Shown: positions 1 to 64,000 of the stretch, one piece after another
Numbering within the stretch: position 1 is the first letter of the stretch
Layout of the letters: each line of letters begins with the position of its first letter
Source: Escherichia phage vB_EcoM-BECP11
Sequence record: MW286157.1
DNA length: 64,000 bases
Strand: one strand, 5' to 3'
Made by a program: the position numbers and the translations under genes
The notes under the pieces: generated by a model
Seen by the model: only the letters and a program-made list of their open reading frames with translations
Database searches by the model: none
Told to the model about the DNA's origin: nothing

Positions 1-1103
1 TAACTTTGGTTTATGCTAAAGATAAATCATTTACCCGTAATTGCGCGCATGATTATAAATCATTTTCAATTCCGGTTTTATTGGCAAAAGAATACGATAA
101 AACACTTAAGCTGGTAAATGATTGTGATATTCTAATTATCAATTCAGTTCCTGCTACTTCAGTCGAAGAAGACACTATTAATAACTATAAAAAAATTATT
201 GATAACATTAAACCTTCGGTTCGTGTTGTAGTTTATCAACATGACCATTCTTCTCTTTCTTTGCGCCGAAATTTGGGATTAGAAGAAACTGTTCGTCGAG
301 CTGATGTTATTTTTAGTCATTCTGATAATGGTGATTTTAATAAAGTTCTGATGAAAGAATGGTATCCAGAAACTGTTTCTTTGTTTGATGATATTGAAGA
401 AGCACCGACTGTATACAACTTTCAGCCTCCTATGGATATTGCGAAGGTTCGATCAACCTACTGGAAAGATGTTTCTGAAATTAACATGAATGTCAACCGT
501 TGGATTGGTCGTACGACTACATGGAAAGGTTTTTATCAGATGTTTGATTTTCACGAAAAACATCTTAAACCTGCTGGGCTAAGTACTATTATGGAAGGTC
601 TGGAACGTTCTCCAGCGTTCATTCCTATTAAAGAAAAAGGAATTCCATACGAATATTATCGTCTTCATCAAGTAGACCAAATTAAAATTGCTCCTAATTT
701 GCCGACGCAAATTCTCGACCGTTATGTAAATAGCGAAATGCTTGAACGCATGAGTAAATCCGGATTTGGTTATCAGCTGAGTAAGTTGGATAAAAAATAT
801 CTACAACGTTCTTTAGAATATACTCATCTCGAGCTTGGTGCATGTGGAACAATTCCGGTATTTTGGAAATCTACTGGCGAAAATTTAAAATTCCGTGTTG
901 ATAATACTCCATTAATTTCTCATGATAGCGGTATCGTTTGGTTTGATGAAAATGACATGGAATCAACATTTGAACGTATTAAAGAACTGTCATCTGACCG
1001 AACTCTTTATGACCGTGAACGCGAAAAAGCTTATGAATTTTTGTATCAGCATCAAGATTCAAGCTTCTGCTTTAAAGAACAGTTTGACATTATTACAAAA
1101 TAA
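1..1103 (+). CDS. a-gt: alpha-glucosyltransferase, 5' end cut by window edge
   Basis: Frame open from position 3 to stop at 1101-1103; translation VYAKDKSFTR...EQFDIITK matches recalled T4 alpha-gt C-terminal region almost residue for residue. Confidence 0.9.
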   Translation, partial: TLVYAKDKSFTRNCAHDYKSFSIPVLLAKEYDKTLKLVNDCDILIINSVPATSVEEDTINNYKKIIDNIKPSVRVVVYQHDHSSLSLRRNLGLEETVRRADVIFSHSDNGDFNKVLMKEWYPETVSLFDDIEEAPTVYNFQPPMDIAKVRSTYWKDVSEINMNVNRWIGRTTTWKGFYQMFDFHEKHLKPAGLSTIMEGLERSPAFIPIKEKGIPYEYYRLHQVDQIKIAPNLPTQILDRYVNSEMLERMSKSGFGYQLSKLDKKYLQRSLEYTHLELGACGTIPVFWKSTGENLKFRVDNTPLISHDSGIVWFDENDMESTFERIKELSSDRTLYDREREKAYEFLYQHQDSSFCFKEQFDIITK

Positions 1104-1125
1104 AGGGCTTCGGCCCTTTAGCTTT
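1103..1125 (+). terminator. hairpin aagggc-ttcg-gccctt followed by U-rich tract
   Basis: GC stem with TTCG loop directly after a-gt stop. Confidence 0.55.
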
Positions 1126-1142
1126 ATACGGAGTTTGATATA

Positions 1143-1283
1143 ATGATATTTCTTGGATATGTGATACTTTTTCTCGCGTTTTATCTATTCACTAGAGCAT
1201 GCTGGATTGGGTTCTTTAGCACTCCAGATGGATTTATTTCAATAATTTTATTTTGCATTTCAATGACGGTTCTTGATATATGA
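1143..1283 (+). CDS. 46 aa hydrophobic peptide (47.1-like)
   Basis: ATG at 1143 overlapping a-gt stop region; stop TGA 1281-1283 overlaps gene 47 ATG (ATGA coupling); predicted membrane peptide. Confidence 0.4.
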   Translation: MIFLGYVILFLAFYLFTRACWIGFFSTPDGFISIILFCISMTVLDI

Positions 1284-2299
1284 AAATTTTAAATTTAGGT
1301 GATTGGCATTTAGGTGTTAAAGCCGACGATGAATGGGTTCAATCCATTCAGTTGGATGGAATTAAACAAGCAATAGAATATTCTAAGAAAAATGGAATTA
1401 CTACATGGATTCAATATGGCGATATTTTTGATGTGCGAAAAGCAATCACACATAAAACTATGGAGTTCGCCCGTGAAATAGTTCAAATGCTTGATGATGC
1501 TGGTATTACCCTACATACTGTCGTAGGAAACCATGATATGCACTTTAAAAATACTTTAACTCCAAATGCTTCTACTGAGCTTTTGGCTAAATATCCTAAT
1601 GTTAAAGTATATGATAAGCCTACTACAGTAGATTTTGACGGATGTTTGATTGATTTAATTCCTTGGATGTGCGAAGAAAATACTGGTGAAATTCTTGAAC
1701 ACATCAAAACTTCATCTGCTTCTTTTTGTGTTGGTCACTGGGAACTGAATGGATATTATTTTTATAAAGGAATGAAATCTCACGGTCTTGAACCTGATTT
1801 CCTTAAGACTTATAAAGAGGTGTGGTCTGGTCACTTCCATACTATCTCTGAGGCTGCTAATGTCAGATATATTGGGACACCATGGACACTAACTGCTGGT
1901 GACGAGAATGACCCTCGCGGGTTCTGGATGTTTGATACAGAAACAGAACGAATGGAATTTATTCCAAACAACACTACCTGGCATCGTCGAATTCAGTATC
2001 CATTTAAGGGAAAAATTGACTATAAAGATTTTACAAATCTATCAGTACGTGTTATAGTAACTGAAGTAGACAAAAATCTAACGAAGTTCGAATCTGAACT
2101 AGAAAAAGTTGTGCATTCATTACGAGTTGTGTCAAAGATTGATAACTCTGTCGAGTCAGATGATAGTGAAGAAGTTGAAGTTCAATCACTTCAGACGTTA
2201 ATGGAAGAATACATTAATGCAATTCCAGACATCACTGATTCTGATCGCGAAGCACTTATTCAATATGCAAACCAGTTATATGTAGAGGCAACACAATGA
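1280..2299 (+). CDS. 47: recombination nuclease subunit gp47 (Mre11-like)
   Basis: 339 aa; N-terminal MKILNLGDWHLG and GNHD phosphoesterase motifs; position between a-gt and 46. Confidence 0.9.
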   Translation: MKILNLGDWHLGVKADDEWVQSIQLDGIKQAIEYSKKNGITTWIQYGDIFDVRKAITHKTMEFAREIVQMLDDAGITLHTVVGNHDMHFKNTLTPNASTELLAKYPNVKVYDKPTTVDFDGCLIDLIPWMCEENTGEILEHIKTSSASFCVGHWELNGYYFYKGMKSHGLEPDFLKTYKEVWSGHFHTISEAANVRYIGTPWTLTAGDENDPRGFWMFDTETERMEFIPNNTTWHRRIQYPFKGKIDYKDFTNLSVRVIVTEVDKNLTKFESELEKVVHSLRVVSKIDNSVESDDSEEVEVQSLQTLMEEYINAIPDITDSDREALIQYANQLYVEATQ

Positions 2300-2559
2300 C
2301 TTTTGATGAATTTAAAAATGTTATGATGAGTCAGCATTTTGAATGCGAAGTAAAAGATGATATTGGGCATAAAGAAATTATTGAATATTGGTTTGAACCG
2401 CTAGAGGTTGAAGATAATTGTATTAAAAAGGTTACGGTCTGCACTGACTGGGCTGTATCTTTTAACTTCAACATTTTAGATAATGACACACCTAAATCAT
2501 TACAAGATATGGCTGTATCTTGTATTAAGGATGCATACTGTGAAGTTTTCGACATTTGA
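2296..2559 (+). CDS. hypothetical protein, 87 aa
   Basis: ATG 2296 overlaps gene 47 stop (ATGA); acidic small protein between 47 and 46. Confidence 0.5.
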   Translation: MTFDEFKNVMMSQHFECEVKDDIGHKEIIEYWFEPLEVEDNCIKKVTVCTDWAVSFNFNILDNDTPKSLQDMAVSCIKDAYCEVFDI

Positions 2560-2746
2560 CATTAACGATGAATTCGTAGCAAATATTGATTACACCGAAG
2601 AAGATTCTAGATATGTTGGAATAATTTATATCACATCAAAAGCAGCGCAAGGTGTTGTTTGCATGGCTGAATTTGATGAATACTTTTTAGATTATGATGA
2701 TATGATAGAATGGTCTAAAAGATACATTAAAAGGAATCTTTTGTGA
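2531..2746 (+). CDS. hypothetical protein, about 71 aa
   Basis: ATG at 2531 after taagg; stop overlaps gene 46 start; track ORF 2483-2746 probably starts here. Confidence 0.4.
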   Translation: MHTVKFSTFDINDEFVANIDYTEEDSRYVGIIYITSKAAQGVVCMAEFDEYFLDYDDMIEWSKRYIKRNLL

Positions 2747-4425
2747 AGAATTTTAAACTAAACCGAGTTAGGTATCAAAATATAATGTCAGTAGGTGGAA
2801 ATCCTATTGACATTCAACTAGATAAGGTTCAAAAAACTCTTATTACTGGACGAAATGGCGGTGGTAAGTCTACTATGTTAGAAGCCATCACATTTGGGCT
2901 TTTTGGCAAGCCATTTCGTGATGTAAAGAAAGGTCAATTAATAAACAGCACAAATAAGAAAGAACTTTTAGTTGAACTGTGGATGGAATATGATGAGAAA
3001 AAGTACTATATCAAAAGAGGACAAAAACCAAACGTTTTCGAAATCACCGTTAACGGTACACGTCTTAATGAATCTGCCAGCAGTAAAGATTTCCAAGCAG
3101 AATTTGAACAGCTTATCGGAATGTCATATGCCAGTTTCAAACAGATCGTCGTACTCGGCACGGCTGGATATACCCCTTTTATGGGCCTATCCACTCCTGC
3201 AAGAAGAAAACTCGTCGAAGACCTGCTCGAAGTAGGAACATTAGCTGAAATGGATAAGCTTAATAAAGCACTAATACGTGAATTAAATTCACAAAACCAA
3301 GTGCTTGATGTTAAAAAAGATAGTATTATCCAGCAAATTAAAATATATAATGATAACGTTGAACGCCAGAAAAAATTAACTGGTGACAATCTTACTCGTC
3401 TACAGAATATGTATGATGATTTGGCAAAAGAAGCTAGAACGTTAAAATCGGAAATAGAAGAAGCTAATGAAAGATTAGTTAATATTGTTTTGGATGAAGA
3501 CCCGACTGATGCATTTAATAAAATCGGTCAAGAAGCATTTTTAATTAAATCAAAAATTGACTCGTATAATAAAGTCATTAATATGTATCACGAAGGTGGA
3601 TTATGTCCAACCTGTTTGTCACAATTAAGTTCCGGTGATAAAGTTGTTTCTAAAATTAAAGATAAAGTTTCTGAATGCACGCATTCGTTTGAACAGCTTT
3701 CAACACATCGTGATAATTTAAAAGTTCTCGTTGATGAATACCGAGATAATATTAAAACCCAGCAGACGTTGGCGAATGATATTCGCAATAAAAAGCAATC
3801 TCTAATCACGACGGTAGATAAAGCTAAAAAAGTTAAAGCAGCTATAGAAAAAGCATCATCCGAGTTTATTGACCATGCTGATGAAATAGCACTGCTTCAA
3901 GAAGAACTTGATAAAATTGTTAAGACAAAAACTAATTTAGTAATGGAAAAATACCACAGAGGAATTTTGACTGATATGCTCAAAGATTCTGGTATTAAAG
4001 GTGCTATTATTAAAAAGTACATTCCATTATTTAATAAGCAGATTAACCATTATCTTAAAATAATGGAAGCGGATTATGTGTTTACATTAGATGAAGAATT
4101 TAATGAGACAATTAAATCCCGCGGTCGCGAAGATTTTAGTTATGCTTCATTTAGTCAAGGCGAAAAAGCACGAATTGATATTGCTCTTTTATTTACTTGG
4201 CGTGATATTGCTGAAAAAGTTTCAGGTGTTAAAATAAACACGTTAATTCTTGACGAAGTTTTTGATTCAGCAACCGATGTTGAAGGTGTAAAAGCTATTT
4301 CAACTATTTTAGATAGTTTAAAAAATACTAATGTTTTTGTTATTTCACATAGAGACCACGACCCACAAGCATATGGTCAGCATCTTCAAATGAAGAAAGT
4401 TGGTCGATTTACTGTAATGGTTTAA
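2743..4425 (+). CDS. 46: recombination ATPase gp46 (Rad50/SbcC-like)
   Basis: 560 aa; Walker A GRNGGGKST, central coiled coil with CPTC zinc hook, C-terminal LILDEVFD Walker B. Confidence 0.9.
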   Translation: MKNFKLNRVRYQNIMSVGGNPIDIQLDKVQKTLITGRNGGGKSTMLEAITFGLFGKPFRDVKKGQLINSTNKKELLVELWMEYDEKKYYIKRGQKPNVFEITVNGTRLNESASSKDFQAEFEQLIGMSYASFKQIVVLGTAGYTPFMGLSTPARRKLVEDLLEVGTLAEMDKLNKALIRELNSQNQVLDVKKDSIIQQIKIYNDNVERQKKLTGDNLTRLQNMYDDLAKEARTLKSEIEEANERLVNIVLDEDPTDAFNKIGQEAFLIKSKIDSYNKVINMYHEGGLCPTCLSQLSSGDKVVSKIKDKVSECTHSFEQLSTHRDNLKVLVDEYRDNIKTQQTLANDIRNKKQSLITTVDKAKKVKAAIEKASSEFIDHADEIALLQEELDKIVKTKTNLVMEKYHRGILTDMLKDSGIKGAIIKKYIPLFNKQINHYLKIMEADYVFTLDEEFNETIKSRGREDFSYASFSQGEKARIDIALLFTWRDIAEKVSGVKINTLILDEVFDSATDVEGVKAISTILDSLKNTNVFVISHRDHDPQAYGQHLQMKKVGRFTVMV

Positions 4426-4439
4426 TTTATAAGAGATTA

Positions 4440-4463
4440 TGCTTTAATTTATTAGAGTATAAT
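4440..4463 (+). promoter_or_regulatory. middle-type promoter: MotA-box-like TGCTTTA, 11 nt, TATAAT
   Basis: tgcttta at 4440-4446 and tataat at 4458-4463 upstream of 45.2/rpbA/45. Confidence 0.5.
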
Positions 4464-4480
4464 CTCTATGGAGGAAAAAC

Positions 4481-4669
4481 ATGGAATATTCAACTGGACA
4501 GCATCTATTAACTATTCCTGAAATAAAACGATATATTCTGAGAAATAATTTTTCTAATGAAGAGCATATAGTTACTGAATCTATGCTTAAGAATGCATTT
4601 AAAGCAGAATATACGAAAATAATGTCCAACAGAAATGAAGCTTGGACTGTTACTGATTATTATGACTAA
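4481..4669 (+). CDS. 45.2: small protein 45.2
   Basis: 62 aa, ATG with SD ggagga; size and position upstream of rpbA match T4 gp45.2. Confidence 0.6.
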   Translation: MEYSTGQHLLTIPEIKRYILRNNFSNEEHIVTESMLKNAFKAEYTKIMSNRNEAWTVTDYYD

Positions 4670-4678
4670 AGGTGTATT

Positions 4679-5068
4679 ATGACTAAAATTACTGTGAATT
4701 ATACTGTTGATGTAAAAGATATTCAGCCAAAACACGTGCGTTCTGAATCAAATCCACAAAACCAAAATAAAATTCGTCGAGCATGGGTTTTGTCTCTTTC
4801 TGATAACGCGATGGAAGTTATTCAGAACAAAATTAAATCTGCACCTGCTCGTCATGCGTATTATGAAGCTATCGATCGTGAAGTAAGTAATAAATGGATT
4901 GAACTAATGCGCAAACATACGACAGAATCTTTAAATGCTGGTGCTAAATTTATTATGACTTCATGTGGTGAACGCCTTGAAGATGATTATTGCGGTAATG
5001 CAGATGAACGTCTAATTGTTGCTGCTCAAATTGTTGCGGAAACAATTGCTGCCGATTTTAATCGTTAA
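4679..5068 (+). CDS. rpbA: RNA polymerase binding protein RpbA
   Basis: 129 aa immediately upstream of gene 45, as in T4. Confidence 0.65.
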
Positions 5069-5123
5069 TTGCTTTATTAAATTAGTTATAAAATTAAATC
5101 TCATTTGAATTGAAGGAAATTAC

Positions 5124-5810
5124 ATGAAACTGTCTAAAGATACTACTGCTCTGCTTAAAAATTTCGCTACTATTAACTCTGGCATTATGCTTAAATCTGG
5201 TCAATTTATTATGACTCGCGCAGTTAATGGTACAACTTATGCGGAAGCAAATATTTCTGACACCATTGATTTTGATGTAGCAATTTACGATTTGAACGGT
5301 TTTCTCGGTATTCTGTCCCTAGTTAATGACGATGCAGAAATTTCCCAGTCAGAAGATGGAAATATTAAAATTGCTGATGCTCGTTCAACAATTTTTTGGC
5401 CAGCAGCCGATCCGAGTACAGTAGTTGCTCCTAATAAACCAATTCCATTCCCGGTAGCATCTGTTGTTACTGAAATTAAAGCTGAAGACCTTCAACAACT
5501 GTTGCGTGTATCTCGTGGTCTGCAGATTGATACAATTGCTATCACAGTAAAAGAAGGAAAAATCGTAATTAACGGTTTTAATAAAGTAGAAGATTCTGCT
5601 TTGACCCGCGTTAAATATTCTTTGACTCTTGGTGATTATGATGGTGAAAATACATTTAATTTCATTATCAATATGGCAAATATGAAAATGCAACCAGGAA
5701 ATTACAAACTTCTGCTTTGGGCAAAAGGCAAACAAGGCGCTGCTAAATTTGAAGGTGAACACGCGAATTATGTAGTAGCTCTTGAAGCTGATTCTACCCA
5801 CGATTTTTAA
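5124..5810 (+). CDS. 45: sliding clamp gp45
   Basis: 228 aa; MKLSKDTTALLKNFATINSGIMLKSGQFIMTRAV... matches recalled T4 gp45. Confidence 0.95.
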   Translation: MKLSKDTTALLKNFATINSGIMLKSGQFIMTRAVNGTTYAEANISDTIDFDVAIYDLNGFLGILSLVNDDAEISQSEDGNIKIADARSTIFWPAADPSTVVAPNKPIPFPVASVVTEIKAEDLQQLLRVSRGLQIDTIAITVKEGKIVINGFNKVEDSALTRVKYSLTLGDYDGENTFNFIINMANMKMQPGNYKLLLWAKGKQGAAKFEGEHANYVVALEADSTHDF

Positions 5811-5812
5811 TA

Positions 5813-5828
5813 AAGGGCTTCGGCCCTT
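5813..5828 (+). terminator. hairpin aagggcttcggccctt after gene 45 (weak or partial terminator)
   Basis: GC stem with TTCG loop; no strong U-tract. Confidence 0.4.
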
Positions 5829-5859
5829 AAATTTACACTAAAACTTGAATGAGGAAATT

Positions 5860-6819
5860 ATGATTACTGTAAATGAAAAAGAACACATTCTTGAACAGAA
5901 ATATCGTCCATCTACTATCGATGAATGTATTCTTCCCGCCTTTGATAAAGAAACCTTTAAATCTATTACAAGTAAAGGTAAAATTCCACATATTATTCTT
6001 CATTCTCCTTCTCCAGGAACAGGTAAAACAACTGTAGCAAAAGCATTGTGTCATGATGTAAATGCTGATATGATGTTTGTGAATGGATCAGATTGTAAAA
6101 TTGATTTCGTTCGTGGTCCTTTGACTAATTTTGCTAGTGCAGCTTCATTTGATGGTCGTCAAAAAGTAATCGTTATTGATGAATTTGACCGCTCAGGGTT
6201 AGCAGAGTCTCAGCGACATCTTCGTTCCTTTATGGAAGCTTATAGTTCAAACTGTAGTATTATTATTACTGCTAACAACATTGATGGTATTATTAAACCG
6301 CTTCAATCACGCTGCCGAGTTATTACATTCGGTCAACCGACCGATGAAGATAAAATTGAAATGATGAAGCAGATGATTCGTCGATTGACTGAAATCTGCA
6401 AGCATGAAGGAATTGCTATAGCTGATATGAAAGTTGTAGCAGCTTTGGTTAAAAAGAATTTTCCTGATTTTCGTAAAACTATTGGTGAGCTCGATAGTTA
6501 TTCATCTAAAGGTGTTTTGGATGCTGGTATTTTATCACTGGTTACTAACGATCGTGGTGCTATTGATGATGTTCTTGAATCTCTCAAAAATAAAGATGTT
6601 AAACAGCTCAGAGCTTTAGCGCCAAAATATGCGGCTGATTATTCGTGGTTCGTTGGTAAACTTGCCGAAGAAATCTATACACGCGTAACTCCGCAAAGTA
6701 TTATTCGTATGTATGAAATTGTTGGTGAAAATAACCAGTATCATGGAATTGCGGCTAATACGGAATTACATTTAGCATATCTTTTCATTCAATTAGCATG
6801 CGAAATGCAGTGGAAGTGA
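5860..6819 (+). CDS. 44: clamp loader large subunit gp44 (AAA+)
   Basis: 319 aa from ATG 5860 (SD gaggaaa); Walker A GTGKTT; [17 protein letters not shown] start as in T4. Confidence 0.9.
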
Positions 6820-6820
6820 T

Positions 6821-7384
6821 ATGAGCTTATTTGAAGATGATATTCAATTAAACGAGCATCAAGTTGCTTGGTATTCAAAAGATTGGACAGCTGTCCAATC
6901 TGCTGCTGATTCTTTTAAGGAAAAAGCTGAAAATGAATTTTTTGAAATAATTGGAGCTATTAATAATAAAACTAAATGCTCTATTGCTCAAAAAGATTAT
7001 TCAAAATACATGGTTGAGAATGCATTATCACAATTTCCTGAATGCATGCCAGCTGTATATGCGATGAATTTAATTGGATCAGGTTTAAGCGATGAAGCCC
7101 ATTTTAATTATCTGATGGCTGCTGTTCCTCGGGGTAAAAGATATGGTAAATGGGCAAAACTGGTCGAAGATTCTACCGAAGTATTGATTATTAAGTTACT
7201 TGCTAAGCGGTATCAAGTTAATACAAATGATGCAATTAACTATAAATCAATTCTTACTAAAAATGGAAAACTTCCTTTAGTATTAAAAGAACTAAAAGGT
7301 TTAGTCACGGATGATTTTTTGAAAGAAGTGACTAAGAACGTAAAAGAACAGAAACAACTCAAAAAACTAGCATTGGAATGGTAA
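6821..7384 (+). CDS. 62: clamp loader small subunit gp62
   Basis: 187 aa directly after gene 44, coupled start. Confidence 0.8.
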
Positions 7385-7385
7385 A

Positions 7386-7754
7386 ATGATTGAAATTACT
7401 CTTAAAAAACCTGAAGATTTTCTGAAAGTAAAAGAAACTTTGACTCGCATGGGAATTGCTAATAATAAAGATAAAGTTCTGTATCAGTCCTGCCACATTC
7501 TCCAGAAAAAAGGACTATACTATATCGTTCATTTTAAAGAAATGCTTCGTATGGATGGCCGTCAGGTTGAAATGACAGAAGAAGATGAAGTTCGTCGTGA
7601 TTCGATTGCGTGGCTGTTAGAAGATTGGGGGCTGATTGAAATCGTTCCTGGTCAAAGAACTTTTATGAAAGATTTAACCAATAACTTCCGAGTTATTTCT
7701 TTTAAACAAAAACATGAATGGAAACTCGTTCCAAAATATACGATTGGTAATTAA
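7386..7754 (+). CDS. regA: translational repressor RegA
   Basis: 122 aa after gene 62 in the 45-44-62-regA operon order. Confidence 0.8.
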   Translation: MIEITLKKPEDFLKVKETLTRMGIANNKDKVLYQSCHILQKKGLYYIVHFKEMLRMDGRQVEMTEEDEVRRDSIAWLLEDWGLIEIVPGQRTFMKDLTNNFRVISFKQKHEWKLVPKYTIGN

Positions 7755-7755
7755 T

Positions 7756-7977
7756 ATGACTGCTATAACCCCGCAAGAATACATGGCGTCTCTTAAAGAA
7801 AAATATAATCTTTCTGCAACAGAAACACTTTTTGATTTACCAGAAAATCTCCAACTAAAATTTCAGGTAGAATTTCAAAAATTAGTTCACCCAGAACAAA
7901 AACACTTTACCGCAGTGGTTAAGTCAATTAATGCAGATGGATTGACAATTTTTCACCGACAAATGGTATTAATTTAA
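7756..7977 (+). CDS. hypothetical protein, 73 aa
   Basis: ATG 7756 two nt after regA stop; followed by hairpin. Confidence 0.45.
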   Translation: MTAITPQEYMASLKEKYNLSATETLFDLPENLQLKFQVEFQKLVHPEQKHFTAVVKSINADGLTIFHRQMVLI

Positions 7978-7980
7978 GCA

Positions 7981-8003
7981 AGGGGCTTCGGCCCCTTATT
8001 TGG
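7981..8003 (+). terminator. hairpin aggggc-ttcg-gcccct
   Basis: GC stem with TTCG loop then tatttgg. Confidence 0.5.
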
Positions 8004-8055
8004 AGTATAATATATCAAGAGCCTAATAACTCGGGCTATAAACTAAGGAATATCT

Positions 8056-10752
8056 ATGAAAGAATTTTATATCTCTATCGAAACAGTCGGAAATAATATT
8101 GTTGAGCGTTATATTGATGAAAACGGAAAGGAACGTACTCGTGAAGTAGAATATCTTCCGACTATGTTTAGGCATTGTAAGGAAGAGTCAAAGTACAAAG
8201 ACATTTACGGTAAAAATTGCGCTCCTCAAAAATTTCCATCAATGAAAGATGCACGAGATTGGATGAAACGAATGGAAGACATCGGTCTCGAAGCTCTCGG
8301 TATGAACGATTTTAAACTCGCTTATATCAGTGATACATATGGTTCAGAAATTGTTTATGACCGAAAATTTGTTCGTGTAGCTAACTGTGACATTGAGGTT
8401 ACTGGTGATAAATTTCCTGACCCAATGAAAGCAGAATATGAAATTGATGCTATCACTCATTATGATTCAATTGACGACCGTTTTTACGTCTTTGATTTGT
8501 TGAATTCAATGTACGGTTCAGTATCAAAATGGGATGCAAAGTTAGCTGCTAAGCTTGACTGTGAAGGTGGTGATGAAGTTCCTCAAGAAATTCTTGACCG
8601 AGTAATTTATATGCCATTTGATAATGAGCGCGATATGCTCATGGAATATATTAATCTCTGGGAACAGAAACGACCTGCTATTTTTACCGGTTGGAATATT
8701 GAGGGATTTGACGTTCCGTATATCATGAATCGTGTTAAAATGGTTCTGGGCGAACGCAGTATGAAACGCTTCTCTCCAATCGGTCGGGTAAAATCTAAAC
8801 TAATTCAAAATATGTACGGTAGCAAAGAAATTTATTCTATTGATGGCGTATCTATTCTTGATTATTTAGATTTATACAAGAAGTTCGCATTTACTAATTT
8901 GCCATCGTTCTCTTTGGAATCAGTTGCTCAACATGAAACCAAAAAAGGTAAATTGCCGTACGATGGTCCTATTAATAAACTTCGTGAGACTAATCATCAA
9001 CGATACATTAGTTATAACATCATTGACGTAGAATCAGTTCAAGCAATTGATAAAATTCGTGGGTTTATCGATCTAGTTTTAAGTATGTCTTATTACGCTA
9101 AAATGCCTTTTTCTGGTGTAATGAGTCCTATTAAAACTTGGGATGCTATTATTTTTAACTCATTGAAAGGTGAACATAAGGTTATTCCTCAACAAGGTTC
9201 GCACGTTAAACAAAGTTTTCCAGGTGCATTTGTGTTTGAACCTAAACCGATTGCTCGTCGATACATTATGAGTTTTGACTTGACGTCTCTGTATCCTAGC
9301 ATTATTCGTCAGGTTAACATTAGTCCTGAGACTATTCGTGGACAGTTTAAAGTTCATCCAATTCATGAATATATCGCAGGAACAGCTCCTAAGCCAAGTG
9401 ATGAATATTCTTGTTCTCCGAATGGATGGATGTATGATAAGCATCAAGAAGGTATCATTCCAAAGGAAATCGCTAAAGTATTTTTCCAGCGTAAAGATTG
9501 GAAAAAGAAAATGTTCGCTGAAGAAATGAATGCCGAAGCTATTAAAAAGATTATTATGAAAGGTGCAGGGTCTTGTTCAACTAAACCAGAAGTTGAACGA
9601 TATGTTAAGTTCAATGATGATTTCTTAAACGAATTATCGAATTACACTGAATCTGTTCTTAATAGTCTGATCGAAGAATGTGAAAAAGCAGCTACACTTG
9701 CTAACACAAATCAGCTGAACCGTAAAATTCTTATTAACAGTCTTTATGGTGCTCTTGGTAATATTCATTTCCGTTACTATGATTTGCGAAATGCTACTGC
9801 TATCACAATTTTCGGCCAAGTTGGTATTCAGTGGATTGCTCGTAAAATTAATGAATATCTGAATAAAGTATGCGGAACTAATGGCGAAGATTTCATTGCA
9901 GCAGGTGATACTGATTCGGTATATGTTTGTGTAGATAAAGTTATTGAAAAAGTTGGTCTTGACCGATTCAAAGAGCAGAACGATTTAGTTGAATTCATGA
10001 ATCAGTTCGGTAAGAAAAAGATGGAACCTATGATTGATGTTGCATATCGTGAGTTATGTGATTATATGAATAACCGCGAGCATCTGATGCATATGGACCG
10101 TGAAGCTATTTCTTGCCCTCCGCTTGGTTCAAAGGGTGTTGGTGGATTTTGGAAAGCGAAAAAACGTTATGCTCTGAACGTTTATGATATGGAAGATAAG
10201 CGATTTGCTGAACCACATCTAAAAATCATGGGTATGGAAACTCAGCAGAGTTCAACACCAAAAGCAGTACAAGAAGCTCTTGAAGAAAGTATTCGTCGTA
10301 TTCTTCAGGAAGGCGAAGAGTCTGTCCAAGAATACTACAAGAACTTTGAGAAAGAATATCGTCAACTTGACTATAAAGTTATTGCTGAAGTAAAAACCGC
10401 GAACGATATAGCGAAATATGACGATAAAGGTTGGCCAGGATTTAAATGTCCGTTCCACATTCGTGGTGTGCTAACTTATCGTCGAGCTGTTAGCGGTTTA
10501 GGTGTAGCTCCAATTTTGGATGGAAATAAAGTAATGGTTCTTCCATTACGTGAAGGAAATCCGTTTGGTGATAAGTGCATTGCTTGGCCGTCGGGTACAG
10601 AACTTCCAAAAGAAATTCGTTCTGACGTACTGTCTTGGATTGACTACTCAACTTTGTTCCAAAAATCGTTTGTTAAACCGCTTGCGGGTATGTGTGAATC
10701 GGCTGGTATGGACTATGAAGAAAAAGCTTCGTTAGACTTCCTGTTTGGCTGA
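8056..10752 (+). CDS. 43: DNA polymerase gp43 (family B, with 3'-5' exonuclease)
   Basis: 898 aa; exonuclease region, motif A NSLYGALG, motif C GDTDSVYV; size equals T4 gp43. Confidence 0.95.
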   Translation: MKEFYISIETVGNNIVERYIDENGKERTREVEYLPTMFRHCKEESKYKDIYGKNCAPQKFPSMKDARDWMKRMEDIGLEALGMNDFKLAYISDTYGSEIVYDRKFVRVANCDIEVTGDKFPDPMKAEYEIDAITHYDSIDDRFYVFDLLNSMYGSVSKWDAKLAAKLDCEGGDEVPQEILDRVIYMPFDNERDMLMEYINLWEQKRPAIFTGWNIEGFDVPYIMNRVKMVLGERSMKRFSPIGRVKSKLIQNMYGSKEIYSIDGVSILDYLDLYKKFAFTNLPSFSLESVAQHETKKGKLPYDGPINKLRETNHQRYISYNIIDVESVQAIDKIRGFIDLVLSMSYYAKMPFSGVMSPIKTWDAIIFNSLKGEHKVIPQQGSHVKQSFPGAFVFEPKPIARRYIMSFDLTSLYPSIIRQVNISPETIRGQFKVHPIHEYIAGTAPKPSDEYSCSPNGWMYDKHQEGIIPKEIAKVFFQRKDWKKKMFAEEMNAEAIKKIIMKGAGSCSTKPEVERYVKFNDDFLNELSNYTESVLNSLIEECEKAATLANTNQLNRKILINSLYGALGNIHFRYYDLRNATAITIFGQVGIQWIARKINEYLNKVCGTNGEDFIAAGDTDSVYVCVDKVIEKVGLDRFKEQNDLVEFMNQFGKKKMEPMIDVAYRELCDYMNNREHLMHMDREAISCPPLGSKGVGGFWKAKKRYALNVYDMEDKRFAEPHLKIMGMETQQSSTPKAVQEALEESIRRILQEGEESVQEYYKNFEKEYRQLDYKVIAEVKTANDIAKYDDKGWPGFKCPFHIRGVLTYRRAVSGLGVAPILDGNKVMVLPLREGNPFGDKCIAWPSGTELPKEIRSDVLSWIDYSTLFQKSFVKPLAGMCESAGMDYEEKASLDFLFG

Positions 10753-10765
10753 TAGAATAAATCTA

Positions 10766-10786
10766 GGGACCTCCGGGTCCCTTTTT
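10766..10786 (+). terminator. rho-independent terminator gggacc-tccg-ggtccc plus T5
   Basis: perfect 6 bp GC stem followed by ttttt after gene 43. Confidence 0.7.
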
Positions 10787-10868
10787 CATACAAGTAATAT
10801 AAATCTATACTTATGAAAAACAGATGATTCTGGACCTTTAGAATTCCCTAAAAAATTTTCACAAAACT

Positions 10869-10898
10869 GTTTACAAGACTGTTCTTCTGTGGTACTAT
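10869..10898 (+). promoter_or_regulatory. T4-type early promoter (-35 GTTTAC, 18 nt spacer, -10 TACTAT) with A/T-rich upstream element
   Basis: gtttac 10869-10874, tggtactat 10890-10898; near-identical copy at 38598-38627. Confidence 0.65.
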
Positions 10899-10935
10899 AC
10901 AACTATCAACTACTGATACAGATTTGGAGAATAAA

Positions 10936-11172
10936 ATGAAAATTGTTATGGGATGTTTAGCAGTTTGTTTAGTTGCATTAGTAGCAGTTCCATTTGTTAG
11001 TGTTGAAAATGATACTCAACCTGTGATTGAATCTAGCACCGTTATTCACACTAATGGTAAAATATCAGTTAAAATTGATGATAATCTTCATGTGAATACA
11101 AATGGATCTTTAGGTGTGCAAATGGGTAATACCTGCATAAGCACTACTGGAGCAATTACTACTTGCATTTGA
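10936..11172 (+). CDS. small secreted protein, 78 aa, N-terminal signal peptide
   Basis: ATG 10936 after ttggagaataaa leader; hydrophobic N-terminus, Thr-rich C-terminus. Confidence 0.5.
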   Translation: MKIVMGCLAVCLVALVAVPFVSVENDTQPVIESSTVIHTNGKISVKIDDNLHVNTNGSLGVQMGNTCISTTGAITTCI

Positions 11173-11182
11173 GGAAATTATT

Positions 11183-11563
11183 ATGAAAATCGCTATTTTG
11201 GTTATTGTATTAGGTCTTACTGGTTGTGTAGCTCAAGGACCGGTAGTAAATCAGTCTGATGTAGGAAAAATTGTAAACTGTTCAAGCAAATTTTATAATC
11301 CTAATGTCAAGTGTTATAAAGAAGCTCCAAAGCAAACAGTCGAACAAATGCAGGCGAATTTTGACGAAGCTATTCGTCCAGATGAATCTGCTCAAGCATA
11401 TCGTAATTCGGATGTAATTACACGCGAAGAAAAAATTGAAAACTACTGCGCCGAGCTTTGGGCTAATTGGGCCAATAATTACCAATGGCGTACTGGTAAA
11501 AATGCTCCGATGGAGTATGTAGTGAATTCTTATAATTCATGTGTAAAAAATTTGACTAAGTGA
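11183..11563 (+). CDS. putative lipoprotein, 126 aa
   Basis: signal peptide with lipobox LTGC (MKIAILVIVLGLTGC). Confidence 0.55.
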   Translation: MKIAILVIVLGLTGCVAQGPVVNQSDVGKIVNCSSKFYNPNVKCYKEAPKQTVEQMQANFDEAIRPDESAQAYRNSDVITREEKIENYCAELWANWANNYQWRTGKNAPMEYVVNSYNSCVKNLTK

Positions 11564-11570
11564 GGAAAAC

Positions 11571-11822
11571 ATGGAAACTTTAGTAGCAGGTTCAATTTTT
11601 ATGGTTTTAGTTTCAGGTGTGTTGGCTATTATTATATACATGCTTCCATGGTTTATCGCCTTGATGCGTGGGTCAAAATCGACAGTAGGAATCTTTTTCA
11701 CATCTTTACTGTTTAACTGGTCAATTATTGGTTGGTTTATTACATTTATTTGGTCAATTGCGGGTGAAACTAAAAAGTCTGCACAGCCAAATCAGGTAAT
11801 TATCATCAGAGAGAAGGAATGA
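11571..11822 (+). CDS. imm: immunity (superinfection exclusion) membrane protein Imm
   Basis: 83 aa, two hydrophobic helices, located between 43 and 42 as T4 imm. Confidence 0.75.
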   Translation: METLVAGSIFMVLVSGVLAIIIYMLPWFIALMRGSKSTVGIFFTSLLFNWSIIGWFITFIWSIAGETKKSAQPNQVIIIREKE

Positions 11823-11968
11823 AAAGCAAAATTATAACAGTGTTGCTTTTAATCTTGATGATTATAATAAGTATATACTATAGTGTAACGGTTCCTCTTA
11901 TGATTCCAACTATTATTTTAGGTTGGAGCTTATTACTGTTACAAGTTAAATATGAATGTATCAATTGA
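11819..11968 (+). CDS. 49 aa membrane peptide
   Basis: ATG 11819 overlaps imm stop (ATGA); almost entirely hydrophobic. Confidence 0.4.
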   Translation: MKSKIITVLLLILMIIISIYYSVTVPLMIPTIILGWSLLLLQVKYECIN

Positions 11969-11975
11969 GGTTTAA

Positions 11976-12716
11976 ATGATTAGTGACTCTATGACAGTTG
12001 AAGAAATCCGTCTTCATTTGGGGCTTGCATTAAAAGAAAAAGATTTCGTAGTTGATAAAACTGGTGTTAAAACTATTGAAATTATTGGCGCATCATTTGT
12101 AGCAGATGAACCGTTTATTTTTGGCGCTCTTAATGATGAATACATTCAGCGCGAACTTGAATGGTATAAATCTAAGAGCTTGTTTGTTAAAGATATTCCA
12201 GGTGAAACACCAAAGATTTGGCAGCAGGTAGCATCTTCTAAAGGCGAAATTAACTCGAATTATGGTTGGGCTATTTGGTCAGAAGATAACTATGCCCAGT
12301 ATGATATGTGTTTAGCTGAACTTGGTCAAAATCCTGATTCTCGACGTGGTATCATGATTTATACTCGTCCATCCATGCAATTTGACTACAATAAAGATGG
12401 TATGTCAGATTTCATGTGTACTAATACAGTACAGTACCTGATTCGTGATAAGAAAGTCAATGCAGTAGTAAGCATGCGCTCAAATGACGTGGTCTTCGGA
12501 TTCCGTAATGATTATGCATGGCAAAAATACGTATTAGATAAATTAGTATCTGATTTGAATGCCGGCGATTCAACTCGTCAGTATAAAGCAGGTTCTATTA
12601 TATGGAATGTCGGAAGTCTTCATGTATATTCTCGTCATTTTTACTTGGTTGATCATTGGTGGAATACTGGCGAAACTCATATTGTGAAAAAAGACTATAA
12701 AGGTGAGTGGAAATGA
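11976..12716 (+). CDS. 42: dCMP hydroxymethylase gp42
   Basis: 246 aa thymidylate-synthase-like fold protein; size and position as T4 gp42. Confidence 0.9.
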   Translation: MISDSMTVEEIRLHLGLALKEKDFVVDKTGVKTIEIIGASFVADEPFIFGALNDEYIQRELEWYKSKSLFVKDIPGETPKIWQQVASSKGEINSNYGWAIWSEDNYAQYDMCLAELGQNPDSRRGIMIYTRPSMQFDYNKDGMSDFMCTNTVQYLIRDKKVNAVVSMRSNDVVFGFRNDYAWQKYVLDKLVSDLNAGDSTRQYKAGSIIWNVGSLHVYSRHFYLVDHWWNTGETHIVKKDYKGEWK

Positions 12717-13555
12717 TTCAATTCGTAATTCCAAGTTATCAGCGTGTCGGGGCAGTTTCTGCCCTTGATATGTTTCCGACTGATTATGAACCCCATATTG
12801 TAGTGCGTGAACATGAAGAAAAAGCTTATCATGACGCTTATGGGTCTAGAGCTAAAATTATAACTATTCCTGATGATGTAAACGGAATTGCCGGTACTCG
12901 TAAAGCAATTACTGATATGTATGCAGGTCAACGAATTTGGATGATTGACGATGATACTACTATTCGTATGAGTTCAATGCGAAAAAGAGATGACCGTCGT
13001 TGTGTAGATAAAGTCAATCAATTAACCCATAAACAGTTCTATGAATTGATTCAATACGTTGAAGATGCCATGGATTGCGGGTATTATCATGGTCATGCTC
13101 GCCTACCAATTTTTAAAATTACTTCATCTTGGGGTAATTATCGTGAAAATTCATATGGATTCACGAATACATGGTATGACCTTGGAAAACTTACGACAGA
13201 ACAAATTGGGTATGGAAAAATTGATTTGTGTGAAGATATGTATGCATTTCTCAATTTAATTAATCAAGGTTATCCGCATTTGGCCTTGTTCAAATATCTG
13301 GTTGTATCTGGAAAAGCACAAGCTCCTGGCGGGTGCAGTTCAATTCGTAGTAATTCTAAACATAATAGAGCGCTTGAGCAAATCAATAGAGAGTTTCCAG
13401 AGCAAGCTCGTTGGAAAACTTCTAATATTGAAAAACGAAAATCGTTGGGTGAAGAAGACGAGCCATTAAAGGTTCTTCGCATGTGTGTTTCGCGTAAAGA
13501 AAAATCAGAAGCATTTCATAAATTTAATGCTATTCATCCGATAGCAGTTGATTAA
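12713..13555 (+). CDS. GT-A type glycosyltransferase in the beta-gt position (possibly beta-glucosyl-HMC-alpha-glucosyltransferase type)
   Basis: 280 aa; ATG 12713 overlaps gene 42 stop; DxD-like WMIDDDT motif; not T4 beta-gt (351 aa, unrelated sequence). Confidence 0.6.
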   Translation: MIQFVIPSYQRVGAVSALDMFPTDYEPHIVVREHEEKAYHDAYGSRAKIITIPDDVNGIAGTRKAITDMYAGQRIWMIDDDTTIRMSSMRKRDDRRCVDKVNQLTHKQFYELIQYVEDAMDCGYYHGHARLPIFKITSSWGNYRENSYGFTNTWYDLGKLTTEQIGYGKIDLCEDMYAFLNLINQGYPHLALFKYLVVSGKAQAPGGCSSIRSNSKHNRALEQINREFPEQARWKTSNIEKRKSLGEEDEPLKVLRMCVSRKEKSEAFHKFNAIHPIAVD

Positions 13556-13632
13556 TGCCTAAATTTATTGTGTTATAATTACTTTATCTTTAACCAGTGA
13601 GGAAAATATAATGATGCCTATGGAAAAAATGA

Positions 13633-14814
13633 ATGTCTATTGCAGATTTAAAATCCCGTTTGATTAAAGCTTCCACTTCTAAAATGACTGCTGAACTGAC
13701 TACATCTAAATTCTTTAATGAAAAGGATGTAATTCGTACAAAAATTCCAATGCTTAATATTGCTATTTCTGGTGCGATTGATGGCGGTATGCAGTCTGGT
13801 TTAACTATTTTCGCAGGGCCTTCTAAACACTTTAAATCAAATATGTCTTTGACTATGGTTGCGGCATATTTGAACAAATATCCTGACGCGGTTTGTCTAT
13901 TCTATGATAGCGAATTTGGTATTACTCCAGCTTATTTGCGATCCATGGGAGTTGACCCGGAACGAGTAATTCATACGCCGATTCAGTCAGTTGAACAGCT
14001 AAAAATTGATATGGTGAACCAGCTTGAAGCTATTGAGCGTGGTGAAAAGGTTATTGTATTCATCGACTCAATTGGTAATATGGCTTCTAAGAAAGAAACG
14101 GAAGATGCCTTAAATGAAAAATCTGTGGCAGATATGACTCGTGCTAAATCACTGAAGTCATTATTCCGTATTGTTACTCCTTACTTTAGCATTAAAAATA
14201 TTCCATGTGTTGCGGTTAACCATACAATTGAAACAATTGAAATGTTTAGTAAAACCGTGATGACAGGTGGTACAGGCGTAATGTATTCGGCTGATACTGT
14301 ATTCATTATCGGTAAGCGTCAGATTAAAGATGGTTCTGATCTTCAGGGGTATCAATTTGTTCTAAATGTAGAAAAATCTCGTACTGTTAAAGAAAAAAGT
14401 AAATTCTTTATTGATGTTAAATTTGACGGTGGTATCGATCCTTATTCTGGATTGTTAGATATGGCTCTAGAATTAGGATTCGTGGTAAAACCTAAAAATG
14501 GCTGGTATGCTCGTGAATTTCTTGACGAAGAAACCGGCGAGATGATTCGCGAAGAAAAATCTTGGCGTGCAAAAGATACCAACTGCACTACATTCTGGGG
14601 TCCTTTATTTAAGCATCAACCATTCCGAGATGCTATTAAACGTGCTTATCAGTTAGGTGCTATTGATAGTAATGAAATTGTTGAAGCTGAAGTTGATGAA
14701 TTGATTAACTCAAAGGTTGAAAAATTTAAATCTCCAGAAAGTAAAAGTAAATCAGCAGCTGATTTAGAAACTGACCTCGAGCAGTTAAGTGATATGGAAG
14801 AATTTAATGAATAA
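13633..14814 (+). CDS. uvsX: RecA-like recombinase UvsX
   Basis: 393 aa; sequence ...DLKSRLIKASTSK...GPSKHFKSN... matches recalled T4 UvsX. Confidence 0.95.
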   Translation: MSIADLKSRLIKASTSKMTAELTTSKFFNEKDVIRTKIPMLNIAISGAIDGGMQSGLTIFAGPSKHFKSNMSLTMVAAYLNKYPDAVCLFYDSEFGITPAYLRSMGVDPERVIHTPIQSVEQLKIDMVNQLEAIERGEKVIVFIDSIGNMASKKETEDALNEKSVADMTRAKSLKSLFRIVTPYFSIKNIPCVAVNHTIETIEMFSKTVMTGGTGVMYSADTVFIIGKRQIKDGSDLQGYQFVLNVEKSRTVKEKSKFFIDVKFDGGIDPYSGLLDMALELGFVVKPKNGWYAREFLDEETGEMIREEKSWRAKDTNCTTFWGPLFKHQPFRDAIKRAYQLGAIDSNEIVEAEVDELINSKVEKFKSPESKSKSAADLETDLEQLSDMEEFNE

Positions 14815-15151
14815 AGATGATTTAGATTTAGATCTAGAAATTATCGATGAATCCCCCTCTTCGGAGGGGGAAGAAGAAAGAAAAGAACGTCTTTTTAATG
14901 AGTCTCTTAAGATAATTAAATCCGCTATGGAAAATGTTATCCAGGAGATTGTCATTAAACTAGAAGATGGTTCTACACACATTGTGTATGTGACAAAATT
15001 AGATTGGGTTGATGGAAAAGTCGTAATGGACTTTGCTGTTCTTGACCAAGAAAGAAAAGCTAAGTTAGCTCCTCATGTAGAAAAATGTATTACAATGCAA
15101 CTGCAAGATGCATTTAATAAAAGGTCAAAGAAAAAATTTAAATTCTTTTAA
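14807..15151 (+). CDS. 40: gp40 head vertex assembly chaperone
   Basis: about 114 aa from ATG 14807 overlapping uvsX stop; position between uvsX and 41. Confidence 0.6.
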   Translation: MNKDDLDLDLEIIDESPSSEGEEERKERLFNESLKIIKSAMENVIQEIVIKLEDGSTHIVYVTKLDWVDGKVVMDFAVLDQERKAKLAPHVEKCITMQLQDAFNKRSKKKFKFF

Positions 15152-15160
15152 GGAGTAAGT

Positions 15161-16588
15161 GTGGTAGAAATTATTCTTTCTCATCTTATATTTGATCAAG
15201 CTTATTTTTCAAAAGTTTGGCCATATATGGATTCAGAATATTTTGAAAGTGGTCCAGCTAAAAATGCATTCAAATTAATTAAATCTCATGTTAATGAGTA
15301 CCATAGCGTTCCATCTATTAATGCGTTAAATGTTGCATTAGAAAATAGTTCATTTACTGAAACAGAATATTCTGGTGTAAAAACACTTATTTCAAAACTG
15401 GCTGATTCTCCGGAAGACCACAGCTGGTTAGTAAAAGAAACAGAAAAATATGTTCAGCAAAGAGCGATGTTTAATGCTACGTCTAAAATAATCGAAATTC
15501 AAACCAATGCTGAGCTTCCTCCGGAAAAACGAAATAAGAAAATGCCGGATGTTGGTGCTATTCCTGACATCATGCGCCAAGCATTATCAATTTCATTTGA
15601 TAGCTACGTCGGTCATGATTGGATGGATGACTACGAAGCACGCTGGCTATCTTATATGAATAAAGCTCGTAAAGTTCCATTTAAACTTCGTATTTTGAAT
15701 AAAATTACAAAAGGCGGAGCTGAGACTGGAACACTGAACGTTTTAATGGCTGGCGTTAACGTTGGTAAATCATTAGGATTGTGTTCATTAGCAGCAGATT
15801 ATTTACAGCTCGGACATAATGTTCTTTACATTTCCATGGAAATGGCAGAAGAAGTCTGTGCTAAGCGTATTGACGCTAACATGCTTGATGTTTCTCTTGA
15901 TGACATTGATGATGGGCATATTTCTTACGCTGAATATAAAGGAAAAATGGAAAAATGGCGTGAGAAATCTACCCTTGGTCGTTTAATCGTTAAGCAATAT
16001 CCTACTGGTGGAGCAGACGCTAATACATTTCGATCACTTTTAAATGAATTAAAGCTCAAGAAGAATTTTGTTCCAACAATCATTATTGTCGACTATCTAG
16101 GTATTTGTAAATCTTGCCGCATCAGAGTTTATTCAGAAAATAGTTACACAACTGTTAAAGCTATTGCAGAGGAATTGCGTGCTTTGGCTGTTGAAACCGA
16201 AACTGTTCTTTGGACTGCAGCACAGGTTGGTAAACAAGCTTGGGACTCTTCTGATGTTAACATGAGTGATATCGCAGAATCTGCTGGTCTTCCAGCAACA
16301 GCTGATTTTATGCTTGCGGTTATTGAAACCGAGGAGTTAGCAGCTGCTGAACAACAGCTTATTAAGCAAATCAAATCACGATATGGTGATAAGAATAAGT
16401 GGAATAAGTTTTTGATGGGTGTTCAAAAAGGAAATCAAAAATGGGTAGAAATTGAACAAGATTCTACTCCAACTGAAGTGAACGAAGTAGCAGGTTCACA
16501 ACAGATTCAGGCTGAACAGAATCGCTATCAAAGAAATGAATCCACTCGAGCTCAGTTAGATGCTTTGGCAAATGAATTAAAATTTTAG
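15161..16588 (+). CDS. 41: replicative DNA helicase gp41 (DnaB-like)
   Basis: 475 aa, GTG start, Walker A GVNVGKS; matches recalled T4 gp41. Confidence 0.95.
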   Translation: MVEIILSHLIFDQAYFSKVWPYMDSEYFESGPAKNAFKLIKSHVNEYHSVPSINALNVALENSSFTETEYSGVKTLISKLADSPEDHSWLVKETEKYVQQRAMFNATSKIIEIQTNAELPPEKRNKKMPDVGAIPDIMRQALSISFDSYVGHDWMDDYEARWLSYMNKARKVPFKLRILNKITKGGAETGTLNVLMAGVNVGKSLGLCSLAADYLQLGHNVLYISMEMAEEVCAKRIDANMLDVSLDDIDDGHISYAEYKGKMEKWREKSTLGRLIVKQYPTGGADANTFRSLLNELKLKKNFVPTIIIVDYLGICKSCRIRVYSENSYTTVKAIAEELRALAVETETVLWTAAQVGKQAWDSSDVNMSDIAESAGLPATADFMLAVIETEELAAAEQQLIKQIKSRYGDKNKWNKFLMGVQKGNQKWVEIEQDSTPTEVNEVAGSQQIQAEQNRYQRNESTRAQLDALANELKF

Positions 16589-16624
16589 TTTACAAGCTGA
16601 CAAGACTATGGTATAGTAGTCTTG
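16588..16624 (+). promoter_or_regulatory. early promoter (-35 GTTTAC 16588-16593, -10 TATAGT 16612-16617) embedded in 8 bp stem-loop caagacta/tagtcttg
   Basis: inverted repeat 16601-16608 / 16617-16624 flanks the -10 element. Confidence 0.6.
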
Positions 16625-16646
16625 TTGGTTAAATGAGGAGATTGTT

Positions 16647-16829
16647 ATGGAATTGGTAAAAGTAGTTTTTATGGGGTGGTTTAAGAACGAAAGTATGTTT
16701 ACTAAAGAAATCACAATGATGAAAGATGACGTTCAATGGGCTACTACTCAATATGCTGAAGTTAATAAAGCATTAGTTAAAGCTTTCATTGATGACAAGA
16801 AAGTATGCGAAGTGGATTGCCGAGGATAA
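16647..16829 (+). CDS. dmd: Dmd antitoxin-like protein (inhibitor of RnlA/LsoA toxins)
   Basis: 60 aa MELVKVVFMGWFKNES...; matches my recollection of T4 Dmd, adjacent to gene 41. Confidence 0.7.
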   Translation: MELVKVVFMGWFKNESMFTKEITMMKDDVQWATTQYAEVNKALVKAFIDDKKVCEVDCRG

Positions 16830-16830
16830 T

Positions 16831-17088
16831 ATGCATATTGTTTTATTTAAACCTACTCCGTATAACGTCAGGAAAAATACTCAATTCAAAGCACTTATTG
16901 CAGATACGTGGGAATTGGTGCTAGATATTCCAGCAGAAGAAAGTCCTCCATTTGGTCGAGTGGAATTTATTAAGTTTGCTGTACGTCCTACGAAGCGACA
17001 GATTCGTCAGTGTAAAAGGTATTTTCGTAAGATCGTTAAGCTAGAGAAACAGTTTGTAACATGTGATTATGCAGAAGTTTTAAAATAA
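16831..17088 (+). CDS. 61.4-like small basic protein, 85 aa
   Basis: ATG 16831 after SD gagga, 2 nt after dmd stop; basic C-terminus RPTKRQIRQCKRYFRK. Confidence 0.5.
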   Translation: MHIVLFKPTPYNVRKNTQFKALIADTWELVLDIPAEESPPFGRVEFIKFAVRPTKRQIRQCKRYFRKIVKLEKQFVTCDYAEVLK

Positions 17089-17148
17089 CTATTTACTTTT
17101 GTTGGAAATTGATATACTATATAAACATAAACTACTGAGGAGATTATC

Positions 17149-17442
17149 ATGAAAAAATTTATTTTTGCTACAATTTTTACTTTGGCTTCTTGTGCTGCTC
17201 AGCCTGCTATGGCAGGTTATGATAAAGATTTGTGTGAATGGTCTATGACTGCAGATCAGACTGAAGTTGAAACTCAAATTGAAGCGGATATTATGAATAT
17301 CGTTGAGCGTGATCGCCCCAATATGAAAGTTGAAGTACAAAAACAGCTTAAATCAGGTGGTGTGATGCAGTATAATTATGTTCTGTATTGTGACCCTAAT
17401 TTTGATAACAAAAATATCGTAACCGAAATCACAGGTGAATAA
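17149..17442 (+). CDS. sp: Spackle-like periplasmic protein
   Basis: 97 aa with signal peptide MKKFIFATIFTLASCAAQPAMA; size and position match T4 sp (61.3). Confidence 0.65.
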   Translation: MKKFIFATIFTLASCAAQPAMAGYDKDLCEWSMTADQTEVETQIEADIMNIVERDRPNMKVEVQKQLKSGGVMQYNYVLYCDPNFDNKNIVTEITGE

Positions 17443-17443
17443 T

Positions 17444-18082
17444 ATGATTTATTATATGCACAAAAATCCACCGTTTAAATACGGTAAATTTCCTGATGCA
17501 CAATGTTATAATATAACGCCTGATGAAAATAACCGTGGATATCTTATTGGCACAATTTTTGTAATTGTTAAAGATAACGAAATCGTTGCCTGGGCAGATT
17601 TTAAAGGTACAACACATGATGTTAATCCGGTGCCTTTCACATATTACAATATAATGGATTTGGCATATGATTATAATTGGTTTAATCATGACACGTTGGC
17701 TCATATTCATATTGAAGGTGTAGGATTTGACATCTCTTATTCTAGCTACTCATTGTGTCCTATGAGTCGGGCTCATAAAGAACCTGAATATTTTTCATTT
17801 AGGAAACGTGTAAACTTTAAACGCAACACAGAGTATGTCGGTGGAATCTTTGTTAAAGATAATCGAATTATTCGTATTAATTATCCTTTGAGCGTTAGTC
17901 AAAAAGATATTGATGTTGATTTAGATTTCACTGAAAATAATATTAATCATATTGCTTCTGTGTATTTTGGTATCGATCACAAAATTGTAATATGTGGATA
18001 TGAATTACCGTTTGAAGAACAGCCTAAAGTAAAAGTTTCTATTGACGATCAAATTTTTAATGCTTTTATGAATAAAGGTTAA
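17444..18082 (+). CDS. 61.2-like protein, 212 aa
   Basis: ATG 17444 right after sp stop; C-terminal tag SIDDQIFNAFMNKG shared with next gene. Confidence 0.5.
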   Translation: MIYYMHKNPPFKYGKFPDAQCYNITPDENNRGYLIGTIFVIVKDNEIVAWADFKGTTHDVNPVPFTYYNIMDLAYDYNWFNHDTLAHIHIEGVGFDISYSSYSLCPMSRAHKEPEYFSFRKRVNFKRNTEYVGGIFVKDNRIIRINYPLSVSQKDIDVDLDFTENNINHIASVYFGIDHKIVICGYELPFEEQPKVKVSIDDQIFNAFMNKG

Positions 18083-18086
18083 TATG
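18038..18086 (+). repeat. 49 nt module, copy 1 (3' end of 61.2-like gene plus RBS and start of next gene)
   Basis: tctattgacgatcaaatttttaatgcttttatgaataaaggttaatatg; second copy at 18396-18444 with 3 mismatches. Confidence 0.8.
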
Positions 18087-18440
18087 TATAGTTCTGAATT
18101 TTCATATTTAAAAATGGAAAAAATTTCATACGATTTTATAGATGAAAAGGTTTATTACAGTTTCCATGAACCACGTTTTAATAGTGAGGTTGGGTTTATT
18201 GTAGTAAAAGACAATTTCATTTTAAAGATATATTCGGCATTAAAGGATTTTCACTACGAAAATATTAACCTAAAATTTGATAAAGAAAACGTTCGTAATT
18301 GCGCAGTAACAATTACAGGAAATAAAGGCACATGTGTTATGCTATCTGATGAAATTAATGATTTGCTAAATGATGCCGAAAAGGTTGCTATTCCATCTAT
18401 TGATGACCAAATTTTTAATGCTTTTATGAATAGAGGTTAA
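18084..18440 (+). CDS. 61.1-like protein, 118 aa
   Basis: ends with SIDDQIFNAFMNRG, same tag as upstream gene. Confidence 0.5.
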   Translation: MYSSEFSYLKMEKISYDFIDEKVYYSFHEPRFNSEVGFIVVKDNFILKIYSALKDFHYENINLKFDKENVRNCAVTITGNKGTCVMLSDEINDLLNDAEKVAIPSIDDQIFNAFMNRG

Positions 18441-18444
18441 TATG
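18396..18444 (+). repeat. 49 nt module, copy 2
   Basis: tctattgatgaccaaatttttaatgcttttatgaatagaggttaatatg. Confidence 0.8.
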
Positions 18445-18606
18445 AAAACATATAAAGAATTTATTAAAGAAGATATGGTAGCTGGAGATTCAGGTGGTAA
18501 TCCTGAAAATATCTCTACTGGAACAACGTCGGGCGCTGTAGTAAATAAAGGTCCTGAACAGATTCCTAAAAAGAAAAAAGAGGAATCTAAAGAAAAAGAA
18601 GAGTAA
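18442..18606 (+). CDS. 54 aa Lys/Glu-rich peptide
   Basis: ATG 18442 inside repeat copy 2; stop 2 nt before gene 61 ATG; low complexity C-terminus. Confidence 0.35.
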   Translation: MKTYKEFIKEDMVAGDSGGNPENISTGTTSGAVVNKGPEQIPKKKKEESKEKEE

Positions 18607-18608
18607 AA

Positions 18609-19637
18609 ATGTCATCAATACCTTGGATTGATAATGAGTTTGCGTATCGTGCATTAGCTCATTTACCTAAATTCACACAAGTAAATAATAGTTCAACTTT
18701 TAAATTACGGTTTAGATGCCCTGTTTGTGGAGATTCAAAAACCGATCAGAATAAAGCCCGTGGATGGTATTACGGTGATAATAATGAAGGAAATATTCAT
18801 TGTTATAACTGTAACTATCATGCACCAATCGGAATATATTTAAAGGAGTTTGAACCTGATTTATATCGTGAGTATATCTTTGAAATAAGAAAAGAAAAAG
18901 GTAAAAGTCGTCCAGTAGAAAAACCTAAAGAACTTCCTAAACATCCTGAGAAGAAAATAATTAAATCTCTTCCGTCATGTGTTAGATTAGATAAACTGGT
19001 GGAAGACCATCCAATTATAAAATATGTAAAAGCTCGTTGTATTCCAAAGGATAAATGGAAATATCTTTGGTTTACAACCGAATGGCCTAAATTAGTTAAT
19101 AGCATAGCACCGGGAACATACAAAAAGGAAATTTCTGAGCCTCGTCTTGTTATTCCAATTTATAATGCTAATGGAAAAGCCGAGTCGTTTCAAGGGCGTG
19201 CATTAAAGAAAGATGCTCCTCAAAAATATATCACCATCAAAGCTTATCCTGAGGCAACAAAAATATATGGAGTCGAACGAGTTAAAGATGGTGATGTATA
19301 TGTTTTAGAAGGACCTATAGATTCACTTTTTATTGAAAATGGTATAGCTATTACGGGTGGTCAATTAGACCTAGAAGTTGTTCCATTTAAAGATAGGCGT
19401 GTGTGGGTCTTAGATAATGAACCTCGTCATCCTGACACTATTAAGCGAATGACTAAATTAGTTGATGCAGGAGAAAGGGTTATGTTTTGGGATAAATCTC
19501 CCTGGAAATCAAAAGATGTTAATGATATGATTAGAAAGGAAGGTGCAACCCCTGAACAAATTATGGAATATATGAAAAATAATATTGCCCAGGGGTTGAT
19601 GGCTAAAATGCGGTTATCTAAATATGCTAAGATTTAA
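18609..19637 (+). CDS. 61: DNA primase gp61
   Basis: 342 aa; zinc ribbon CPVCGDS...CYNC; Toprim-like core; size equals T4 gp61. Confidence 0.9.
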   Translation: MSSIPWIDNEFAYRALAHLPKFTQVNNSSTFKLRFRCPVCGDSKTDQNKARGWYYGDNNEGNIHCYNCNYHAPIGIYLKEFEPDLYREYIFEIRKEKGKSRPVEKPKELPKHPEKKIIKSLPSCVRLDKLVEDHPIIKYVKARCIPKDKWKYLWFTTEWPKLVNSIAPGTYKKEISEPRLVIPIYNANGKAESFQGRALKKDAPQKYITIKAYPEATKIYGVERVKDGDVYVLEGPIDSLFIENGIAITGGQLDLEVVPFKDRRVWVLDNEPRHPDTIKRMTKLVDAGERVMFWDKSPWKSKDVNDMIRKEGATPEQIMEYMKNNIAQGLMAKMRLSKYAKI

Positions 19638-19834
19638 ATTAACCCAACTAAAGCAAATGCTAAATCTACAAATGTATCAAGAGTAACTACTGGAATATTA
19701 ACACCATGTGCAATTGCAATTGGTGATAAAATAAAGTTCCAGAGTAAAATTCCTACCATAGCAGAAATAGTAAAAGCTATACGTTTCTTATTACCTTTGA
19801 TGGCATTAACAAGTGCCATTAATTTTTGTACCAT
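19634..19834 (-). CDS. 66 aa predicted membrane protein, antisense to flanking early genes
   Basis: strong SD aaggagg 4 nt before ATG on minus strand; two hydrophobic segments; convergent with gene 61. Confidence 0.35.
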   Translation of the reverse strand: MVQKLMALVNAIKGNKKRIAFTISAMVGILLWNFILSPIAIAHGVNIPVVTLDTFVDLAFALVGLI

Positions 19835-19847
19835 ATGTCCTCCTTAT

Positions 19848-19871
19848 TGCTTTATATATTTATTGTATAAT
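19848..19871 (+). promoter_or_regulatory. middle-type promoter: TGCTTTA, 11 nt, TATAAT
   Basis: tgcttta 19848-19854, tataat 19866-19871, 35 nt upstream of gene 56 ATG. Confidence 0.5.
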
Positions 19872-19905
19872 TAATCTACTAACCCATGAATTGAAAGGAA
19901 AAATA

Positions 19906-20424
19906 ATGGCTTACTTTAACGAATGTTCACAACTGATTGAAGGCGCTGATAAAGCTCAAAATGAATATTGGGATATTCTCGGTGATGAAAAAGACCCGCT
20001 GCAAGTTATGCTTGATATGCAGAAATCTTTACAGGTTCGTTTAGCTAAAGATAAACCTGAATATAACCGTCATCCTGATGATTTGGCTACTGCAGGTGAA
20101 GTTGTTGATTGGATGCGTAATCAGAAAGATTATATTGATGATGAATTCCGCGAACTTCTGACTTCTCTTGGTGGTATGAGCAATGGTGAAAAAGATGCAT
20201 CTGCTGTATGGAAACCTTGGAAGTCGCAGCATGGTGAACGTCGTGAAACTCTGATTACTGATTTGTCTCCACAAGACCAACTGGAAATTAAATTTGAAAT
20301 GATTGATATTCTCCATTTCGTTCTGAATATGTTCCAAGGTCTTGGTCTTACAGCAGAAGAAATCTTTAAACTTTATTACCTGAAAAATGCTGAAAATTTC
20401 GCACGTCAAGACCGAGGTTATTAA
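19906..20424 (+). CDS. 56: dCTP pyrophosphatase gp56 (MazG-like)
   Basis: 172 aa from ATG 19906; EEFRELL...KLYYLKNAENFARQDRGY resembles recalled T4 gp56. Confidence 0.75.
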   Translation: MAYFNECSQLIEGADKAQNEYWDILGDEKDPLQVMLDMQKSLQVRLAKDKPEYNRHPDDLATAGEVVDWMRNQKDYIDDEFRELLTSLGGMSNGEKDASAVWKPWKSQHGERRETLITDLSPQDQLEIKFEMIDILHFVLNMFQGLGLTAEEIFKLYYLKNAENFARQDRGY

Positions 20425-20564
20425 TGTCTCGTTTAAATAAACGTCAACTCAAAAAGTTGAATAAGAAAAGGGCGAAAGCCCTTACTGCTTTATTACGTAA
20501 TGAAATAACTAAAGAAATAGACCAAGAGATTATTGAACAACTCTGGAAAGCCGCTAAATTATAA
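20424..20564 (+). CDS. 46 aa basic peptide
   Basis: ATG overlaps gene 56 stop; contains internal hairpin agggcgaaagccct; may be non-coding. Confidence 0.3.
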   Translation: MSRLNKRQLKKLNKKRAKALTALLRNEITKEIDQEIIEQLWKAAKL

Positions 20565-20566
20565 GT

Positions 20567-20574
20567 TATAAATA
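20567..20574 (+). promoter_or_regulatory. late promoter TATAAATA
   Basis: exact tataaata 32 nt upstream of soc ATG. Confidence 0.65.
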
Positions 20575-20605
20575 CACCTGTAATTAAACAATAAAGGAGT
20601 TTATT

Positions 20606-20842
20606 ATGGGTGGTTTCGTTAACATCAAGACCTTTACTCATCCAGCAGGTGAAGGCAAAGAAGTTAAAGGTATGGAAGTTTCTGTTCCATTTGAAATCTA
20701 TTCTAACGAGCATCGTATTGCAGATTCTCATTATCAGACCTTTCCTTCTGAAAAGGCGGCATATTCTACTGTAGTTTCTGATGCAGCTGACTGGAAAACT
20801 AAGAATGCTGCGATGTTTACACCTACAGAAATAGGTGGTTAA
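20606..20842 (+). CDS. soc: small outer capsid protein Soc
   Basis: 78 aa; motif HYQTFPSEKAAYSTV as recalled for T4 Soc. Confidence 0.75.
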   Translation: MGGFVNIKTFTHPAGEGKEVKGMEVSVPFEIYSNEHRIADSHYQTFPSEKAAYSTVVSDAADWKTKNAAMFTPTEIGG

Positions 20843-20850
20843 TAATTTAA

Positions 20851-20876
20851 GGAATCCTTCGGGGTTCCTTTTTTTC
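20851..20876 (+). terminator. rho-independent terminator ggaatcc-ttcg-gggttcc plus T7
   Basis: stem-loop then tttttttc directly after soc. Confidence 0.75.
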
Positions 20877-20885
20877 ATTTTACCG

Positions 20886-20915
20886 GTTTACATATCAAAA
20901 TGAGTATGGTATAAT
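20886..20915 (+). promoter_or_regulatory. early promoter (-35 GTTTAC, -10 TATAAT)
   Basis: gtttac 20886-20891, tataat 20910-20915. Confidence 0.6.
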
Positions 20916-20941
20916 AGAATTATCTTATAGAGGAGAGCACT

Positions 20942-21148
20942 ATGTTAAATCGTTGGATTAAACCAAATGAAGATTTAGATATTATCATTTCACGACATGT
21001 AATGAAGAAATATGAACTGCAGCCATGGTCTACAGAAGTTGTTGTGCATTCATTTATGATGTACGCAGATGGTTCTGTTGAATTTAATGCAGAGATTAGG
21101 TATGATTATGGTGAGAAGCAAGTCGAATTCAAAAGAGGCTTTTTGTAA
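20942..21148 (+). CDS. hypothetical protein, 68 aa
   Basis: ATG after SD gaggagag; first gene of an uncharacterised early block. Confidence 0.45.
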   Translation: MLNRWIKPNEDLDIIISRHVMKKYELQPWSTEVVVHSFMMYADGSVEFNAEIRYDYGEKQVEFKRGFL

Positions 21149-21486
21149 TGTTTATCTTTAATTGGTTTAAAAATTTCTTTACAGATTTTTTCTCTACAAC
21201 TCCGGGAGAAGGTGTAGTTCCTATTTCAAATGACTACCTTCCTTTAACTGTAGTTGAGTATGTTTATATGGGAGATGGAACAGTTGAAGAAGTTACTATG
21301 ACTTATGAAGAAGCCCAAGAATATTATAAAAATCCTTGGCGCTGGTCAGTACCTACATCATCTAACACACAGAATACACAGTCTAGTTCTGATTCATATG
21401 ATACTAATGTTCCTGTTCATGTATGGACGGGCGATTCATGTGGAAGTTCTTGTGATTCTAGTTGTTCATCTACATCCTGTGATTGA
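21148..21486 (+). CDS. hypothetical protein, 112 aa, hydrophobic N-terminus and Cys/Ser-rich C-terminal tail
   Basis: C-terminus [20 protein letters not shown]; ATGA-type coupling with upstream ORF. Confidence 0.5.
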
Positions 21487-21494
21487 GGAAAATT

Positions 21495-21989
21495 ATGGAA
21501 GCAATTTTGTTTGAAATGTTTATCAATAGTATTAGTACGGTGTTTGTCAAGGATGTTCCAATTACTGTAGCAGTAATGATTGACAAAAGATATGACAATA
21601 GCATGTATCTAGTAGAAGATTTTATTTCAATGCCAGTTCCAGAAGATGTTGAAATAAAACTTAAAAAGATCGGAATTATTGAAACTGTACAAAATTCTCC
21701 ATTTACGTCAATTCAAGCATTTACTAAATCTAACTATATTGATGCTGGTGAAGCATTTTATAACAATAAACCGTTGTCCTTCTATTCATATGATTCAGTA
21801 CATGACTGGAAAATAGATAAGGGAGATAAGGGAAATAAATTCATAATTGCGGAAGAAATTGCGCTATCATATTTTATTACTTCTTTATGGAATAAATTAA
21901 CTCCAAATTTGCTAAAAATTCATAAATTTGACGATGCTCCTACTATTGTTTTAGGTAAAATGAATGAAAGTCCTAAAGAAAATGCTTGA
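21495..21989 (+). CDS. hypothetical protein, 164 aa
   Basis: ATG 21495 after SD gaggaaa. Confidence 0.5.
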
Positions 21990-22167
21990 ATGGTTCAATA
22001 GACCAAACTCAATGTATATTGATGATGGTTGGGTTGAACAAGCAAATAAAGAAATGCAGAACGAGTCAGAAGAATGGATGAAATCAATGATTAGTGCTGA
22101 GAAAGAAAAGAAATTAGAACGCTCAGCGCTTAAATTGATGAGAGACATCTATGGTGATAAATCATGA
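21964..22167 (+). CDS. hypothetical protein, 67 aa
   Basis: overlaps end of upstream ORF; Lys/Glu-rich. Confidence 0.4.
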
Positions 22168-22328
22168 CCAAAGATATGACGTTAGAAGAGGCAAAGGCTA
22201 AAGCAAATGAAGCTTTGGATTTGCTTCTTAAAATTGGCAGTAAAATGATGGAAGAAAATGAAAAATACATTCAGGAAAATAAAATTCCTGACGGTCCATT
22301 AGTAGGCAAAAGGAAATCACATGATTGA
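22164..22328 (+). CDS. hypothetical protein, 54 aa
   Basis: ATG overlaps upstream stop (ATGA); helical small protein. Confidence 0.3.
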
Positions 22329-22791
22329 AGTAGCAAAACATTATTCAATAGAATTTATGTCCAAAGAAGGTAAATCAGTAAATACACTTGATAAAAAGTG
22401 CTCATTAATTATTCCTTTAGCAGAAAATCCGGATATTTTAATTAAAGATATAAAAGAAAGAAAATATCCAGAAAATGTTATTCTAATTATAAAGCATACT
22501 GAAGATATTTTGCAGAATACTGATTCACCGTTTTCTTCTTCTGAAGCTTTAACTATTAAAGGCTATAAAAGAGCTCATGAATATGGTCTTTTTGACATGT
22601 TTGAAGACGATAAAGTTAAATTAGCGAGTCAACCTTCTAAAAGTAAAACATTCATTATTGAAGATATTAAAGATATAAATGCATTTGTTAGGATGGTCTG
22701 GGCTCATTTTGATGTTGGACTACGCTGGAGAATGTCCGAAGAAGAAAGAAAGATTATTGAAGCTAATCGTCAATTTGGTTTTTATCGCTAG
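22321..22791 (+). CDS. hypothetical protein, 156 aa
   Basis: ATG 22321 with aaaagga SD. Confidence 0.5.
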
Positions 22792-22799
22792 GAATTAGT

Positions 22800-22982
22800 A
22801 TGGATTTATTTGAGATGTTAGAAGATAATCATTCTACGAATATCCAGAATGATTCTAGTGATTATAAGAAAGAGTACCGTATAGTATTACAGAATTATGG
22901 AATTGAAGCCCCAGATGCTCTTCTAGAAGAACTAGCTTCATACCATCTTGACCCTCCGCCTTGGGCTCCCTGGGCAAAATAA
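22800..22982 (+). CDS. hypothetical acidic protein, 60 aa
   Basis: ATG 22800; ends PPPWAPWAK. Confidence 0.4.
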   Translation: MDLFEMLEDNHSTNIQNDSSDYKKEYRIVLQNYGIEAPDALLEELASYHLDPPPWAPWAK

Positions 22983-22993
22983 TTCAAAAAGTT

Positions 22994-23023
22994 GTTTACT
23001 TTCCTTTCTAACGATGATATGAT
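22994..23023 (+). promoter_or_regulatory. early promoter (-35 GTTTAC, -10 TATGAT)
   Basis: gtttac 22994-22999, tatgat 23018-23023 upstream of modB. Confidence 0.55.
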
Positions 23024-23049
23024 AGCTTCTGAAGTATACGGAGGCTATC

Positions 23050-23673
23050 ATGATTATTAATCCTGCAGATGTTGAACAGTTATCTATAAAAGCTGAAAAC
23101 GTTGATTTTCAATATGATATGTATAAAAAGGTCTGTGAAAAATTTACTGACTTTGAGCAGTCTGTTCTTTGGCAATGTATGGAAGCCAAAAAGAATGAAG
23201 CTCTTCATCGGCAGTTGAATAAAATCGTTAAAAAGCATTTAACTAAATCACCTTATCAGCTATATCGTGGTATATCAAAATCGACAAAAGAACTTATTAA
23301 AGATTTACAAGTTGGAGAAGTGTTTTCAACGAACAGGGTAGATTCATTTACTACTAGTTTGCACACAGCATGTGGTTTTTCTTATGTTGAGTATTTCACT
23401 GAAATAATTTTTCGCTTAAAAACTGATAAAGCTTTTAATTATTCTGACCATATCAGCGATATTATACTTTCTTCTCCTAATACTGAGTTTAAGTACACGT
23501 ATGAAGATACTGACGGGTTAGATTCAGAGCGTACTGATAACTTAATGATGATTGTGCGTGAACAAGAATGGATGATTCCAATTGGAAAGTATAAAATAAC
23601 TTCTATTTCAAAAGAAAAATTACACGATTCATTTGGAACATTTAAAGTTTATGATATTGAGGTAGTTGAATGA
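23050..23673 (+). CDS. modB: ADP-ribosyltransferase ModB
   Basis: 207 aa; R-S-EXE-type signature (LYRG..., STS region, EQEWMIPIG); paralogue of next gene. Confidence 0.7.
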   Translation: MIINPADVEQLSIKAENVDFQYDMYKKVCEKFTDFEQSVLWQCMEAKKNEALHRQLNKIVKKHLTKSPYQLYRGISKSTKELIKDLQVGEVFSTNRVDSFTTSLHTACGFSYVEYFTEIIFRLKTDKAFNYSDHISDIILSSPNTEFKYTYEDTDGLDSERTDNLMMIVREQEWMIPIGKYKITSISKEKLHDSFGTFKVYDIEVVE

Positions 23674-24272
23674 AATACTCAGTAATGCAACTAAAAGATT
23701 TTAAAATAAAATCAATGGATGCATCGGTGCGTGCTTCTATTCGTGAAGAATTACTTTCTGAAGGGTTTAATTTATCTGAAATTGAACTTTTAATTCATTG
23801 TATTACCAACAAACCAGATGACCATACTTGGTTAAATGAAATAATTAAATCTCGTTTGGTTCCAAACGATAAACCTCTTTGGAGAGGTGTTCCAGTTGAG
23901 ACTAAGCAGGTGTTAAATCAAGGAATTGATATTATTACATTTGATAAAGTCGTATCAGCTTCATATGATAAAAATATAGCTCTACATTTTGCTTCCGGTT
24001 TAGAGTATAACACACAGGTTATTTTTGAATTCAAAGCTCCTATGGTATTCAATTTCCAGGAGTATGCTATAAAAGCTCTACGTTGTAAAGAATACAATCC
24101 AAACTTTAAGTTTCCGGATAGCCATCGTTATCGTAATATGGAATTAGTTTCAGATGAACAAGAAGTAATGATACCAGCTGGAAGTGTATTTAGAATTGCA
24201 GATAGATATGAGTATAAAAAGTATTCAACATACACTATCTATACTCTTGATTTTGAAGGATTTAATCTATAA
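23670..24272 (+). CDS. modA: ADP-ribosyltransferase ModA
   Basis: 200 aa; LWRG..., EQEVMIPAG; synteny modB-modA-srd-dda. Confidence 0.7.
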   Translation: MKYSVMQLKDFKIKSMDASVRASIREELLSEGFNLSEIELLIHCITNKPDDHTWLNEIIKSRLVPNDKPLWRGVPVETKQVLNQGIDIITFDKVVSASYDKNIALHFASGLEYNTQVIFEFKAPMVFNFQEYAIKALRCKEYNPNFKFPDSHRYRNMELVSDEQEVMIPAGSVFRIADRYEYKKYSTYTIYTLDFEGFNL

Positions 24273-24328
24273 TGGAAGGACTTAGATTCATTATACCACG
24301 AAAGTTTTAAAGCATTTTACATAAAGTT

Positions 24329-24358
24329 GTTTACAAGCTGAAGTAAAAATGATATAGT
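24329..24358 (+). promoter_or_regulatory. early promoter (-35 GTTTAC, -10 TATAGT)
   Basis: gtttac 24329-24334, tatagt 24353-24358. Confidence 0.6.
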
Positions 24359-24388
24359 ATAAGTAAGTTAACCGTCCGTGAGAAAAAT

Positions 24389-25135
24389 ATGAAACTGTCT
24401 AATAACCAAATTCGTAAAATTAAACGTCGTTTAGAGCATACTCAGGCATCTGCAAAAAGACGTTCTAAAGATTTTAACTTAGACTTCAATTACATTAAGA
24501 ACATTTTAGATCAAAAAGTTTGTGCTTACTCGGGAGAACCTTTTGATAATCGTATTGAAGGAGAGAAATTATCATTAGAACGTTTTGATAATAACATTGG
24601 ATACATTAAAGGGAATGTTATTGCAGTAAAGAAAAAGTATAATACATTTCGTTCTGATTATACTTTAGAAGAGTTGATTGAAAAGCGTGATTTATTTGCT
24701 TTGCGAATTGGTCGTTCATCTGCGAAAAAAGTTCATAAACTAAATTTAGATGAAAAGAAATGGGCTAAAATCAAAAAGACTTATAATCAAATTAAAGCTA
24801 TACAGAAAAAACGTGAAAACCGAATTGAACACATTTCTCAGCTTTCTAAATCAAAACAGACCTCTGACATTAAGCTGAGGATTATAGCACTTAAAGCTCG
24901 TATTGATGGTTCTCGCATAGCAGAAGGCGCTGAAGTTGTTAAACTGAACGTTCTTCTTAAAGGCTCGGATTGGAAAATTGTGAAAAAGTTGTCAGAAGCA
25001 GAAATGCAATATGATATGTGTGATAAAATTATTCAAGGTGTAGAGCGGTATCAAAACTTGTCTTTTATTGATAAACTTAAACTGAAAAGAGGATACCCGC
25101 TAAATTGTTCAATTTTTAAACTTATCCGAGGATAA
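24389..25135 (+). CDS. srd: Srd-like protein (sigma-related early protein)
   Basis: 248 aa basic protein at the T4 srd position. Confidence 0.55.
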   Translation: MKLSNNQIRKIKRRLEHTQASAKRRSKDFNLDFNYIKNILDQKVCAYSGEPFDNRIEGEKLSLERFDNNIGYIKGNVIAVKKKYNTFRSDYTLEELIEKRDLFALRIGRSSAKKVHKLNLDEKKWAKIKKTYNQIKAIQKKRENRIEHISQLSKSKQTSDIKLRIIALKARIDGSRIAEGAEVVKLNVLLKGSDWKIVKKLSEAEMQYDMCDKIIQGVERYQNLSFIDKLKLKRGYPLNCSIFKLIRG

Positions 25136-25136
25136 T

Positions 25137-25448
25137 ATGGTTTATGTATATGCGATAGTTTACCGAGACAAAGACGGATTTACGGCGCCAGTTCCACTTG
25201 ATGAACATCGTCCTGCTGTGTTTTTTGAAAGAGAGATTGCTGATAGAGTTTTTACTACTCTCAAAGACCAATATAAACTAGCTTTAGGTATGGGAATTCC
25301 AAGACTAGTTGAGACTCCACGCAAGTTTTGGTTTAATAAAATAGAAGTTAAACATGTTAAGCCTGATGTAGATACACAAAGATTATATCAACGAATTCTA
25401 GATACTGGGCGTATTGTTAGTATTCCAATTGCAGGGACTTTCCGATGA
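25137..25448 (+). CDS. hypothetical protein, 103 aa (dda.1-like)
   Basis: directly upstream of and coupled to dda. Confidence 0.5.
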   Translation: MVYVYAIVYRDKDGFTAPVPLDEHRPAVFFEREIADRVFTTLKDQYKLALGMGIPRLVETPRKFWFNKIEVKHVKPDVDTQRLYQRILDTGRIVSIPIAGTFR

Positions 25449-26764
25449 CATTTGATGATTTGACAGAAGGCCAGAAAAATGCCTTTAACATCGTTATGAG
25501 GGCTATTAAAGAAAAGAAACATCATGTAACTATTAATGGACCTGCTGGTACTGGTAAGACTACTCTTACTAAGTTCATCATTGAAGCTTTAATATCTACG
25601 GGTGAAACTGGTATCATTTTGGCAGCTCCTACTCATGCAGCTAAAAAGATTCTTTCAAAACTGTCGGGGAAAGAAGCGAGTACTATTCACAGTATTCTTA
25701 AAATTAACCCAGTTACGTATGAAGAAAACGTTCTTTTTGAACAGAAGGAAGTACCAGATTTAGCTAAATGCAGGGTATTAATCTGCGACGAAGTGTCAAT
25801 GTATGATAGAAAGCTATTTAAAATTCTGCTTTCAACTATTCCGCCGTGGTGCACAATAATTGGAATAGGTGATAATAAGCAAATTAGACCTGTTGATCCA
25901 GGAGAAAATACTGCTTATATCAGTCCATTCTTTACACACAAAGATTTTTATCAATGTGAACTTACTGAAGTTAAACGCAGTAATGCTCCTATTATTGATG
26001 TAGCTACTGATGTTCGCAACGGTAAGTGGATTTATGATAAAGTTGTTGACGGTCATGGAGTACGTGGATTTACTGGTGATACCGCTTTACGCGATTTTAT
26101 GGTAAATTATTTTTCAATCGTCAAATCACTAGATGATTTGTTTGAAAATCGCGTAATGGCATTTACGAATAAATCTGTTGACAAGTTAAATAGCATTATT
26201 CGTAAAAAGATTTTTGAAACTGATAAAGATTTTATTGTCGGTGAAATTATTGTAATGCAAGAACCGTTAATTAAAACGTATAAAATTGACGGAAAACCGG
26301 TATCAGAAATTATTTTTAATAACGGACAATTAGTTCGTATTATAGAAGCAGAGTATACATCAACCTTTGTTAAAGCTCGTGGTGTTCCTGGAGAATATCT
26401 AATTCGTCATTGGGATTTAACAGTAGAAACTTACGGCGATGATGAATATTATCGTGAAAAGATTAAAATAATTTCATCTGATGAAGAGCTATATAAGTTT
26501 AACCTGTTTTTAGGTAAAACGGCAGAAACTTATAAAAATTGGAATAAAGGCGGAAAAGCTCCGTGGAGTGATTTTTGGGATGCTAAATCACAGTTTAGTA
26601 AAGTGAAAGCACTTCCTGCATCAACATTCCATAAAGCTCAGGGTATGTCTGTAGACCGTGCTTTCATTTATACACCTTGTATTCATTACGCAGATGCTGA
26701 ATTAGCTCAACAACTTCTTTATGTTGGTGTAACACGTGGTCGTTATGATGTATTTTATGTGTGA
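25445..26764 (+). CDS. dda: Dda DNA helicase (SF1B)
   Basis: 439 aa; Walker A GPAGTGKTT, DEVSM Walker B; size equals T4 Dda. Confidence 0.9.
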   Translation: MTFDDLTEGQKNAFNIVMRAIKEKKHHVTINGPAGTGKTTLTKFIIEALISTGETGIILAAPTHAAKKILSKLSGKEASTIHSILKINPVTYEENVLFEQKEVPDLAKCRVLICDEVSMYDRKLFKILLSTIPPWCTIIGIGDNKQIRPVDPGENTAYISPFFTHKDFYQCELTEVKRSNAPIIDVATDVRNGKWIYDKVVDGHGVRGFTGDTALRDFMVNYFSIVKSLDDLFENRVMAFTNKSVDKLNSIIRKKIFETDKDFIVGEIIVMQEPLIKTYKIDGKPVSEIIFNNGQLVRIIEAEYTSTFVKARGVPGEYLIRHWDLTVETYGDDEYYREKIKIISSDEELYKFNLFLGKTAETYKNWNKGGKAPWSDFWDAKSQFSKVKALPASTFHKAQGMSVDRAFIYTPCIHYADAELAQQLLYVGVTRGRYDVFYV

Positions 26765-26770
26765 GGCTAT

Positions 26771-27031
26771 ATGATTAACATCAATTCAAAATATTTAAAT
26801 CGTCTAATAGATGGTATAAGGAAGCATACTAATAAGCAAGATAATCTCGATGTTATGGTAACAGGAGCTGAGCTCCTTCATAAGCTTTATCTTATAAGTG
26901 ATACTATATTAGCAATTAAACGAATTGAAAAACAATCATATCACAGTAATACAGATACGGTAATTACACTAGATGAAAGTGTCTGTAAATTACTAATTAA
27001 ATTTGAGGAAGCTATTCGTGGAAATAACTAA
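26771..27031 (+). CDS. hypothetical protein, 86 aa (dexA.2-like)
   Basis: first of three tandem small genes between dda and dexA. Confidence 0.45.
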   Translation: MININSKYLNRLIDGIRKHTNKQDNLDVMVTGAELLHKLYLISDTILAIKRIEKQSYHSNTDTVITLDESVCKLLIKFEEAIRGNN

Positions 27032-27263
27032 AGACCAGTTTTATCTTCTTCAAGATAAAGTTAGCGAAATTTATGAATTAGCTTATAGTAAAAATCGTAG
27101 AAATGTAAAAATTGAATCTAGTAAGTTAATGCTTCAATTAGAAGAAATTGAACGAGATTTAATTGCGTTAGAATTCTTTTGTGGTGAAGCGAAAACTGTC
27201 ACAATCAGTGATTATGTTTTAGGTGAAATTAGCCATCTTTATAAGGCGATTATTAATGATTGA
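27018..27263 (+). CDS. hypothetical protein, about 81 aa (paralogue family)
   Basis: probable GTG start 27018 after SD gaggaag; C-terminal half similar to next ORF. Confidence 0.4.
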   Translation: MEITKDQFYLLQDKVSEIYELAYSKNRRNVKIESSKLMLQLEEIERDLIALEFFCGEAKTVTISDYVLGEISHLYKAIIND

Positions 27264-27498
27264 ATTAAGTTGGTACCAGTTTAAATCTCTTATGGCAAAT
27301 GTTAAAGCTGTCATTGAAGAAAATCCAGGACCTGAAAATGTAACTATTCGTGAAAAAGCTTCAAAGATAGTATACAGTCTTGAAGAGATACAAAAAGATA
27401 TTGAATCTATGGCAAAATTTATTGATGAGCCTATTAATAAAGTTTATATCCAAGATTATACTGTAGGTCAAATTCGCGATTTAGCAAGGAAAATTTAA
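27256..27498 (+). CDS. hypothetical protein, about 80 aa (paralogue family)
   Basis: ATG 27256; motif LEEIQKDI...YIQDYTVGQIRDL resembles LEEIERDL...TISDYVLGEISHL of upstream ORF. Confidence 0.4.
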   Translation: MIELSWYQFKSLMANVKAVIEENPGPENVTIREKASKIVYSLEEIQKDIESMAKFIDEPINKVYIQDYTVGQIRDLARKI

Positions 27499-28181
27499 TG
27501 TTTGATTTTATTATAGATTTTGAAACAATGGGAAGCGGTGAAAAAGCAGCTGTTATTGATTTGGCTGTAATTGCTTTTGACCCTAATCCAGAAGTCGTTG
27601 AAACATTTGATGAATTAGTTTCACGTGGCATTAAAATCAAATTTGATTTAAAAAGCCAAAAAGGACATCGTCTTTTTACTAAAAGCACTATCGAATGGTG
27701 GAAGAATCAATCTCCTGAAGCTCGAAAAAATATTGCGCCATCAGATGAAGATGTAAGCACTATCGATGGTATTGCAAAATTTAATGATTACATCAATGCG
27801 CATAATATCGATCCTTGGAAATCTCAAGGCTGGTGCCGTGGAATGTCGTTTGATTTTCCAATTTTAGTCGATCTCATTCGCGATATTCAACGTCTTAACG
27901 GCGTTTCCGAGAATGAACTTGACACATTTAAGTTAGAACCATGTAAATTCTGGAATCAGCGTGATATTCGTACCAGAATTGAAGCACTTCTGCTTGTTCG
28001 TGATATGACCACATGTCCTCTTCCAAAAGGAACTTTAGATGGATTCGTTGCGCATGATTCCATTCATGACTGTGCGAAAGACATCCTGATGATGAAGTAT
28101 GCTTTGCGCTATGCTATGGGTCTTGAAGACGCTCCATCAGAGGAAGAATGCGATCCTCTGTCTCTTCCAACAAAACGATAA
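27498..28181 (+). CDS. dexA: exonuclease A (DEDDh 3'-5' exonuclease)
   Basis: 227 aa; N-terminal FDFIIDFETMG exo motif; size and position as T4 DexA. Confidence 0.8.
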   Translation: MFDFIIDFETMGSGEKAAVIDLAVIAFDPNPEVVETFDELVSRGIKIKFDLKSQKGHRLFTKSTIEWWKNQSPEARKNIAPSDEDVSTIDGIAKFNDYINAHNIDPWKSQGWCRGMSFDFPILVDLIRDIQRLNGVSENELDTFKLEPCKFWNQRDIRTRIEALLLVRDMTTCPLPKGTLDGFVAHDSIHDCAKDILMMKYALRYAMGLEDAPSEEECDPLSLPTKR

Positions 28182-28187
28182 AAAGTT

Positions 28188-28220
28188 GTTTACTTCCTCG
28201 GTTAGTTGTGGTATTATAAC
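28188..28220 (+). promoter_or_regulatory. early promoter (-35 GTTTAC, -10 TATTAT)
   Basis: gtttac 28188-28193; tggtattataac 28209-28220. Confidence 0.55.
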
Positions 28221-28244
28221 ACCATAGCTACTGAGGATAATAAA

Positions 28245-28757
28245 ATGAAAATTTATCGTGTTGAATCATCGTTTAGCGCATTAAATGATGATAGTGGTAT
28301 AGTGAAAATTAGGCAAGAGTTATGCGTTCAATCAACTCCTTATCGTGGATTTGATTCTATGAAAACTCGAACTTGGCTAAAATTTTGTGGTATTAATTCA
28401 TCGTCATTTCATCATCATAGCGATAATTATGAAAGCCATGAAAGTATTCCTATTCCACACGATGATAAGTTATTAGTTGAAAATGCTAATGATGTTATTA
28501 AAACTAAATGTAATAAAGATTATTCACAATTTGAAAATTATATTCCATTGTGGCTTATTGCATTATATCATTTTGCTTTCGCTAGTGAATATGATATGAT
28601 GAGATGGTTCACCCGAGAAGAGCGTGAAGACTTAAAAGATCGTGGAATGTACATTGCGATTTATGAAGTTCCTGAAGATGAAGTTATCATTGGTGGGCAT
28701 CAAGTAATGTTCCGTAAATCCCATGCTGAACTTGTAGATTTTATTGAAATGAGATAA
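28245..28757 (+). CDS. hypothetical protein, 170 aa
   Basis: ATG 28245 after SD gaggataa. Confidence 0.5.
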   Translation: MKIYRVESSFSALNDDSGIVKIRQELCVQSTPYRGFDSMKTRTWLKFCGINSSSFHHHSDNYESHESIPIPHDDKLLVENANDVIKTKCNKDYSQFENYIPLWLIALYHFAFASEYDMMRWFTREEREDLKDRGMYIAIYEVPEDEVIIGGHQVMFRKSHAELVDFIEMR

Positions 28758-28759
28758 TT

Positions 28760-29302
28760 ATGAAATTTAATTATAATCCTGAATACACACCAAATCCTGT
28801 AGATAAACCGTTTGATATGGATATAGCAAGCATGTACGGCACTCTTGTTAAACCATTAGAAATTAAGGAAACATTTATGACTGCTCGGACCATCGAAACT
28901 GGCAAAACCTACAAACTGGTTGAAACTGAAATTAAAACTGCTGAATTAAATTTGGGTTATAAAGCATTGACTAGTGTTTTTGGTGAAGGCGAGTTTGTGG
29001 TTAAAAGCTTTTCAAAAAGTAACTGGTATGATAAAAATAAAGCTTACGTGATTCGAGCACATCGCTTAGATAATGATGAAGTAATTAAAACTATAGTCTT
29101 TGAAGCAGAGCTTATCCTCTTTCAAGAATGCGATCCTACTGACCTTTTAACTCGTGCGGTAGCTATCAAGACTCCATTTATTTCGGTCTGTGGTTGGGTA
29201 ACAGACCAGTGGGTAGAAGACGGTGTTGAACTTCTGAACGTTGTTCATGCAGGTGATTTTAGTGTAGTACCTCGTAGTGCGGTGGTAGCTATTTTAAATT
29301 AA
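28760..29302 (+). CDS. hypothetical protein, 180 aa, paralogue A
   Basis: C-terminal TDQWVEDGVELLNVVHAGDFSVVP shared with ORF 29379-29876. Confidence 0.5.
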   Translation: MKFNYNPEYTPNPVDKPFDMDIASMYGTLVKPLEIKETFMTARTIETGKTYKLVETEIKTAELNLGYKALTSVFGEGEFVVKSFSKSNWYDKNKAYVIRAHRLDNDEVIKTIVFEAELILFQECDPTDLLTRAVAIKTPFISVCGWVTDQWVEDGVELLNVVHAGDFSVVPRSAVVAILN

Positions 29303-29304
29303 TA

Positions 29305-29340
29305 GTTTACAAACTCTTGGGACCAGAGTATAATGGTCCC
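29305..29340 (+). promoter_or_regulatory. early promoter (-35 GTTTAC 29305-29310, -10 TATAAT 29329-29334) inside stem-loop gggacca/tggtccc
   Basis: 7 bp inverted repeat 29319-29325 / 29334-29340 flanks -10. Confidence 0.65.
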
Positions 29341-29378
29341 GTGGAGTATAAAATCTTTTTAACAAGTGAGAGATAACT

Positions 29379-29876
29379 ATGATTATTAATATTGGTGAAA
29401 TTGCTCGTGTATCTGATAAATCCCGTTCTAAAGCAGCAGGAAAATTGGTAGAAGTTGTAAGCATTCAGCTTAAACATGGTGTTAAAGATGAAGATTCTGA
29501 AGTAAAAGTGCGTATCATTCCTAAAGATGGAAAGTCTAAACCTCAGTTTGGCTATGTTCGTGCGAAATTTCTTGAATCTGCGTTTTTGAAAGCTGTTCCT
29601 GCTAAAGGAATTGAAACGATTGATACTTCGCATGTAGGTGTAGACTTTAAGTGGAAACTCGGTCAGGCTATTAAGTTCGTTGCTCCTTATGAATTCGAAT
29701 TTACTGAAGATGAGGAAGGGGTTGTTCAAAAACACCGTACTCGTGCTATGTGCGCATACATTACTGATCAGTGGGTAGAAGACGGTGTTAAGCTGTACAA
29801 CGCGGTATATTTAGGAACATACAAAGTCATTCCTGAAAGTTGGATTAAACACTATAGCAAAGCTCGCTATGCATAA
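29379..29876 (+). CDS. hypothetical protein, 165 aa, paralogue B
   Basis: C-terminal TDQWVEDGVKLYNAVYLGTYKVIP; identical 21 nt core cagtgggtagaagacggtgtt at 29207 and 29769. Confidence 0.5.
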   Translation: MIINIGEIARVSDKSRSKAAGKLVEVVSIQLKHGVKDEDSEVKVRIIPKDGKSKPQFGYVRAKFLESAFLKAVPAKGIETIDTSHVGVDFKWKLGQAIKFVAPYEFEFTEDEEGVVQKHRTRAMCAYITDQWVEDGVKLYNAVYLGTYKVIPESWIKHYSKARYA

Positions 29877-29906
29877 AGTTTAAAAATTTTTCATAAAACT
29901 ATATAC

Positions 29907-29949
29907 ATCAGTAGTTGATTATGGTACTATATCAATATCAACTACTGAT
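29907..29949 (+). repeat. 13 bp perfect inverted repeat atcagtagttgat / atcaactactgat enclosing promoter -10 TACTAT
   Basis: arms at 29907-29919 and 29937-29949; -10 at 29925-29930. Confidence 0.8.
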
Positions 29950-29973
29950 ACAGAAAATAACTTGGAGAATAAA

Positions 29974-30243
29974 ATGGAAAACTTAATTATCATCGAGCAA
30001 TCTTTCAACGATTATGGTATGGCTTACGGTTATCGTGCGATAATGGAAGATTCTCGTGGATGTGTTATCGATATTGCTGAATGTAAAGATTTACTGCAGC
30101 TTTTGAAGATTGTTCGCAAAAATTGGGATTGTGAAAACATTAAAGCTCGTGTTGTAACGGAAGAAGAAACTGTTTTTCATGATGTAAAATTCGCTAAAGG
30201 TGCTGCTACTCTTCTGAAACGCATCGCTCCACTGTTCAATTAA
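29974..30243 (+). CDS. hypothetical protein, 89 aa
   Basis: ATG 29974 after ttggagaataaa leader identical to that at 10924-10935. Confidence 0.45.
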   Translation: MENLIIIEQSFNDYGMAYGYRAIMEDSRGCVIDIAECKDLLQLLKIVRKNWDCENIKARVVTEEETVFHDVKFAKGAATLLKRIAPLFN

Positions 30244-30256
30244 TGAGGAAATTGTA

Positions 30257-30472
30257 ATGAAACGTAAAATTGTTCAGAATTGTACTAATGACGAATTTGA
30301 AGATGTATTATTCGATCCAGATTTGGTAGTAGTTCAAAAGGAACATACTAATAAGTTTACTCACTTGACTTCGGTTTATGTGTATGAAAAGGTTGGTGAT
30401 AAACAACCAATTTACGGTGTATTTCGTGAAATTACTGAAGATGGCACAACTTACTGGAAGGAAATTTATTAA
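30257..30472 (+). CDS. hypothetical protein, 71 aa
   Basis: SD gaggaaa then ATG. Confidence 0.45.
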
Positions 30473-30891
30473 TGGCTATTAAATTTGAAGTTAATAAATG
30501 GTATCAATTTAAAAATAAACAAGCTCAAGAAAATTTTATTAAAGACCATACTGATAACGGAATCTATGCACGCCGTTTAGGTATGCATCCTTTTAAAATT
30601 TTAGATGTTGACCATCTTGGTCGTCCTACTAAAATTGTGACATCTACTGGCACAGTTGGATATGCAACACATGGTGATATCCTTGACGAAAACTTTATCT
30701 GGCTTTCTACTACCGAAGCTGGGTTCTTTGATGAAGTGGAAAATCCATATCAGGCAGCTGAAGAACAAGAGCAGGAAGAGCAAGAACAAATAGAAGATTT
30801 CACAGAATTTCCTGTCATGAAAGTTACTATTGAAAATAATGAACAGGCATGGTCCTTGTATCAGATGTTGAAAGCACACTTTAAGGAATAA
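30472..30891 (+). CDS. hypothetical protein, 139 aa, acidic [10 protein letters not shown] tract
   Basis: coupled to upstream ORF. Confidence 0.45.
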
Positions 30892-30893
30892 TT

Positions 30894-31070
30894 ATGCCAA
30901 TGTATGATTATAAATGCCAATCCGAAGATTGCGGGCATGAATATGAAAAAATTAAAAAGATTTCTGAACGAGAAAATGATGTTTGCCCTAAATGTCATCG
31001 TCTGTCTACTCGTCGGCCTTCTGCTCCTAAGCATGTGAATGGTGGTTTTTACGACTTACTTAAAAGGTAA
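30894..31070 (+). CDS. 58 aa zinc-ribbon protein (FmdB-like CxxC...CxxC)
   Basis: MPMYDYKCQSEDCGHEYE...CPKCH pattern. Confidence 0.5.
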   Translation: MPMYDYKCQSEDCGHEYEKIKKISERENDVCPKCHRLSTRRPSAPKHVNGGFYDLLKR

Positions 31071-31072
31071 TT

Positions 31073-31444
31073 ATGTTTAAAATCGGTAAGAAATATCGCA
31101 TTTGTGAAGGTGAAGAACAGAAATATCTACTTTCTGCTAGTAATAGGAATAGTTCTATTAATGCTGTAATATCTACAAGCGAATTTATCGTTGAAGATAT
31201 GAAAGGTCATAATGTTACGATGATTAGTACAGCGTCTGGAAATAACGGAAAAATTCTTCACAGTATGCAGAGTAATGTTCTAATTTATGATGAAGAATTT
31301 GACTTCTTCAAAGAAGTTTCCGAAGATTTTGATTTTGAATGTACCATTACTATGAAATCTGGTGACCCTCTTTCTTTTACAGTTAAAGATGAAAGAAGCC
31401 GCTTGAGAATTATTAGTCTTCTTCAAGCCATTAAATTTGAGTGA
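31073..31444 (+). CDS. hypothetical protein, 123 aa
   Basis: ATG 31073, 2 nt after upstream stop. Confidence 0.5.
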   Translation: MFKIGKKYRICEGEEQKYLLSASNRNSSINAVISTSEFIVEDMKGHNVTMISTASGNNGKILHSMQSNVLIYDEEFDFFKEVSEDFDFECTITMKSGDPLSFTVKDERSRLRIISLLQAIKFE

Positions 31445-31449
31445 AAATT

Positions 31450-31710
31450 ATGAAATATATTAATCGTTCTATCGCGGCATTAGTATTAGCAGTGTCTTTA
31501 GCAGGATGTACTGATGCTGATAATGCAACCAAAGTTTTATCTTCAAGTGGTTTTACTAATATTGAAATCACTGGATATAATTGGTTCGGTTGCTCTGAAA
31601 ATGATTTCCAACATACTGGATTTCGTGCTATTGGACCTACTGGGCAGAAAGTAGAAGGAACAGTATGTTCTGGGCTGTTCTTTAAGGATTCAACTATTCG
31701 TTTTAAATAA
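31450..31710 (+). CDS. putative lipoprotein, 86 aa
   Basis: signal peptide with lipobox LAGC (IAALVLAVSLAGC). Confidence 0.5.
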   Translation: MKYINRSIAALVLAVSLAGCTDADNATKVLSSSGFTNIEITGYNWFGCSENDFQHTGFRAIGPTGQKVEGTVCSGLFFKDSTIRFK

Positions 31711-31735
31711 AAGGCCTTCGGGCCTTTAGCTTTAT
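31711..31735 (+). terminator. hairpin aaggcc-ttcg-ggcctt plus U-rich tail
   Basis: directly after lipoprotein gene stop. Confidence 0.55.
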
Positions 31736-31779
31736 GATTGCCGGAGTATAATATTCCCGAAACCAAACGAGGATAAGTG

Positions 31780-33597
31780 ATGATTAAGAATGAAATTAAA
31801 ATTCTGAGCGATATTGAACATATCAAAAAGCGTAGTGGCATGTACATTGGCTCTTCTGCTAATGAAATGCATGAGCGCTTTCTGTTTGGTAAATGGGAAA
31901 GTGTTCAGTATGTACCTGGTCTTGTTAAGCTTATTGATGAAATTATCGATAACTCAGTCGATGAAGGTATTCGTACTAAATTTAAGTTCGCAAATAAAAT
32001 TAATGTTACCATTAAAAATAATCAGGTGACAGTTGAAGATAACGGTCGCGGTATTCCACAAGCGATGGTTAAAACACCTACTGGTGAAGAAATTCCTGGT
32101 CCTGTTGCTGCGTGGACTATTCCAAAAGCAGGTGGTAACTTTGGTGATGATAAAGAACGTGTCACCGGTGGTATGAATGGTGTTGGTTCTAGTTTAACTA
32201 ACATTTTTTCTGTGATGTTTGTCGGTGAAACTGGCGATGGTCAAAATAATATTGTAGTTCGTTGTTCAAATGGCATGGAAAATAAATCATGGGAAACTAT
32301 TCCAGGAAAATGGAAAGGAACTCGTGTTACTTTCATTCCTGATTTTATGTCATTTGAAACTAATGAGCTGTCCCAAGTTTATCTTGACATTACACTAGAT
32401 CGTCTTCAGACACTTGCTGTTGTTTATCCTGATATTCAATTTACTTTTAATGGTAAAAAGGTTCAGGGCAATTTTAAGAAATATGCACGGCAGTATGATG
32501 AACATGCTATTGTTCAAGAACAAGAAAATTGTTCTATTGCGGTTGGTCGTTCACCTGATGGTTTTCGTCAATTAACTTATGTGAATAACATTCACACTAA
32601 GAATGGTGGCCATCACATTGACTGTGTTATGGATGATATTTGTGAAGACCTTATTCCACAAATCAAACGTAAGTTCAAAATTGATGTAACTAAAGCACGT
32701 GTCAAAGAATGTTTGACTATCGTTATGTTTGTTCGTGATATGAAAAACATGCGATTTGATTCTCAAACTAAAGAACGACTTACTTCTCCTTTTGGTGAAA
32801 TTCGTAGTCATATTCAACTTGATGCTAAAAAGATTTCACGCGCTATTCTAAATAATGAAGCAATTTTAATGCCGATTATTGAAGCTGCTTTAGCACGTAA
32901 ATTAGCAGCAGAAAAAGCAGCAGAAACTAAAGCAGCTAAAAAGGCTTCTAAAGCTAAGGTTCATAAACATATCAAAGCGAATCTTTGCGGTAAAGATGCT
33001 GACACTACTCTTTTCTTGACTGAGGGTGATTCTGCTATCGGATATCTTATTGATGTTCGTGATAAAGAACTTCATGGTGGTTATCCATTGCGTGGTAAAG
33101 TTCTCAACAGTTGGGGTATGTCATATGCTGATATGCTTAAAAACAAAGAACTATTTGATATTTGCGCAATCACTGGATTAGTTCTTGGTGAAAAAGCTGA
33201 AAACTTGAATTATCATAATATTGCTATTATGACCGATGCTGACCATGATGGTTTAGGAAGCATTTATCCTTCTCTGCTCGGATTTTTTAGTAATTGGCCA
33301 GAACTGTTTGAACAAGGAAGAATTCGCTTTGTCAAAACTCCTGTAATCATCGCTCAGGTCGGTAAAAAACAAGAATGGTTTTATACAGTCGCTGAATATG
33401 AGAGTGCCAAAGATGCTCTACCTAAACATAGCATCCGTTATATTAAGGGACTTGGCTCTTTGGAAAAATCTGAATATCGTGAGATGATTCAAAACCCAGT
33501 ATATGATGTTGTTAAACTTCCTGAGAACTGGAAAGAGCTTTTTGAAATGCTCATGGGAGATAATGCTGACCTTCGTAAAGAATGGATGAGCCAGTAG
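31780..33597 (+). CDS. 39: topoisomerase II large subunit gp39 (GyrB-like), single uninterrupted gene
   Basis: 605 aa; ATPase and Toprim regions in one ORF, so no separate gene 60. Confidence 0.9.
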   Translation: MIKNEIKILSDIEHIKKRSGMYIGSSANEMHERFLFGKWESVQYVPGLVKLIDEIIDNSVDEGIRTKFKFANKINVTIKNNQVTVEDNGRGIPQAMVKTPTGEEIPGPVAAWTIPKAGGNFGDDKERVTGGMNGVGSSLTNIFSVMFVGETGDGQNNIVVRCSNGMENKSWETIPGKWKGTRVTFIPDFMSFETNELSQVYLDITLDRLQTLAVVYPDIQFTFNGKKVQGNFKKYARQYDEHAIVQEQENCSIAVGRSPDGFRQLTYVNNIHTKNGGHHIDCVMDDICEDLIPQIKRKFKIDVTKARVKECLTIVMFVRDMKNMRFDSQTKERLTSPFGEIRSHIQLDAKKISRAILNNEAILMPIIEAALARKLAAEKAAETKAAKKASKAKVHKHIKANLCGKDADTTLFLTEGDSAIGYLIDVRDKELHGGYPLRGKVLNSWGMSYADMLKNKELFDICAITGLVLGEKAENLNYHNIAIMTDADHDGLGSIYPSLLGFFSNWPELFEQGRIRFVKTPVIIAQVGKKQEWFYTVAEYESAKDALPKHSIRYIKGLGSLEKSEYREMIQNPVYDVVKLPENWKELFEMLMGDNADLRKEWMSQ

Positions 33598-33626
33598 TTT
33601 ACTTTACCACAAGGATGTGGTATAAT
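33597..33626 (+). promoter_or_regulatory. early promoter (-35 GTTTAC, -10 TATAAT)
   Basis: gtttac 33597-33602, tataat 33621-33626. Confidence 0.6.
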
Positions 33627-33651
33627 TAATTGGGCAAATGAGGATATTGGA

Positions 33652-33855
33652 ATGAAATCATATAAAGTAAATTTAGAACTTTTTGATAAAGCAGTTCATC
33701 GAGAATATAGAATCATTCAACGCTTTTTCGATATGGGAGAAGCCGAAGAATTTAAAAACCGCTTTAAAGATATTAGAGATAAAATTCAATCCGACACCGC
33801 AACTAAAGATGAACTACTAGAAGTTGCTGAAGTTATTAAGCGTAATATGAATTAA
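33652..33855 (+). CDS. hypothetical protein, 67 aa (rIIA.1-like)
   Basis: small ORF immediately upstream of rIIA. Confidence 0.45.
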
Positions 33856-33865
33856 TGAGGAAATT

Positions 33866-36043
33866 ATGATTATCACCACTGAAAAAGAAACAATTCTTGG
33901 TAATGGTTCTAAATCAAAAGCATTTAGCATCACAGCATCTCCTAAAGTATTTAAAATTCTGTCATCTGATTTGTATACAAACAAAATTCGCGCAGTAGTC
34001 CGTGAATTGATTACTAACATGATTGATGCCCATGCACTCAATGGAAATCCTGAAAAATTTATCATTCAAGTTCCTGGACGTTTAGATCCACGATTTGTTT
34101 GCCGAGATTTTGGTCCGGGTATGAGTGATTTTGATATTCAAGGTGATGATAATTCTCCTGGTTTGTATAATTCATACTTCAGTTCATCTAAGGCTGAATC
34201 TAACGATTTCATTGGCGGATTTGGTTTAGGTTCTAAATCTCCGTTTAGTTATACTGATACATTTAGTATTACTTCGTATCATAAAGGTGAAATTCGTGGT
34301 TATGTAGCTTACATGGATGGCGATGGTCCACAAATTAAACCTACATTCGTGAAAGAAATGGGTCCAGATGATAAAACTGGTATTGAAATCGTAGTTCCAG
34401 TTGAAGAAAAAGACTTTAGAAACTTTGCTTATGAAGTTTCTTATATCATGCGACCGTTCAAAGATTTGGCTATCATTAATGGTCTTGACCGCGAAATTGA
34501 TTATTTTCCGGATTTTGATGACTATTACGGTGTAAATCCAGAAAGATACTGGCCAGATCGTGGTGGATTATATGCTATCTATGGCGGTATTGTATATCCT
34601 ATCGATGGCGTTATTAGAGAGCGTAACTGGCTAAGCATTCGCAATGAAGTGAATTACATTAAGTTTCCAATGGGTTCGCTGGATATTGCTCCATCACGCG
34701 AAGCTCTTTCATTAGATGATCGCACTCGTAAAAATATTATTGAACGAGTTAAAGAACTCAGTGAGAAAGCATTTAATGAAGATGTAAAACGATTTAAAGA
34801 ATCTACATCTCCTCGTCATACATATCGTGAATTGATGAAGATGGGGTATTCTGCTCGAGATTATATGATTAGTAATTCAGTCAAATTCACGACTAAAAAT
34901 CTGTCATATAAGAAGATGCAGAGCATGTTTGAACCTGACAGTAAGTTATGCAATGCAGGAGTTGTGTATGAAGTAAATCTTGACCCTCGACTGAAACGCA
35001 TTAAGCAAAGTCATGAAACTTCAGCCGTTGCATCAAGTTATCGTCTGTTTGGCATTAATACAACAAAAATTAATATTGTTATTGATAATATTAAAAATCG
35101 TGTTAATATTGTCCGTGGATTAGCACATGCGCTAGATGATAGTGAATTTAATAACACTTTAAATATTCATCACAATGAGCGTCTTCTGTTTATTAATCCG
35201 GAAGTAGAATCGCAGATTGATTTACTACCTGATATTATGGCAATGTTTGAAAGTGATGAAGTTAACATTCATTATTTGTCAGAAATTGAAGCTTTAGTTA
35301 AAAGCTATATTCCAAAGGTAGTTAAAAGTAAAGCTCCTCGTCCTAAAGCTGCTACAGCATTTAAGTTTGAAATTAAAGATGGGCGATGGGAAAAAGAGGA
35401 ACTATTTACACTTACGTCAGAAGCAGATGAAATTACTGGTTATGTAGCGTACATGCATCGTTCTGATATTTTCTCTATGGATGGTACTACATCGCTTTGT
35501 CATCCATCTATGAATATTTTGATTCGTATGGCTAATCTTATTGGCATTAATGAATTTTATGTTATTCGTCCGCTTTTACAGAAAAAGGTAAAAGAACTCG
35601 GTCAGTGCCAATGTATTTTTGAAGCTTTGCGTGATTTATATGTAGATGCTTTTGATGATGTAGATTATGATAAGTATGTAGGTTATTCAAGTTCAGCTCA
35701 ACGATATATTGATAAAATTATCAAGCATCCTGAATTAGATTTTATGATGAAGTACTTCAGTACAGATGAAGTTTCTGAAGAATATACACGACTCGCTAAT
35801 ATAGTTAGTTCATTGCGCGGTGTATATTTTAATGGTGGAAAAGATACCATCGGTCATGACATCTGGACAGTAACTAATCTTTTTGATGTATTATCAAATA
35901 ATGCTTCAAAAAACAGTGATAAAATGGTTGCTGAGTTTACCAAGAAATTCCGTATTGTTTCCGACTTCATCGGTTATCGCAGCTCTTTAAGCGATGATGA
36001 AGTCTCCCAAATCGCTAAAACTATGAAGGCCCTTGCGGCCTAA
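33866..36043 (+). CDS. rIIA: rIIA protein
   Basis: 725 aa; N-terminal GHKL-like ATPase region; size equals T4 rIIA; followed by rIIB. Confidence 0.9.
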
Positions 36044-36054
36044 TAAGGAAAATT

Positions 36055-36993
36055 ATGTACAATATTAAATGCCTGACCAAAAATGAACAAGCTGAAATTG
36101 TTAAACTGTATTCAAGCGGTAATTATACTCAGCAAGAATTGGCTGATTGGCAAGGTGTATCGGTTGATACAATCCGTCGTGTTTTGAAAAATGCTGAAGA
36201 AGCTAAACACTCTAAAATTACTATTAGCGGTGATATTACAGTTAAAGTTAATAGCGATGCAGTTATTGCTCCAGTTGCTAAATCTGACATTATTTGGAAT
36301 GCATCTAAAAAATTCATTTCGATTACTGTTGATGGTGTAACTTATAATGCAACACCTAATACTCATTCAAACTTCCAGGAAATTCTTAATCTGCTCGTAG
36401 CGGATAAGCTGGAAGAAGCAGCACAAAAAATTAATGTTCGCCGCGCTGTTGAAAAATATATTTCCGGCGATGTTCGAATTGAAGGTGGAAGCTTATTCTA
36501 TCAAAATATTGAATTGCGGTCTGGTTTGGTTGATCGTATTCTTGATTCGATGGAAAAAGGCGAAAACTTTGAATTTTATTTTCCGTTCTTGGAAAATCTG
36601 CTGGAAAATCCAAGCCAGAAAGCGGTATCTCGACTCTTTGATTTCTTGGTAGCAAACGATATTGAAATTACAGAAGATGGTTACTTCTATGCTTGGAAAG
36701 TAGTTCGTAGCAATTACTTTGATTGTCACTCAAACACTTTTGATAACAGTCCTGGTAAAGTAGTTAAAATGCCGCGTACTCGCGTAAATGACGATGATAC
36801 ACAAACTTGTTCTCGCGGTTTGCATGTATGTTCTAAATCTTATATTCGTCACTTCGGTGGTTCAACTAGTCGAGTTGTAAAAGTTAAAGTTCATCCACGT
36901 GATGTAGTATCAATTCCGATTGATTACAACGATGCTAAAATGCGTACCTGCCAATACGAAGTAGTTGAAGACGTTACTGAACAATTTAAATAA
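36055..36993 (+). CDS. rIIB: rIIB protein
   Basis: 312 aa following rIIA. Confidence 0.9.
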   Translation: MYNIKCLTKNEQAEIVKLYSSGNYTQQELADWQGVSVDTIRRVLKNAEEAKHSKITISGDITVKVNSDAVIAPVAKSDIIWNASKKFISITVDGVTYNATPNTHSNFQEILNLLVADKLEEAAQKINVRRAVEKYISGDVRIEGGSLFYQNIELRSGLVDRILDSMEKGENFEFYFPFLENLLENPSQKAVSRLFDFLVANDIEITEDGYFYAWKVVRSNYFDCHSNTFDNSPGKVVKMPRTRVNDDDTQTCSRGLHVCSKSYIRHFGGSTSRVVKVKVHPRDVVSIPIDYNDAKMRTCQYEVVEDVTEQFK

Positions 36994-37007
36994 GGGCTTC
37001 GGCCCTT
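36992..37007 (+). terminator. hairpin aagggc-ttcg-gccctt overlapping rIIB stop
   Basis: GC stem with TTCG loop; weak U-tract. Confidence 0.45.
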
Positions 37008-37021
37008 AACTAAGGAAAATT

Positions 37022-37216
37022 ATGTTAGGTTATCAAGCACGAGTAAAAGAAGAATACGATCAATTAATGCTCAAAATTAATGCACTGAGCAAATTTTTAG
37101 AAAGCACAAAGTTTCTAACAGTTAGTGCAGTTGAGCAAGAATTACTGCTTTCACAGTTCATCTCAATGAAATCTTATGCTGAATGTCTAGAGAAAAGAAT
37201 TGCACAATTCAAATAA
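37022..37216 (+). CDS. hypothetical helical protein, 64 aa
   Basis: ORF bracketed by two copies of the same hairpin motif. Confidence 0.45.
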   Translation: MLGYQARVKEEYDQLMLKINALSKFLESTKFLTVSAVEQELLLSQFISMKSYAECLEKRIAQFK

Positions 37217-37218
37217 AT

Positions 37219-37241
37219 AAGGGCTTCGGCCCTTTTGTTTT
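37219..37241 (+). terminator. rho-independent terminator aagggc-ttcg-gccctt plus ttttgtttt
   Basis: stem-loop followed by T-run. Confidence 0.7.
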
Positions 37242-37252
37242 AAGGAAAAATT

Positions 37253-37582
37253 ATGATTTATTGTATGAATATCGGCGATTCCGACATAAAAGAGATTAAA
37301 CTGCACGGAAATCATCACGCTAATATTGTGTACTGTAATAAATTTGAGTTTGGTCACGAAAAACTTGGGTTTCTTTACTGTAATGATGTTATAGTCATGG
37401 ATAAAAAGGAGCTCGATGAACTTGACCTCGAGTCTTTAGATGAAAATGACCGAATTTATTATGGTACTCTTAAAGTATATAACGCTTATCTCGGTGGTAA
37501 AAAGGAAAGTCTAAATGCAGAAAACGAATCCGGGTTTACAGAGACTATTTCAGATTCCGACATTTACCCTATCGAACAGTGA
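37253..37582 (+). CDS. hypothetical protein, 109 aa
   Basis: ATG 37253; overlaps denB start. Confidence 0.45.
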   Translation: MIYCMNIGDSDIKEIKLHGNHHANIVYCNKFEFGHEKLGFLYCNDVIVMDKKELDELDLESLDENDRIYYGTLKVYNAYLGGKKESLNAENESGFTETISDSDIYPIEQ

Positions 37583-38072
37583 TTTGACTAGTGAAATGAA
37601 GGTCAAAATTGCTGATACTGCGAGATACTCTTTAAAACAAAATCCAAACCAGGATAAGGCTGAGGTCATCGAAAGATGTCGTATCGCAGTGTATGCTGAG
37701 TATGTTGTAGCAGATTGGTTAAGTGGGTATGTTAACAAAGGTCAAGAAGACGTCGATGATCCGTATACATATGCATGGGATGTTTTAGCACATCCAAAAT
37801 ACTGCGGGCTTCGGGTAGAAGTTAAAACACACCAAACTGACTCTCGATGGATTTCAGTAACGACAGGACACAGCGGAGAGTATCCATACGGTTCTGGAAT
37901 AAATCTAGGGCCCATTCTAAATCATCAAGTCGCTGACTGTATAATTATATTCAACACTAAAGAAATTCATCCAGGTGTCATCCAGTACACTCCGAAGTTC
38001 ATCGGTGACAGAGAAGACCTTCGTAAGGTTGTAAGAAAAAGCAACTACAACGGATGGTATCTTTCCATTTAA
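37515..38072 (+). CDS. denB: endonuclease IV DenB
   Basis: 185 aa at the T4 denB position next to rIIB. Confidence 0.7.
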   Translation: MQKTNPGLQRLFQIPTFTLSNSDLTSEMKVKIADTARYSLKQNPNQDKAEVIERCRIAVYAEYVVADWLSGYVNKGQEDVDDPYTYAWDVLAHPKYCGLRVEVKTHQTDSRWISVTTGHSGEYPYGSGINLGPILNHQVADCIIIFNTKEIHPGVIQYTPKFIGDREDLRKVVRKSNYNGWYLSI

Positions 38073-38091
38073 AAAATTTTTTCACAAAACG

Positions 38092-38121
38092 GTTTACATA
38101 CCACAAGGACCGTGGTACTAT
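38092..38121 (+). promoter_or_regulatory. early promoter (-35 GTTTAC, -10 TACTAT)
   Basis: gtttac 38092-38097, tactat 38116-38121. Confidence 0.6.
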
Positions 38122-38149
38122 TACCCTATCAACTACGGAGGAGCGGAAA

Positions 38150-38413
38150 ATGAAATTTAAATTTTATTACGCTAAACATAAAATAACTGATGAGTTTGTG
38201 TCAGTTGAATATTCTAGCGACGATGAAGGTATGATTTATACTCGCTTGGGACTATCGCATTGGGAGTCTGATCAGCCTTATTTTTCAACTCCTGAAGAAA
38301 TTACACGCTTAGTTAGTGGTCATATGAATGACCATTGGAATGTAATTCTTTCAGATAGTCTTAAAGCGGCTATTAATAGTAATGAAATGAAAATCGCTGA
38401 GATTGAGCTGTGA
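38150..38413 (+). CDS. hypothetical protein, 87 aa
   Basis: ATG 38150 after SD ggaggagcgg. Confidence 0.45.
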   Translation: MKFKFYYAKHKITDEFVSVEYSSDDEGMIYTRLGLSHWESDQPYFSTPEEITRLVSGHMNDHWNVILSDSLKAAINSNEMKIAEIEL

Positions 38414-38492
38414 GTTCACTATGGTGGTGTTTTGTTTGGTTAATTAGTATTCCAGTAATTTGTTTAACATTTACTTTTGTAATGAGGTTATT

Positions 38493-38591
38493 ATGAAAAT
38501 TTTGAATTCTGTACTTATTGCTTGCGCGTGGTGGGTTGCACAGGTTTCAGCGGTAGTAGTTGGTATTCACATTTATTACGAATATTTTTAA
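38493..38591 (+). CDS. 32 aa hydrophobic micro-protein
   Basis: SD aatgaggtt then ATG; single predicted TM helix. Confidence 0.3.
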   Translation: MKILNSVLIACAWWVAQVSAVVVGIHIYYEYF

Positions 38592-38597
38592 AAAGTT

Positions 38598-38627
38598 GTT
38601 TACAAGACTGTTCTTCCGTGGTACTAT
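38598..38627 (+). promoter_or_regulatory. early promoter, near-identical copy of the one at 10869-10898
   Basis: gtttacaagactgttcttccgtggtactat differs by one base from 10869-10898. Confidence 0.65.
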
Positions 38628-38655
38628 TACCCTATCAACTACGGAGGAACAGAAA

Positions 38656-38769
38656 ATGAAAAAGATTGTTAAAGCTATATGGAATGTAGTTATAATACTA
38701 ATAGTTTTGAGTATATTCCCAATCGTTTTAATGATTGATGTATTAAACGCTTACTTTGGATTTATGTGA
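38656..38769 (+). CDS. 37 aa hydrophobic micro-protein
   Basis: SD ggaggaac then ATG 38656. Confidence 0.35.
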   Translation: MKKIVKAIWNVVIILIVLSIFPIVLMIDVLNAYFGFM

Positions 38770-38776
38770 GGAAAAT

Positions 38777-38974
38777 ATGAAGCGTAAACGCAGTGCTTTT
38801 ACATTTATTGAATGGTTTTTCGATAATATTTTTCCGGCTTTATTCATTTTTATGCTGATTTTTGCCTTAGGTTCAGTTGTAGTTGGAATCTATTTGATGA
38901 CAGTAGTCGGAATTGATATTCATCAAAATGGTTTAAAATCTGTGGTTGAAACAATTTGGAATGGTGTAAAATGA
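38777..38974 (+). CDS. 65 aa membrane protein
   Basis: SD gtgaggaaaat then ATG 38777; two hydrophobic segments. Confidence 0.4.
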   Translation: MKRKRSAFTFIEWFFDNIFPALFIFMLIFALGSVVVGIYLMTVVGIDIHQNGLKSVVETIWNGVK

Positions 38975-39081
38975 TGAATTTGTTGAGCGGTTGGTTTTAT
39001 ATTCTTATGTTTTACATTGGTGCAAATTTTCCATATTGGATGGGATGGTCAACAACTGCATTCGGATTTTATACTCCTTGA
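38971..39081 (+). CDS. 36 aa hydrophobic micro-protein
   Basis: ATGA coupling to upstream ORF. Confidence 0.3.
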   Translation: MMNLLSGWFYILMFYIGANFPYWMGWSTTAFGFYTP

Positions 39082-39089
39082 GGTGAATT

Positions 39090-39305
39090 ATGAAAAGTTT
39101 TAAAGATGTAAAAGTTGGTGAAATTTTCTGTTTAGATAACGGTGATCAGTTAATTCGTATTTCACCTCTTAAGAGCACTAGCGAGAAACTGACAGTTAAT
39201 GCTACTTTAGCAAATAACAGTAATGAACGTTTCTGTATTGAAAATGATACTGAAACTTATACTGTAGAAGAGTTTTGGGAATTGAGCGTCGACTGCGACG
39301 ATTAA
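39090..39305 (+). CDS. hypothetical protein, 71 aa
   Basis: SD gaggtga then ATG. Confidence 0.4.
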   Translation: MKSFKDVKVGEIFCLDNGDQLIRISPLKSTSEKLTVNATLANNSNERFCIENDTETYTVEEFWELSVDCDD

Positions 39306-39364
39306 TTTAATGGCCGCGTATTCATGCGGCCTTGGAGTAGAAAATAATTTTAGAGGAAATTAAT

Positions 39365-39823
39365 ATGAAATATATGACTGTTACTGATCTGAATAATGCG
39401 GGCGCTACTGTTATTGGTACAATCAAGGGTGGTGAGTGGTTTTTGGGAGTTCCACATAAAGACTTTTTATCTAAACCTGGATTTTACTTTTTAGTGAGTA
39501 AATTAGATGGTCGTCCATTTAGTAATCCATGTGTGTCTGCACGATTTTATGTAGGTAATCAGCGTTCTAAGCAAGGATTCAGCGCGGTTCTAAGTCATAT
39601 TCGTCAACGTCGGTCTCAGCTTGCACGTACTATTGCAAATAACAATGTTCCATACACAGTGTTTTATCTGCCTGCTTCTAAGATGAAACCTCTGACGACG
39701 GGATTTGGAAAAGGACAGTTAGCTTTAGCGTTTACTCGTAATCATCATTCTGAGTATCAAACACTTGAAGAAATGAACCGTATGTTGGCTGATAACTTTA
39801 AATTCGTTTTGCAGGCATATTAA
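39365..39823 (+). CDS. ndd: nucleoid disruption protein Ndd
   Basis: 152 aa; [33 protein letters not shown] matches recalled T4 Ndd. Confidence 0.85.
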
Positions 39824-39910
39824 TGAGTAATTTCCATAACGAACATGTGATGCAGTTCTATCGTAATAATTTTAAAACTAAAGGCGTCTTCGGACGCCAG
39901 TGAGGAAAAT

Positions 39911-40063
39911 ATGAAATTTGTTTATGGTATAGCCTTTTTCTGCTGGTCCTTTTTATTCGCCGGAACAGTAATAACTGGAGAAACTTCAGTATTTTTACAA
40001 GCAACAGCTCAAGGCGTATTAGCAATTTTATCATTGTTTTGGCTATTAAATGAAAATGATTAA
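39911..40063 (+). CDS. 50 aa membrane peptide
   Basis: SD tgaggaaaat then ATG 39911. Confidence 0.4.
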   Translation: MKFVYGIAFFCWSFLFAGTVITGETSVFLQATAQGVLAILSLFWLLNEND

Positions 40064-40196
40064 GAAAATCTTGGGCTATTCATTAGCCCTTGCTACTTTA
40101 TTAGTAGCACTATATTATGGAGTAATGTTCGGATTAATTCAAGTCGTGCTTTTCATTTCTGATGTTATTATGGCACTACATTCACTAGTATGGTAA
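40056..40196 (+). CDS. 46 aa membrane peptide
   Basis: overlapping start; hydrophobic. Confidence 0.3.
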   Translation: MIKKILGYSLALATLLVALYYGVMFGLIQVVLFISDVIMALHSLVW

Positions 40197-40200
40197 ATTT

Positions 40201-41529
40201 ATGCAACTGAATAATCGCGATTTAAAAAGTATCATTGATAATGAAGCATTGGCTTATGCTATGTACACGGTTGAAAATCGTGCCATTCCAAATATGATTG
40301 ACGGATTTAAGCCAGTTCAACGATTTGTTATTGCTCGAGCTCTTGATTTGGCACGAGGAAATAAAGATAAGTTTCACAAACTCGCTTCTATTGCAGGTGG
40401 TGTAGCGGACCTTGGATATCACCATGGCGAAAACTCTGCACAAGACGCAGGTGCTTTGATGGCTAACACTTGGAATAATAACTTTCCTCTGTTAGATGGT
40501 CAAGGAAACTTTGGTTCTCGTACCGTCCAAAAAGCAGCAGCAAGTCGTTATATTTTTGCTCGTGTAAGTAAAAATTTCTATAACGTATATAAAGATACTG
40601 AATATGCTCCGGTACATCAAGATAAAGAACACATTCCGCCTGCTTTCTATTTGCCTATTATTCCTACTGTTCTTCTTAATGGTGTTTCCGGTATTGCAAC
40701 TGGTTATGCAACTTACATTCTTCCTCATAGTGTTTCTTCTGTTAAGAAAGCTGTATTACAAGCTCTTCAAGGAAAGAAAGTAACTAAACCGAAGGTAGAA
40801 TTCCCAGAATTTCGTGGTGAAGTCGTTGAGATTGATGGCCAATATGAAATTCGTGGAACATATAAGTTTACTTCACGAACTCAAATGCATATCACTGAGA
40901 TTCCGTATAAGTATGATCGTGAAACTTATGTGAGTAAAATCTTAGACCCACTTGAAGATAAAGGCTTCATTACATGGGATGATGCTTGTGGTGAGCATGG
41001 TTTTGGATTCAAAGTTAAATTCCGTAAAGAATATTCTTTGAGCGATAACGAAGAAGAACGCCATGCAAAAATTATGAAAGACTTCGGGTTGATTGAGCGT
41101 CGTTCTCAGAATATTACGGTTATTAATGAGAAAGGAAAACTACAAGTTTACGATAACGTAGTTGATTTAATTAAAGACTTTGTTGAAGTTCGTAAAACTT
41201 ATGTCCAAAAACGAATTGATAACAAAATCAAAGAAACTGAGTCAGCTTTTCGTTTAGCCTTTGCCAAGGCACATTTCATTAAGAAAGTAATTTCAGGTGA
41301 AATCGTTGTGCAGGGTAAAACTCGCAAAGAACTGACCGAAGAACTTTCGAAAATCGATATGTATTCTTCTTATGTTGATAAACTAGTTGGAATGAATATT
41401 TTTCATATGACTTCCGACGAAGCAAAGAAACTTGCTGAAGAAGCTAAAGCTAAGAAAGAAGAAAACGAATATTGGAAAACTACTAATGTAGTTACCGAAT
41501 ACACTAAAGATTTAGAGGAAATCAAATGA
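40201..41529 (+). CDS. 52: topoisomerase II medium subunit gp52 (GyrA-like)
   Basis: 442 aa; size and position equal T4 gp52. Confidence 0.9.
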   Translation: MQLNNRDLKSIIDNEALAYAMYTVENRAIPNMIDGFKPVQRFVIARALDLARGNKDKFHKLASIAGGVADLGYHHGENSAQDAGALMANTWNNNFPLLDGQGNFGSRTVQKAAASRYIFARVSKNFYNVYKDTEYAPVHQDKEHIPPAFYLPIIPTVLLNGVSGIATGYATYILPHSVSSVKKAVLQALQGKKVTKPKVEFPEFRGEVVEIDGQYEIRGTYKFTSRTQMHITEIPYKYDRETYVSKILDPLEDKGFITWDDACGEHGFGFKVKFRKEYSLSDNEEERHAKIMKDFGLIERRSQNITVINEKGKLQVYDNVVDLIKDFVEVRKTYVQKRIDNKIKETESAFRLAFAKAHFIKKVISGEIVVQGKTRKELTEELSKIDMYSSYVDKLVGMNIFHMTSDEAKKLAEEAKAKKEENEYWKTTNVVTEYTKDLEEIK

Positions 41530-41675
41530 GTCCATTCATAGGTATTACAAGCGCTGCATTAGTATCCGGTAGCATTTTACTGGCGGGTTTAGGTGTTGTT
41601 CCAGCCGTAGCAGGAGGTCTTCTTGCGTTCGGCATTCAACGTGTTATCATGACAGTTATCACAGTCATGCAGTAA
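41526..41675 (+). CDS. 49 aa hydrophobic peptide
   Basis: ATG overlaps gene 52 stop (ATGA); Gly/Ala-rich TM peptide. Confidence 0.35.
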   Translation: MSPFIGITSAALVSGSILLAGLGVVPAVAGGLLAFGIQRVIMTVITVMQ

Positions 41676-41680
41676 TTTTT

Positions 41681-41707
41681 AGGGAGAGCCTCGGCTCTCC
41701 CTTTTTT
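41681..41707 (+). terminator. rho-independent terminator agggagagcc-tc-ggctctccct plus T6
   Basis: strong GC stem followed by tttttt. Confidence 0.75.
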
Positions 41708-41733
41708 ATTTCAAAAATTTTTTTCACAAAACG

Positions 41734-41763
41734 GTTTACAACCAAAGCATACTGTGGTACTAT
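41734..41763 (+). promoter_or_regulatory. early promoter (-35 GTTTAC, -10 TACTAT) with shared leader caactatcaactactgatacag
   Basis: gtttac 41734-41739, tactat 41758-41763; leader identical to 10899-10919. Confidence 0.65.
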
Positions 41764-41804
41764 ACAACTATCAACTACTGATACAGAATTACGGAGATTA
41801 GAAA

Positions 41805-42440
41805 ATGTCTAAAGTAACTTACATCATCAAAGCTTCTAACGATGTTCTGAATGAAAAAACTGCTGCGATTTTAATTACTATTGCTAAGAAAGATTTCATT
41901 ACAGCTGCAGAAGTTCGTGAGGTGCATCCAGATTTAGGTAACGCAGTAGTTAATAGTAATATTGGGGTGTTGATTAAAAAAGGCCTGGTGGAGAAATCTG
42001 GTGATGGATTAATCATTACTGGTGAAGCTCAGGATATTATTTCAAACGCAGCAACTTTATACGCACAGGAAAATGCTCCTGAACTGCTGAAAAAACGAGC
42101 AACTCGTAAAGCTCGCGAAATTACTTCTGATATGGAAGAAGATAAAGACTTCATGTTAAAACTTTTAGATGAAAATGGATTTGTTCTTAAAAAGGTTGAA
42201 ACTTATCGTAGTAACTATCTCGCTATTTTAGAAAAACGTACTCACGGAATTCGTAATTTTGAAATTAACAACAATGGAAATATGCGAATTTTTGGATACA
42301 AAATGATGGAACATCATATTCAGAAATTTACTGATATCGGAATGTCATGTAAAATTGCTAAAAACGGTAATGTGTATCTTGACATTAAACGCTCGGAAGA
42401 AAACATTGAAGCAGTAATCACTGTAGCATCTGAACTGTGA
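41805..42440 (+). CDS. motA: middle transcription activator MotA
   Basis: 211 aa next to gene 52 as in T4. Confidence 0.75.
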   Translation: MSKVTYIIKASNDVLNEKTAAILITIAKKDFITAAEVREVHPDLGNAVVNSNIGVLIKKGLVEKSGDGLIITGEAQDIISNAATLYAQENAPELLKKRATRKAREITSDMEEDKDFMLKLLDENGFVLKKVETYRSNYLAILEKRTHGIRNFEINNNGNMRIFGYKMMEHHIQKFTDIGMSCKIAKNGNVYLDIKRSEENIEAVITVASEL

Positions 42441-42450
42441 GGAATAAATA

Positions 42451-42780
42451 ATGAACAAGTTAGAAATTATCAATGAACTTCGTCGTTGTGCAGAACCTAC
42501 TCAAGAGGGTTGGGATATTTGGTACCATGGAGCTTATCTTGGAACTATTGTAAAGATTAAGACTGGTAAATACATGATTATTCGTGAAAGTAAAGATGCT
42601 CCAGTAGGTATTCGCAATAATTTCATGGCAGCGATAAGTTCCTTTACAGATGCAGCTTACGAAATTTACCTTGCCGATTATAAAGAATTCCAGGAATCTC
42701 AACCAGTTATTCGCTCAATTGGTGTTAACAAAGCTCAACAGAAAACTTTGTGGCAACGTATTAAAGGATGGTTTAAATGA
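42451..42780 (+). CDS. hypothetical protein, 109 aa
   Basis: SD gaggaataaat then ATG. Confidence 0.45.
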
Positions 42781-43238
42781 ACCCATTTATCAATCGTTTA
42801 AAAATGCTGAATGTTCCTTTATCTCGTGAAACTCCAGAAAGTCTTGCTGAAAAATTTAAAGCGCATGGTTATAAATGCACAGAAGAAGATATTCTAAAAG
42901 AAGTTCCTGAAATATGTTGGCAGACTGCGTATTGGGATGAAAACCAAAAGTATCAGCGACGAATTGTCTGTGCAGCCAACCGTTTTAAATTAAAAGATGG
43001 ACGAACTCTTATTATTCCAGGTGCTCGTCATTATTCTAAAGATATGGCAGAAGTTTTAGATGTAGTTAAACCTCAATTAGTTACTCAACAAGTTTGTGAT
43101 GATGACCAAGGGTTTATTGACCAATATAGTAATTATTGGACACGTGAAGAAGCAATGATTATTGCAACTTACGCTGGACAAGTACGTATTGAACGTGGTG
43201 GTAGTGAAAAAGAACTTTACTCTGAGGACCTTTACTAA
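42777..43238 (+). CDS. hypothetical protein, 153 aa
   Basis: ATGA coupling. Confidence 0.45.
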
Positions 43239-43534
43239 TGAATATTAAAAAGTTTCAAATCGATGGGATTATGAATCAAATTCAGGCACTGGAATATGCC
43301 AATAAAATGATGTCAACTAATTGGGGAATTTATGCGAATGAGCCAGCATTTAAATTTTGTGATATGGAATTTACCAAAAAGCTTGTAGGAAAAGATTATG
43401 TATGCCCATTTAGTTCTCCGGTAAATGGAATGCTAAAACCTGCTTTACGCGATCTTTATATTGCGATGAACGAAGAAATGATAAAAGAATTAAAACGTCA
43501 ACTGAAGGTGATTCAATTTGGCCAGGGAAATTAA
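43238..43534 (+). CDS. hypothetical protein, 98 aa
   Basis: overlapping start with upstream stop. Confidence 0.45.
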   Translation: MNIKKFQIDGIMNQIQALEYANKMMSTNWGIYANEPAFKFCDMEFTKKLVGKDYVCPFSSPVNGMLKPALRDLYIAMNEEMIKELKRQLKVIQFGQGN

Positions 43535-43736
43535 TTCAAAATCTGATTATTTTAATTCTCTCAATGATAAAGATAAAAATCTAATAAGGCATTTTATTGT
43601 TGAGATGGGATATACTGATACACGTGATTTAAGAGAACATATATTTGAATGCGGTGTAGCTAAAAAGTTTTCATTCACATGCAAATGTTTAAGAGAGGTA
43701 ATTCAGCACTATGAACAATTTAGTCGCAAAACATAA
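43518..43736 (+). CDS. hypothetical protein, up to 72 aa, start uncertain
   Basis: no in-frame ATG near 5' end (TTG at 43518); Cys-containing C-terminus. Confidence 0.3.
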   Translation: MAREINSKSDYFNSLNDKDKNLIRHFIVEMGYTDTRDLREHIFECGVAKKFSFTCKCLREVIQHYEQFSRKT

Positions 43737-43819
43737 TTTTAATAAAGCTTCTGTTCATAAGGATAAGAAGAAAGCGTTTAAAGAATCTAATCGCAAACAG
43801 AAACATAAGGGGAAGGTCT

Positions 43820-44098
43820 ATGATTATTGATTCTCAGTCTGTGGTTCAATACACAATCAAAATTGATATTCTAGAAAAGCTATATAAGTTTCTACCAAAT
43901 TTATACCACTCAATTGTTAATGAATTAGTTGAAGAACTACATCTCGAGAATAATGATTTCTTGATTGGAACTTATAAAGACCTCTCAAAAGCAGGATATT
44001 TTTACGTAATTCCAGCTCCAGGAAAAAGTATTGATGATGTATTAAAAACTATAATGATTTATGTCCATGATTATGAAATTGAAGATTATTTCGAATGA
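43820..44098 (+). CDS. arn: Arn-like anti-restriction protein
   Basis: 92 aa acidic protein immediately upstream of asiA region, same size and position as T4 arn. Confidence 0.55.
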   Translation: MIIDSQSVVQYTIKIDILEKLYKFLPNLYHSIVNELVEELHLENNDFLIGTYKDLSKAGYFYVIPAPGKSIDDVLKTIMIYVHDYEIEDYFE

Positions 44099-44247
44099 GT
44101 CATAATCTTGAAAAAGTAATCGAGCATAATGTAGCTCAGGAACGTGAGTCGTTCAAGGAATTCGTAGAAAAAATTTTTGAAGAAAATAGCACAGACCAGT
44201 TTACAAATCAAACGTCTGATGATATTATAACAAAGTCAACTAATTGA
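44095..44247 (+). CDS. 50 aa acidic protein
   Basis: ATGA coupling to arn-like gene. Confidence 0.35.
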   Translation: MSHNLEKVIEHNVAQERESFKEFVEKIFEENSTDQFTNQTSDDIITKSTN

Positions 44248-44259
44248 GTGGTATAGTTA

Positions 44260-44532
44260 ATGAATAAAAATATTGATACAGTTCGTGAAATTATTACTGT
44301 TGCGTCTATTTTGATTAAATTTTCCAGAGAAGATATTGTTGAGAATCGTGCTAATTTTATTGCATTTCTGAATGAGATTGGAGTAACACATGAAGGTAGA
44401 AAATTAAATCAGAATTCATTCCGTAAAATTGTTTCTGAATTAACTCAAGAAGATAAGAAAACCCTCATCGACGAATTCAACGAGGGTTTTGAGGGTGTAT
44501 ATAGATATTTAGAAATGTATACAAACAAATAA
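44260..44532 (+). CDS. asiA: anti-sigma70 factor AsiA
   Basis: 90 aa; MNKNIDTVREIITVASILIKFSREDIVENRANF matches recalled T4 AsiA. Confidence 0.9.
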   Translation: MNKNIDTVREIITVASILIKFSREDIVENRANFIAFLNEIGVTHEGRKLNQNSFRKIVSELTQEDKKTLIDEFNEGFEGVYRYLEMYTNK

Positions 44533-45189
44533 TTATTTAGCCCTTCCTAATATTCTGGCCGCCTGAGCACATATTGATTCAAGGCGGTCATTACTTATAT
44601 GATCATTTCTATACCAGTACATGGTTATTGTTCCAGCATAGATATTATCCAAATTAAAATATGGACAACTGTACATGTAGTTTATTTCGGGAGTAGGCTT
44701 TTTAGTTGGTAAAAAAGCAAATTTTGAGTTGGAATAATAATGACGTCCATTTAAATGAACTGCATATTCATCCATAGTTTTATCAACAGGATATCCTCCA
44801 AGTGATTTTTCACTTATTGTTGAAGGTAATTTTCCTTCATATGCTATAATATCAACAAAATAGTTTAAGTTTTTAGGGCGGAAAGAATACACCGCACTAA
44901 AGTCTGCCTCAGATGATATGTGAACTATCTGGAGTTGTTCCAGGGCGACAGATTCAAAGCGTGCATTTCTTTCCTTTTCAATAATTTCACTGTATGTTTC
45001 ATACTTTGATTGCTTATAGTACTCAAAGAAACTATCTCCCCTATACCAAACAATCGCCATCATAAACAAAAGAATTACGACAGCTACCCGGGAAGCAAGA
45101 ACTTTCCCGGTAGCGTTATCTTTGAACAAGCGATCTAGAACACCAAATAGAATATCAGAGGGCGAAAATGATATTCTAGGTGCTGCCAT
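44533..45189 (-). CDS. t: holin T
   Basis: 218 aa, N-terminal TM segment then large periplasmic domain; size and position (between asiA and 38) as in T4. Confidence 0.85.
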   Translation of the reverse strand: MAAPRISFSPSDILFGVLDRLFKDNATGKVLASRVAVVILLFMMAIVWYRGDSFFEYYKQSKYETYSEIIEKERNARFESVALEQLQIVHISSEADFSAVYSFRPKNLNYFVDIIAYEGKLPSTISEKSLGGYPVDKTMDEYAVHLNGRHYYSNSKFAFLPTKKPTPEINYMYSCPYFNLDNIYAGTITMYWYRNDHISNDRLESICAQAARILGRAK

Positions 45190-45219
45190 AGACCCTCCTT
45201 TTAAGGATATTTATTCAAA

Positions 45220-49360
<4,141 letters not shown>

Positions 49361-49368
49361 AAGTCCTC

Positions 49369-50025
49369 TTAATAATAGCCGAAATCTTGAACAGAATCCT
49401 TAATTACGATTTGGTCAAATCGCGGAACATGCGAGGGTTGAGATGCAGGATTCTGTGAAAAAAGGTTTGGCGCAGTTAAATTTCCTGTCATAGTGTCTCC
49501 AGAGCGTAATACTCTAGAGTTTACATTTGTTGTAACAATATTTATTGCTCCATCAACATAATCTTTTCTCGTAAGGTCATAATTATTTACTGGTGATAAC
49601 GAAGTTGCGCGTATTTGTGATGCTTCAATTACACCCTTTGAGCTAATATCTCCGTTTCGTGTGTTAATTACTACAGTTCTACCTGCTGCCCCTTGTGATG
49701 ATTTAAAGCCGATACCATACCATGAAACAATATCCATATTTGTAGTATCATATGTGGCATTATCACCAGGACCGGCAAAAATACCGTTGTCACCTGACCC
49801 AGCACCAGGAACAGTCATTCCTTTATTAAAAATTACTTTATTTAAATATGTACCACCATTAGCTTTAGAAACGAAATCGTTATCAGCAGCTTGTGGTTTA
49901 TTATATTCTGAATATATTTTAAATGATTTATAGAGTACATCGTCACCGGCTGGATTCAATGGAAAATTTCCTTGATGCCAAATGACAGAGCCTCCAGTTG
50001 TTGAACCTACTTTTAAATCAGCCAT
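49369..50025 (-). CDS. 36: long tail fibre distal connector gp36
   Basis: 218 aa, position between 35 and 37. Confidence 0.8.
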   Translation of the reverse strand: MADLKVGSTTGGSVIWHQGNFPLNPAGDDVLYKSFKIYSEYNKPQAADNDFVSKANGGTYLNKVIFNKGMTVPGAGSGDNGIFAGPGDNATYDTTNMDIVSWYGIGFKSSQGAAGRTVVINTRNGDISSKGVIEASQIRATSLSPVNNYDLTRKDYVDGAINIVTTNVNSRVLRSGDTMTGNLTAPNLFSQNPASQPSHVPRFDQIVIKDSVQDFGYY

Positions 50026-50048
50026 TGTATGCCCCTTTATTTTAATAG

Positions 50049-50056
50049 TATTTATA
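50049..50056 (-). promoter_or_regulatory. late promoter TATAAATA (minus strand)
   Basis: plus-strand tatttata 24 nt upstream of gene 36 start. Confidence 0.6.
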
Positions 50057-50082
50057 AAGAAAAAGGGAGCCCGAAGGCTCCC
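50057..50082 (-). terminator. minus-strand rho-independent terminator gggagcc-ttcg-ggctccc plus U-tract
   Basis: hairpin 50065-50082 followed on minus strand by tttttctt. Confidence 0.65.
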
Positions 50083-50087
50083 TCAAT

Positions 50088-51203
50088 TTAAACTTCTCTA
50101 AATTCTTGCCCAAACACTTTACCAGTTTTAGACGATGCTTGCGTAGGAAGTACCATTATATCTGGAGGTGAAGCAGATTCGCAGATATAATTAACTCGAA
50201 TACCATTGACGCCAAACTCAGCAGGTTTTGAAATGCCGCCATTTCTTGACACTTCAGAAAAGCTTAAATTTCTCATACCGCCTTGACCCGCTTGTGCAGT
50301 TCTCTGTGCGTATATCGTAAATCCTACTGCATTTTCAGGAACAACTACATAATCTTCTTTTAATTCCCAAGACCCAGCTTGTCCGGTAAACTCAGCTTGT
50401 GTCGAGGAAATATATCCATTTGATGCATTATAAAAACGGATAGATATATTTGTAGTTCCAAGAGCAAGTAAATCAGCATCAGCATATAGTTGTGCTTTAA
50501 GATAAAGAACATCTCCAGGAATTAAATTATAGTCAGAAAGTTTACTTATTGCAGATGCTGTAGGTAGACGTGCAATTTCGTTATTAGTTCCACCAACAGC
50601 TGACATAAATTGCTCAACGCTTTCATATGTTCTTTTAGGAAATCCTGTCGCTCCAACATCTTCTAAACTGTCAAATACTACATCTAATATAGTTTGATAG
50701 TCATCTGTGCTTTTTCTGTTACTCAGTTTAACATGCTCTAGTGCGATAGCTCTTTTAGAAGAAGTGTAAAAGGCAGCATATGATACATCAAATCTTGACA
50801 ATAAAGAATCAGATGGAAAAGCAGATGTTCCTGCCGTTCTTAACCAAGATACTACTTCAGGAGGAAAATTAACCTTTCCGCTAGTTAATATGGCAACAAG
50901 TCTATTGCTTGAAAAAGAATTCATGAAACTAACAAAAGCAGCTGATGTAGTATCATTTGAAGTCGAAAAAACATATGACTTACTATCAACCAATGCTCCC
51001 GTGGAAGGGTCAAAAACTCTTAAATGAAGACCTGCACTAAATGTTTGACTTCCTACAGGATTATCCTGAAATTTAACGTATGGTCCTGCGGTAGAAAGCG
51101 GGCAAGAACCCGCTATACTTATTTTATATCTTACTGAATTGCTTTCCGATAAAAATGGCGTTTGGACATATCCTTGTCCAAACTCTGCCATAAATTTTTC
51201 CAT
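50088..51203 (-). CDS. 35: long tail fibre hinge protein gp35
   Basis: 371 aa, position between 34 and 36. Confidence 0.8.
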   Translation of the reverse strand: MEKFMAEFGQGYVQTPFLSESNSVRYKISIAGSCPLSTAGPYVKFQDNPVGSQTFSAGLHLRVFDPSTGALVDSKSYVFSTSNDTTSAAFVSFMNSFSSNRLVAILTSGKVNFPPEVVSWLRTAGTSAFPSDSLLSRFDVSYAAFYTSSKRAIALEHVKLSNRKSTDDYQTILDVVFDSLEDVGATGFPKRTYESVEQFMSAVGGTNNEIARLPTASAISKLSDYNLIPGDVLYLKAQLYADADLLALGTTNISIRFYNASNGYISSTQAEFTGQAGSWELKEDYVVVPENAVGFTIYAQRTAQAGQGGMRNLSFSEVSRNGGISKPAEFGVNGIRVNYICESASPPDIMVLPTQASSKTGKVFGQEFREV

Positions 51204-51211
51204 AATACCTC

Positions 51212-54200
51212 TTATTCAACCCATTCAAATTTAACAGTTTTATTCACTGGGTCAGGAATAATGCGAACATTACCAATTCGTAAGAAATCACGAATAGTAA
51301 GATTACCCATTGTAGCATTATCAGATGGTAAAGCACCGATATCAGACGGTTGAGGAGGGTTACCTCCATCAAATACCTGAACAAAACTTGACCAAGAATT
51401 TTTGGTTTTCTGCCATGTACGTGTCCAGCGAGTGGTACGCGCTTCTGGCGTCGTTGGATAAGTAATCCAATCTTGGTAAAGCGAATCAAGTGTGTTACCA
51501 AACTGAGTCAGTGTACCAGGAGATTTAACTTCTTCGCCACGTTCTAAATATGGAAGACCAGTCACTTCATTAGTTTTTTCAACCATTTTAAAATAACCTG
51601 GGAACTGGTTATAAGTAGCTGAATCGTTAATATCAATTGACCAGAATCCTACAGTATCAGATGTTGGCGCACGTGTATATAAGTCAGATGTTTTAGTACC
51701 TTGAGAACGAATTCTCGAGTTAACAGTCAAACCACCTGAATTTATAGTAGCACCTTTGGCAATGATTAAGCCTTCACCAATCGTTACTTGGCCAGATGCA
51801 TTATTAATAGCTAATGGGCGTAATCCATTAAATCCACCAGTCTGATCACCCGATGCAGTAAGCATAAAATTCGTTACTGATCCATCATTGCGAACAATGA
51901 AACCGTAATTTCCGTTAATAGCACGGAAAGCATTTGCGCTTCGAGAAATAATTTCACCAGTTGCAGTGACTGAATTACCAAATGTTGCTACGCCATTTGC
52001 ATTCAATGTTCCTGAAGCATTAACATTTATCGGTGTTACTGTACCGTTGATATTAAATGTTATATTTCCGGCTTTATTGCGCTGAGAATAAAAATGACTA
52101 GATGTTTCATCACTAACTTCAAATACGGTAGAACGTGTTGTATCTAATTCCCCACTAAATTGATTTCCCCACACTCTAACAGTCATCGTTTGGGCTGGGT
52201 TTGTTCCAGTTTGAGGTCCTTTCTCAAAAATCAATCGAGTTGCTGTTCCAGCATTAGAAATAGTTAATGTACTATTTGCTGAAACTGATCCACCGAACGT
52301 AGCAGTACTAGATGATACAAGAGGGGCACTCAGATTCGTTTGTTGAGTTAAGGTTAGTGAACCATTAACCGTCTGCGCAATATCCCTACGAATGAACTGA
52401 GATGAATCTAGACCATCCAATAAATTACTATCTGCAGCTTTTGCTTTTAATGGCAAATAATTTGCTAATACACGGTTTAATTCATATGGTGATACTGCAT
52501 AGCTATTTTTCTCGTATAGCTCTAAGTCCTGAGTAGAACCGGCTGTATCATTACCAACGAATGTAATTGAACCAGATGAAGTTTTAACAAAGCCTCTTAC
52601 TGCAGTAGTAGCTGCCCAAGTAGGTTCACTCTGCACAATCCATTTTAAATTTTTTGGAGATACAGCAGTATTTGCCGATGTTCCAGCAACAGTTTCGGTT
52701 TGTGTTGCAACTTTAATAACACCTTCTTGTGCTTCAGTAGATTTAGTACCTAAAAGCTTTTTAGGAGTTATTAAAACATTATCTAATTTTCCAGCAGCAG
52801 CTTCAACTTGTGTAGCCACACGAAGTGTACCACGTTGTGTCTCATTTGCTTCAAGAATATTAAGGGTATAATGGTCCCAGAGAGTTCCTGATTCAACTAA
52901 TCCAGATAGAGCAACAACAGAAGTACGATCAGTACTATTAAATCTAGTTTTAATTTTTAATGGTGTAGAGATACGAGTATCGTCGACGCCTGCGTCGAAT
53001 TCAACTTGTGTAGCAATTTCAGCTATACCACTTAAACTTTCAGTTGCTCTACGGTCATTTAAAGTTTTAGGAGTGACTGCACGAGTATAATCAGTTCCTG
53101 TATTAACTTCACTTTGCGTAGCAATTTCAATTAAACCAATTCTTCCATCAGTTGATGTCTTTTTGTGTAACGTTTCTGGCGTTACAACCGCATTTGCCCA
53201 TCCTTCTTGACTTTGACCAGCAATTACTTCACTTTCAACTGCTAAAATTACTGCACCTTGCTGTGTTGGAGTAGCTTTATACTGATCCAAGGCTTTAGGT
53301 GAAACAACTAAGTTATTGGTGTTTTTATTATAAACATTCGTACCATTTAATTCGCGGCTAGAAGCTGGAGTAGCTCCTGCAGTAGATACAAAAGTTACAA
53401 TACCAGATAATGATTCAGAACCTTGGCGAGCTTGAAGCTTTTTAGGAGTGATGATTGTCGTATCATCGGTTCCTGCATTAGTTTCTTGCTGCGTAGCAAT
53501 TTCGGCAACACCTCTGCGAGTTTCAGTAGCTGTTCTTTCATTCAGCTTTTTAGGAGTGATGATAATATCATCAGCAAAAGAGAATGTAGTATCCTGGTTA
53601 ACTTGAGCAGTAGTTGCTATTCTTGCAATACCTCTACGAGTTTCTGTAGCAGTACGATTAGCTAACGTTTCTGGAGTAATTGCCAGTTCTTTTTGTGGAG
53701 AATTTTCTAGATCAGCATTAGCTTGAGCCTGTGTAGCTAAAGCAATTACGCCTAATCTTGCTCTAGTAGAATTATTTAAAGAGTCTACTCTTTCTACAGT
53801 TGGAACATTTTGCTGTACAACCCAATATTTTCCATCGGAATCTTCGATATAAGCAAGCTGTAAAACTGGAACATAATTGGTTTCGCCATTAAAAACTAAT
53901 TCTTGAACAGTCACCCATTTAGTTTCAGGTGGGTATTCTGAACGTTTTGGAAATTGCAGCAATTGAACTGAAGAAGCAATTTTATCTTCACCGGCAGCTT
54001 TGATTTTAACTGTTTGTCCTTTTCTCATATAATTCATGGAAATCTTAACAGTATCACCGATAGAAATATCAGTTGGAAGCTGAAGTTCAATTGTTTGGGT
54101 TGTTCCATTATTCGCGCCAAATACCATGACTTCTTCATTTGGACGAATATTAGAATTAGTCGTTATAATGCGTAAACGTGCTTTACTATCCCCGTCAAAC

Positions 54201-55081
54201 AATCTCCACAATTTCTCATTATCATCAAACATTAAGAAACCATCAATAGATGTACGGCCTTCAATAGAATGAGTTCCAACTTCTTGTACTGAAGTCGTTT
54301 CATCGTATGTAGTAACGATAGTATGATATAACGGATTTAATTTATCTAAATCAACAAAATTAATAATATCCCCATGATTAGCAAATCTAGGAAGTTTAAT
54401 ATTAATTGCTGAAGCAGAAGTAAATCTACGCACGATAAAATCGTTTGATTGCGCTTGATAAAGACTTGCTGGTGTTACAACTGCCGCTTCTCTGCTATAA
54501 TCAGCAACATACATTTGCCACAGACGATTACTAAAAATTAAAACTATCTGTGATTTTGGATGAGTCATTAGTACTGAGCGTACTTGTTGACCTCTAAAGT
54601 TTACAATGCTTTGTACCGGAGCTGTAATTAAAACCTGGTTAACTCCAGGTTTTCCTCCAATATCTTGGAGAACGATAGTATCACCATCAATTGGAGAAGA
54701 TGGCAAAGTAAATGTAATGTCATTACCCGCTGCGGTGTTAACTGAAATCGATTCGCCTGATTTTAATTGATAAGGTCCTGACGAAACAGTTGTCCAGTTT
54801 GCATCAGTGCGTAACGCTCTCCATCGTACGCTATTAAAAGCTCCTGCTGGTTTTGGAATATCATTTATAGCAGCCCAAAAGCGGTTATCATAAATGATTA
54901 CAAAATCTTTTAAATATCCACGAGTTGGATCATATTGTTGAACTGTGTTTTCTTGAATTAAGTAATCAACGTTTACACCGTCAGTTCCTACGGCACGATC
55001 AGCTAAAGCTACGTTGATTATTTTATCACCACCTGCGTCCAGACCATCTTCTGCTCTGAACTTTCTTTTAATCTCGGCCAT
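51212..55081 (-). CDS. 34: long tail fibre proximal subunit gp34
   Basis: 1289 aa (same as T4 gp34); internal tandem repeats of TATETRRG-IA-IATQ type. Confidence 0.9.
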   Translation of the reverse strand: MAEIKRKFRAEDGLDAGGDKIINVALADRAVGTDGVNVDYLIQENTVQQYDPTRGYLKDFVIIYDNRFWAAINDIPKPAGAFNSVRWRALRTDANWTTVSSGPYQLKSGESISVNTAAGNDITFTLPSSPIDGDTIVLQDIGGKPGVNQVLITAPVQSIVNFRGQQVRSVLMTHPKSQIVLIFSNRLWQMYVADYSREAAVVTPASLYQAQSNDFIVRRFTSASAINIKLPRFANHGDIINFVDLDKLNPLYHTIVTTYDETTSVQEVGTHSIEGRTSIDGFLMFDDNEKLWRLFDGDSKARLRIITTNSNIRPNEEVMVFGANNGTTQTIELQLPTDISIGDTVKISMNYMRKGQTVKIKAAGEDKIASSVQLLQFPKRSEYPPETKWVTVQELVFNGETNYVPVLQLAYIEDSDGKYWVVQQNVPTVERVDSLNNSTRARLGVIALATQAQANADLENSPQKELAITPETLANRTATETRRGIARIATTAQVNQDTTFSFADDIIITPKKLNERTATETRRGVAEIATQQETNAGTDDTTIITPKKLQARQGSESLSGIVTFVSTAGATPASSRELNGTNVYNKNTNNLVVSPKALDQYKATPTQQGAVILAVESEVIAGQSQEGWANAVVTPETLHKKTSTDGRIGLIEIATQSEVNTGTDYTRAVTPKTLNDRRATESLSGIAEIATQVEFDAGVDDTRISTPLKIKTRFNSTDRTSVVALSGLVESGTLWDHYTLNILEANETQRGTLRVATQVEAAAGKLDNVLITPKKLLGTKSTEAQEGVIKVATQTETVAGTSANTAVSPKNLKWIVQSEPTWAATTAVRGFVKTSSGSITFVGNDTAGSTQDLELYEKNSYAVSPYELNRVLANYLPLKAKAADSNLLDGLDSSQFIRRDIAQTVNGSLTLTQQTNLSAPLVSSSTATFGGSVSANSTLTISNAGTATRLIFEKGPQTGTNPAQTMTVRVWGNQFSGELDTTRSTVFEVSDETSSHFYSQRNKAGNITFNINGTVTPINVNASGTLNANGVATFGNSVTATGEIISRSANAFRAINGNYGFIVRNDGSVTNFMLTASGDQTGGFNGLRPLAINNASGQVTIGEGLIIAKGATINSGGLTVNSRIRSQGTKTSDLYTRAPTSDTVGFWSIDINDSATYNQFPGYFKMVEKTNEVTGLPYLERGEEVKSPGTLTQFGNTLDSLYQDWITYPTTPEARTTRWTRTWQKTKNSWSSFVQVFDGGNPPQPSDIGALPSDNATMGNLTIRDFLRIGNVRIIPDPVNKTVKFEWVE

Positions 55082-55115
55082 TCTCCCGGGCTCCTATTGT
55101 GTTTTCAATAATAAG

Positions 55116-55123
55116 TATTTATA
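55116..55123 (-). promoter_or_regulatory. late promoter TATAAATA (minus strand) for gene 34
   Basis: plus-strand tatttata about 35 nt upstream of gene 34 start codon. Confidence 0.6.
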
Positions 55124-55126
55124 CTT

Positions 55127-55156
55127 GTTTACTTTAAGATTTGGATGGTATATAAT
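55127..55156 (+). promoter_or_regulatory. early promoter (-35 GTTTAC, -10 TATAAT)
   Basis: gtttac 55127-55132, tataat 55151-55156, upstream of rnh; divergent from gene 34 late promoter. Confidence 0.6.
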
Positions 55157-55185
55157 AGAAATCTCACTAATTGAACGAGGTTCAT

Positions 55186-56103
55186 ATGGATTTAGAAATG
55201 ATGCTGGATGAAGATTACAAAGAAGGAATTTGCTTTATTGACTTTAGTCAAATTGCGCTTTCAACTGCTTTGGTAAACTTTCCAGATAAAGAAAAAATTA
55301 ATTTATCAATGGTTCGTCATTTGATATTGAACTCAATTAAGTTTAATGTCAAAAAAGCAAAAACTCTTGGATACACTAAAATTGTACTGTGTATTGATAA
55401 TGCGAAATCTGGATATTGGCGTCGTGATTTCGCGTATTATTATAAGAAAAACCGTGGAAAAGCACGAGAAGAATCTACTTGGGACTGGGAAGGTTATTTT
55501 GAATCCAGTCATAAAGTTATAGATGAATTGAAAGCTTATATGCCATACATTGTTATGGATATCGATAAGTATGAAGCAGATGACCACATTGCTGTTCTTG
55601 TTAAAAAGTTCTCTTTAGAAGGACACAAGATTTTAATCATTTCATCTGATGGTGACTTTACGCAGCTTCACAAATATCCAAATGTTAAGCAATGGTCACC
55701 GATGCATAAGAAATGGGTTAAAATTAAAAGCGGTTCTGCTGAAATTGACTGTATGACTAAAATCCTTAAAGGTGACAAAAAGGATAACGTTGCTTCAGTT
55801 AAAGTACGATCTGACTTTTGGTTTACCAAAGTTGAAGGTGAACGAACTCCTTCAATGAAAACTTCAATCGTTGAAGCTATTGCTAATGACCGTGAACAAG
55901 CTAAGGTGCTTCTCACAGAATCTGAATATAATCGTTATAAAGAAAATTTAGTTCTAATTGATTTTGATTATATTCCTGATAATATTGCTTCAAACATTGT
56001 GAATTACTATAATTCATATAAATTACCACCGCGTGGCAAAATTTATTCTTATTTTGTAAAATCTGGTCTTTCTAAATTAACTAACAGCATTAATGAATTT
56101 TGA
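55186..56103 (+). CDS. rnh: RNase H (5'-3' exonuclease / flap endonuclease)
   Basis: 305 aa from ATG 55186; MDLEMMLDEDYKEGICFIDFSQIA as recalled for T4 RNase H. Confidence 0.85.
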   Translation: MDLEMMLDEDYKEGICFIDFSQIALSTALVNFPDKEKINLSMVRHLILNSIKFNVKKAKTLGYTKIVLCIDNAKSGYWRRDFAYYYKKNRGKAREESTWDWEGYFESSHKVIDELKAYMPYIVMDIDKYEADDHIAVLVKKFSLEGHKILIISSDGDFTQLHKYPNVKQWSPMHKKWVKIKSGSAEIDCMTKILKGDKKDNVASVKVRSDFWFTKVEGERTPSMKTSIVEAIANDREQAKVLLTESEYNRYKENLVLIDFDYIPDNIASNIVNYYNSYKLPPRGKIYSYFVKSGLSKLTNSINEF

Positions 56104-56111
56104 GGTGAATA

Positions 56112-56381
56112 ATGGCTAAAAAAGAAATGGTTGAATTTGATGAAGCTATCCATGGCGAAGACTTGGCTAAATTTATTAAAGAAGCATCTGATCATAAACT
56201 GAAAATTTCCGGTTATAATGAACTGATTAAAGATATTCGAATTCGTGCCAAAGATGAACTTGGCGTTGATGGTAAGATGTTTAATCGTCTATTAGCTTTG
56301 TATCATAAAGATAACCGTGATGTGTTTGAAGCTGAAACTGAAGAGGTAGTTGAACTTTATGACACAGTTTTCTCTAAATGA
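56112..56381 (+). CDS. dsbA: double-stranded DNA binding protein DsbA
   Basis: 89 aa between rnh and 33. Confidence 0.7.
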   Translation: MAKKEMVEFDEAIHGEDLAKFIKEASDHKLKISGYNELIKDIRIRAKDELGVDGKMFNRLLALYHKDNRDVFEAETEEVVELYDTVFSK

Positions 56382-56697
56382 TATTCGTCCGGTCGATGAG
56401 ACCGGTCTTTCAGAAAAAGAACTTTCAATTAAGAAAGAAAAGGATGAAATTGCAAAGCTTCTTGACCGCCAAGAAAATGGATTTATTATTGAAAAAATGG
56501 TAGAAGAGTTTGGAATGAGTTATCTTGAAGCTACGACAGCATTCTTAGAAGAAAATTCTATTCCTGAAACTCAATTTGCTAAATTTATTCCTTCGGGTAT
56601 AATTGAAAAAATTCAGTCAGAAGCTATTGACGAAAATCTTTTACGTCCTTCTGTTGTTCGTTGTGAAAAAACTAATACATTAGATTTTCTACTATGA
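56359..56697 (+). CDS. 33: late transcription co-activator gp33
   Basis: 112 aa from ATG 56359; MTQFSLNDIRPVDETGLSEKEL. Confidence 0.75.
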   Translation: MTQFSLNDIRPVDETGLSEKELSIKKEKDEIAKLLDRQENGFIIEKMVEEFGMSYLEATTAFLEENSIPETQFAKFIPSGIIEKIQSEAIDENLLRPSVVRCEKTNTLDFLL

Positions 56698-57347
56698 TTA
56701 AACTCCGCATGCCTGCTGGTGGTGAAAGATACATTGATGGTAAATCAGTTTATAAATTATACTTAATGATAAAACAGCATATGAATGGAAAGTATGATGT
56801 TATTAAGTATAATTGGTGCATGCGGGTGTCTGATGCCGCTTATCAAAAGCGAAGGGATAAGTATTTTTTTCAGAAGTTATCAGAAAAATATAAATTAAAG
56901 GAACTTGCTTTAATCTTTATAAGTAATTTGGTTGCTAACCAAGATGCTTGGATTGGTGACATCTCTGACGCTGATGCACTTGTGTTTTATCGTGAATATA
57001 TCGGACGCTTAAAGCAAATTAAATTTAAGTTTGAAGAAGATATTCGCAACATTTATTATTTTAGTAAAAAAGTTGAAGTTTCTGCTTTTAAAGAAATTTT
57101 TGAATATAATCCAAAAGTTCAATCAAGTTATATTTTTAAACTTCTGCAATCGAACATAATTTCGTTTGAGACGTTTATCTTGCTTGATTCATTTTTAAAT
57201 ATAATTGATAAACATGATGAACAAACCGATAATTTAGTTTGGAACAATTATTCTATAAAGTTAAAAGCTTATAGAAAAATTTTAAATATCGATTCACAGG
57301 AAGCTAAAAAAGTTTTTATTGAAACTGTGAAATCTTGTAAGTATTAA
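56694..57347 (+). CDS. 59: helicase loader gp59
   Basis: 217 aa, ATGA coupling to gene 33, immediately upstream of gene 32. Confidence 0.85.
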   Translation: MIKLRMPAGGERYIDGKSVYKLYLMIKQHMNGKYDVIKYNWCMRVSDAAYQKRRDKYFFQKLSEKYKLKELALIFISNLVANQDAWIGDISDADALVFYREYIGRLKQIKFKFEEDIRNIYYFSKKVEVSAFKEIFEYNPKVQSSYIFKLLQSNIISFETFILLDSFLNIIDKHDEQTDNLVWNNYSIKLKAYRKILNIDSQEAKKVFIETVKSCKY

Positions 57348-57446
57348 TTGCTTATTATAAATAAATTATAATTATCTCACTGACCAGCTATGAGGTCATA
57401 CATCGTCATAGCACCAACTGTTAATTAAATTAAAAAGGAAATAAAA

Positions 57447-58355
57447 ATGTTTAAACGTAAATCTACTGCTGAACTCGCTGCACAAATGGCTAAACTGGCT
57501 GGAAATAAAGGTGGTTTTTCTTCTGAAGATAAAGGCGAGTGGAAACTGAAACTCGACAATGCGGGTAACGGTCAAGCAGTAATTCGTTTTCTTCCGTCTA
57601 AAAATGATGAACAAGCACCATTCGCAATTCTTGTAAATCACGGTTTCAAGAAAAATGGTAAATGGTATATTGAAAACTGTTCATCTACCCACGGTGATTA
57701 CGATTCTTGCCCAGTATGTCAGTACATCAGTAAAAATGATCTGTACAACACTGACAATAAAGAGTACGGTCTTGTTAAACGTAAAACTTCTTACTGGGCT
57801 AACATTCTTGTAGTAAAAGACCCAGCTGCTCCAGAAAATGAAGGTAAAGTATTTAAATACCGTTTCGGTAAGAAAATCTGGGATAAAATCAATGCAATGA
57901 TTGCAGTTGATGTTGAAATGGGTGAAACTCCGGTTGATGTAACTTGTCCGTGGGAAGGTGCTAACTTTGTACTGAAAGTTAAACAAGTTTCTGGTTTTAG
58001 TAACTACGACGAATCTAAATTCCTGAATCAATCTGCGATTCCAAACATTGATGATGAATCTTTCCAGAAAGAACTGTTTGAACAAATGGTTGACCTTTCT
58101 GAAATGACTTCTAAAGATAAATTCAAATCGTTTGAAGAACTGAGCACTAAGTTCAGTCAAGTTATGGGAACTGCTGCTATGGGTGGTGCCGCAGCGACTG
58201 CCGCTAAGAAAGCTGATAAAGTTGCTGATGATTTGGATGCATTCAATGTTGATGACTTCAATACAAAAACTGAAGATGATTTTATGAGCTCAAGCTCTGG
58301 CAGTTCATCTAGTGCTGATGACACAGACCTGGATGACCTTTTGAATGACCTTTAA
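57447..58355 (+). CDS. 32: single-stranded DNA binding protein gp32
   Basis: 302 aa; zinc-binding region, acidic Ser-rich C-terminus; matches recalled T4 gp32. Confidence 0.95.
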
Positions 58356-58377
58356 TAGATTATATTACTAATTAATT

Positions 58378-58402
58378 GGGGACCCTAGAGGTCCCCTTTT
58401 TT
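58378..58402 (+). terminator. rho-independent terminator ggggacc...ggtcccc plus T6
   Basis: hairpin then ttttttatt after gene 32. Confidence 0.75.
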
Positions 58403-58426
58403 ATTTCAAAAATTTTTCATAAAACG

Positions 58427-58456
58427 GTTTACATCCTTGTCCTTCCATGGTACTAT
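58427..58456 (+). promoter_or_regulatory. early promoter (-35 GTTTAC, -10 TACTAT)
   Basis: gtttac 58427-58432, tactat 58451-58456. Confidence 0.6.
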
Positions 58457-58499
58457 ACAACTATCGGCAATACTGCTGATAATTAAAGAGGAAAATAAT

Positions 58500-58730
58500 A
58501 TGGCTAAAGTTGATATTGACATCGTTGATTTTGAATATATTGAAGAAATTATTCGTAATCGTTATCCTGAACTTAGTATCACAAGTATTCACGATGATCC
58601 CAATTATTGCAATTTTTCTATTGTCATTGAAGGTCCTCTTGAAGACCTCACCCGCTTTATGGCTAATGAATATTGTGATGGTATGGATTCTGAAGACGCA
58701 GAATTTTACATGGGATTGATTGAACAATAA
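58500..58730 (+). CDS. hypothetical acidic protein, 76 aa
   Basis: ATG 58500 after SD aagaggaaaat. Confidence 0.45.
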
Positions 58731-58775
58731 TTATCAAGGGGCTATTACAAGCCCCGTTAAAATGAGGAAAACGTA

Positions 58776-59141
58776 ATGTATATTGGCAAAAAGTATGAGC
58801 TTGTTCCAAGACTTATTGATACATTTATTAATTATCGCCCACGTTCTAATTCATCAATAGTTAAAATTATTCAAGAAAATGGTGGATGGTTTGAAGTTAA
58901 AGAAGCTTTCTTTGTTGATGGATTTAGAGTAATAAAACACATTGAATGCGCAAATGGAAAGCATTTTTACTTTAACGTTTGTGAAGACGAATTTCATTGT
59001 TTCCGCGAATATAAAGAACCTACTTCTGAAGAGGATGAAGTTAAAGACAAGGTTTCTGGCGTAACAAAAATTCACTGCATTGTTGACGAAAATAATGTAG
59101 ATGAAATCATTGAACTTTTGCGAAAAACTTTCAAAAAGTAG
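58776..59141 (+). CDS. hypothetical protein, 121 aa
   Basis: SD gaggaaaacg then ATG. Confidence 0.5.
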   Translation: MYIGKKYELVPRLIDTFINYRPRSNSSIVKIIQENGGWFEVKEAFFVDGFRVIKHIECANGKHFYFNVCEDEFHCFREYKEPTSEEDEVKDKVSGVTKIHCIVDENNVDEIIELLRKTFKK

Positions 59142-59170
59142 TTTACAACAGGGTAGTAGTGTGATACTAT
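59141..59170 (+). promoter_or_regulatory. early promoter (-35 GTTTAC, -10 TACTAT)
   Basis: gtttac 59141-59146, tactat 59165-59170. Confidence 0.6.
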
Positions 59171-59200
59171 TACCCTATCAAAACTAATGGAGAAAAGAAA

Positions 59201-59269
59201 ATGTTCGCACCTTATATTATGGCAGCAGTTATGTTGGTCTGTTTATATCTTTTGATTAAAGCTTGCTAA
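59201..59269 (+). CDS. 22 aa hydrophobic micro-peptide
   Basis: SD ggagaaaag then ATG 59201, own promoter; may be leader peptide or non-coding. Confidence 0.25.
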   Translation: MFAPYIMAAVMLVCLYLLIKAC

Positions 59270-59279
59270 GGAGAATAAA

Positions 59280-59522
59280 ATGAGATTACAACGCCAGAGC
59301 ATCAAAGATTCAGAAGTTAAAGGTAAATGGTATTTTAATATCATCGGTAAAGATTCTGGGCTTGTTGAAAAAGCTGAACATCTTTTACGCGATATGGGGT
59401 GGGAAGATGAATGTGATGGATGTCCTCTTTATGAAGACGGAGAAAGCGCAGGATTCTGGATTTATCATTCTGATGTTGATCAGTTTAAAGCTGATTGGAA
59501 AATTGTGAAAAAGTCTGTTTGA
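59280..59522 (+). CDS. hypothetical protein, 80 aa
   Basis: SD aaggagaat then ATG. Confidence 0.45.
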   Translation: MRLQRQSIKDSEVKGKWYFNIIGKDSGLVEKAEHLLRDMGWEDECDGCPLYEDGESAGFWIYHSDVDQFKADWKIVKKSV

Positions 59523-59532
59523 GGAAAATAAT

Positions 59533-59865
59533 ATGTCTGACATTCATGTAACTGGAATTGCTCAAGTAAACATCCGCTGCCAATTTAAAACTGTACCTGG
59601 GGTGACTCATATTACTTTATCACACGACCCATATTCTCGTGGAAGACAGTTAACTGGTGTAATTAAGTTTTTCGGTGGAATTGGTGGTAATGAATTTACT
59701 ATAGGCGATGAAGAAATTGTTGGATGTAAATTAAAAGTTCAGAAGGGCGTGTTAGAACTTTTTAGTGATGAAGTTTTTGATGAAATCTCACGAGCAGTTA
59801 ACAAAGGAATGTTAACGTTAATTAAAATGATTAAAGCTAGCGGATATGTTCCTGATCCTTTTTAA
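59533..59865 (+). CDS. hypothetical protein, 110 aa
   Basis: SD gaggaaaat then ATG. Confidence 0.45.
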   Translation: MSDIHVTGIAQVNIRCQFKTVPGVTHITLSHDPYSRGRQLTGVIKFFGGIGGNEFTIGDEEIVGCKLKVQKGVLELFSDEVFDEISRAVNKGMLTLIKMIKASGYVPDPF

Positions 59866-59876
59866 TAGGAGATAAT

Positions 59877-61073
<1,197 letters not shown>

Positions 61074-61118
61074 TTATTTAGCTTCATAAAATGTATTATA
61101 ATTTATATAAGGTACTAA

Positions 61119-61979
61119 ATGAAACAATACCAAGATTTAATTAAAGACATTTTTGAAAATGGCTATGAAACCGATGATCGCACAGGCACAGGAACAATTG
61201 CTCTGTTCGGTACTAAATTGCGTTGGGATTTAACTAAAGGCTTTCCTGCAGTAACAACTAAAAAGCTCGCCTGGAATGCATGCATTGCTGAGCTAATATG
61301 GTTTTTATCAGGAAGCACAAATGTCAATGATTTGCGATTAATTCAACATGATTCATTAATTCAAGGCAAAACAGTCTGGGATGAAAATTACGAAAATCAA
61401 GCAAAAGATTTAGGATACCATAGCGGTGAACTTGGTCCAATTTATGGAAAACAGTGGCGTGATTTTGGCGGTGTAGATCAAATTATAGAAGTTATTGATC
61501 GTATTAAAAAACTGCCAAATGATAGGCGTCAAATTGTTTCTGCGTGGAATCCAGCTGAACTTAAATATATGGCATTACCGCCTTGTCATATGTTCTATCA
61601 GTTTAATGTGCGTAATGGATACCTTGACCTTCAGTGGTATCAACGTTCGGTAGATGTTTTCCTCGGTCTTCCATTTAATATTGCATCATATGCTACGTTA
61701 GTTCATATTGTAGCTAAAATGTGTAATCTTATTCCTGGAGATTTGATATTTTCTGGTGGTAATACTCATATCTATATGAATCACGTAGAACAATGTAAAG
61801 AAATTTTACGCCGTGAACCTATGGATTTATGCGAATTACAATTAAAATTTCCAGATGAATTTGATGAATGGGACACAGAATCGCAGGTATTTTGGTTGAG
61901 TCAATTTGCAAAGCCTCATAATTTTGTTCTTAACAACTATGTATCTCATCCGTCAATTAAAGGAAAGATGGCGGTATAA
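61119..61979 (+). CDS. td: thymidylate synthase, uninterrupted
   Basis: 286 aa continuous ORF with LPPCHMFYQF active-site region. Confidence 0.9.
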   Translation: MKQYQDLIKDIFENGYETDDRTGTGTIALFGTKLRWDLTKGFPAVTTKKLAWNACIAELIWFLSGSTNVNDLRLIQHDSLIQGKTVWDENYENQAKDLGYHSGELGPIYGKQWRDFGGVDQIIEVIDRIKKLPNDRRQIVSAWNPAELKYMALPPCHMFYQFNVRNGYLDLQWYQRSVDVFLGLPFNIASYATLVHIVAKMCNLIPGDLIFSGGNTHIYMNHVEQCKEILRREPMDLCELQLKFPDEFDEWDTESQVFWLSQFAKPHNFVLNNYVSHPSIKGKMAV

Positions 61980-62002
61980 TTTTAATTTAATTGAGAGGAT
62001 AT

Positions 62003-62266
62003 ATGATTTTACGATTTAAAGATACTTCTGGTGTAGTTCTTTTTACACTTCCTAATCCAAGTGAGTTAGAAGTTCCAGGACCAAATCAGCCTATTATCAT
62101 TTATGGCAAAAAATATTATACTCATAAAATGACTCGTGAGTATTTTGATAATAAAATTTCCACAGTTAAAACTTCTTCTGACTGTTACTACGATATTACT
62201 GTTTTAACGGAAGAACAATATGAACACCTACAACCGCGCAGGCCGTATATGCCGAGTAGTGAATAA
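62003..62266 (+). CDS. hypothetical protein, 87 aa
   Basis: ATG 62003 after SD gagagga. Confidence 0.4.
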
Positions 62267-62546
62267 ATATAAATCCGACTTTGATGTTAATATTCACCGT
62301 GGTACATTTTGGGGAAATTACGTCGGTAAAGATGCTGGCAGCCGGGAGGCTGCCATTGAATTATTCAAAAAAGATTTTATACGTCGAATTAAATCCGGAG
62401 AAATAACTAAAGCACATTTAGAGCCTTTACGTGGAATGAGGCTAGGATGCACATGTAAACCAAAGCCGTGTCATGGTGATATAATAGCTCATATAGTTAA
62501 CCGATTGTTTAAAGACGATTTTCAAGTTGAGGACTTATGCAATTAA
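62220..62546 (+). CDS. hypothetical protein, 108 aa
   Basis: ATG 62220; stop overlaps nrdA start; [11 protein letters not shown] motif. Confidence 0.45.
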
Positions 62547-64000
62547 TTAATGTTATCAAAAGTAGTGGTGTTTCTCAGAGCTTTGACCCGCAAAAAATTA
62601 TTAAAGTTTTATCCTGGGCAGCTGAAGGAACATCTGTAGATCCTTATGAATTATATGAAAATATTAAATCATATCTCCGTGATGGAATGACCACTGATGA
62701 CATTCAAACCATTGTAATTAAGGCTGCTGCGAATTCGATTTCAGTTGAAGAGCCTGATTATCAATACGTAGCCGCTCGCTGTTTAATGTTTGCTCTTCGT
62801 AAGCATGTTTACGGACAATATGAACCACGTTCATTTATTGACCATATTTCTTACTGTGTAAATGAAGGTAAATATGACCCTGAACTGCTGTCAAAATATT
62901 CAGCAGAAGAAATTACATTTTTAGAATCAAAAATTAAGCACGAGCGGGATATGGAATTTACTTATTCCGGGGCGATGCAATTAAAAGAAAAATATCTAGT
63001 TAAAGATAAAACCACTGGTCAAATTTATGAAACTCCTCAGTTTGCATTTATGACTATTGGAATGGCATTGCATCAAGATGAACCTGTTGATAGATTAAAA
63101 CATGTTATTCATTTTTATGAAGCAGTATCTACTCGACAGATTTCACTGCCAACCCCTATTATGGCTGGTTGCCGTACTCCAACTCGGCAGTTTAGTTCAT
63201 GCGTTGTTATTGAGGCAGGTGATTCATTAAAGTCTATCAATAAGGCTTCTGCTTCAATTGTTGAATATATCTCCAAACGCGCTGGAATTGGTATTAACGT
63301 TGGTATGATTCGTGCCGAAGGTTCTAAGATTGGAATGGGTGAAGTGCGTCATACTGGTGTTATTCCTTTTTGGAAACATTTTCAGACTGCAGTTAAATCA
63401 TGTTCACAGGGTGGAATTCGTGGCGGCGCTGCTACTGCTTATTATCCTATTTGGCATTTGGAAGTTGAAAATCTTCTCGTTTTGAAAAATAACAAAGGTG
63501 TAGAAGAAAACCGTATCCGTCATATGGATTATGGCGTCCAGCTGAATGATTTGATGATGGAACGATTCGGAAAGAATGATTACATTACTTTGTTCAGTCC
63601 GCATGAAATGGGTGGCGAACTTTATTATTCTTATTTTAAAGACCAAGACCGTTTCCGTGAATTATACGAAGCCGCAGAAAAAGACCCTAATATTCGTAAA
63701 AAGCGTATTAAAGCCCGTGAACTGTTTGAATTACTCATGACTGAACGCTCAGGAACAGCAAGGATTTATGTGCAGTTCATTGATAATACGAATAACTATA
63801 CGCCATTTATTCGTGAAAAGGCACCTATTCGTCAGAGTAACTTGTGTTGTGAAATTGCTATTCCAACAAATGATGTGAATAGTCCTGATGCTGAAATTGG
63901 ATTGTGCACGTTATCTGCATTTGTGTTAGATAACTTCGATTGGCAAGACCAAGATAAAATTAATGAATTGGCAGAAGTCCAAGTTCGTGCTCTTGATAAT
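62537..64000 (+). CDS. nrdA: ribonucleotide reductase large subunit, 3' end beyond window
   Basis: ATG 62537; frame open to window end; [21 protein letters not shown]... ATP-cone then RNR catalytic region; absent from ORF track because no stop in window. Confidence 0.8.
   Translation, partial: MQLINVIKSSGVSQSFDPQKIIKVLSWAAEGTSVDPYELYENIKSYLRDGMTTDDIQTIVIKAAANSISVEEPDYQYVAARCLMFALRKHVYGQYEPRSFIDHISYCVNEGKYDPELLSKYSAEEITFLESKIKHERDMEFTYSGAMQLKEKYLVKDKTTGQIYETPQFAFMTIGMALHQDEPVDRLKHVIHFYEAVSTRQISLPTPIMAGCRTPTRQFSSCVVIEAGDSLKSINKASASIVEYISKRAGIGINVGMIRAEGSKIGMGEVRHTGVIPFWKHFQTAVKSCSQGGIRGGAATAYYPIWHLEVENLLVLKNNKGVEENRIRHMDYGVQLNDLMMERFGKNDYITLFSPHEMGGELYYSYFKDQDRFRELYEAAEKDPNIRKKRIKARELFELLMTERSGTARIYVQFIDNTNNYTPFIREKAPIRQSNLCCEIAIPTNDVNSPDAEIGLCTLSAFVLDNFDWQDQDKINELAEVQVRALDN

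What the first reader, a model, noticed from the sequence alone, without database searches (positions are those of the whole stretch)
10936..11968. Envelope-targeted four-gene module around imm
A signal-peptide protein (78 aa), a lipoprotein with lipobox LTGC (126 aa), Imm (83 aa) and a 49 aa hydrophobic peptide form one coupled unit. All are predicted to act at the cell envelope, so the lipoprotein and secreted protein may be additional superinfection-exclusion or receptor-masking factors.
Basis: partly seen in the sequence, partly recalled or inferred. Interest (0 to 1): 0.45.

Follow-up and report, generated by a model that had tools for sequence, protein, structure and literature searches.

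The report
T-even phage imm locus, four small envelope genes
This is the ordinary early "imm" region of a T2/T6-like T-even phage. Its known superinfection-immunity gene imm is always paired with a lipoprotein gene (imm.1) across T4-like genera, while the other two small genes are a swappable accessory gene and a widely conserved tiny membrane peptide.

Summary
Four tightly packed ORFs lie at 10936-11968, between DNA polymerase (gene 43) and dCMP hydroxymethylase (gene 42), in a Tequatrovirus 99% identical to Shigella phage Sf23. They are a 78-aa protein with an N-terminal hydrophobic anchor or signal (orfA), the T4 Imm.1 homologue (lipobox LTGC), Imm, and a 49-aa two-helix peptide (gp42.1 in RB51). 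All four are coding by pN/pS.

The "module" is composite.
- imm.1-imm is a conserved pair. Every T4-like locus examined, in about 8 lineages and three gene orders, has a phrog_1754 lipoprotein beside imm. This includes RB69, where the pair sits next to spackle at a different locus.
- orfA fills a variable slot. The slot is empty in T4 and holds an unrelated cytoplasmic ORF in T2.
- The 49-aa peptide is intact but unannotated in T4 RefSeq. In Mosigvirus it stays behind gene 43 when imm moves.

Published data show that Imm alone excludes T4 by binding the tape-measure protein, and that imm.1 is dispensable in the laboratory. My best inference, untested, is that Imm.1 is a periplasmic accessory of the Imm injection block. 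Receptor masking is unlikely because Imm.1 is at least 95% identical in T4 and T2, which I recall using different receptors. The locus itself is already known; the pairing is a modest new lead.

The parts
10765..10782 (+). Intrinsic terminator after gene 43 (DNA polymerase, 8056-10752)
   Evidence: A 7-bp G+C-rich stem followed by a T run. The same site is annotated as a terminator in phage ASO78A.
10870..10898 (+). T4-type early promoter (GTTTAC ... TG-n-TACTAT) driving the unit
   Evidence: Promoter scan, 9 of 12 matches with a TG extension. Nearly identical in T4. Annotated as an early promoter in ASO78A.
10936..11172 (+). orfA: 78-aa accessory protein with an N-terminal signal anchor or signal peptide (residues 3-23), a beta-rich C-terminal part and Cys67/Cys77. 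It is a variable cassette, not part of the conserved core.
   Evidence: phrog_4189, E 4.6e-30. Found in 325 phage records at 60-99% identity. A clean 247-bp indel relative to T4. T2 carries an unrelated ORF in the same slot. pN/pS 0.43. The AF2 model is weak (pLDDT 57) and shows six short strands.
11183..11563 (+). imm.1: 126-aa lipoprotein (lipobox LTGC, Cys15, Val at +2), DUF5481 / phrog_1754. Conserved partner gene of imm.
   Evidence: PF17578, E 5e-72. phrog_1754. 98.4% identical to T4 Imm.1. pN/pS 0.05. C89 and C120 are invariant over 13 family members. AF2 gives a confident C-terminal helical hairpin, residues 81-125.
11571..11822 (+). imm: 83-aa inner-membrane superinfection immunity protein
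   Evidence: PF14373, E 7.7e-16. 98.8-100% identical to T4-group Imm. R33 and W50, shown to matter for function in bioRxiv 10.64898/2026.03.06.709160, are present and invariant across 7 genera.
11819..11968 (+). orfD (gp42.1 of RB51): 49-aa peptide with two hydrophobic helices and a conserved C-terminal K-[YF]-E-C-[FI]-N tail. Its start overlaps the imm stop (ATGA).
   Evidence: phrog_3610, E 8e-26. 762 phage records. Intact but unannotated in T4. Present in Gaprivervirus, Dhakavirus, Mosigvirus and Winklervirus. pN/pS 0.29.
11976..12716 (+). Gene 42 (dCMP hydroxymethylase), co-transcribed, 7 nt after orfD. Listed for context.
   Evidence: PF00303 and phrog_160. Annotated in Sf23.
12707..13555 (+). 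beta-glucosyl-HMC-alpha-glucosyltransferase (T2/T6-type), overlapping the end of gene 42. Listed for context.
   Evidence: phrog_842, E 5.7e-89, and PF20691.

Best explanation
This is the standard early transcription unit downstream of gene 43 in a T2/T6-like Tequatrovirus. It has three evolutionarily separable parts. (1) A conserved two-gene core, imm.1-imm. Imm is the inner-membrane protein that blocks DNA entry of superinfecting T-even phages by binding the tape-measure protein gp29 (published). Imm.1 is made with it as an exported lipoprotein and is predicted to be anchored in the outer membrane because residue +2 is never Asp. Its mature part carries a small disulfide-braced helical domain. 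I infer that Imm.1 is a periplasmic accessory to the Imm injection block. It could engage the incoming tail tip or tape-measure protein, or stabilise or position Imm. It would be a second layer, comparable in logic to Spackle, and not a receptor mask. (2) orfA is an exported or membrane-anchored small protein that occupies a swappable slot between the early promoter and imm.1. It is an accessory gene of unknown role, relaxed or diversifying, and not specifically tied to imm. (3) orfD (42.1) is a conserved two-helix membrane peptide. Its linkage is to the position downstream of gene 43, just ahead of the DNA-modification genes (hmC or arabinosyl-hmC), rather than to imm. Shown: gene identities, export signals in the sequence, purifying selection and the conserved pairing. 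Inferred: lipidation and outer-membrane sorting, the disulfides, and any role of Imm.1 in exclusion. Sub-confidences: gene identities 0.95; Imm.1 is an exported lipoprotein 0.85; Imm.1 works with Imm in exclusion about 0.4; orfA is an exclusion factor about 0.1.
For: Identity: the region is 99.4% identical to Sf23 and matches 518 phage records; T4, Sf23 and ASO78A annotations agree; Pfam and PHROG hits. Pairing: RB69 has imm.1-imm-sp at the 61.x locus, away from gene 43. Gaprivervirus and Dhakavirus have 43-imm-orfD-lipoprotein. Klebsiella Roth66, Citrobacter Moonvirus and Serratia Muldoon have lipoprotein-imm. L099 has imm followed directly by the lipoprotein. In an Imm-profile scan of IMG/VR, every T4-like locus analysed (20, plus the Muldoon contig checked) had a lipobox ORF within two genes of imm. 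None of about 45 non-T4-like Imm-domain loci did. All 23 lipobox ORFs among 669 non-imm ORFs were in the T4-like loci. Reciprocally, all 9 lipoprotein-found loci tested, of 13 recovered, carry imm next door. Three divergent metagenomic DUF5481 representatives are each followed 7-15 nt later by a PF14373 gene. Homology of the lipoproteins: all hit phrog_1754 over full length, E 1e-15 to 1e-52, and hhalign on mature parts gives 93% probability, E 2.4e-7. Export: the lipobox is kept, residue +2 is V/G/A/S/Q, and there are 2 or 4 further cysteines. Selection: pN/pS is 0.05 for imm.1 and 0.04 for imm. Imm mechanism and sufficiency: bioRxiv 10.64898/2026.03.06.709160. orfA as a cassette. orfD position.
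Against: No experiment links Imm.1 to exclusion. Plasmid-borne Imm alone excludes T4. imm.1 tolerates transposon insertion at 31 of 31 TA sites, and its knock-down has no fitness effect, although those assays do not measure phage-phage competition. Structure prediction is confident only for a generic helical hairpin, and fold searches give no functional analogue. Gene order in T4-like genomes is broadly conserved, so part of the adjacency could be inherited synteny. The roughly 8 lineages are not fully independent. One family member (P0004) lacks the lipid-anchor cysteine, so anchoring is not essential to the family.
Confidence: 0.55

Rival explanations
1. Imm.1 is a receptor-masking lipoprotein of the T5 Llp / Cor type. 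It would sit in the outer membrane and block the phage receptor so that further phages cannot adsorb or trigger.
For: It has a conserved lipobox and a +2 residue compatible with outer-membrane sorting. It is expressed from an early promoter. Phage lipoproteins that mask receptors exist (Llp: PMC9586334, listed).
Against: Imm.1 is at least 95% identical in 501 Tequatrovirus records, including T4 (98.4%) and T2 (97.6%); from my own knowledge these phages use different outer-membrane receptors. There is no PHROG or Pfam similarity to Cor or Llp. The only hit is a 0-stretch match of the Muldoon signal peptide to phrog_1119. P0004 is a non-lipidated variant. From my recollection of classical work (not re-read here), superinfecting T-even phages still adsorb and eject DNA into the periplasm of infected cells.
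Confidence: 0.05
2. Imm.1 has an envelope function unrelated to Imm. It might, for example, inhibit the tail lysozyme or stabilise the murein or outer membrane against lysis from without, or act against a host envelope defence. On this view it sits beside imm only because early envelope genes are co-regulated.
For: Periplasmic features. In RB69 the neighbour on the other side of imm is spackle, a gp5 lysozyme inhibitor (PMC7677548, listed). Imm works without Imm.1.
Against: The pair stays together through relocation and through three different gene orders, while other neighbours change. That is more than co-regulation requires. There is no similarity to Spackle or to known lysozyme inhibitors.
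Confidence: 0.25
3. All four genes, orfA and orfD included, form one dedicated superinfection-exclusion operon.
For: Tight spacing, a shared promoter and predicted envelope location for all four. orfD follows imm with an overlapping start in Tequatrovirus, Gaprivervirus, Dhakavirus and two metagenomic lineages.
Against: orfA is absent from T4, replaced by an unrelated hydrophilic ORF in T2-type phages (31 records), and reduced to a scar in CT01. orfD stays downstream of gene 43, after an arabinose-5-phosphate isomerase gene, in Mosigvirus and Winklervirus while imm is elsewhere or absent there. It is missing next to imm in Moonvirus, Roth66, Muldoon and L108. The same tight spacing continues into gene 42.
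Confidence: 0.08
4. orfA and/or orfD are not real genes but chance ORFs in AT-rich spacer DNA.
For: Both are short. orfD is unannotated in T4 RefSeq. A 49-codon open frame has a few-percent chance in AT-rich DNA (my estimate).
Against: pN/pS is 0.43 and 0.29, with dozens of synonymous changes. Both have PHROG families. The orfD protein motif is conserved across genera at 47-63% identity. Both have Shine-Dalgarno sequences and, for orfD, an overlapping start. orfA keeps its reading frame and its cysteines across alleles only 76-83% identical.
Confidence: 0.04

Closest known systems
Phage T4 imm locus (genes imm.1 and imm, NC_000866 26373-27013)
   Same: Same position between genes 43 and 42. 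Same promoter and terminator. Imm.1 is 98.4% and Imm 98.8% identical. The 49-aa ORF is also present in T4.
   Different: The window carries the extra 78-aa orfA (a 247-bp indel). Imm.1 has LTGC where T4 has LAGC and is one residue longer. T4 RefSeq does not annotate the 49-aa ORF and labels imm.1 'iduronate sulfatase'.
T4 Spackle (Sp), a periplasmic inhibitor of the gp5 tail lysozyme (PMC7677548)
   Same: A small, early, exported protein with cysteines that acts in the periplasm as a second exclusion layer beside Imm. In RB69 sp lies directly after imm.1-imm. This is the closest functional analogy for what Imm.1 may do.
   Different: No sequence or PHROG relationship. From the literature as I recall it, Sp is released by signal peptidase I, whereas Imm.1 has a conserved lipobox. 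No target of Imm.1 is known.
T5 Llp and lambdoid Cor: outer-membrane lipoproteins that block the FhuA receptor
   Same: Phage-encoded small lipoproteins used for superinfection exclusion.
   Different: No homology. Imm.1 is nearly identical in T4 and T2, phages that I recall using different receptors. One family member is not lipidated.
HK97 gp15 and pore-forming colicin immunity proteins (cited in bioRxiv 10.64898/2026.03.06.709160)
   Same: Inner-membrane proteins that stop a pore-forming or tape-measure domain from opening a channel. This applies to Imm, the core of the locus.
   Different: The account read here mentions no lipoprotein partner for these systems. The Imm.1 pairing seems specific to T4-like phages: 0 of about 45 other Imm-domain loci have it.

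Membership tests
Imm_superinfect (PF14373) / T4 Imm | Domain match above the Pfam gathering score | tested here: met
   58.2 bits against a cutoff of 27.9, E 7.7e-16. phrog_1039 'immunity to superinfection', E 3.6e-32.
Imm_superinfect (PF14373) / T4 Imm | Residues shown to matter for exclusion (R33, W50) are present | tested here: met
   Both are present in the window protein and invariant in a 7-genus alignment. The mutational data are in bioRxiv 10.64898/2026.03.06.709160.
Imm_superinfect (PF14373) / T4 Imm | Blocks DNA entry of superinfecting phage; binds tape-measure protein gp29 | not testable with these tools
   Inferred from 98.8-100% identity to T4-group Imm.
Bacterial lipoprotein (signal peptidase II substrate) | Positively charged N-terminus, uncharged hydrophobic stretch, lipobox [LVI][ASTVI][GAS]C | tested here: met
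   MKIAILVIVLGLTGC, Cys15. A lipobox is kept in 21 of 22 family sequences across genera.
Bacterial lipoprotein (signal peptidase II substrate) | Actual lipidation, and outer-membrane versus inner-membrane sorting | not testable with these tools
   Residue +2 is V/G/A/S/Q and never Asp. By the E. coli +2 rule (established knowledge) this predicts the outer membrane.
DUF5481 (PF17578) / phrog_1754 (Imm.1 family) | Profile match over the mature domain | tested here: met
   PF17578, 239 bits. phrog_1754, E 3.6e-44. The family has only 6 representatives at 50% identity among 1.84 billion proteins.
DUF5481 (PF17578) / phrog_1754 (Imm.1 family) | Located next to an imm gene (a feature proposed here, not a curated one) | tested here: met
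   7 nt upstream of imm in the window. The same holds in all lineages sampled.
Receptor-blocking exclusion lipoproteins (T5 Llp, Cor) | Sequence or profile similarity to Llp or Cor | tested here: not met
   No such PHROG or Pfam hit for the window protein. Only a signal-peptide-level, 0-stretch hit of the Muldoon homologue to phrog_1119.
Receptor-blocking exclusion lipoproteins (T5 Llp, Cor) | Sequence tracks the receptor specificity of the phage | tested here: not met
   At least 95% identity in T4, T2 and 499 other Tequatrovirus records. Their differing receptors are from established knowledge.
Sec-type cleavable signal peptide (claimed for the 78-aa protein) | Short charged N-terminus, hydrophobic stretch of 7-15 residues, small residues at -3 and -1 | tested here: inconclusive
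   K2 is followed by 21 uncharged residues, then E24-N25-D26. The candidate cleavage site V-S-V is poor. Variants carry 7-residue duplications inside the hydrophobic stretch. This fits a signal anchor at least as well. No SignalP was run.
Anti-phage defence systems (PADLOC) | Match to a known defence protein model | tested here: not met
   Only chance-level hits, E 0.005-0.04.

The most novel reading that the evidence does not exclude
Imm and Imm.1 form a two-component block on DNA injection that is specific to T4-like phages. On this reading the lipoprotein captures or mis-positions the emerging tail tip or tape-measure protein in the periplasm and hands it to Imm at the inner membrane. Its fast divergence between genera (34% identity between T4 and RB69, against 65% for Imm) would then help set which T-even relatives are excluded. 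This would add a missing partner to the newly solved Imm-gp29 mechanism.
Probability: 0.3. Interest if true: 0.6.

Novelty: already known. Interest (0 to 1): 0.33.

Why it matters
The locus is ordinary and is annotated in hundreds of sequenced T-even phages. The comparison does turn one vague "hypothetical membrane protein" into a specific question. Imm.1-family lipoproteins accompany imm in every T4-like lineage sampled. How Imm blocks genome delivery has only just been worked out, and that account does not mention a lipoprotein partner. A simple deletion and co-expression experiment could show whether T-even exclusion has a third, periplasmic component. The work also corrects annotation: there is an unannotated 49-aa gene in T4 RefSeq, and the "iduronate sulfatase" label on imm.1 is spurious.

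Tried and rejected
- Word-indexed homologue search for Imm.1 returned only near-identical clusters. A full phmmer scan of 1.84 billion representatives found just 6.
- A plain HMM of the short DUF5481 group did not detect the long lipoproteins (E 1-10). Homology was settled by PHROG profiles and hhalign.
- AF2 on orfA was too weak (pLDDT 57) to justify a fold search.
- A single profile of all lipoproteins was too diverse for the locus scan, so three subgroup scans were run instead.
- NCBIfam, PADLOC and PDB sequence searches were empty.
- Literature searches for imm.1 and DUF5481 found no functional study. Most "imm.1" hits were DOI strings.
- Rejected ideas: that orfA is a lipoprotein (Cys7 and Cys11 lie too close to the N-terminus, and only duplication variants create an LAAC box); and that the P0004 context is a third genomic location (more likely another cassette, frd.3-like, in the same variable slot).
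Full report
WHAT IS THERE

The window is a Tequatrovirus. Region 10700-12000 is 99.4% identical to Shigella phage Sf23, and 518 phage records match it. Gene 43 (DNA polymerase, 8056-10752) ends at a stem-loop terminator (10765-10782). A T4-type early promoter follows at 10870-10898.
- orfA, 10936-11172, 78 aa
- imm.1, 11183-11563, 126 aa
- imm, 11571-11822, 83 aa
- orfD, 11819-11968, 49 aa

The gaps between them are 10, 7 and -4 nt. The tight spacing continues with 7 nt to gene 42 (dCMP hydroxymethylase, 11976-12716). Gene 42 overlaps a T2/T6-type beta-glucosyl-HMC-alpha-glucosyltransferase gene (12707-13555). No terminator interrupts this stretch. The coupled unit is therefore six genes, not four.

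IDENTITIES

- The 126-aa protein is the homologue of T4 Imm.1 (98.4% identity). It matches Pfam DUF5481 (E 5e-72) and phrog_1754.
- The 83-aa protein is Imm (PF14373; 98.8-100% identical to T4-group Imm).
- The 49-aa peptide is phrog_3610 and is annotated gp42.1 in RB51.
- The 78-aa protein is phrog_4189, of unknown function.

ARE THE SMALL ORFS REAL?

Nei-Gojobori counts against 9-12 Tequatrovirus relatives give the pooled pN/pS values below.

| Gene | pN/pS |
|---|---|
| gene 43 (C-terminal end) | 0.00 |
| imm.1 | 0.05 |
| imm | 0.04 |
| gene 42 | 0.05 |
| orfA | 0.43 (80 synonymous, 114 non-synonymous differences) |
| orfD | 0.29 |

All four are coding. orfA and orfD are under weaker or diversifying constraint.

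EXPORT SIGNALS

- Imm.1 starts MKIAILVIVLGLTGC, a canonical lipobox with Cys15. Twenty-one of 22 family sequences from several genera keep a lipobox. Residue +2 is V, G, A, S or Q and never Asp. By the E. coli +2 rule (established knowledge) this predicts outer-membrane sorting. The mature part always has 2 or 4 further cysteines, and C89 and C120 are invariant. This fits disulfides in the periplasm.
- AF2 is confident only for a C-terminal helical hairpin, residues 81-125, which those two cysteines would bridge.
- One metagenomic relative (P0004) has a signal-peptidase-I type leader and no lipid cysteine.
- orfA has K2, then 21 uncharged residues, then E-N-D, and two conserved C-terminal cysteines. 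The cleavage site is poor, and variants carry 7-residue duplications within the hydrophobic stretch. A signal anchor is at least as likely as a cleaved signal peptide.
- orfD has a positively charged N-terminus, two hydrophobic helices separated by a proline-containing turn, and a conserved tail K-[YF]-E-C-[FI]-N. Both ends are probably cytoplasmic (inference).

THE MODULE IS COMPOSITE

orfA is a cassette in a variable slot.
- Alignment with T4 shows orfA as a clean 247-bp indel. In T4, imm.1 sits directly behind what is orfA's Shine-Dalgarno sequence in the window, and both ORFs begin ATGAAAAT.
- orfA occurs in 325 phage records, whereas Imm.1 at 95% identity or more occurs in 501.
- T2, RB27, RB51 and about 28 further records carry an unrelated, hydrophilic 83-aa ORF (phrog_18567) in the same slot.
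- Phage CT01 has only a scar, with a duplicated leader.
- A metagenomic relative has an frd.3-like gene there.

orfD is intact in T4 but unannotated.
- It lies at NC_000866 complement(26227..26376), inside the "empty" 153-bp gap between imm and gene 42.
- It follows imm with an overlapping start in Tequatrovirus, Gaprivervirus, Dhakavirus and two metagenomic lineages.
- In Mosigvirus and Winklervirus it stays downstream of gene 43, coupled to an arabinose-5-phosphate isomerase gene, while imm is elsewhere or absent at that locus.
- It is absent next to imm in Moonvirus, Klebsiella phage Roth66, Serratia phage Muldoon and L108.
- Its linkage is therefore positional rather than specific to imm.

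THE CONSERVED CORE IS IMM.1-IMM

- In RB69 the order is 61.4, imm.1, imm, sp (spackle). This is a different locus from gene 43, so the pair moved together and now lies next to the other known exclusion gene.
- In Gaprivervirus and Dhakavirus the order is 43, imm, orfD, then a 166-167-aa lipoprotein.
- In Roth66, Moonvirus and Muldoon a 146-148-aa lipoprotein gene precedes imm.
- In L099 imm is followed directly by the lipoprotein gene.
- All these lipoproteins hit phrog_1754 over their full length (E 1e-15 to 1e-52). With signal peptides removed, hhalign links the short and long groups (93% probability, E 2.4e-7). Pfam DUF5481 covers only the short group.

I also ran census-style checks.
- An Imm-profile scan of IMG/VR returned 75 loci. 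Every T4-like locus analysed (20, plus the Muldoon contig checked) has a lipobox ORF within two genes of imm.
- None of about 45 non-T4-like Imm-domain loci does. All 23 lipobox ORFs among 669 other ORFs lie in the T4-like loci.
- The four best-matching loci without a lipoprotein (L026, L033, L036, L037) are not T4-like.
- The background rate is 3 lipobox ORFs among 106 ORFs in the window.
- Reciprocally, three scans with lipoprotein subgroups recovered 13 loci. All 9 that I tested carry imm next door.
- The three divergent metagenomic DUF5481 representatives are each followed 7-15 nt later by a PF14373 gene.

Caveat: the lineages number about eight and share ancestry, so this is strong circumstantial evidence, not proof, of a functional link.

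WHAT IS KNOWN EXPERIMENTALLY

- A 2026 preprint (10.64898/2026.03.06.709160) shows that Imm binds the helical-bundle domain of the tape-measure protein gp29. It also shows that plasmid-borne Imm alone lowers T4 plating and that R33A and W50A weaken it. Both residues are present here and are invariant across genera. The preprint does not mention Imm.1.
- HIDEN-SEQ transposon data list T4 imm (20 of 20 TA sites hit) and imm.1 (31 of 31) as non-essential. In phage Bas37 the four genes between genes 42 and 43 also tolerate insertions.
- CRISPRi-ART scores imm.1 "Not Fit".
- Neither screen measures phage-phage competition, so dispensability is what one would expect of an exclusion factor.
- I found no functional study of Imm.1, orfA or orfD in the searchable literature. 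One comparative paper notes Imm.1 among markers of the T4 group versus the RB69 group (PMC5885020).

MOST LIKELY MECHANISM

Imm is the inner-membrane block on gp29 (published). Imm.1 is made with it from the same early transcript, exported, lipidated and probably tethered to the inner face of the outer membrane. There a small disulfide-braced helical domain on a flexible linker hangs in the periplasm (inferred). The invariable pairing with imm, its persistence through relocation and reordering, and the RB69 arrangement imm.1-imm-sp make a supporting role in the injection block the best single hypothesis (about 0.4). An unrelated periplasmic function is the main rival (about 0.25).

Receptor masking is unlikely (about 0.05).
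- Imm.1 is nearly invariant in T4 and T2. That these phages use different receptors is from my own knowledge.
- It has no similarity to Llp or Cor.
- One relative is not lipid-anchored.
- As I recall the classical work, superinfecting T-even phages still adsorb to infected cells.

orfA is an accessory envelope protein of unknown role. Its patchy presence, divergent alleles and pN/pS of 0.43 are compatible with an arms-race function, but nothing ties it to imm. orfD is a conserved membrane peptide of unknown role.

COMPARISON AND NOVELTY

The locus is the known T-even imm region, so nothing in the sequence itself is new. Structure and sequence searches give no analogue for Imm.1. The conserved Imm.1-Imm pairing across T4-like genera is a modest and, as far as I could search, unreported lead. 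It makes a simple experiment worthwhile.

VERDICT

The feature is already known. Interest is about 0.33.

Noticed in passing
window 11819-11968; T4 NC_000866 complement(26227..26376) = L001 4228-4377: The 49-aa ORF (gp42.1 in RB51) is intact in T4, with 2 amino-acid differences. It is not annotated in T4 RefSeq or in the T4 gene tables used by two functional-genomics papers, which show a 153-bp 'gap' between imm and gene 42.
   Followed up: yes
T4 NC_000866 26636-27013 (imm.1) and several RefSeq phage records: imm.1 is labelled 'iduronate sulfatase' in RefSeq. The 126-aa protein hits only DUF5481 and no sulfatase domain, so the label looks spurious.
   Followed up: partly
window 11571-11976: CRISPRi-ART scored T4 imm as 'Fit', whereas transposon data call it non-essential. 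The chain of overlapping or closely spaced starts (imm, unannotated orfD, essential gene 42) could make imm knock-down polar on gene 42. This is speculation and was not tested.
   Followed up: no
window 17149-17442: The Spackle (sp) homologue (phrog_1586, E 5.6e-47) lies 5 kb downstream. Its signal peptide also passes a simple lipobox screen (LASC). In RB69 sp lies directly after imm.1-imm.
   Followed up: partly
window 31441-31710: A second conserved lipoprotein-like ORF of 89 aa (lipobox LAGC, phrog_902, unknown function) lies just upstream of a 606-aa ORF (31777-33597). It is found in 1065 phage records, including Klebsiella and Enterobacter phages.
   Followed up: partly
L093 937-1188 (phage T2, PV648364.1): T2-type phages carry an unrelated hydrophilic 83-aa ORF (phrog_18567) in the slot where the window has orfA. 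It is found in 31 Tequatrovirus records and, at about 54% identity, in 7 more distant records, the listed ones being about 170-kb Escherichia phages (dhaeg, IME08, EcWhh-1).
   Followed up: partly
L091 1200-2060 (Shigella phage CT01): A rearrangement scar. A duplicated promoter/leader and imm.1 5' end flank a fragment of orfA, which suggests recurrent recombination between the similar 5' ends of orfA and imm.1 (both begin ATGAAAAT).
   Followed up: partly
orfA relatives P0012, P0018; L090 1426-1683: Some orfA alleles have a 7-residue duplication inside the hydrophobic N-terminus. In P0018 this creates an LAAC lipobox-like motif, which is probably why UniRef names that cluster 'Lipoprotein'.
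   Followed up: partly
L007 2318-4820 (Mosigvirus KMB38); L005 (Erwinia phage Gravdalen): In arabinosyl-hmC-type phages the orfD homologue is start-overlapped with an arabinose-5-phosphate isomerase gene and precedes a sugar nucleotidyltransferase/kinase gene. The tiny peptide therefore always sits just ahead of the DNA-modification genes.
   Followed up: partly
window 12707-13555: The gene after gene 42 is a beta-glucosyl-HMC-alpha-glucosyltransferase (phrog_842; Pfam TAGT), not the T4 beta-glucosyltransferase. This marks the phage as T2/T6-like in its DNA sugar modification.
   Followed up: no

Follow-up and report, generated by a model that had tools for sequence, protein, structure and literature searches.

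The gene after gene 42 in Escherichia phage vB_EcoM-BECP11 very probably encodes a T2/T6-type beta-glucosyl-HMC-alpha-glucosyltransferase

The beta-glucosyl-HMC-alpha-glucosyltransferase gene of phages T2 and T6 was reportedly cloned by Winkler and Rueger, in a paper said to have appeared in Nucleic Acids Research in 1993. The enzyme (ba-gt below), of class EC 2.4.1.28, also goes under the names glucosyl-DNA beta-glucosyltransferase, TAGT, ggt and g-gt. When its gene is deleted from T6, gentiobiosyl-hmC is gone, only alpha-glucosyl-hmC is left, and the DNA turns into a substrate of the Brig1 glycosylase (PMC11078745); similarly, BapA frees glucose from the DNA of a T6 delta-g-gt mutant but not from wild-type T6 DNA (bioRxiv 10.64898/2026.02.25.707755). 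HPLC/MS of the Durham Tequatrovirus phages Solly, TB37, QOTSP, NR1, CP, Some and EH2 gave about one-third 5-hmdC and two-thirds alpha-gentiobiosyl-mdC, with alpha-glucosyl-mdC at background level and the beta-glucosyl form undetected, and the authors of that work ascribe the second glucose to the TAGT protein encoded in the T4 beta-gt position (PMC13390438). T2 has the same alpha-gt and ba-gt gene pair, yet contains only about 5% gentiobiosyl-hmC (PMC6024577). The beta-gt of T4, on the other hand, has a GT-B fold (PF09198; PDB 1JG7), and the T4 combination of alpha and beta transferases is present in just six of 753 GT-encoding phage genomes; in the vast majority of these genomes an alpha-GT or a beta-GT is paired with a TAGT, and TAGT homologs have been found with an alpha-GT, with a beta-GT, or alone (PMC13216743).

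The 64,000 nucleotide stretch of BECP11 DNA that was analyzed (MW286157.1; "the window") is, over its first 25 kb, about 97% identical to a large number of Tequatrovirus genomes and fully identical to no genome, and its source is therefore an ordinary T-even phage of mosaic make-up. When the T4 region from gene 42 through uvsX is compared with the window by blastn, the similarity stops at bp 12,698, where 18 nt of gene 42 remain, and restarts at bp 13,645, 12 nt into uvsX (Table 1). The slot thus bounded holds 1941 bp in T4 (beta-gt together with segA, a homing endonuclease gene) and 946 bp in BECP11, where ba-gt is its only gene; segA is absent from it, and no homolog of T4 beta-gt or SegA is present elsewhere in the 64-kb window. 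A preliminary description of this DNA had reported a 280 amino acid protein with a DxD-type motif (WMIDDDT) in place of the 351 amino acid T4 beta-gt, without resemblance to it, and a T4-like alpha-gt at the start of the window, and these observations hold. The ORF is intact, the motif comprises its residues 76–82 (bp 12,938–12,958), the size given for T4 beta-gt agrees, the best BLASTP alignment to T4 beta-gt (E 0.29 over 10 residues) is noise, and alpha-gt is present with its N-terminus cut off by the window edge.

Table 1 Features of the BECP11 window that bear on the gene 42–uvsX slot and on the hmC pathway
Feature	Position (bp)	Strand	Basis
alpha-gt, C-terminal 366 of 400 aa (residues 35–400); would make the alpha-glucosyl-hmC acceptor	3..1103	+	PF11440, E 5e-219
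Gene 42, dCMP hydroxymethylase (hmC precursor)	11976..12716	+	94.7% nucleotide identity to T4 over 723 nt; Pfam thymidylate synthase; annotations
946-bp segment without DNA similarity to T4	12699..13644	+	blastn of T4 gene 42..uvsX against the window
ba-gt	12713..13555	+	intact ORF, 280 aa; PHROG 842, PF20691, T2/T6 identity
R11 codon, within the N-terminal IPSYQR loop; Arg in BECP11, His in T2	12743..12745	+	alignment column invariant
DDD (D79–D81), DxD-type motif; putative metal and UDP-sugar binding	12947..12955	+	invariant to 32% identity; after model strand 74–79
uvsX recombinase, downstream slot boundary	13633..14814	+	ORF, annotation, T4 alignment
Gene 56, dCTPase/dUTPase, hmC pathway (keeps dCTP out of phage DNA)	19906..20424	+	tblastn; Pfam dUTPase_2

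A mechanical list of open reading frames prolongs the ba-gt frame to a GTG at bp 12,707 (282 amino acids), and the ATG at bp 12,713 is the annotated start of the T2 and NR1 homologs (843-nt coding sequences). This ATG overlaps the gene 42 TGA codon by four bases as ATGA (..GGAAATGATT..), whereas T4 has 23 nt between gene 42 and beta-gt; the overlap suggests that ba-gt translation may be coupled to that of gene 42. In a promoter and terminator scan of bp 11,700–13,900 the counts were not above those of shuffled sequence, and the sole terminator-like hairpin lies inside the coding sequence. That hairpin is GC-rich (GGGGCAG TTT CTGCCCT), has a T-rich run after it, is located at bp 12,749–12,765, 37 nt inside ba-gt, and has the same sequence in T2, T6 and NR1.

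In direct full-length alignments, the comparison that the preliminary description had proposed, the BECP11 protein is 98% identical to the ba-gt protein of T2 (AP018813) and 99% identical to that of T6 (AP018814), from which it differs by five and three substitutions, respectively. It is like them in its length of 280 amino acids, in the position of its gene between gene 42 and uvsX, in its alpha-gt partner and in its DDD motif. It matches PHROG 842 ("beta-glucosyl-HMC-alpha-glucosyltransferase") at E 1.6e-88 and Pfam family PF20691 (TET-associated glycosyltransferase, TAGT) at 41.5 bits (E 1.8e-10), above the 27.5-bit gathering cut-off of that family. The latter match is full-length (residues 3–207 on positions 2–205 of the 205-position profile), and PF20691 is the sole Pfam family reported for the protein; NCBIfam has no model for it. 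RefSeq and many other records label its homologs beta-glucosyl-HMC-alpha-glucosyltransferase. Sequence similarity does not place it in the T4 beta-gt family (PF09198, GT-B). With orthology to the T2 and T6 genes, the same location between gene 42 and uvsX, and an alpha-gt and hmC pathway without a beta-gt in the 64-kb window, there is little doubt that the gene after gene 42 is a T2/T6-type ba-gt, a small TAGT-family enzyme with a GT-A fold that belongs to the gentiobiosyl-hmC pathway. The first suggestion in the preliminary description, T2/T6-type gentiobiosylation, is therefore supported by these identities and annotations as well as by the T6 deletion and the HPLC/MS of near-identical phages, and since the protein is 98–99% identical to the T2 and T6 glucosyltransferases, the arabinosyltransferase that had been mentioned there as an alternative is unnecessary. 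The gene, its product and its role are already known, so the finding is correct but ordinary.

Homologs of ba-gt were found by tblastn in 688 of 50,697 phage records searched. Among these, 471 are at least 95% identical to it in amino acid sequence, and about 200, in phages of Klebsiella, Enterobacter, Salmonella and Citrobacter, are 60–80% identical. Compared with other TAGT members, the BECP11 protein falls in a Tequatrovirus subgroup; identity to it is about 65% for homologs from Klebsiella, Enterobacter and Salmonella phages and about 50% for those from Serratia phages. Homologs from other genera that are 48–77% identical keep a coherent pattern of conservation, which marks ba-gt as a genuine gene rather than a chance ORF. 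The best database match to the protein is 99.6% identical and no record is identical; the best records match the gene 42–ba-gt–uvsX segment at 98.4–98.7% nucleotide identity, and at least 80% of its length is covered in 517 records. The combination of alpha-gt with ba-gt is the majority genotype, and T4, with its alpha and beta pair, is the exception. A departure from the T4 sugar pattern, as had been proposed for this phage, would therefore not be unusual, given how rare the T4 pair is.

No relative of ba-gt with a solved structure emerged from a phmmer search of PDB sequences, and an AlphaFold2 model was built on nine homologs of 32–77% identity. Its confidence is moderate (mean pLDDT 74, pTM 0.75), with pLDDT below 50 in the loops at residues 132–140 and 197–210. 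The model has alternating strand and helix elements, and the DDD motif comes after the strand formed by residues 74–79; the DxD motif of GT-A enzymes sits after such a strand. As modeled, then, the protein has a GT-A-like fold, with its DxD following a central beta strand, and with the full-length profile match it shows no difference that matters from the TAGT family. Columns that are invariant in homologs down to 32% identity include P7, S8, Y9 and R11 of the IPSYQR loop, D79–D81, and D175 (in "CEDMY").

The route to gentiobiosylated DNA would begin with gp42 and gp56, which would secure phage DNA synthesis with 5-hydroxymethylcytosine (hmC), and alpha-gt would then put an alpha-linked glucose on hmC from host UDP-glucose. 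The ba-gt protein would take another glucose from UDP-glucose and attach it to the first at its 6-OH through a beta linkage, and the product would be gentiobiosyl-hmC. If GT2 enzymes are a guide, DDD may hold a divalent metal and the pyrophosphate of UDP, and an acidic residue such as D175 may serve as base for an inverting transfer, in which the anomeric configuration would be inverted from UDP-alpha-Glc to the beta product; such a transfer with an acidic base fits a beta product made from UDP-alpha-glucose. These metal-binding and catalytic roles of individual residues are putative. The beta-1,6 transfer to alpha-glucosyl-hmC is itself assigned through relatives, namely the T6 deletion mutants and the HPLC/MS of phages whose proteins are 98.6–98.9% identical to that of BECP11 (Some and EH2 98.9%; NR1 98.6%, with four residues different). 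The enzyme would thus resemble T4 beta-gt in the slot after gene 42, the UDP-glucose donor and the beta linkage on phage DNA, but it has no sequence similarity to T4 beta-gt, its GT-A fold differs from the GT-B fold of the T4 enzyme, and its acceptor would be alpha-glucosyl-hmC where that of T4 beta-gt is bare hmC. It is hardly credible that its target is something other than DNA, for example the host envelope or a protein, because although the GT-A fold alone does not specify an acceptor, T6 genetics link the ortholog to DNA modification and the BECP11 gene lies within the hmC operon, apparently coupled to gene 42.

The alpha-gt fragment is 99% identical to the T2 and NR1 proteins and 90% identical to those of T4, T6 and Geo. 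By tblastn the gene 56 protein is about 70% identical to gp56 of T2 and T6, while neighboring genes are about 97% identical; the same gene 56 allele is present at 99.8–99.9% nucleotide identity in ECML-363, JY01 and SfPhi01, where it is annotated as dCTPase, and this pattern of identity marks it as a mosaic allele replacement. A tblastn search with T2 Dam found no homolog of dam (DNA adenine methylase) in the 64-kb window. In T2 and Geo dam lies between gene 56 and the primase gene, and none is annotated there in T6 (AP018814) or NR1; in BECP11 this region (bp 19,640–21,150) contains an unassigned 144 amino acid ORF on the minus strand (bp 20,444–20,878). Two further small segments flank gene 43. 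The segment at bp 7755–7973 has no DNA match in T2, T4, T6 or NR1, and a small ORF there between regA and gene 43 (bp 7756–7977) hits the Pfam family PF25760 (Phage RB18 ORF43.1; E 1.9e-29). After gene 43, the segment at bp 10,917–11,182 is a small mosaic difference: NR1 has it, T2, T4 and T6 lack any DNA match to it, and it contains an 82 amino acid ORF with a hydrophobic N-terminus (bp 10,924–11,172).

Because T2 carries both genes and is so poorly gentiobiosylated, gene presence is no secure guide to how far the second glucosylation goes, and the alleles were therefore compared (Table 2).

Table 2 Alleles of alpha-gt and ba-gt in phages of described DNA glucosylation (differences from the window, counted over 366 amino acids for alpha-gt; window residue first)
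Phage	Measured glucosylation	alpha-gt	ba-gt
NR1	~2/3 gentiobiosyl	3 differences (99.2% identical)	4: D24N, H40Y, H106R, K107E
T2	~5% gentiobiosyl	4 differences	5: R11H, H40Y, H106R, K107E, P251S
T6	~72% gentiobiosyl	36 differences	3: H40N, D55G, K107E, plus record-specific lesion
Geo	hmC : mono : di ~1:2:2	36 differences	10 differences
T4	mono-glucosyl only	36 differences	without ba-gt

The alpha-gt allele (T2-type or T6-type) was considered as the setter of the mono- to diglucosyl ratio and was rejected, since NR1 has a T2-type allele and is highly gentiobiosylated, and Geo has a T6-type allele and is intermediate. What keeps T2 low is thus not its alpha-gt allele. The ba-gt of T2 differs from that of BECP11 in having His rather than Arg at position 11, where codon 11 is CAT in AP018813 (L001:15093–15095, minus strand) and CGT in the window. 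Within the family, homologs down to 32% identity all have R11; R11H is present in all listed T2 records and in SV76, and Arg is present in the window and in every other homolog that was read. The exact T2 sequence of the first 75 nt of the gene occurs in only eight records, seven of T2 and that of SV76, and the three nearest relatives read (RB32, EC.W14-2 and AdolfPortmann) differ from this T2 5′ end by a single base, CGT (Arg11) in place of CAT (His11). R11H is therefore a candidate cause of the low gentiobiosylation of T2, and one tentative explanation of the 60-year-old difference between T2 and T6 (5% and 72% gentiobiosyl-hmC), possible though not the one on which we would wager, is that T2 ba-gt is hypomorphic through R11H, perhaps together with P251S. 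The T6 records have oddities of their own, which are unexpected in the phage that defines high gentiobiosylation. In AP018814 (L002:14135–14974) one GAT of (GAT)3 is missing, so that the protein has DD in place of DDD and 279 amino acids; in MH550421 (L006:2951–2953) codon 10 is changed from CAG to TAG (amber), and the gene is annotated from Met20 with 261 amino acids. These lesions may be stock mutations or sequencing errors, and the BECP11 gene has neither.

In BECP11 ba-gt, R11, P251 and DDD are all intact, and neither T2-specific substitution is present. It is improbable that the BECP11 enzyme is nevertheless as weakly active as in T2, with DNA that is mainly mono-alpha-glucosyl-hmC and has a few per cent of gentiobiosyl-hmC: the alpha-gt fragment is of the T2 type, and T2 itself is a precedent for the low state of this gene pair, but NR1 reaches the high state with a T2-type alpha-gt, so that this allele does not set the ratio, and the residue altered in T2 is the invariant one that BECP11 retains. 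More improbable still is a TAGT-family transferase of changed specificity, using another donor sugar, forming another linkage or acting directly on bare hmC. The varied partners of TAGT homologs indicate that specificity varies within the family (PMC13216743), and the window has K107 where T2, T6, NR1 and Geo all have E; but the protein is only three to five residues away from enzymes of phages with measured gentiobiosyl-hmC, none of them in an invariant column. A T2/T6-type ba-gt that lacks R11H leads to the prediction of a T6- or NR1-like pattern, and from the sequence gentiobiosyl-hmC should predominate in BECP11 DNA, bare hmC should account for about a quarter to a third, and mono-alpha-glucosyl-hmC should be scarce.

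The presence of ba-gt thus predicts BECP11 DNA that is gentiobiosylated and not T4-like. Published work connects the gentiobiosylated state with DNA that resists Brig1 glycosylase in vitro and the deglucosylating activity of BapA (PMC11078745; bioRxiv 10.64898/2026.02.25.707755) and that stays sensitive to enzymes of the GmrSD/BrxU type. This is relevant to host range and to the cloning, restriction digestion and sequencing of the DNA. If T2 ba-gt is indeed an R11H hypomorph, majority gentiobiosyl-hmC would be the natural condition of phages with alpha-gt and ba-gt, BECP11 included.

Follow-up and report, generated by a model that had tools for sequence, protein, structure and literature searches.

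A probable anti-TA island in Escherichia phage vB_EcoM-BECP11, with a single-domain relative of AdfA and a capsid-targeting-like leader in gp61.1

Genes and promoter-like sequences between genes 41 and 61

The stretch of DNA analyzed (the window) comprises 64,000 nucleotides of Escherichia phage vB_EcoM-BECP11 (MW286157.1), a Tequatrovirus with ∼98% nucleotide identity to phages ESh31, AR1, and wV7. Between the replicative helicase and primase genes, whose end and start fell at the coordinates given in an earlier note on this DNA, six close-packed plus-strand genes occupy positions 16588-18608, specifically dmd, tifA, sp, adfA, a 118-aa ORF (ORF118), and 61.1 (Table 1). Neighboring genes meet at TAATATG-type stop/start junctions, and the tifA ATG lies one base beyond the dmd stop codon. 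The earlier note had counted five small early genes; the count is six, adfA (61.2), ORF118, and 61.1 being those besides the three that it described, while the early class held by homology, because dmd, 61.4, sp, and 61.2 are early both as RNA and as protein in T4 omics data, and 61.1 is early as RNA. An equivalent arrangement was found in 664 phage records and also in the annotated genomes of T4, T2, AR1, RB69, Pinarejo, and P896.

Table 1. Features of the region between genes 41 and 61 (window positions)
Feature	Position	Strand	Details
Gene 41, replicative helicase, left flank	15161..16588	+	475 aa; 99.8% identity to T4 gp41
Early promoter-like site, TTTACA-17-TATAGT, TG before -10	16589..16617	+	10/12 match in consensus scan
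15-bp hairpin over promoter spacer and -10	16595..16630	+	-18.9 kcal/mol, z -3.81
dmd (61.5), antitoxin mimic against RnlA/LsoA	16647..16829	+	60 aa; Pfam PF17587, 156.9 bits; 100% identity to T4 Dmd
tifA (61.4), RNA-binding ToxN inhibitor	16831..17088	+	85 aa; DUF7279 (PF23945), 72.7 bits vs. cut-off 24.5; 98.8% identity to T4 TifA
Predicted promoter stretch ahead of sp, ATTTAC...TACTAT	17091..17127	+	Read from sequence; below consensus-scan threshold
sp (61.3), periplasmic inhibitor of gp5 tail lysozyme	17149..17442	+	97 aa; Pfam PF25676 T4_Spackle, 151.7 bits; 89.7% identity to T4 Sp
adfA (61.2), anti-DarT factor A, two beta-meander/helix domains	17444..18082	+	Pfam PF23813, 451.9 bits; 73.2% identity to T4 AdfA
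49-nt repeat copy 1: adfA tail SIDDQIFNAFMNKG, stop codon, start of next gene	18038..18086	+	
ORF118, single-domain paralogue of AdfA C-terminal domain	18084..18440	+	118 aa; phrog_4122, E 6.7e-73
49-nt repeat copy 2: ORF118 tail SIDDQIFNAFMNRG, stop codon, 61.1 start	18396..18444	+	
61.1	18442..18606	+	54 aa; phrog_1823; 96.3% identity to T4 gp61.1
Gene 61, primase, right flank	18609..19637	+	342 aa; 97.7-99.1% identity to T2 and AR1 gp61

The island promoters described here are consensus matches or predictions by other authors. The early promoter-like site is unchanged in T4, T2, and AR1, the same 30 nt carry a predicted promoter annotation in phage Lutter, and dmd-tifA has been reported to be driven by an early T4 promoter (Srikant 2022; PMC9391042). 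None of 200 shuffled sequences folded as well as the overlapping hairpin, the pairing of which is kept in the T4 and T2 variants. All of the genes had been placed behind this stem-loop promoter; promoter and hairpin are real, but dmd and tifA alone lie directly downstream, and a second promoter-like stretch, with a late-like TATAAACA at 17120-17127, sits in the 60-nt gap upstream of sp. In phage Lutter, the homologue of that stretch carries two promoter annotations, and a promoter downstream of tifA is mentioned by Srikant 2022 (PMC9391042). The exact late promoter (TATAAATA) was searched for in the island and had no match. The locus is probably expressed as two units, the first yielding Dmd and TifA from the early promoter overlapped by the hairpin, and the second yielding Spackle, AdfA, the ORF118 product, gp61.1, and primase.

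An early promoter with a stem-loop bordering a variable region resembles the T4-type PeSL/PmSL cassettes, in which the PeSL promoter/stem-loop composite (PMC4122927, Comeau 2014; also Arbiol 2010) has been reported as a marker of shuffling-prone regions (PMC4122927). Compared with the PST/T4 pair PeSL consensus TTTACW-N17-TAYWAT, the TTTACA-N17-TATAGT of the window fits at the -35 and in spacing, and its -10 (TATAGT) fits at five of six positions. In RB69 and P896, additional ORFs are inserted at this promoter/hairpin border.

Characterized genes and identity of the island

Profile searches (Pfam, PHROG), one of the checks proposed for the locus, gave matches to the dmd and sp families far above cut-off and upheld homology to both. 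The Dmd profile was matched along its entire length (E 1.6e-46; residues 1-60 on profile positions 1-60; Pfam cut-off 27 bits), as was the structure 5hy3_B, "Antitoxin Dmd" (PDB; E 1.8e-37), and all 60 residues are shared with T4 Dmd; "Dmd-like" was thus too weak a description of a gene that is present and encodes T4 Dmd itself. The 85-aa basic protein, also anticipated, is TifA (pI 9.8; 84 of 85 residues identical to T4 TifA), which keeps K55, R56, and R59, with RPTKRQIRQ in the same register. These residues (RB69 numbering) form the central basic cluster required for RNA binding, according to PMC10853763, in which the mechanism of TifA against ToxN is worked out; inhibition of the ToxN toxin of ToxIN by TifA was reported in PMC9391042. 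By homology, Dmd is predicted to bind and block the RnlA/LsoA RNase toxins, and TifA to bind ToxN together with RNA, which would trap ToxN on cellular RNA.

The Spackle profile was matched by residues 1-96 of the sp product (E 8.7e-45), as was the structure 6x6o (PDB; E 4.7e-57), and its hydrophobic leader ends ...PAMA, the crystallized mature chain 7cn6 beginning at residue 23. Spackle is predicted to be exported to the periplasm, where it would inhibit the gp5 lysozyme of a superinfecting phage. The Spackle-like periplasmic protein of the earlier note is therefore present, but as a superinfection-exclusion protein and lysozyme inhibitor; because Spackle is no counter-defense protein, the term "anti-defence island" overstates the uniformity of the locus.

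AdfA covers the full profile (positions 1-211; AF2 model pLDDT 68) and is a mosaic with an RB69/AR1-like N-terminal half and a T4-like C-terminal half; T4-type records are only ∼60% identical to its residues 1-105 (tblastn). The gp61.2 protein, as AdfA, neutralizes DarT1, and the substitution R164H confers neutralization in RB69 (PMC11257639). His169 of the window protein aligns with RB69 R164, so that this copy carries the His allele, and AdfA is predicted to bind DarT1. On the DarTG1 system examined, no phenotype was seen for T4 AdfA, and T2, described as lacking an adfA homologue, becomes DarTG1-sensitive upon deletion of adfN (PMC11257639). Since T2 bears a gene of the ORF118 type only, activity against that DarT1 under native expression is supported neither for that protein nor for T4 AdfA, and the T2 result speaks indirectly against neutralization of DarT1 by ORF118.

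Gene functions were transferred from T4 or RB69 by 73-100% identity and conserved key residues, on which basis the locus, in this T4-like (Tequatrovirus) phage, is very probably an accessory "anti-TA island" that is switched on early in infection. That name, and the description of its remaining genes as attractive antitoxin candidates, are those of Srikant, Guegler and Laub 2022 (eLife; PMC9391042), and four members have been characterized experimentally, specifically Dmd (anti-RnlA/LsoA), TifA (anti-ToxN), AdfA (anti-DarT1), and Spackle (gp5 lysozyme, superinfection exclusion). The proposal that this position is a counter-defense hotspot agrees with gene sets that differ among T4, T2, AR1, RB69, and P896, and the proposal that uncharacterized members inhibit TA or abortive-infection systems is borne out by the published roles of TifA (PMC9391042) and AdfA (PMC11257639); however, this reading, although supported, was already known, because the genes have been characterized and the island named. 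The island itself is not new, whereas the paralogy and repeat of ORF118 and the leader and gp23* likeness of gp61.1, described below, go beyond the literature consulted.

A possible but rather doubtful alternative is that the locus is a general hyperplastic early accessory region, shuffled by promoter/stem-loop elements, in which anti-toxins are only part of the cargo and ORF118 and 61.1 serve unrelated ends, for example head assembly or the exclusion of superinfecting phage. The action of Spackle on superinfecting phage, the imm and imm.1 genes that RB69 has between 41 and 61, the head-related appearance of gp61.1, the PeSL-like element at the left edge in light of the shuffling reported for such elements, and a gene content that is different in each phage compared all favor it; yet three of the four characterized genes counter toxins of TA systems, and the homology of ORF118 is to the half of AdfA that binds the toxin. 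As an anti-TA island, the locus equips the phage with the standard T-even countermeasures to TA systems, including the His allele of AdfA at the RB69 R164H position. The narrower value lies in ORF118 and 61.1, the two uncharacterized genes in a proven counter-defense locus, which are short, cheap to test, and located where further antitoxins have already been predicted (PMC9391042). The position between 41 and 61, the gene order, the early promoter, and the hairpin are all common to the T4 island; the phage analyzed here differs in its additional 118-aa gene between adfA and 61.1.

ORF118 and the 49-nt repeat

Equivalents of ORF118 are ar1_036/RB32ORF033c and the gene labeled "61.2" in T2; the T4 island has none. 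ORF118 matched the Pfam AdfA profile at 34.1 bits over positions 113-211 only, and in hhalign comparisons it matched the C-terminal half of AdfA (98.6%, E 5e-16) and had a probability of 11% against the N-terminal half. With AdfA it shares the C-terminal domain (37% identity) and an invariant DDQIFNAFMN(K/R)G tail; it differs in having one domain rather than two and an Asn at the His/Arg specificity residue. Orthology to AdfA was ruled out by the lack of the two-domain architecture, leaving ORF118 as a single-domain relative, predicted to consist of one beta-meander/helix domain that corresponds to the half of AdfA with the specificity residue. Since the bodies of the two proteins are only 37% identical, their split is old.

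The tails of both genes lie in a 49-nt repeat that encodes DDQIFNAFMN(K/R)G and includes a middle-promoter-like motif. The copies are identical at 46 of 49 positions, and copy 2 is exactly the single copy of T4 and T2. In copy 1, the Mot-box-like TGCTTTT-12-TAATAT starts at 18061, with a predicted promoter annotation in phage Lutter, and the corresponding motif of copy 2 begins at 18419. In T2, 13 nt of the adfA tail survive ahead of the ORF118-type gene. The repeat appears to bring together the tail common to both proteins, a ribosome-binding site and start codon, and a motif like a middle promoter, and it may serve as a fixed recombination seam at which adfA-type and ORF118-type cassettes are gained or lost. 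In behaving as cassette-exchange seams in the genome comparison, the repeats are similar to PeSLs, but they lie within coding sequence and have no stem-loop.

ORF118 was found in 332 phage records. About one in two of the related phages has it, whether or not adfA is also there. Both genes occurred together in 157 records (coverage of the adfA+ORF118 query 80% or more), and estimates from an evenly spaced sample of rows put adfA alone at ∼300 records and ORF118 alone at ∼140; ORF118 is thus often present in place of adfA. Its dN/dS was 0.19-0.30 across homologues 74-94% identical and 0.21 relative to a Gaprivervirus homologue (46% identical), a range matching that of dmd, tifA, sp, and adfA. 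By this measure, ORF118 is a real gene under purifying selection.

That ORF118 is instead a decaying leftover of a partial adfA duplication, with no function of its own, is highly improbable. Such a leftover would be consistent with a profile match confined to the C-terminal half, with the near-identical 49-nt tail, with the absence of the gene from T4, and with the DarTG1 sensitivity of T2, carrying only the ORF118-type gene, upon removal of adfN; against it stand the dN/dS values, the intact state of the gene in 332 records, its occurrence without adfA in ∼140, the confident fold of its AF2 model (pLDDT 84), and the divergence of its body from the AdfA C-terminal half. The ORF118 product would most likely be a stoichiometric binder that targets some other toxin.

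gp61.1 and its likeness to capsid-targeted proteins

Gene 61.1 was found in all six annotated relatives compared. Its product comprises, in order, an N-terminus like a capsid targeting sequence, a segment like the N-terminus of gp23*, and a Lys/Glu-rich tail. The first 10 residues, MKTYKEFIKE, are identical at eight positions to the MKTYQEFIAE of IPII/IPIII and contain all four mapped capsid-targeting determinants, specifically Y4 and F7 (targeting) and I8 and E10 (processing); T4 gp61.1 begins MKTFKEF, as does IPI. By hhalign, gp61.1 matched gp23 residues 56-98 (95.5%, E 1.4e-8), with its residues 11-43 aligned to gp23 residues 66-98, straight after the gp21 cleavage site. The protein may combine a targeting sequence of the internal-protein type and a cleavage motif of the gp21 type with a mimic of the mature gp23* N-terminus. 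A capsid targeting sequence of this type is found in T4 IPI, IPII, and IPIII, from which gp61.1 differs in its length of only 54 aa, its location in an early replication-gene cluster, and the lack of an exact late promoter nearby.

The boldest reading, that gp61.1 is an unrecognized capsid-targeted peptide and that ORF118 neutralizes a toxin different from the tested DarT1, is as a pair unlikely. Residues 1-10 would work as the capsid targeting sequence, gp21 would cut after Glu10, and the 44-residue product, mimicking the mature gp23* N-terminus and bearing the Lys/Glu-rich tail, would be packaged, then injected together with the DNA. If so, the product could be an immediate counter-defense factor like IPI*, or a decoy presented to an immune system that senses capsids. 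No report of gp61.1 in virions was found in the searchable literature.

We give about even chances to the explanation that these likenesses are a relic left by an old recombination involving gene 23 or an ip gene, and that the peptide is neither packaged nor processed. Its RNA is of the early class and no gp61.1 protein was seen in the proteome of T4-infected cells, the island has no exact late promoter, and the RB69 homologue has a longer, different N-terminus without MKTY, all of which suit a relic. Less easily explained by it are the retention of determinants at positions 4, 7, 8, and 10 together, the conservation of [ILM]-x-E just before DMVAGD in every one of the 17 homologues as well as the long form of RB69, and a dN/dS of 0.12; moreover, the genuine ip genes are likewise early as RNA in the same T4 dataset.

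Gene content and published functions of the island

The window comes from a T4-like phage, and the 2.4 kb around the island between gene 41 (helicase) and gene 61 (primase) matched 664 phage records, nearly all Tequatroviruses with Escherichia, Shigella or Yersinia hosts; the best matches, at ∼98% identity, were to phages ESh31, R5505, AR1, and wV7. The earlier note had counted five genes here; the genes are present, but six were found, all linked by stop/start junctions of the TAATATG type, and the annotated AR1 record carries the same six. PHROGs assignments for the island proteins agreed with those from Pfam, and identities to T4 were 100% for Dmd, 98.8% for TifA, 89.7% for Sp, 73.2% for AdfA, and 96.3% for gp61.1. 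An NCBIfam search of all six proteins returned no matches, a PDB sequence search found no solved relative for TifA, AdfA or ORF118 (the 118-aa ORF between adfA and 61.1), and Rfam at a permissive threshold gave a single chance-level match, inside gene 41. Two minus-strand ORFs in the region (83 and 93 aa) were treated as spurious because they overlap strongly supported plus-strand genes. Another minus-strand ORF, conserved and hydrophobic (66 aa, 19634-19837), overlaps the primase 3′ end by 4 nt and probably encodes a small membrane protein; a 201-nt hypothetical gene is annotated at this position in AR1 (ar1_033), Pinarejo, and Lutter.

Features of the island and its flanks in the window
Feature	Position	Strand	Evidence or remark
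gp41 helicase	end 16588	+	left flank
early promoter	16589-16617	+	TTTACA-17-TATAGT, TG upstream; promoter scan
15-bp hairpin	16595-16630	+	overlaps early promoter; -18.9 kcal/mol, z -3.8
dmd	16647-16829	+	Pfam Dmd, E 1.6e-46; PDB 5hy3_B
61.4/tifA	16831-17088	+	85 aa; Pfam DUF7279, E 2.3e-20
sp	17149-17442	+	Pfam T4_Spackle, E 8.7e-45; PDB 6x6o and 7cn6
61.2/adfA	17444-18082	+	Pfam AdfA, E 3.2e-136
49-nt repeat, copy 1	18038-18086	+	adfA end
ORF118	18084-18440	+	weak Pfam AdfA match, C-terminal half of profile only, E 2.3e-8
49-nt repeat, copy 2	18396-18444	+	ORF118 end
61.1	18442-18606	+	no Pfam match
gp61 primase	start 18609	+	right flank

The proposal that this is a counter-defence locus holding candidate toxin inhibitors is correct and already published, since TifA, AdfA, and an anti-TA island are all in the literature. 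Srikant et al. renamed 61.4 tifA, found that TifA inhibits ToxN, and described the region as one that “may be an anti-TA island,” with its remaining genes as “attractive anti-toxin candidates” (PMC9391042). Guegler et al. found TifA to bind RNA as well as ToxN and to trap ToxN on cellular RNA (PMC10853763), and the basic cluster K55/R56/R59 of TifA is conserved in the window protein. The product of 61.2 is AdfA, in whose RB69 form a single R164H change leads to binding and neutralization of DarT1; against the DarTG1 system examined in the same study, T4 AdfA made no detectable contribution and AdfN (gp30.3) was the main factor (PMC11257639). By alignment, His169 of the window AdfA occupies the RB69 R164 position. 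In T4 omics data, dmd, 61.4, sp, and 61.2 are early in both RNA and protein. The observation is thus real with small corrections and the system is already known, leaving as modest leads worth a bench test the two uncharacterized genes, ORF118 and 61.1, and the putative repeat seam. The window adfA also contains a 6-nt tandem duplication (CATATT twice, 17702-17713) that adds His-Ile, giving AHIHIEG in place of the AHIEG of AR1, T4, and RB69, and the N-terminal half of its product is identical to that of ESh31 AdfA.

The content of the gene 41-61 gap differed among all genomes compared, with five genes in T4, five in T2 (ORF118 replacing adfA), eleven in RB69, including imm, imm.1, and several ORFans, and nine in Gaprivervirus P896, in which the tifA homolog is shifted downstream. 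This homolog (73 aa, 39% identity; P896 locus L007, 3859-4080) lies downstream of the ORF118 homolog, not beside dmd, and the adfA position in P896 is taken by a 144-aa protein (L007, 3062-3496) that has only a C-terminal ...VDDQIFNAFMKRD tail in common with the family. RB69 (locus L005, 5153-5470) and P896 (L007, 2185-2502) both encode a 105-aa protein (MKTIDCKAE.K..YHGSSS...; 85% identity between the two) that adjoins dmd on its upstream side and is absent from the window. In T2, a one-base insertion near the 3′ end of sp alters the last residues (…NKNNHR, 92 aa; T2 locus L003, 2440-2500) and may reflect either a genuine frameshift or an error in sequencing.

ORF118 and the AdfA family

Existing annotation of ORF118 is hypothetical only (ar1_036, RB32ORF033c), apart from a “61.2” label in T2. 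The protein shares 37% identity with AdfA residues 113-212, and its family profile matched the AdfA C-terminal half by profile-profile comparison (98.6% probability, E 5e-16). Its dN/dS of 0.19-0.30 falls in the same range as those of the four characterized genes, and ORF118 is therefore a real coding gene. In a confident AlphaFold model (pLDDT 84), helices follow a five-stranded meander sheet; structural searches with this fold gave no informative neighbor. Whether AdfA contains the ORF118-type domain twice, as an internal tandem duplication, was probed by predicted secondary structure and profile-profile comparison: the ORF118 order of secondary-structure elements occurs twice in the AdfA model (pLDDT 68), and the AdfA N-terminal half gave no significant match to either the C-terminal half or ORF118 (P about 0.003, probability 11-12%). 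The family is tiny: searched exhaustively by profile, 1.84 billion representatives yielded 10 matches, all T4-like phage proteins or fragments, and no distant relatives.

ORF118 was present in 332 phage records and the AdfA N-terminal half, in two allele classes, in 486, with at least 80% coverage of the combined adfA and ORF118 query in 157. From an evenly spaced sample of matches, adfA alone was estimated to occur in ∼300 records and ORF118 alone in ∼140, and every combination was seen in that sample, including both genes with either adfA allele. T2 carries only the ORF118 type and is DarTG1-sensitive without adfN; therefore, ORF118 probably does not block that DarT1 at native expression.

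Promoter elements and the 49-nt repeat

The “stem-loop promoter” of the earlier note exists, but it lies directly upstream of dmd-tifA only, and Srikant et al. likewise have the early promoter upstream of dmd driving dmd-tifA (PMC9391042). The element is nearly invariant in T4, T2, and AR1, with pairing kept at both variant positions, and is similar to the composites of promoter and stem-loop (PeSLs) tied by Comeau, Arbiol and Krisch to modular shuffling. Within 16586-16650, the hairpin encloses the promoter's -10 element; because the promoter's own transcript would start inside the 3′ arm, the hairpin would form only in gene 41 read-through RNA or in DNA, and it may govern the processing, stability or attenuation of the upstream message. 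The 60-nt gap preceding sp holds its own promoter-like stretch, annotated as a promoter in phage Lutter and mentioned by Srikant et al. (PMC9391042), and a late-like TATAAACA. No intrinsic terminators were found in the region.

The two repeat copies match at 46 of 49 positions and encode a SIDDQIFNAFMN(K/R)G tail, a stop codon, and the next start codon; the shared C-terminal tail of ORF118 includes DDQIFNAFMNRG. As protein, the tail is invariant even among distant single-domain family members and also ends the 144-aa Gaprivervirus protein, otherwise unlike the family, so constraint acts on it at the protein level. The copy adjoining 61.1 has the same sequence in T4, T2, and AR1; in T2, a 13-nt adfA-tail remnant persists between sp and the ORF118-type gene, so deletion of adfA gave rise to the T2 arrangement. 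Inside the repeats are the only two Mot-box-like sites of the island (TGCTTTT-12-TAATAT, at 18061 and 18419), both annotated as promoters in phage Lutter. By these promoter assignments, transcripts of the island would begin near 16624 and at about 17127, 18092, and 18450. The repeat may thus be a composite of protein tail, middle promoter, ribosome-binding site, and start codon, whose promoter would serve downstream genes including primase and which could act as a seam for the gain and loss of cassettes.

Capsid-like features of gp61.1

A PDB search with gp61.1 gave a weak match to the T4 major capsid protein gp23, and a 17-homolog gp61.1 alignment matched gp23 residues 56-98 (95.5% probability, E 1.4e-8), a segment that runs from the final ten residues of the propeptide, which is cleaved off, into the start of mature gp23*. 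Some homologs already carry the label “major capsid domain-containing protein” in public databases. The N-termini are also alike, with MKTYKEFIKE in the window gp61.1 against MKTYQEFIAE in T4 IPII and IPIII, and MKTFKEFIKE in T4 gp61.1 against MKTFKEF in T4 IPI. In IPIII, the capsid targeting sequence occupies residues 1-10, of which positions 4 and 7 serve targeting and 8 and 10 processing (PMC9026906), and all four determinants occur in gp61.1. All homologs, including the longer RB69 form, have [ILM]-x-E immediately before an invariant DMVAGD, and dN/dS was 0.12.

These likenesses raise the possibility that gp61.1 is packaged into heads like an internal protein, which we regard as a lead and not a result. 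Against packaging, 61.1 RNA is classed as early, the protein was not detected in T4 omics data, and the island lacks an exact late promoter (TATAAATA), although genuine ip genes fall likewise in the early RNA class in the same dataset. Literature searches found no paper on gp61.1 function.

The idea that gp61.1 mimics Gol, the peptide activator of the Lit protease, was dropped as unsupported; within gp23, Gol is located downstream of the aligned residues 56-98. The gp61.1 forms comprise short ones of 51-62 aa with an MKTY leader, as in the window, and longer ones, such as the 92-aa RB69 protein (L005, 2318-2596). A PHROG profile of 156 positions also belongs among the longer forms and matched at its C-terminus only, and a conserved core is common to all forms, with variable N-terminal extensions.

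Follow-up and report, generated by a model that had tools for sequence, protein, structure and literature searches.

What makes two neighbouring phage genes end in the same peptide, encoded by nearly the same nucleotides? The question is raised by a locus of Escherichia phage vB_EcoM-BECP11 (MW286157.1), of which we analyzed a stretch of 64,000 nt (the window). Genes for proteins of 212 and 118 aa here carry the two copies of a 49-nt direct repeat at their 3′ ends (Table 1). A sequence-only reading had described this duplication, its three mismatches and the ribosome-binding site (RBS) and ATG common to both copies. Our analysis confirmed these points as well as both gene sizes; its interpretation of the repeat had to be changed in several respects.

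Layout of the repeat and its locus

In the repeat search, the two copies were identical at 46 of 49 positions (94%), with a start-to-start spacing of 358 nt. Two of the mismatches, 18046/18404 (C/T) and 18049/18407 (T/C), lie in Asp codons and are synonymous, the third (18075/18433, A/G) results in Lys/Arg. Each copy codes for SIDDQIFNAFMN[K/R]G, followed by the stop, one T and the ATG of the next gene, i.e., both translate as S-I-D-D-Q-I-F-N-A-F-M-N-[K/R]-G and continue with TAA, T, ATG. The common peptide comprises 14 residues and not 16 as read earlier. AAAGG or AGAGG is found within its final two codons, 5 nt from the next ATG, and the Shine-Dalgarno layout of copy 1 recurs in all tails except one. 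Copy 2 corresponds nucleotide for nucleotide to the adfA/61.1 junction of T4.

Among the direct repeats of at least 40 nt in the window, this pair has the highest identity; the remaining ones belong to early-promoter and terminator families or are tail-fibre repeats. With up to three mismatches allowed, a back-translated DDQIFNAFM pattern matched the 64-kb window exactly twice, both times at the repeat copies, with an expectation of 0.00 from 100 shuffles of the window. As the repeat is found in 157 phage records, an assembly artefact is excluded.

Helicase gene 41 and primase gene 61 enclose the T-even 'anti-toxin island', to which AdfA-family genes belong. The slot of these genes, which follows sp and precedes 61.1 and gene 61, was seen in the window, AR1, T4, T2 and Sf21, and at the same position also in VR25, DK-13, RB69, JS98, SQ17 and metagenome contigs (Tevenvirinae). 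The upstream neighbour sp is conserved, and its end GGTGAATAATATG makes the same stop-T-ATG junction with adfA.

Table 1. Genes, repeat copies and initiation regions at the adfA locus (window coordinates).
Feature	Position	Strand	Evidence or content
sp (spackle)	17149..17442	+	Pfam T4_Spackle, E=8.7e-45; named sp in the AR1, T4 and T2 annotations
adfA (T4 gene 61.2), 212 aa	17444..18082	+	Pfam PF23813, E=3.2e-136, full length; phrog_3781
Repeat copy 1	18038..18086	+	Last 14 codons of adfA (SIDDQIFNAFMNKG), TAA, T, ATG of the 118-aa gene
Initiation region of the 118-aa gene, in copy 1	18074..18086	+	AAAGGT TAA T ATG; Shine-Dalgarno-like AAAGG in the Lys-Gly codons, 5-nt spacer
118-aa single-domain AdfA paralogue (RB32ORF033c / phrog_4122 type)	18084..18440	+	phrog_4122, E=6.7e-73; Pfam AdfA, 34.1 bits
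Repeat copy 2	18396..18444	+	Last 14 codons of the 118-aa gene (SIDDQIFNAFMNRG), TAA, T, ATG of 61.1
Initiation region of 61.1, in copy 2	18432..18444	+	AGAGGT TAA T ATG; read from the sequence
61.1, 54 aa, downstream neighbour of the slot	18442..18606	+	phrog_1823; annotations

The two proteins are related beyond the tail

The 212-aa protein matched the Pfam family PF23813 over its full length (451.9 bits); its gene is adfA, coding for anti-DarT factor A (T4 gp61.2). Residues 22–118 of the 118-aa protein matched the same profile at positions 113–211, above the gathering score of 27 bits, and homologues from both protein searches carry a precomputed PF23813 assignment. BLASTP aligned 106 residues of the two proteins with 37% identity (E=6e-11). 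When the 14-aa tail was cut from both families, hhalign still placed the AdfA C-terminal half and the 118-aa protein collinearly, albeit weakly, over 39 columns (E=7e-4). The 118-aa gene is a single-domain paralogue of the AdfA C-terminal half. The bodies, described before as otherwise dissimilar, are thus linked by Pfam, BLASTP, tail-less hhalign and Foldseek. A family of paralogues alike over their whole length had been named as the finding that would speak against a portable tag; this is largely what we found, with faint similarity outside the tail.

AF2 models are consistent with this kinship. In the 118-aa model (pLDDT 72), the elements E34-42, E45-51, E56-64 and H67-78 follow in the same order as E129-138, E141-148, E153-161 and H164-175 in the C-terminal half of AdfA. 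The models suggest that AdfA consists of two similar β-sheet-plus-helix units. With hhalign, its N- and C-terminal halves aligned over 9 columns only, around a VKDN motif (E=0.005), and the basis for a putative internal duplication is the secondary-structure order in the AF2 models only. The 118-aa protein has one such unit plus the tail and lacks the two-unit architecture of about 210 aa, which was found in the 212-aa protein alone; we therefore regard it as a short paralogue and not as an AdfA orthologue.

The top BFVD matches of each model in Foldseek included the respective other subfamily and, moreover, a subfamily of 145-aa proteins. For the AdfA model, matches with E≤0.001 were AdfA entries and members of the 118-aa and 145-aa subfamilies only. 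Foldseek hence joins the three subfamilies mutually and nothing else significantly. After removal of the tail, hhalign gave no significant sequence match of the 145-aa subfamily to AdfA or the 118-aa protein (E≥0.08), so that its tie to these two is by Foldseek alone (E=8e-4 and 0.011, with mediocre models of pLDDT 69–72). Among 1.84 billion representatives, a HMMER profile for which tail-only matches score below the threshold matched 10 proteins only, all T4-like; the family is therefore narrow.

AdfA binds DarT1, where residue 164 decides binding and His is needed (PMC11257639). His169 of the 212-aa protein (...NNINHIAS...) aligns with RB69 residue 164, i.e., it is of the DarT1-neutralising allele type. 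At the aligned position the 118-aa protein has Asn (...ENVRNCAV...).

An invariant tail in one gene family

The tail ends AdfA (208–216 aa), the 145-aa subfamily and a 118–125-aa subfamily; genes bearing it come from four or more Tevenvirinae genera and always lie directly 3′ of spackle. We compared 45 tails, representing 20 distinct 42-nt sequences. The core DDQIFNAFM (9 codons) was free of amino-acid changes in all 45, while 7 of its 8 degenerate codons varied synonymously. Even the divergent members P0026 and P0029 have an unchanged tail, also in contig L032, in which a separate Shine-Dalgarno sequence of the next gene follows the stop. At the sequence level, this comparison demonstrates that very strong purifying selection holds the peptide.

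A DNA pattern scan of viral and metagenome collections yielded 28 tail stretches, all of them at the sp locus where this was readable; the same pattern had no match in the 185,579 bacterial or archaeal genomes scanned. A 41-aa query against a 5.8-billion-protein index retrieved nothing but three fragments of the same gene, each 33 aa long, and is uninformative on tails of other proteins. In the collections scanned, the tail is restricted to one family with related bodies at one locus, which does not support the portable C-terminal module that had been proposed. The repeat is mostly due to common descent of two distantly related neighbours.

AF2 predicted tail helices at residues 106–115 (118-aa protein) and 200–209 (AdfA), with tail pLDDT values of about 50–66 and each behind a segment with pLDDT below 50. 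The models thus describe the tail as an invariant predicted helix on a length-variable, poorly predicted linker. Its hydrophobic moment as a helix was not above that of shuffled sequences (34% of shuffles equal it). After the core, the tail closes with polar or charged residues, N/K-R/K-G/D. For the suggested role as a degradation tag we find no support, as an N-[KR]-[GD] end is unlike a ClpXP-, ClpAP- or Lon-type signal (e.g., non-polar ...LAA). The other suggestion, a partner-binding element common to both proteins, is plausible; the tail might dock DarT or another common partner. AdfA(R164H) with T18 on its C-terminus (pUT18) retains two-hybrid binding to DarT1 (PMC11257639), hence a free C-terminus is not required for this activity.

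Gene presence and absence, and probable exchange between the copies

Junction counts gave 157 records with both AdfA and the 118-aa gene, 233 with AdfA only and 141 with the 118-aa gene only, and presence and absence of the two genes break at the repeat. The adfA tail preceding a 118-aa gene ends in AAAGGT in 8 of 9 loci, and in Tequatrovirus loci with adfA only the tail ends in AGAGGT. VR26 and VR25 show the same precise presence/absence in another genus. These indels may reflect either loss or gain of the 118-aa gene. In the same region, at the dmd-tifA locus, T4 genes are amplified and deleted through recombination at 6–10-bp homologies (PMC9391042). Phages with the 118-aa gene only have a 15-nt stretch like the tail end (TTAGAGGTTAGTATG) between sp and this gene. 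As a candidate origin of this T2-type junction, we considered a simple deletion by microhomology that joins the end of sp to the adfA tail; the junction observed differs from the predicted product by one base.

In the window, residues identical between the two tails share their codon in 10 of 12 cases, compared with 6 of 24 in the bodies (Fisher P=0.0013). The tail codons are the window's most-used codon for each residue, except for two Asp codons; tested against codon usage, from which 7.4 of 13 matching codons are expected, the sharing has P=0.029, a signal that rests on about a dozen silent sites. Tails within one genome differ at 1–3 of 49 positions in Tequatrovirus, compared with 5–10 between genera. 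The two tails of DK-13 form a reciprocal patchwork of the 145-type and 119-type tails of VR25, and Asp-codon variants switch between copy 1 and copy 2 across genomes. From these sequence comparisons, the silent-site excess and the patchwork suggest gene conversion between neighbouring tails. The paralogue tails of VR25 and L040 have 7–9 differences and are as diverged as tails of different genera, homogenisation is therefore at most episodic. The proposal of a recombination footprint is thus supported in part, by the breaks at the repeat, the silent-site excess and one patchwork lineage. The repeat seems to be a joint where AdfA-family genes are lost or homogenised.

Why the tails are alike

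We propose, with a probability of about 0.78, that the two genes are tandem AdfA paralogues whose tail is kept by selection, RBS overlap, codon preference and occasional conversion, that the repeat acts as a recombination joint and that the tail docks an invariant partner. Near-identity would hence have four sources, i.e., the purifying selection on the peptide seen among the 45 tails; the last two codons, stop and T-ATG, which, as read from the sequence, would double as RBS and start of the next gene; the phage-preferred codons; and an occasional conversion of adjacent copies, to which silent-site excess and patchwork point. A single crossover between the copies would remove exactly one 358-nt unit and join an intact adfA to 61.1, which is the T4 arrangement. 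Specificity for the target may lie in the fast-evolving bodies, in the way that residue 164 determines it for DarT1, and the invariant tail would dock a partner that is itself constant. A conserved surface of DarT-type toxins would be the most economical candidate for this partner, a common phage or host protein the alternative. In this model, the 118-aa protein would act as a second anti-toxin factor of other specificity.

That selection on the peptide, the RBS of the next gene in the last codons and codon bias alone keep the tails alike, with neither conversion nor any special recombination role of the repeat, we consider unlikely. The modest P value once preferred codons are allowed for and the diverged VR25 and L040 tails agree with it; however, it does not account for the lower codon sharing in the bodies, for the DK-13 patchwork and the Asp-codon variants shuffled between copies among genomes, or for indel boundaries that coincide with the repeat in two genera.

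Two further explanations dispense with common descent or with the peptide. Conservation falls off sharply where the tail begins, and the 145-aa subfamily is not significantly similar in sequence when compared without the tail, as would be expected from a mobile 49-nt cassette grafted on genes of independent origin; yet Pfam, PHROG, hhalign and Foldseek link the bodies and the tail keeps to one locus in the viral, metagenome, bacterial and archaeal collections scanned, which makes such a cassette highly improbable. Conservation of the nucleic acid, with coding by chance, we regard as barely credible. What is conserved could then be a structured RNA, a target of a regulator or nuclease, or an element for translational coupling; this would fit the final 13 nt of the repeat, which serve in initiation of the next gene, and the tail-end-like stretch kept by phages with the 118-aa gene only. 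It is contradicted by core codons that vary synonymously at fixed amino acids, and by contig L032, where the tail is apart from the next gene's Shine-Dalgarno sequence and the peptide is the same. As to an RNA element, both copies with their flanks folded no better than shuffles (z=0.42 and 0.12). A scan of positions 16500–19800 for promoter- and terminator-like sequences showed no enrichment over shuffles, no promoter in the repeat and no terminator-like site.

Tandem paralogy with a selected tail might be part of a wider scheme, which we put forward as doubtful. The AdfA family would then be a modular counter-defence kit, composed of a tethered invariant helix as 'warhead' or anchor, interchangeable, fast-evolving bodies that provide specificity for the target and a coding-repeat joint for adding, dropping or swapping bodies. 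The helix would either enter DarT-type toxins at a conserved site or bind to a conserved hub of the phage or the host, and the 118-aa protein would be a stand-alone anti-toxin factor in about 300 T-even phages.

Implications for T-even phages

In terms of annotation, the locus is otherwise ordinary, with two paralogues and a common, most-conserved motif. It draws attention to a short, so far uncharacterised paralogue of AdfA; roughly 300 of the T-even-type phages sequenced have it, T2 included. T2 bears the 118-type gene only and is counted as lacking adfA (PMC11257639), yet it has this short paralogue. Deletion of adfA residues 65–196 in T4 had no phenotype (PMC11257639), hence the role of AdfA in T4 itself is unclear; since residues 1–64 and precisely the tail remain after this deletion, the null phenotype may not be clean. 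The 9–12 invariant tail residues are the first mutagenesis target for how AdfA blocks DarT. Moreover, the locus is a natural example of an anti-toxin island diversifying, by tandem duplication, divergence of bodies and gain, loss or homogenisation via a conserved gene end.

Comparison with known systems

Compared with AdfA of T4 (gp61.2) and RB69 (ORF034), the 212-aa protein matches in the full-length Pfam assignment, in its position after sp and in the His that decides DarT1 binding. The 118-aa protein has the C-terminal unit, the G-x-I-x-VKDN-x-I hairpin motif and the tail; it differs in being half-size, in covering profile positions 113–211 only and in the Asn at the residue-164 site. The 145-aa subfamily (JS98 orf30, VR25 gp038; phrog_8539; Dhakavirus, Gaprivervirus) occupies the same slot with the same tail and stop-T-ATG junction, in Gaprivervirus often followed by a 117–122-aa paralogue. 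In contrast, comparison of its body with AdfA and the 118-aa protein without the tail gave no significant sequence match.

In type II antitoxins such as Phd, CcdA and MazE, a flexible C-terminal segment folds as a helix on the toxin, separate from the body. The AdfA-family tail might work similarly, an analogy of function by which we do not claim membership; unlike these antitoxins, the AdfA family has here neither a DNA-binding domain nor a toxin operon, and a contact of the tail with DarT would be by analogy. The gp45 clamp-binding tails of T4 gp43, gp33 and gp55 are likewise short hydrophobic C-terminal motifs with which different proteins address one partner, and adfA and the 118-aa gene also sit among replication genes. 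As a candidate, a clamp-binding tail was rejected: the motif in the window is [ST]LDFL[FL] (gp43 ...ASLDFLFG, gp33 ...TLDFLL), which SIDDQIFNAFMNRG does not match.

Arbiol et al. (2010) reportedly described promoter/stem-loop 'mobile regulatory cassettes' of T4-type phages. The 49 nt described here are in contrast coding and selected at the protein level; they contain neither a promoter nor a stem-loop (folding z=0.1–0.4), and the window's true early-promoter repeats (families D1 and D2) lie elsewhere, outside the 49-nt repeat. In the short-homology amplification and deletion of T4 (PMC9391042), small accessory genes are likewise gained and lost via repeats at gene boundaries, in the neighbourhood where adfA and its short paralogue lie.

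Two adjacent genes share a repeated 3' end

The phage of the window is T4-like and belongs to Tequatrovirus, and its 1.6 kb around the repeat share 98% identity with phages AR1, ESh31 and wV7. A repeat search found one 49-nt direct repeat, with copies spaced 358 nt apart at the ends of adfA and of its 118-aa neighbor. They agree in 46 of 49 positions, the highest identity among direct repeats of at least 40 nt in the window. Two mismatches are synonymous in Asp codons, the third exchanges Lys for Arg. Each copy comprises the last 14 codons of its gene, i.e., the tail (SIDDQIFNAFMN[K/R]G), TAA, a single T and the start codon (ATG) of the following gene, with 5 nt between AAAGG or AGAGG in the last two codons and this ATG. 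When the core peptide DDQIFNAFM was back-translated and searched with up to three mismatches, the two repeat sites alone were found in 64 kb (0.00 expected). The repeat is real and far beyond chance, which confirms what the sequence-only reading had described, a 49-nt segment with three mismatches followed by the same ribosome-binding site and ATG. Read from the sequence, last codons, stop and T-ATG form the initiation region of the next gene, suggesting that translation is coupled from sp through adfA and the 118-aa gene to 61.1.

Coordinates of the locus and of other repeated elements in the window
Feature	Position	Remark
Helicase gene 41	15161-16588	
dmd, then 61.4		between gene 41 and sp
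sp (spackle)	17149-17442	
adfA (212 aa)	17444-18082	
CATATT CATATT	~17705-17716	6-nt tandem duplication in adfA
49-nt repeat, copy 1	18038-18086	
118-aa gene	18084-18440	
49-nt repeat, copy 2	18396-18444	
61.1 (54 aa)	18442-18606	
Primase gene 61	18609-19637	
180-aa ORF	28760-29302	
165-aa ORF	29379-29876	adjacent to the 180-aa ORF
53-nt direct repeat	29201-29253, 29763-29815	74% identical; near the 3' ends of both ORFs
GTTTACA ... GGTACTATA	10849-10922, 29881-29954, 38072-38145, 38578-38651, 41714-41787, 58407-58480, 59124-59181	58-74-nt repeat family
GGGCTTCGGCCC hairpins	1098, 5808, 36987, 37214	separate family

Other repeats were also noted. The ORFs carrying the 53-nt repeat may be a second tandem paralogue pair, the GTTTACA family resembles T4 early promoters, and the hairpins look like terminators. 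Mosigvirus SQ17 (locus L025, 2370-2837) and a distant T4-like contig (L032, 4613-5077) encode a protein of 154-155 aa whose C-terminal third corresponds to gene 61.1 (positions 109-154 of 156 in phrog_2086); the T4-type gene hence looks like a shortened version. With one A more than in T4 and the window, T2 sp (L003, 1194-1472) ends in NNHR rather than NIIAEVVGE, owing either to a frameshift in its final 9 codons or to an error in sequencing.

The two proteins are paralogues

The 212-aa protein is AdfA (anti-DarT factor A, T4 gp61.2), with a full-length match to Pfam PF23813 (E=3e-136). The 118-aa protein scored 34.1 bits against this profile, above the gathering score of 27, with residues 22-118 on profile positions 113-211, and in PHROGs phrog_3781 and phrog_4122 hit each other reciprocally. 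BLASTP aligned 106 residues of both proteins at 37% identity (E=6e-11), with much of the score coming from the tail. With the last 14 residues cut off from small subfamily alignments, hhalign matched the 118-aa family to the C-terminal half of AdfA (E=7e-4) in 39 collinear columns centered on G-x-I-x-VKDN-x-I.

AF2 models were of moderate quality (pLDDT 68.8 and 72.1) and have one order of elements in common, a β-hairpin turning at VKDN, a third strand and a helix. The 118-aa model contains one such unit (E34-42, E45-51, E56-64, H67-78), the AdfA model two (E38-43, E46-51, E57-64, H67-78 and E129-138, E141-148, E153-161, H164-175). In both, the tail is a separate helix (106-115 and 200-209, respectively) after a segment with pLDDT below 50. 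Significant Foldseek matches of the AdfA model among viral models were family members only, i.e., itself, truncated AdfA and the types of 118 aa (E=3e-4) and 145 aa (E=8e-4). With the 118-aa model, the same set was retrieved. We therefore conclude that the genes are old tandem paralogues, the 118-aa protein being a single-unit version of the family. The bodies had been described as otherwise dissimilar, which does not hold.

The tail is an invariant signature of one locus

We gathered the locus from AR1, T4, T2, Sf21, teqsoen, TB37, fFiEco06, VEc20, RB69, SQ17, VR25, DK-13, JS98 and viral and metagenome contigs. All proteins encoded directly after sp end in [S/A/T/D][I/V/T]DDQIFNAFM[N/K][R/K][G/D]: AdfA (208-216 aa) in Tequatrovirus and Mosigvirus, a 145-aa subfamily (phrog_8539) in Dhakavirus and Gaprivervirus, and a 117-125-aa subfamily in Tequatrovirus, Gaprivervirus and more distant T4-like contigs. 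The 45 tails comprise 20 distinct 42-nt sequences. Since the nine core codons had no amino-acid change while 7 of 8 degenerate codons varied synonymously, purifying selection acts on the peptide rather than the DNA. The peptide was unchanged where the body was far more diverged (protein P0029, ...IGEIILNRDGSIAKI...), and the linker preceding it varied in length and sequence. It was also unchanged in contig L032, whose downstream gene has its own Shine-Dalgarno sequence 3' of the stop; ribosome-binding overlap is hence not the whole cause of the invariance. FL12 and some other phages have only a 33-aa ORF (L041, 8740-8841; P0030-P0032) that is identical to the C-terminal 33 residues of the 118-aa protein, and the 118-aa gene is apparently disrupted there.

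The tail is not the portable C-terminal module considered from sequence alone. Exact scans with the back-translated pattern found 16 stretches in IMG/VR and 12 in a metagenome collection, and no match in 185,579 bacterial and archaeal species (one genome each). Every match with an extractable reading frame was this locus of a T4-like phage; the remaining matches were short pieces of these genes. Of 1.84 billion representative proteins searched with a HMMER profile, 10 matched, all of this kind. Taken together, the results show that the genes are paralogous, that their terminal peptide is invariant and that the motif is confined to this locus.

Probable gene gain, loss and homogenization at the repeat

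In T4, adfA is directly followed by 61.1, and its tail with the junction matches window copy 2 at every nucleotide. In teqsoen, a T4-type adfA allele (94.7% nt identity to that of T4) precedes the 118-aa gene, and the Lys/Arg codon is the sole difference between both adfA tails. The adfA end was AAAGGT in 8 of 9 Tequatrovirus loci with the 118-aa gene next, and AGAGGT, the copy-2 form, in all four adfA-only loci. A single crossover within the repeat would produce an exact 358-nt deletion and the T4 arrangement; the reverse event, a gain, may also have occurred. Gaprivervirus has the same precise presence and absence, with 145- and 119-aa genes in VR25 and the 145-aa gene only in VR26. T2-type phages possess the 118-aa gene only, and T2, fFiEco06 and VEc20 have one common junction, sp followed by TTAGAGGTTAGTATG, which resembles the tail end including its ribosome-binding site. 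In the phage collection, 201-nt queries with a coverage of at least 80% retrieved the adfA-118 junction in 157 records, adfA-61.1 in 233 and the T2-type sp-118 junction in 141. In work of 1982, Singer et al. reportedly put the minimum length at which homologous recombination in T4 is efficient at around 50 bp. Experiments have shown T4 to recombine at homologies of 6-10 bp, by which genes of this very region were amplified and deleted (PMC9391042), and a 49-nt repeat is therefore an ample substrate. In phage 04086 (L026, 2501-3358), the C-terminal part of the 145-aa gene is present in three partial tandem copies within a 307-aa ORF that contains ambiguous residues. The joints between the copies fall within the tail or adjoin it, and the array may be a true amplification at the repeat or an artifact of assembling mixed strains.

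Identical residues of the window paralogues used the same codon in 10 of 12 cases in the tail versus 6 of 24 in the body (Fisher P=0.0013); against the codon usage of the window, 11 of 13 matching tail codons gave P=0.029. Within genomes, the tails differed at 1-3 of 49 positions in all Tequatrovirus loci with both genes (window, AR1, Sf21, teqsoen, TB37, L036, L037, L044). Tails from different genera had 5-10 differences, even though the 118/119-aa orthologues (~47% identical) resemble each other more than the paralogues do. Among Gaprivervirus loci, the paralogue tails of VR25 and L040 had diverged (7-9 differences), and in DK-13 of the same genus they differed at 2 coding sites only, each being a patchwork of VR25 145-type and 119-type states, as patchy gene conversion would produce. 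Moreover, the Asp-codon variants GAC and GAT occur in either copy, depending on the genome. From these few informative sites we infer that gene conversion probably took place episodically, in addition to strong selection and codon bias.

The adfA alleles themselves are mosaic (window 17444-17640 compared with L002 of T4 and L023). Over its first ~60 residues, window AdfA resembles that of RB69 (Mosigvirus); T4 and teqsoen belong to a different N-terminal class, while the C-terminal halves of window and T4 AdfA are much more alike, suggesting that exchange also occurs within adfA. Window AdfA reads AHIHIEGVG instead of AHIEGVG as in AR1, Sf21, T4 and RB69, and has 212 rather than 210 residues because of the 6-nt tandem duplication.

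The suggested recombination footprint hence stood in so far as indels break at the repeat and the DK-13 tails are patchworks, signs that the repeat mediates homogenization and gene loss. The main explanation is ordinary, i.e., tandem paralogues of a known anti-defense family whose common, most conserved motif overlaps the start of the next gene.

A putative role for the tail

The DarTG1 defense system has an ADP-ribosyltransferase toxin, DarT1, to which AdfA binds; residue 164 decides binding, being Arg in RB69 and His in neutralizing alleles (PMC11257639). The equivalent residue of window AdfA, number 169 in that protein, is His. The dmd, tifA (61.4) and adfA (61.2) neighborhood is a likely anti-toxin island whose remaining genes are candidate anti-toxins (PMC9391042). 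We propose that the variable bodies, including residue 164, evolve with their toxin targets, and that the invariant predicted helix on its linker may bind something unchanging. A conserved surface of DarT-type toxins would be the most economical candidate; alternatively, the helix may bind a conserved partner from phage or host. The 118-aa protein would be a putative second factor of different specificity, in line with the proposal that different AdfA variants neutralize different DarT homologues (PMC11257639). T2 was said to be naturally without an adfA homologue (PMC11257639); the short paralogue, of putative function, is widespread and present in T2.

T4 lacking adfA residues 65-196 had no phenotype (PMC11257639). 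This published deletion in T4 adfA (L002, 4133-4759; strain table of PMC11257639) keeps residues 1-64 and 197-208, the latter exactly DDQIFNAFMNRG, and the allele hence still encodes the first hairpin and the invariant tail, a caveat on the deletion. What our analysis adds is modest but concrete: the short paralogue, the tail as an obvious functional handle, the signs of repeat-mediated homogenization and loss, and this caveat.

For the repeat, an RNA element and a promoter or stem-loop cassette were rejected. The degradation tag considered earlier found no support: the tail is not ssrA-like by sequence, and AdfA(R164H) retains DarT1 binding when T18 is fused to its C-terminus (PMC11257639). 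A clamp-binding tail was rejected as well, since gp43 and gp33 of the window end in ASLDFLFG and TLDFLL, respectively, unlike the tail of AdfA and the 118-aa protein. Docking of the tail on a toxin would be analogous to the C-terminal neutralizing segments of type II antitoxins.
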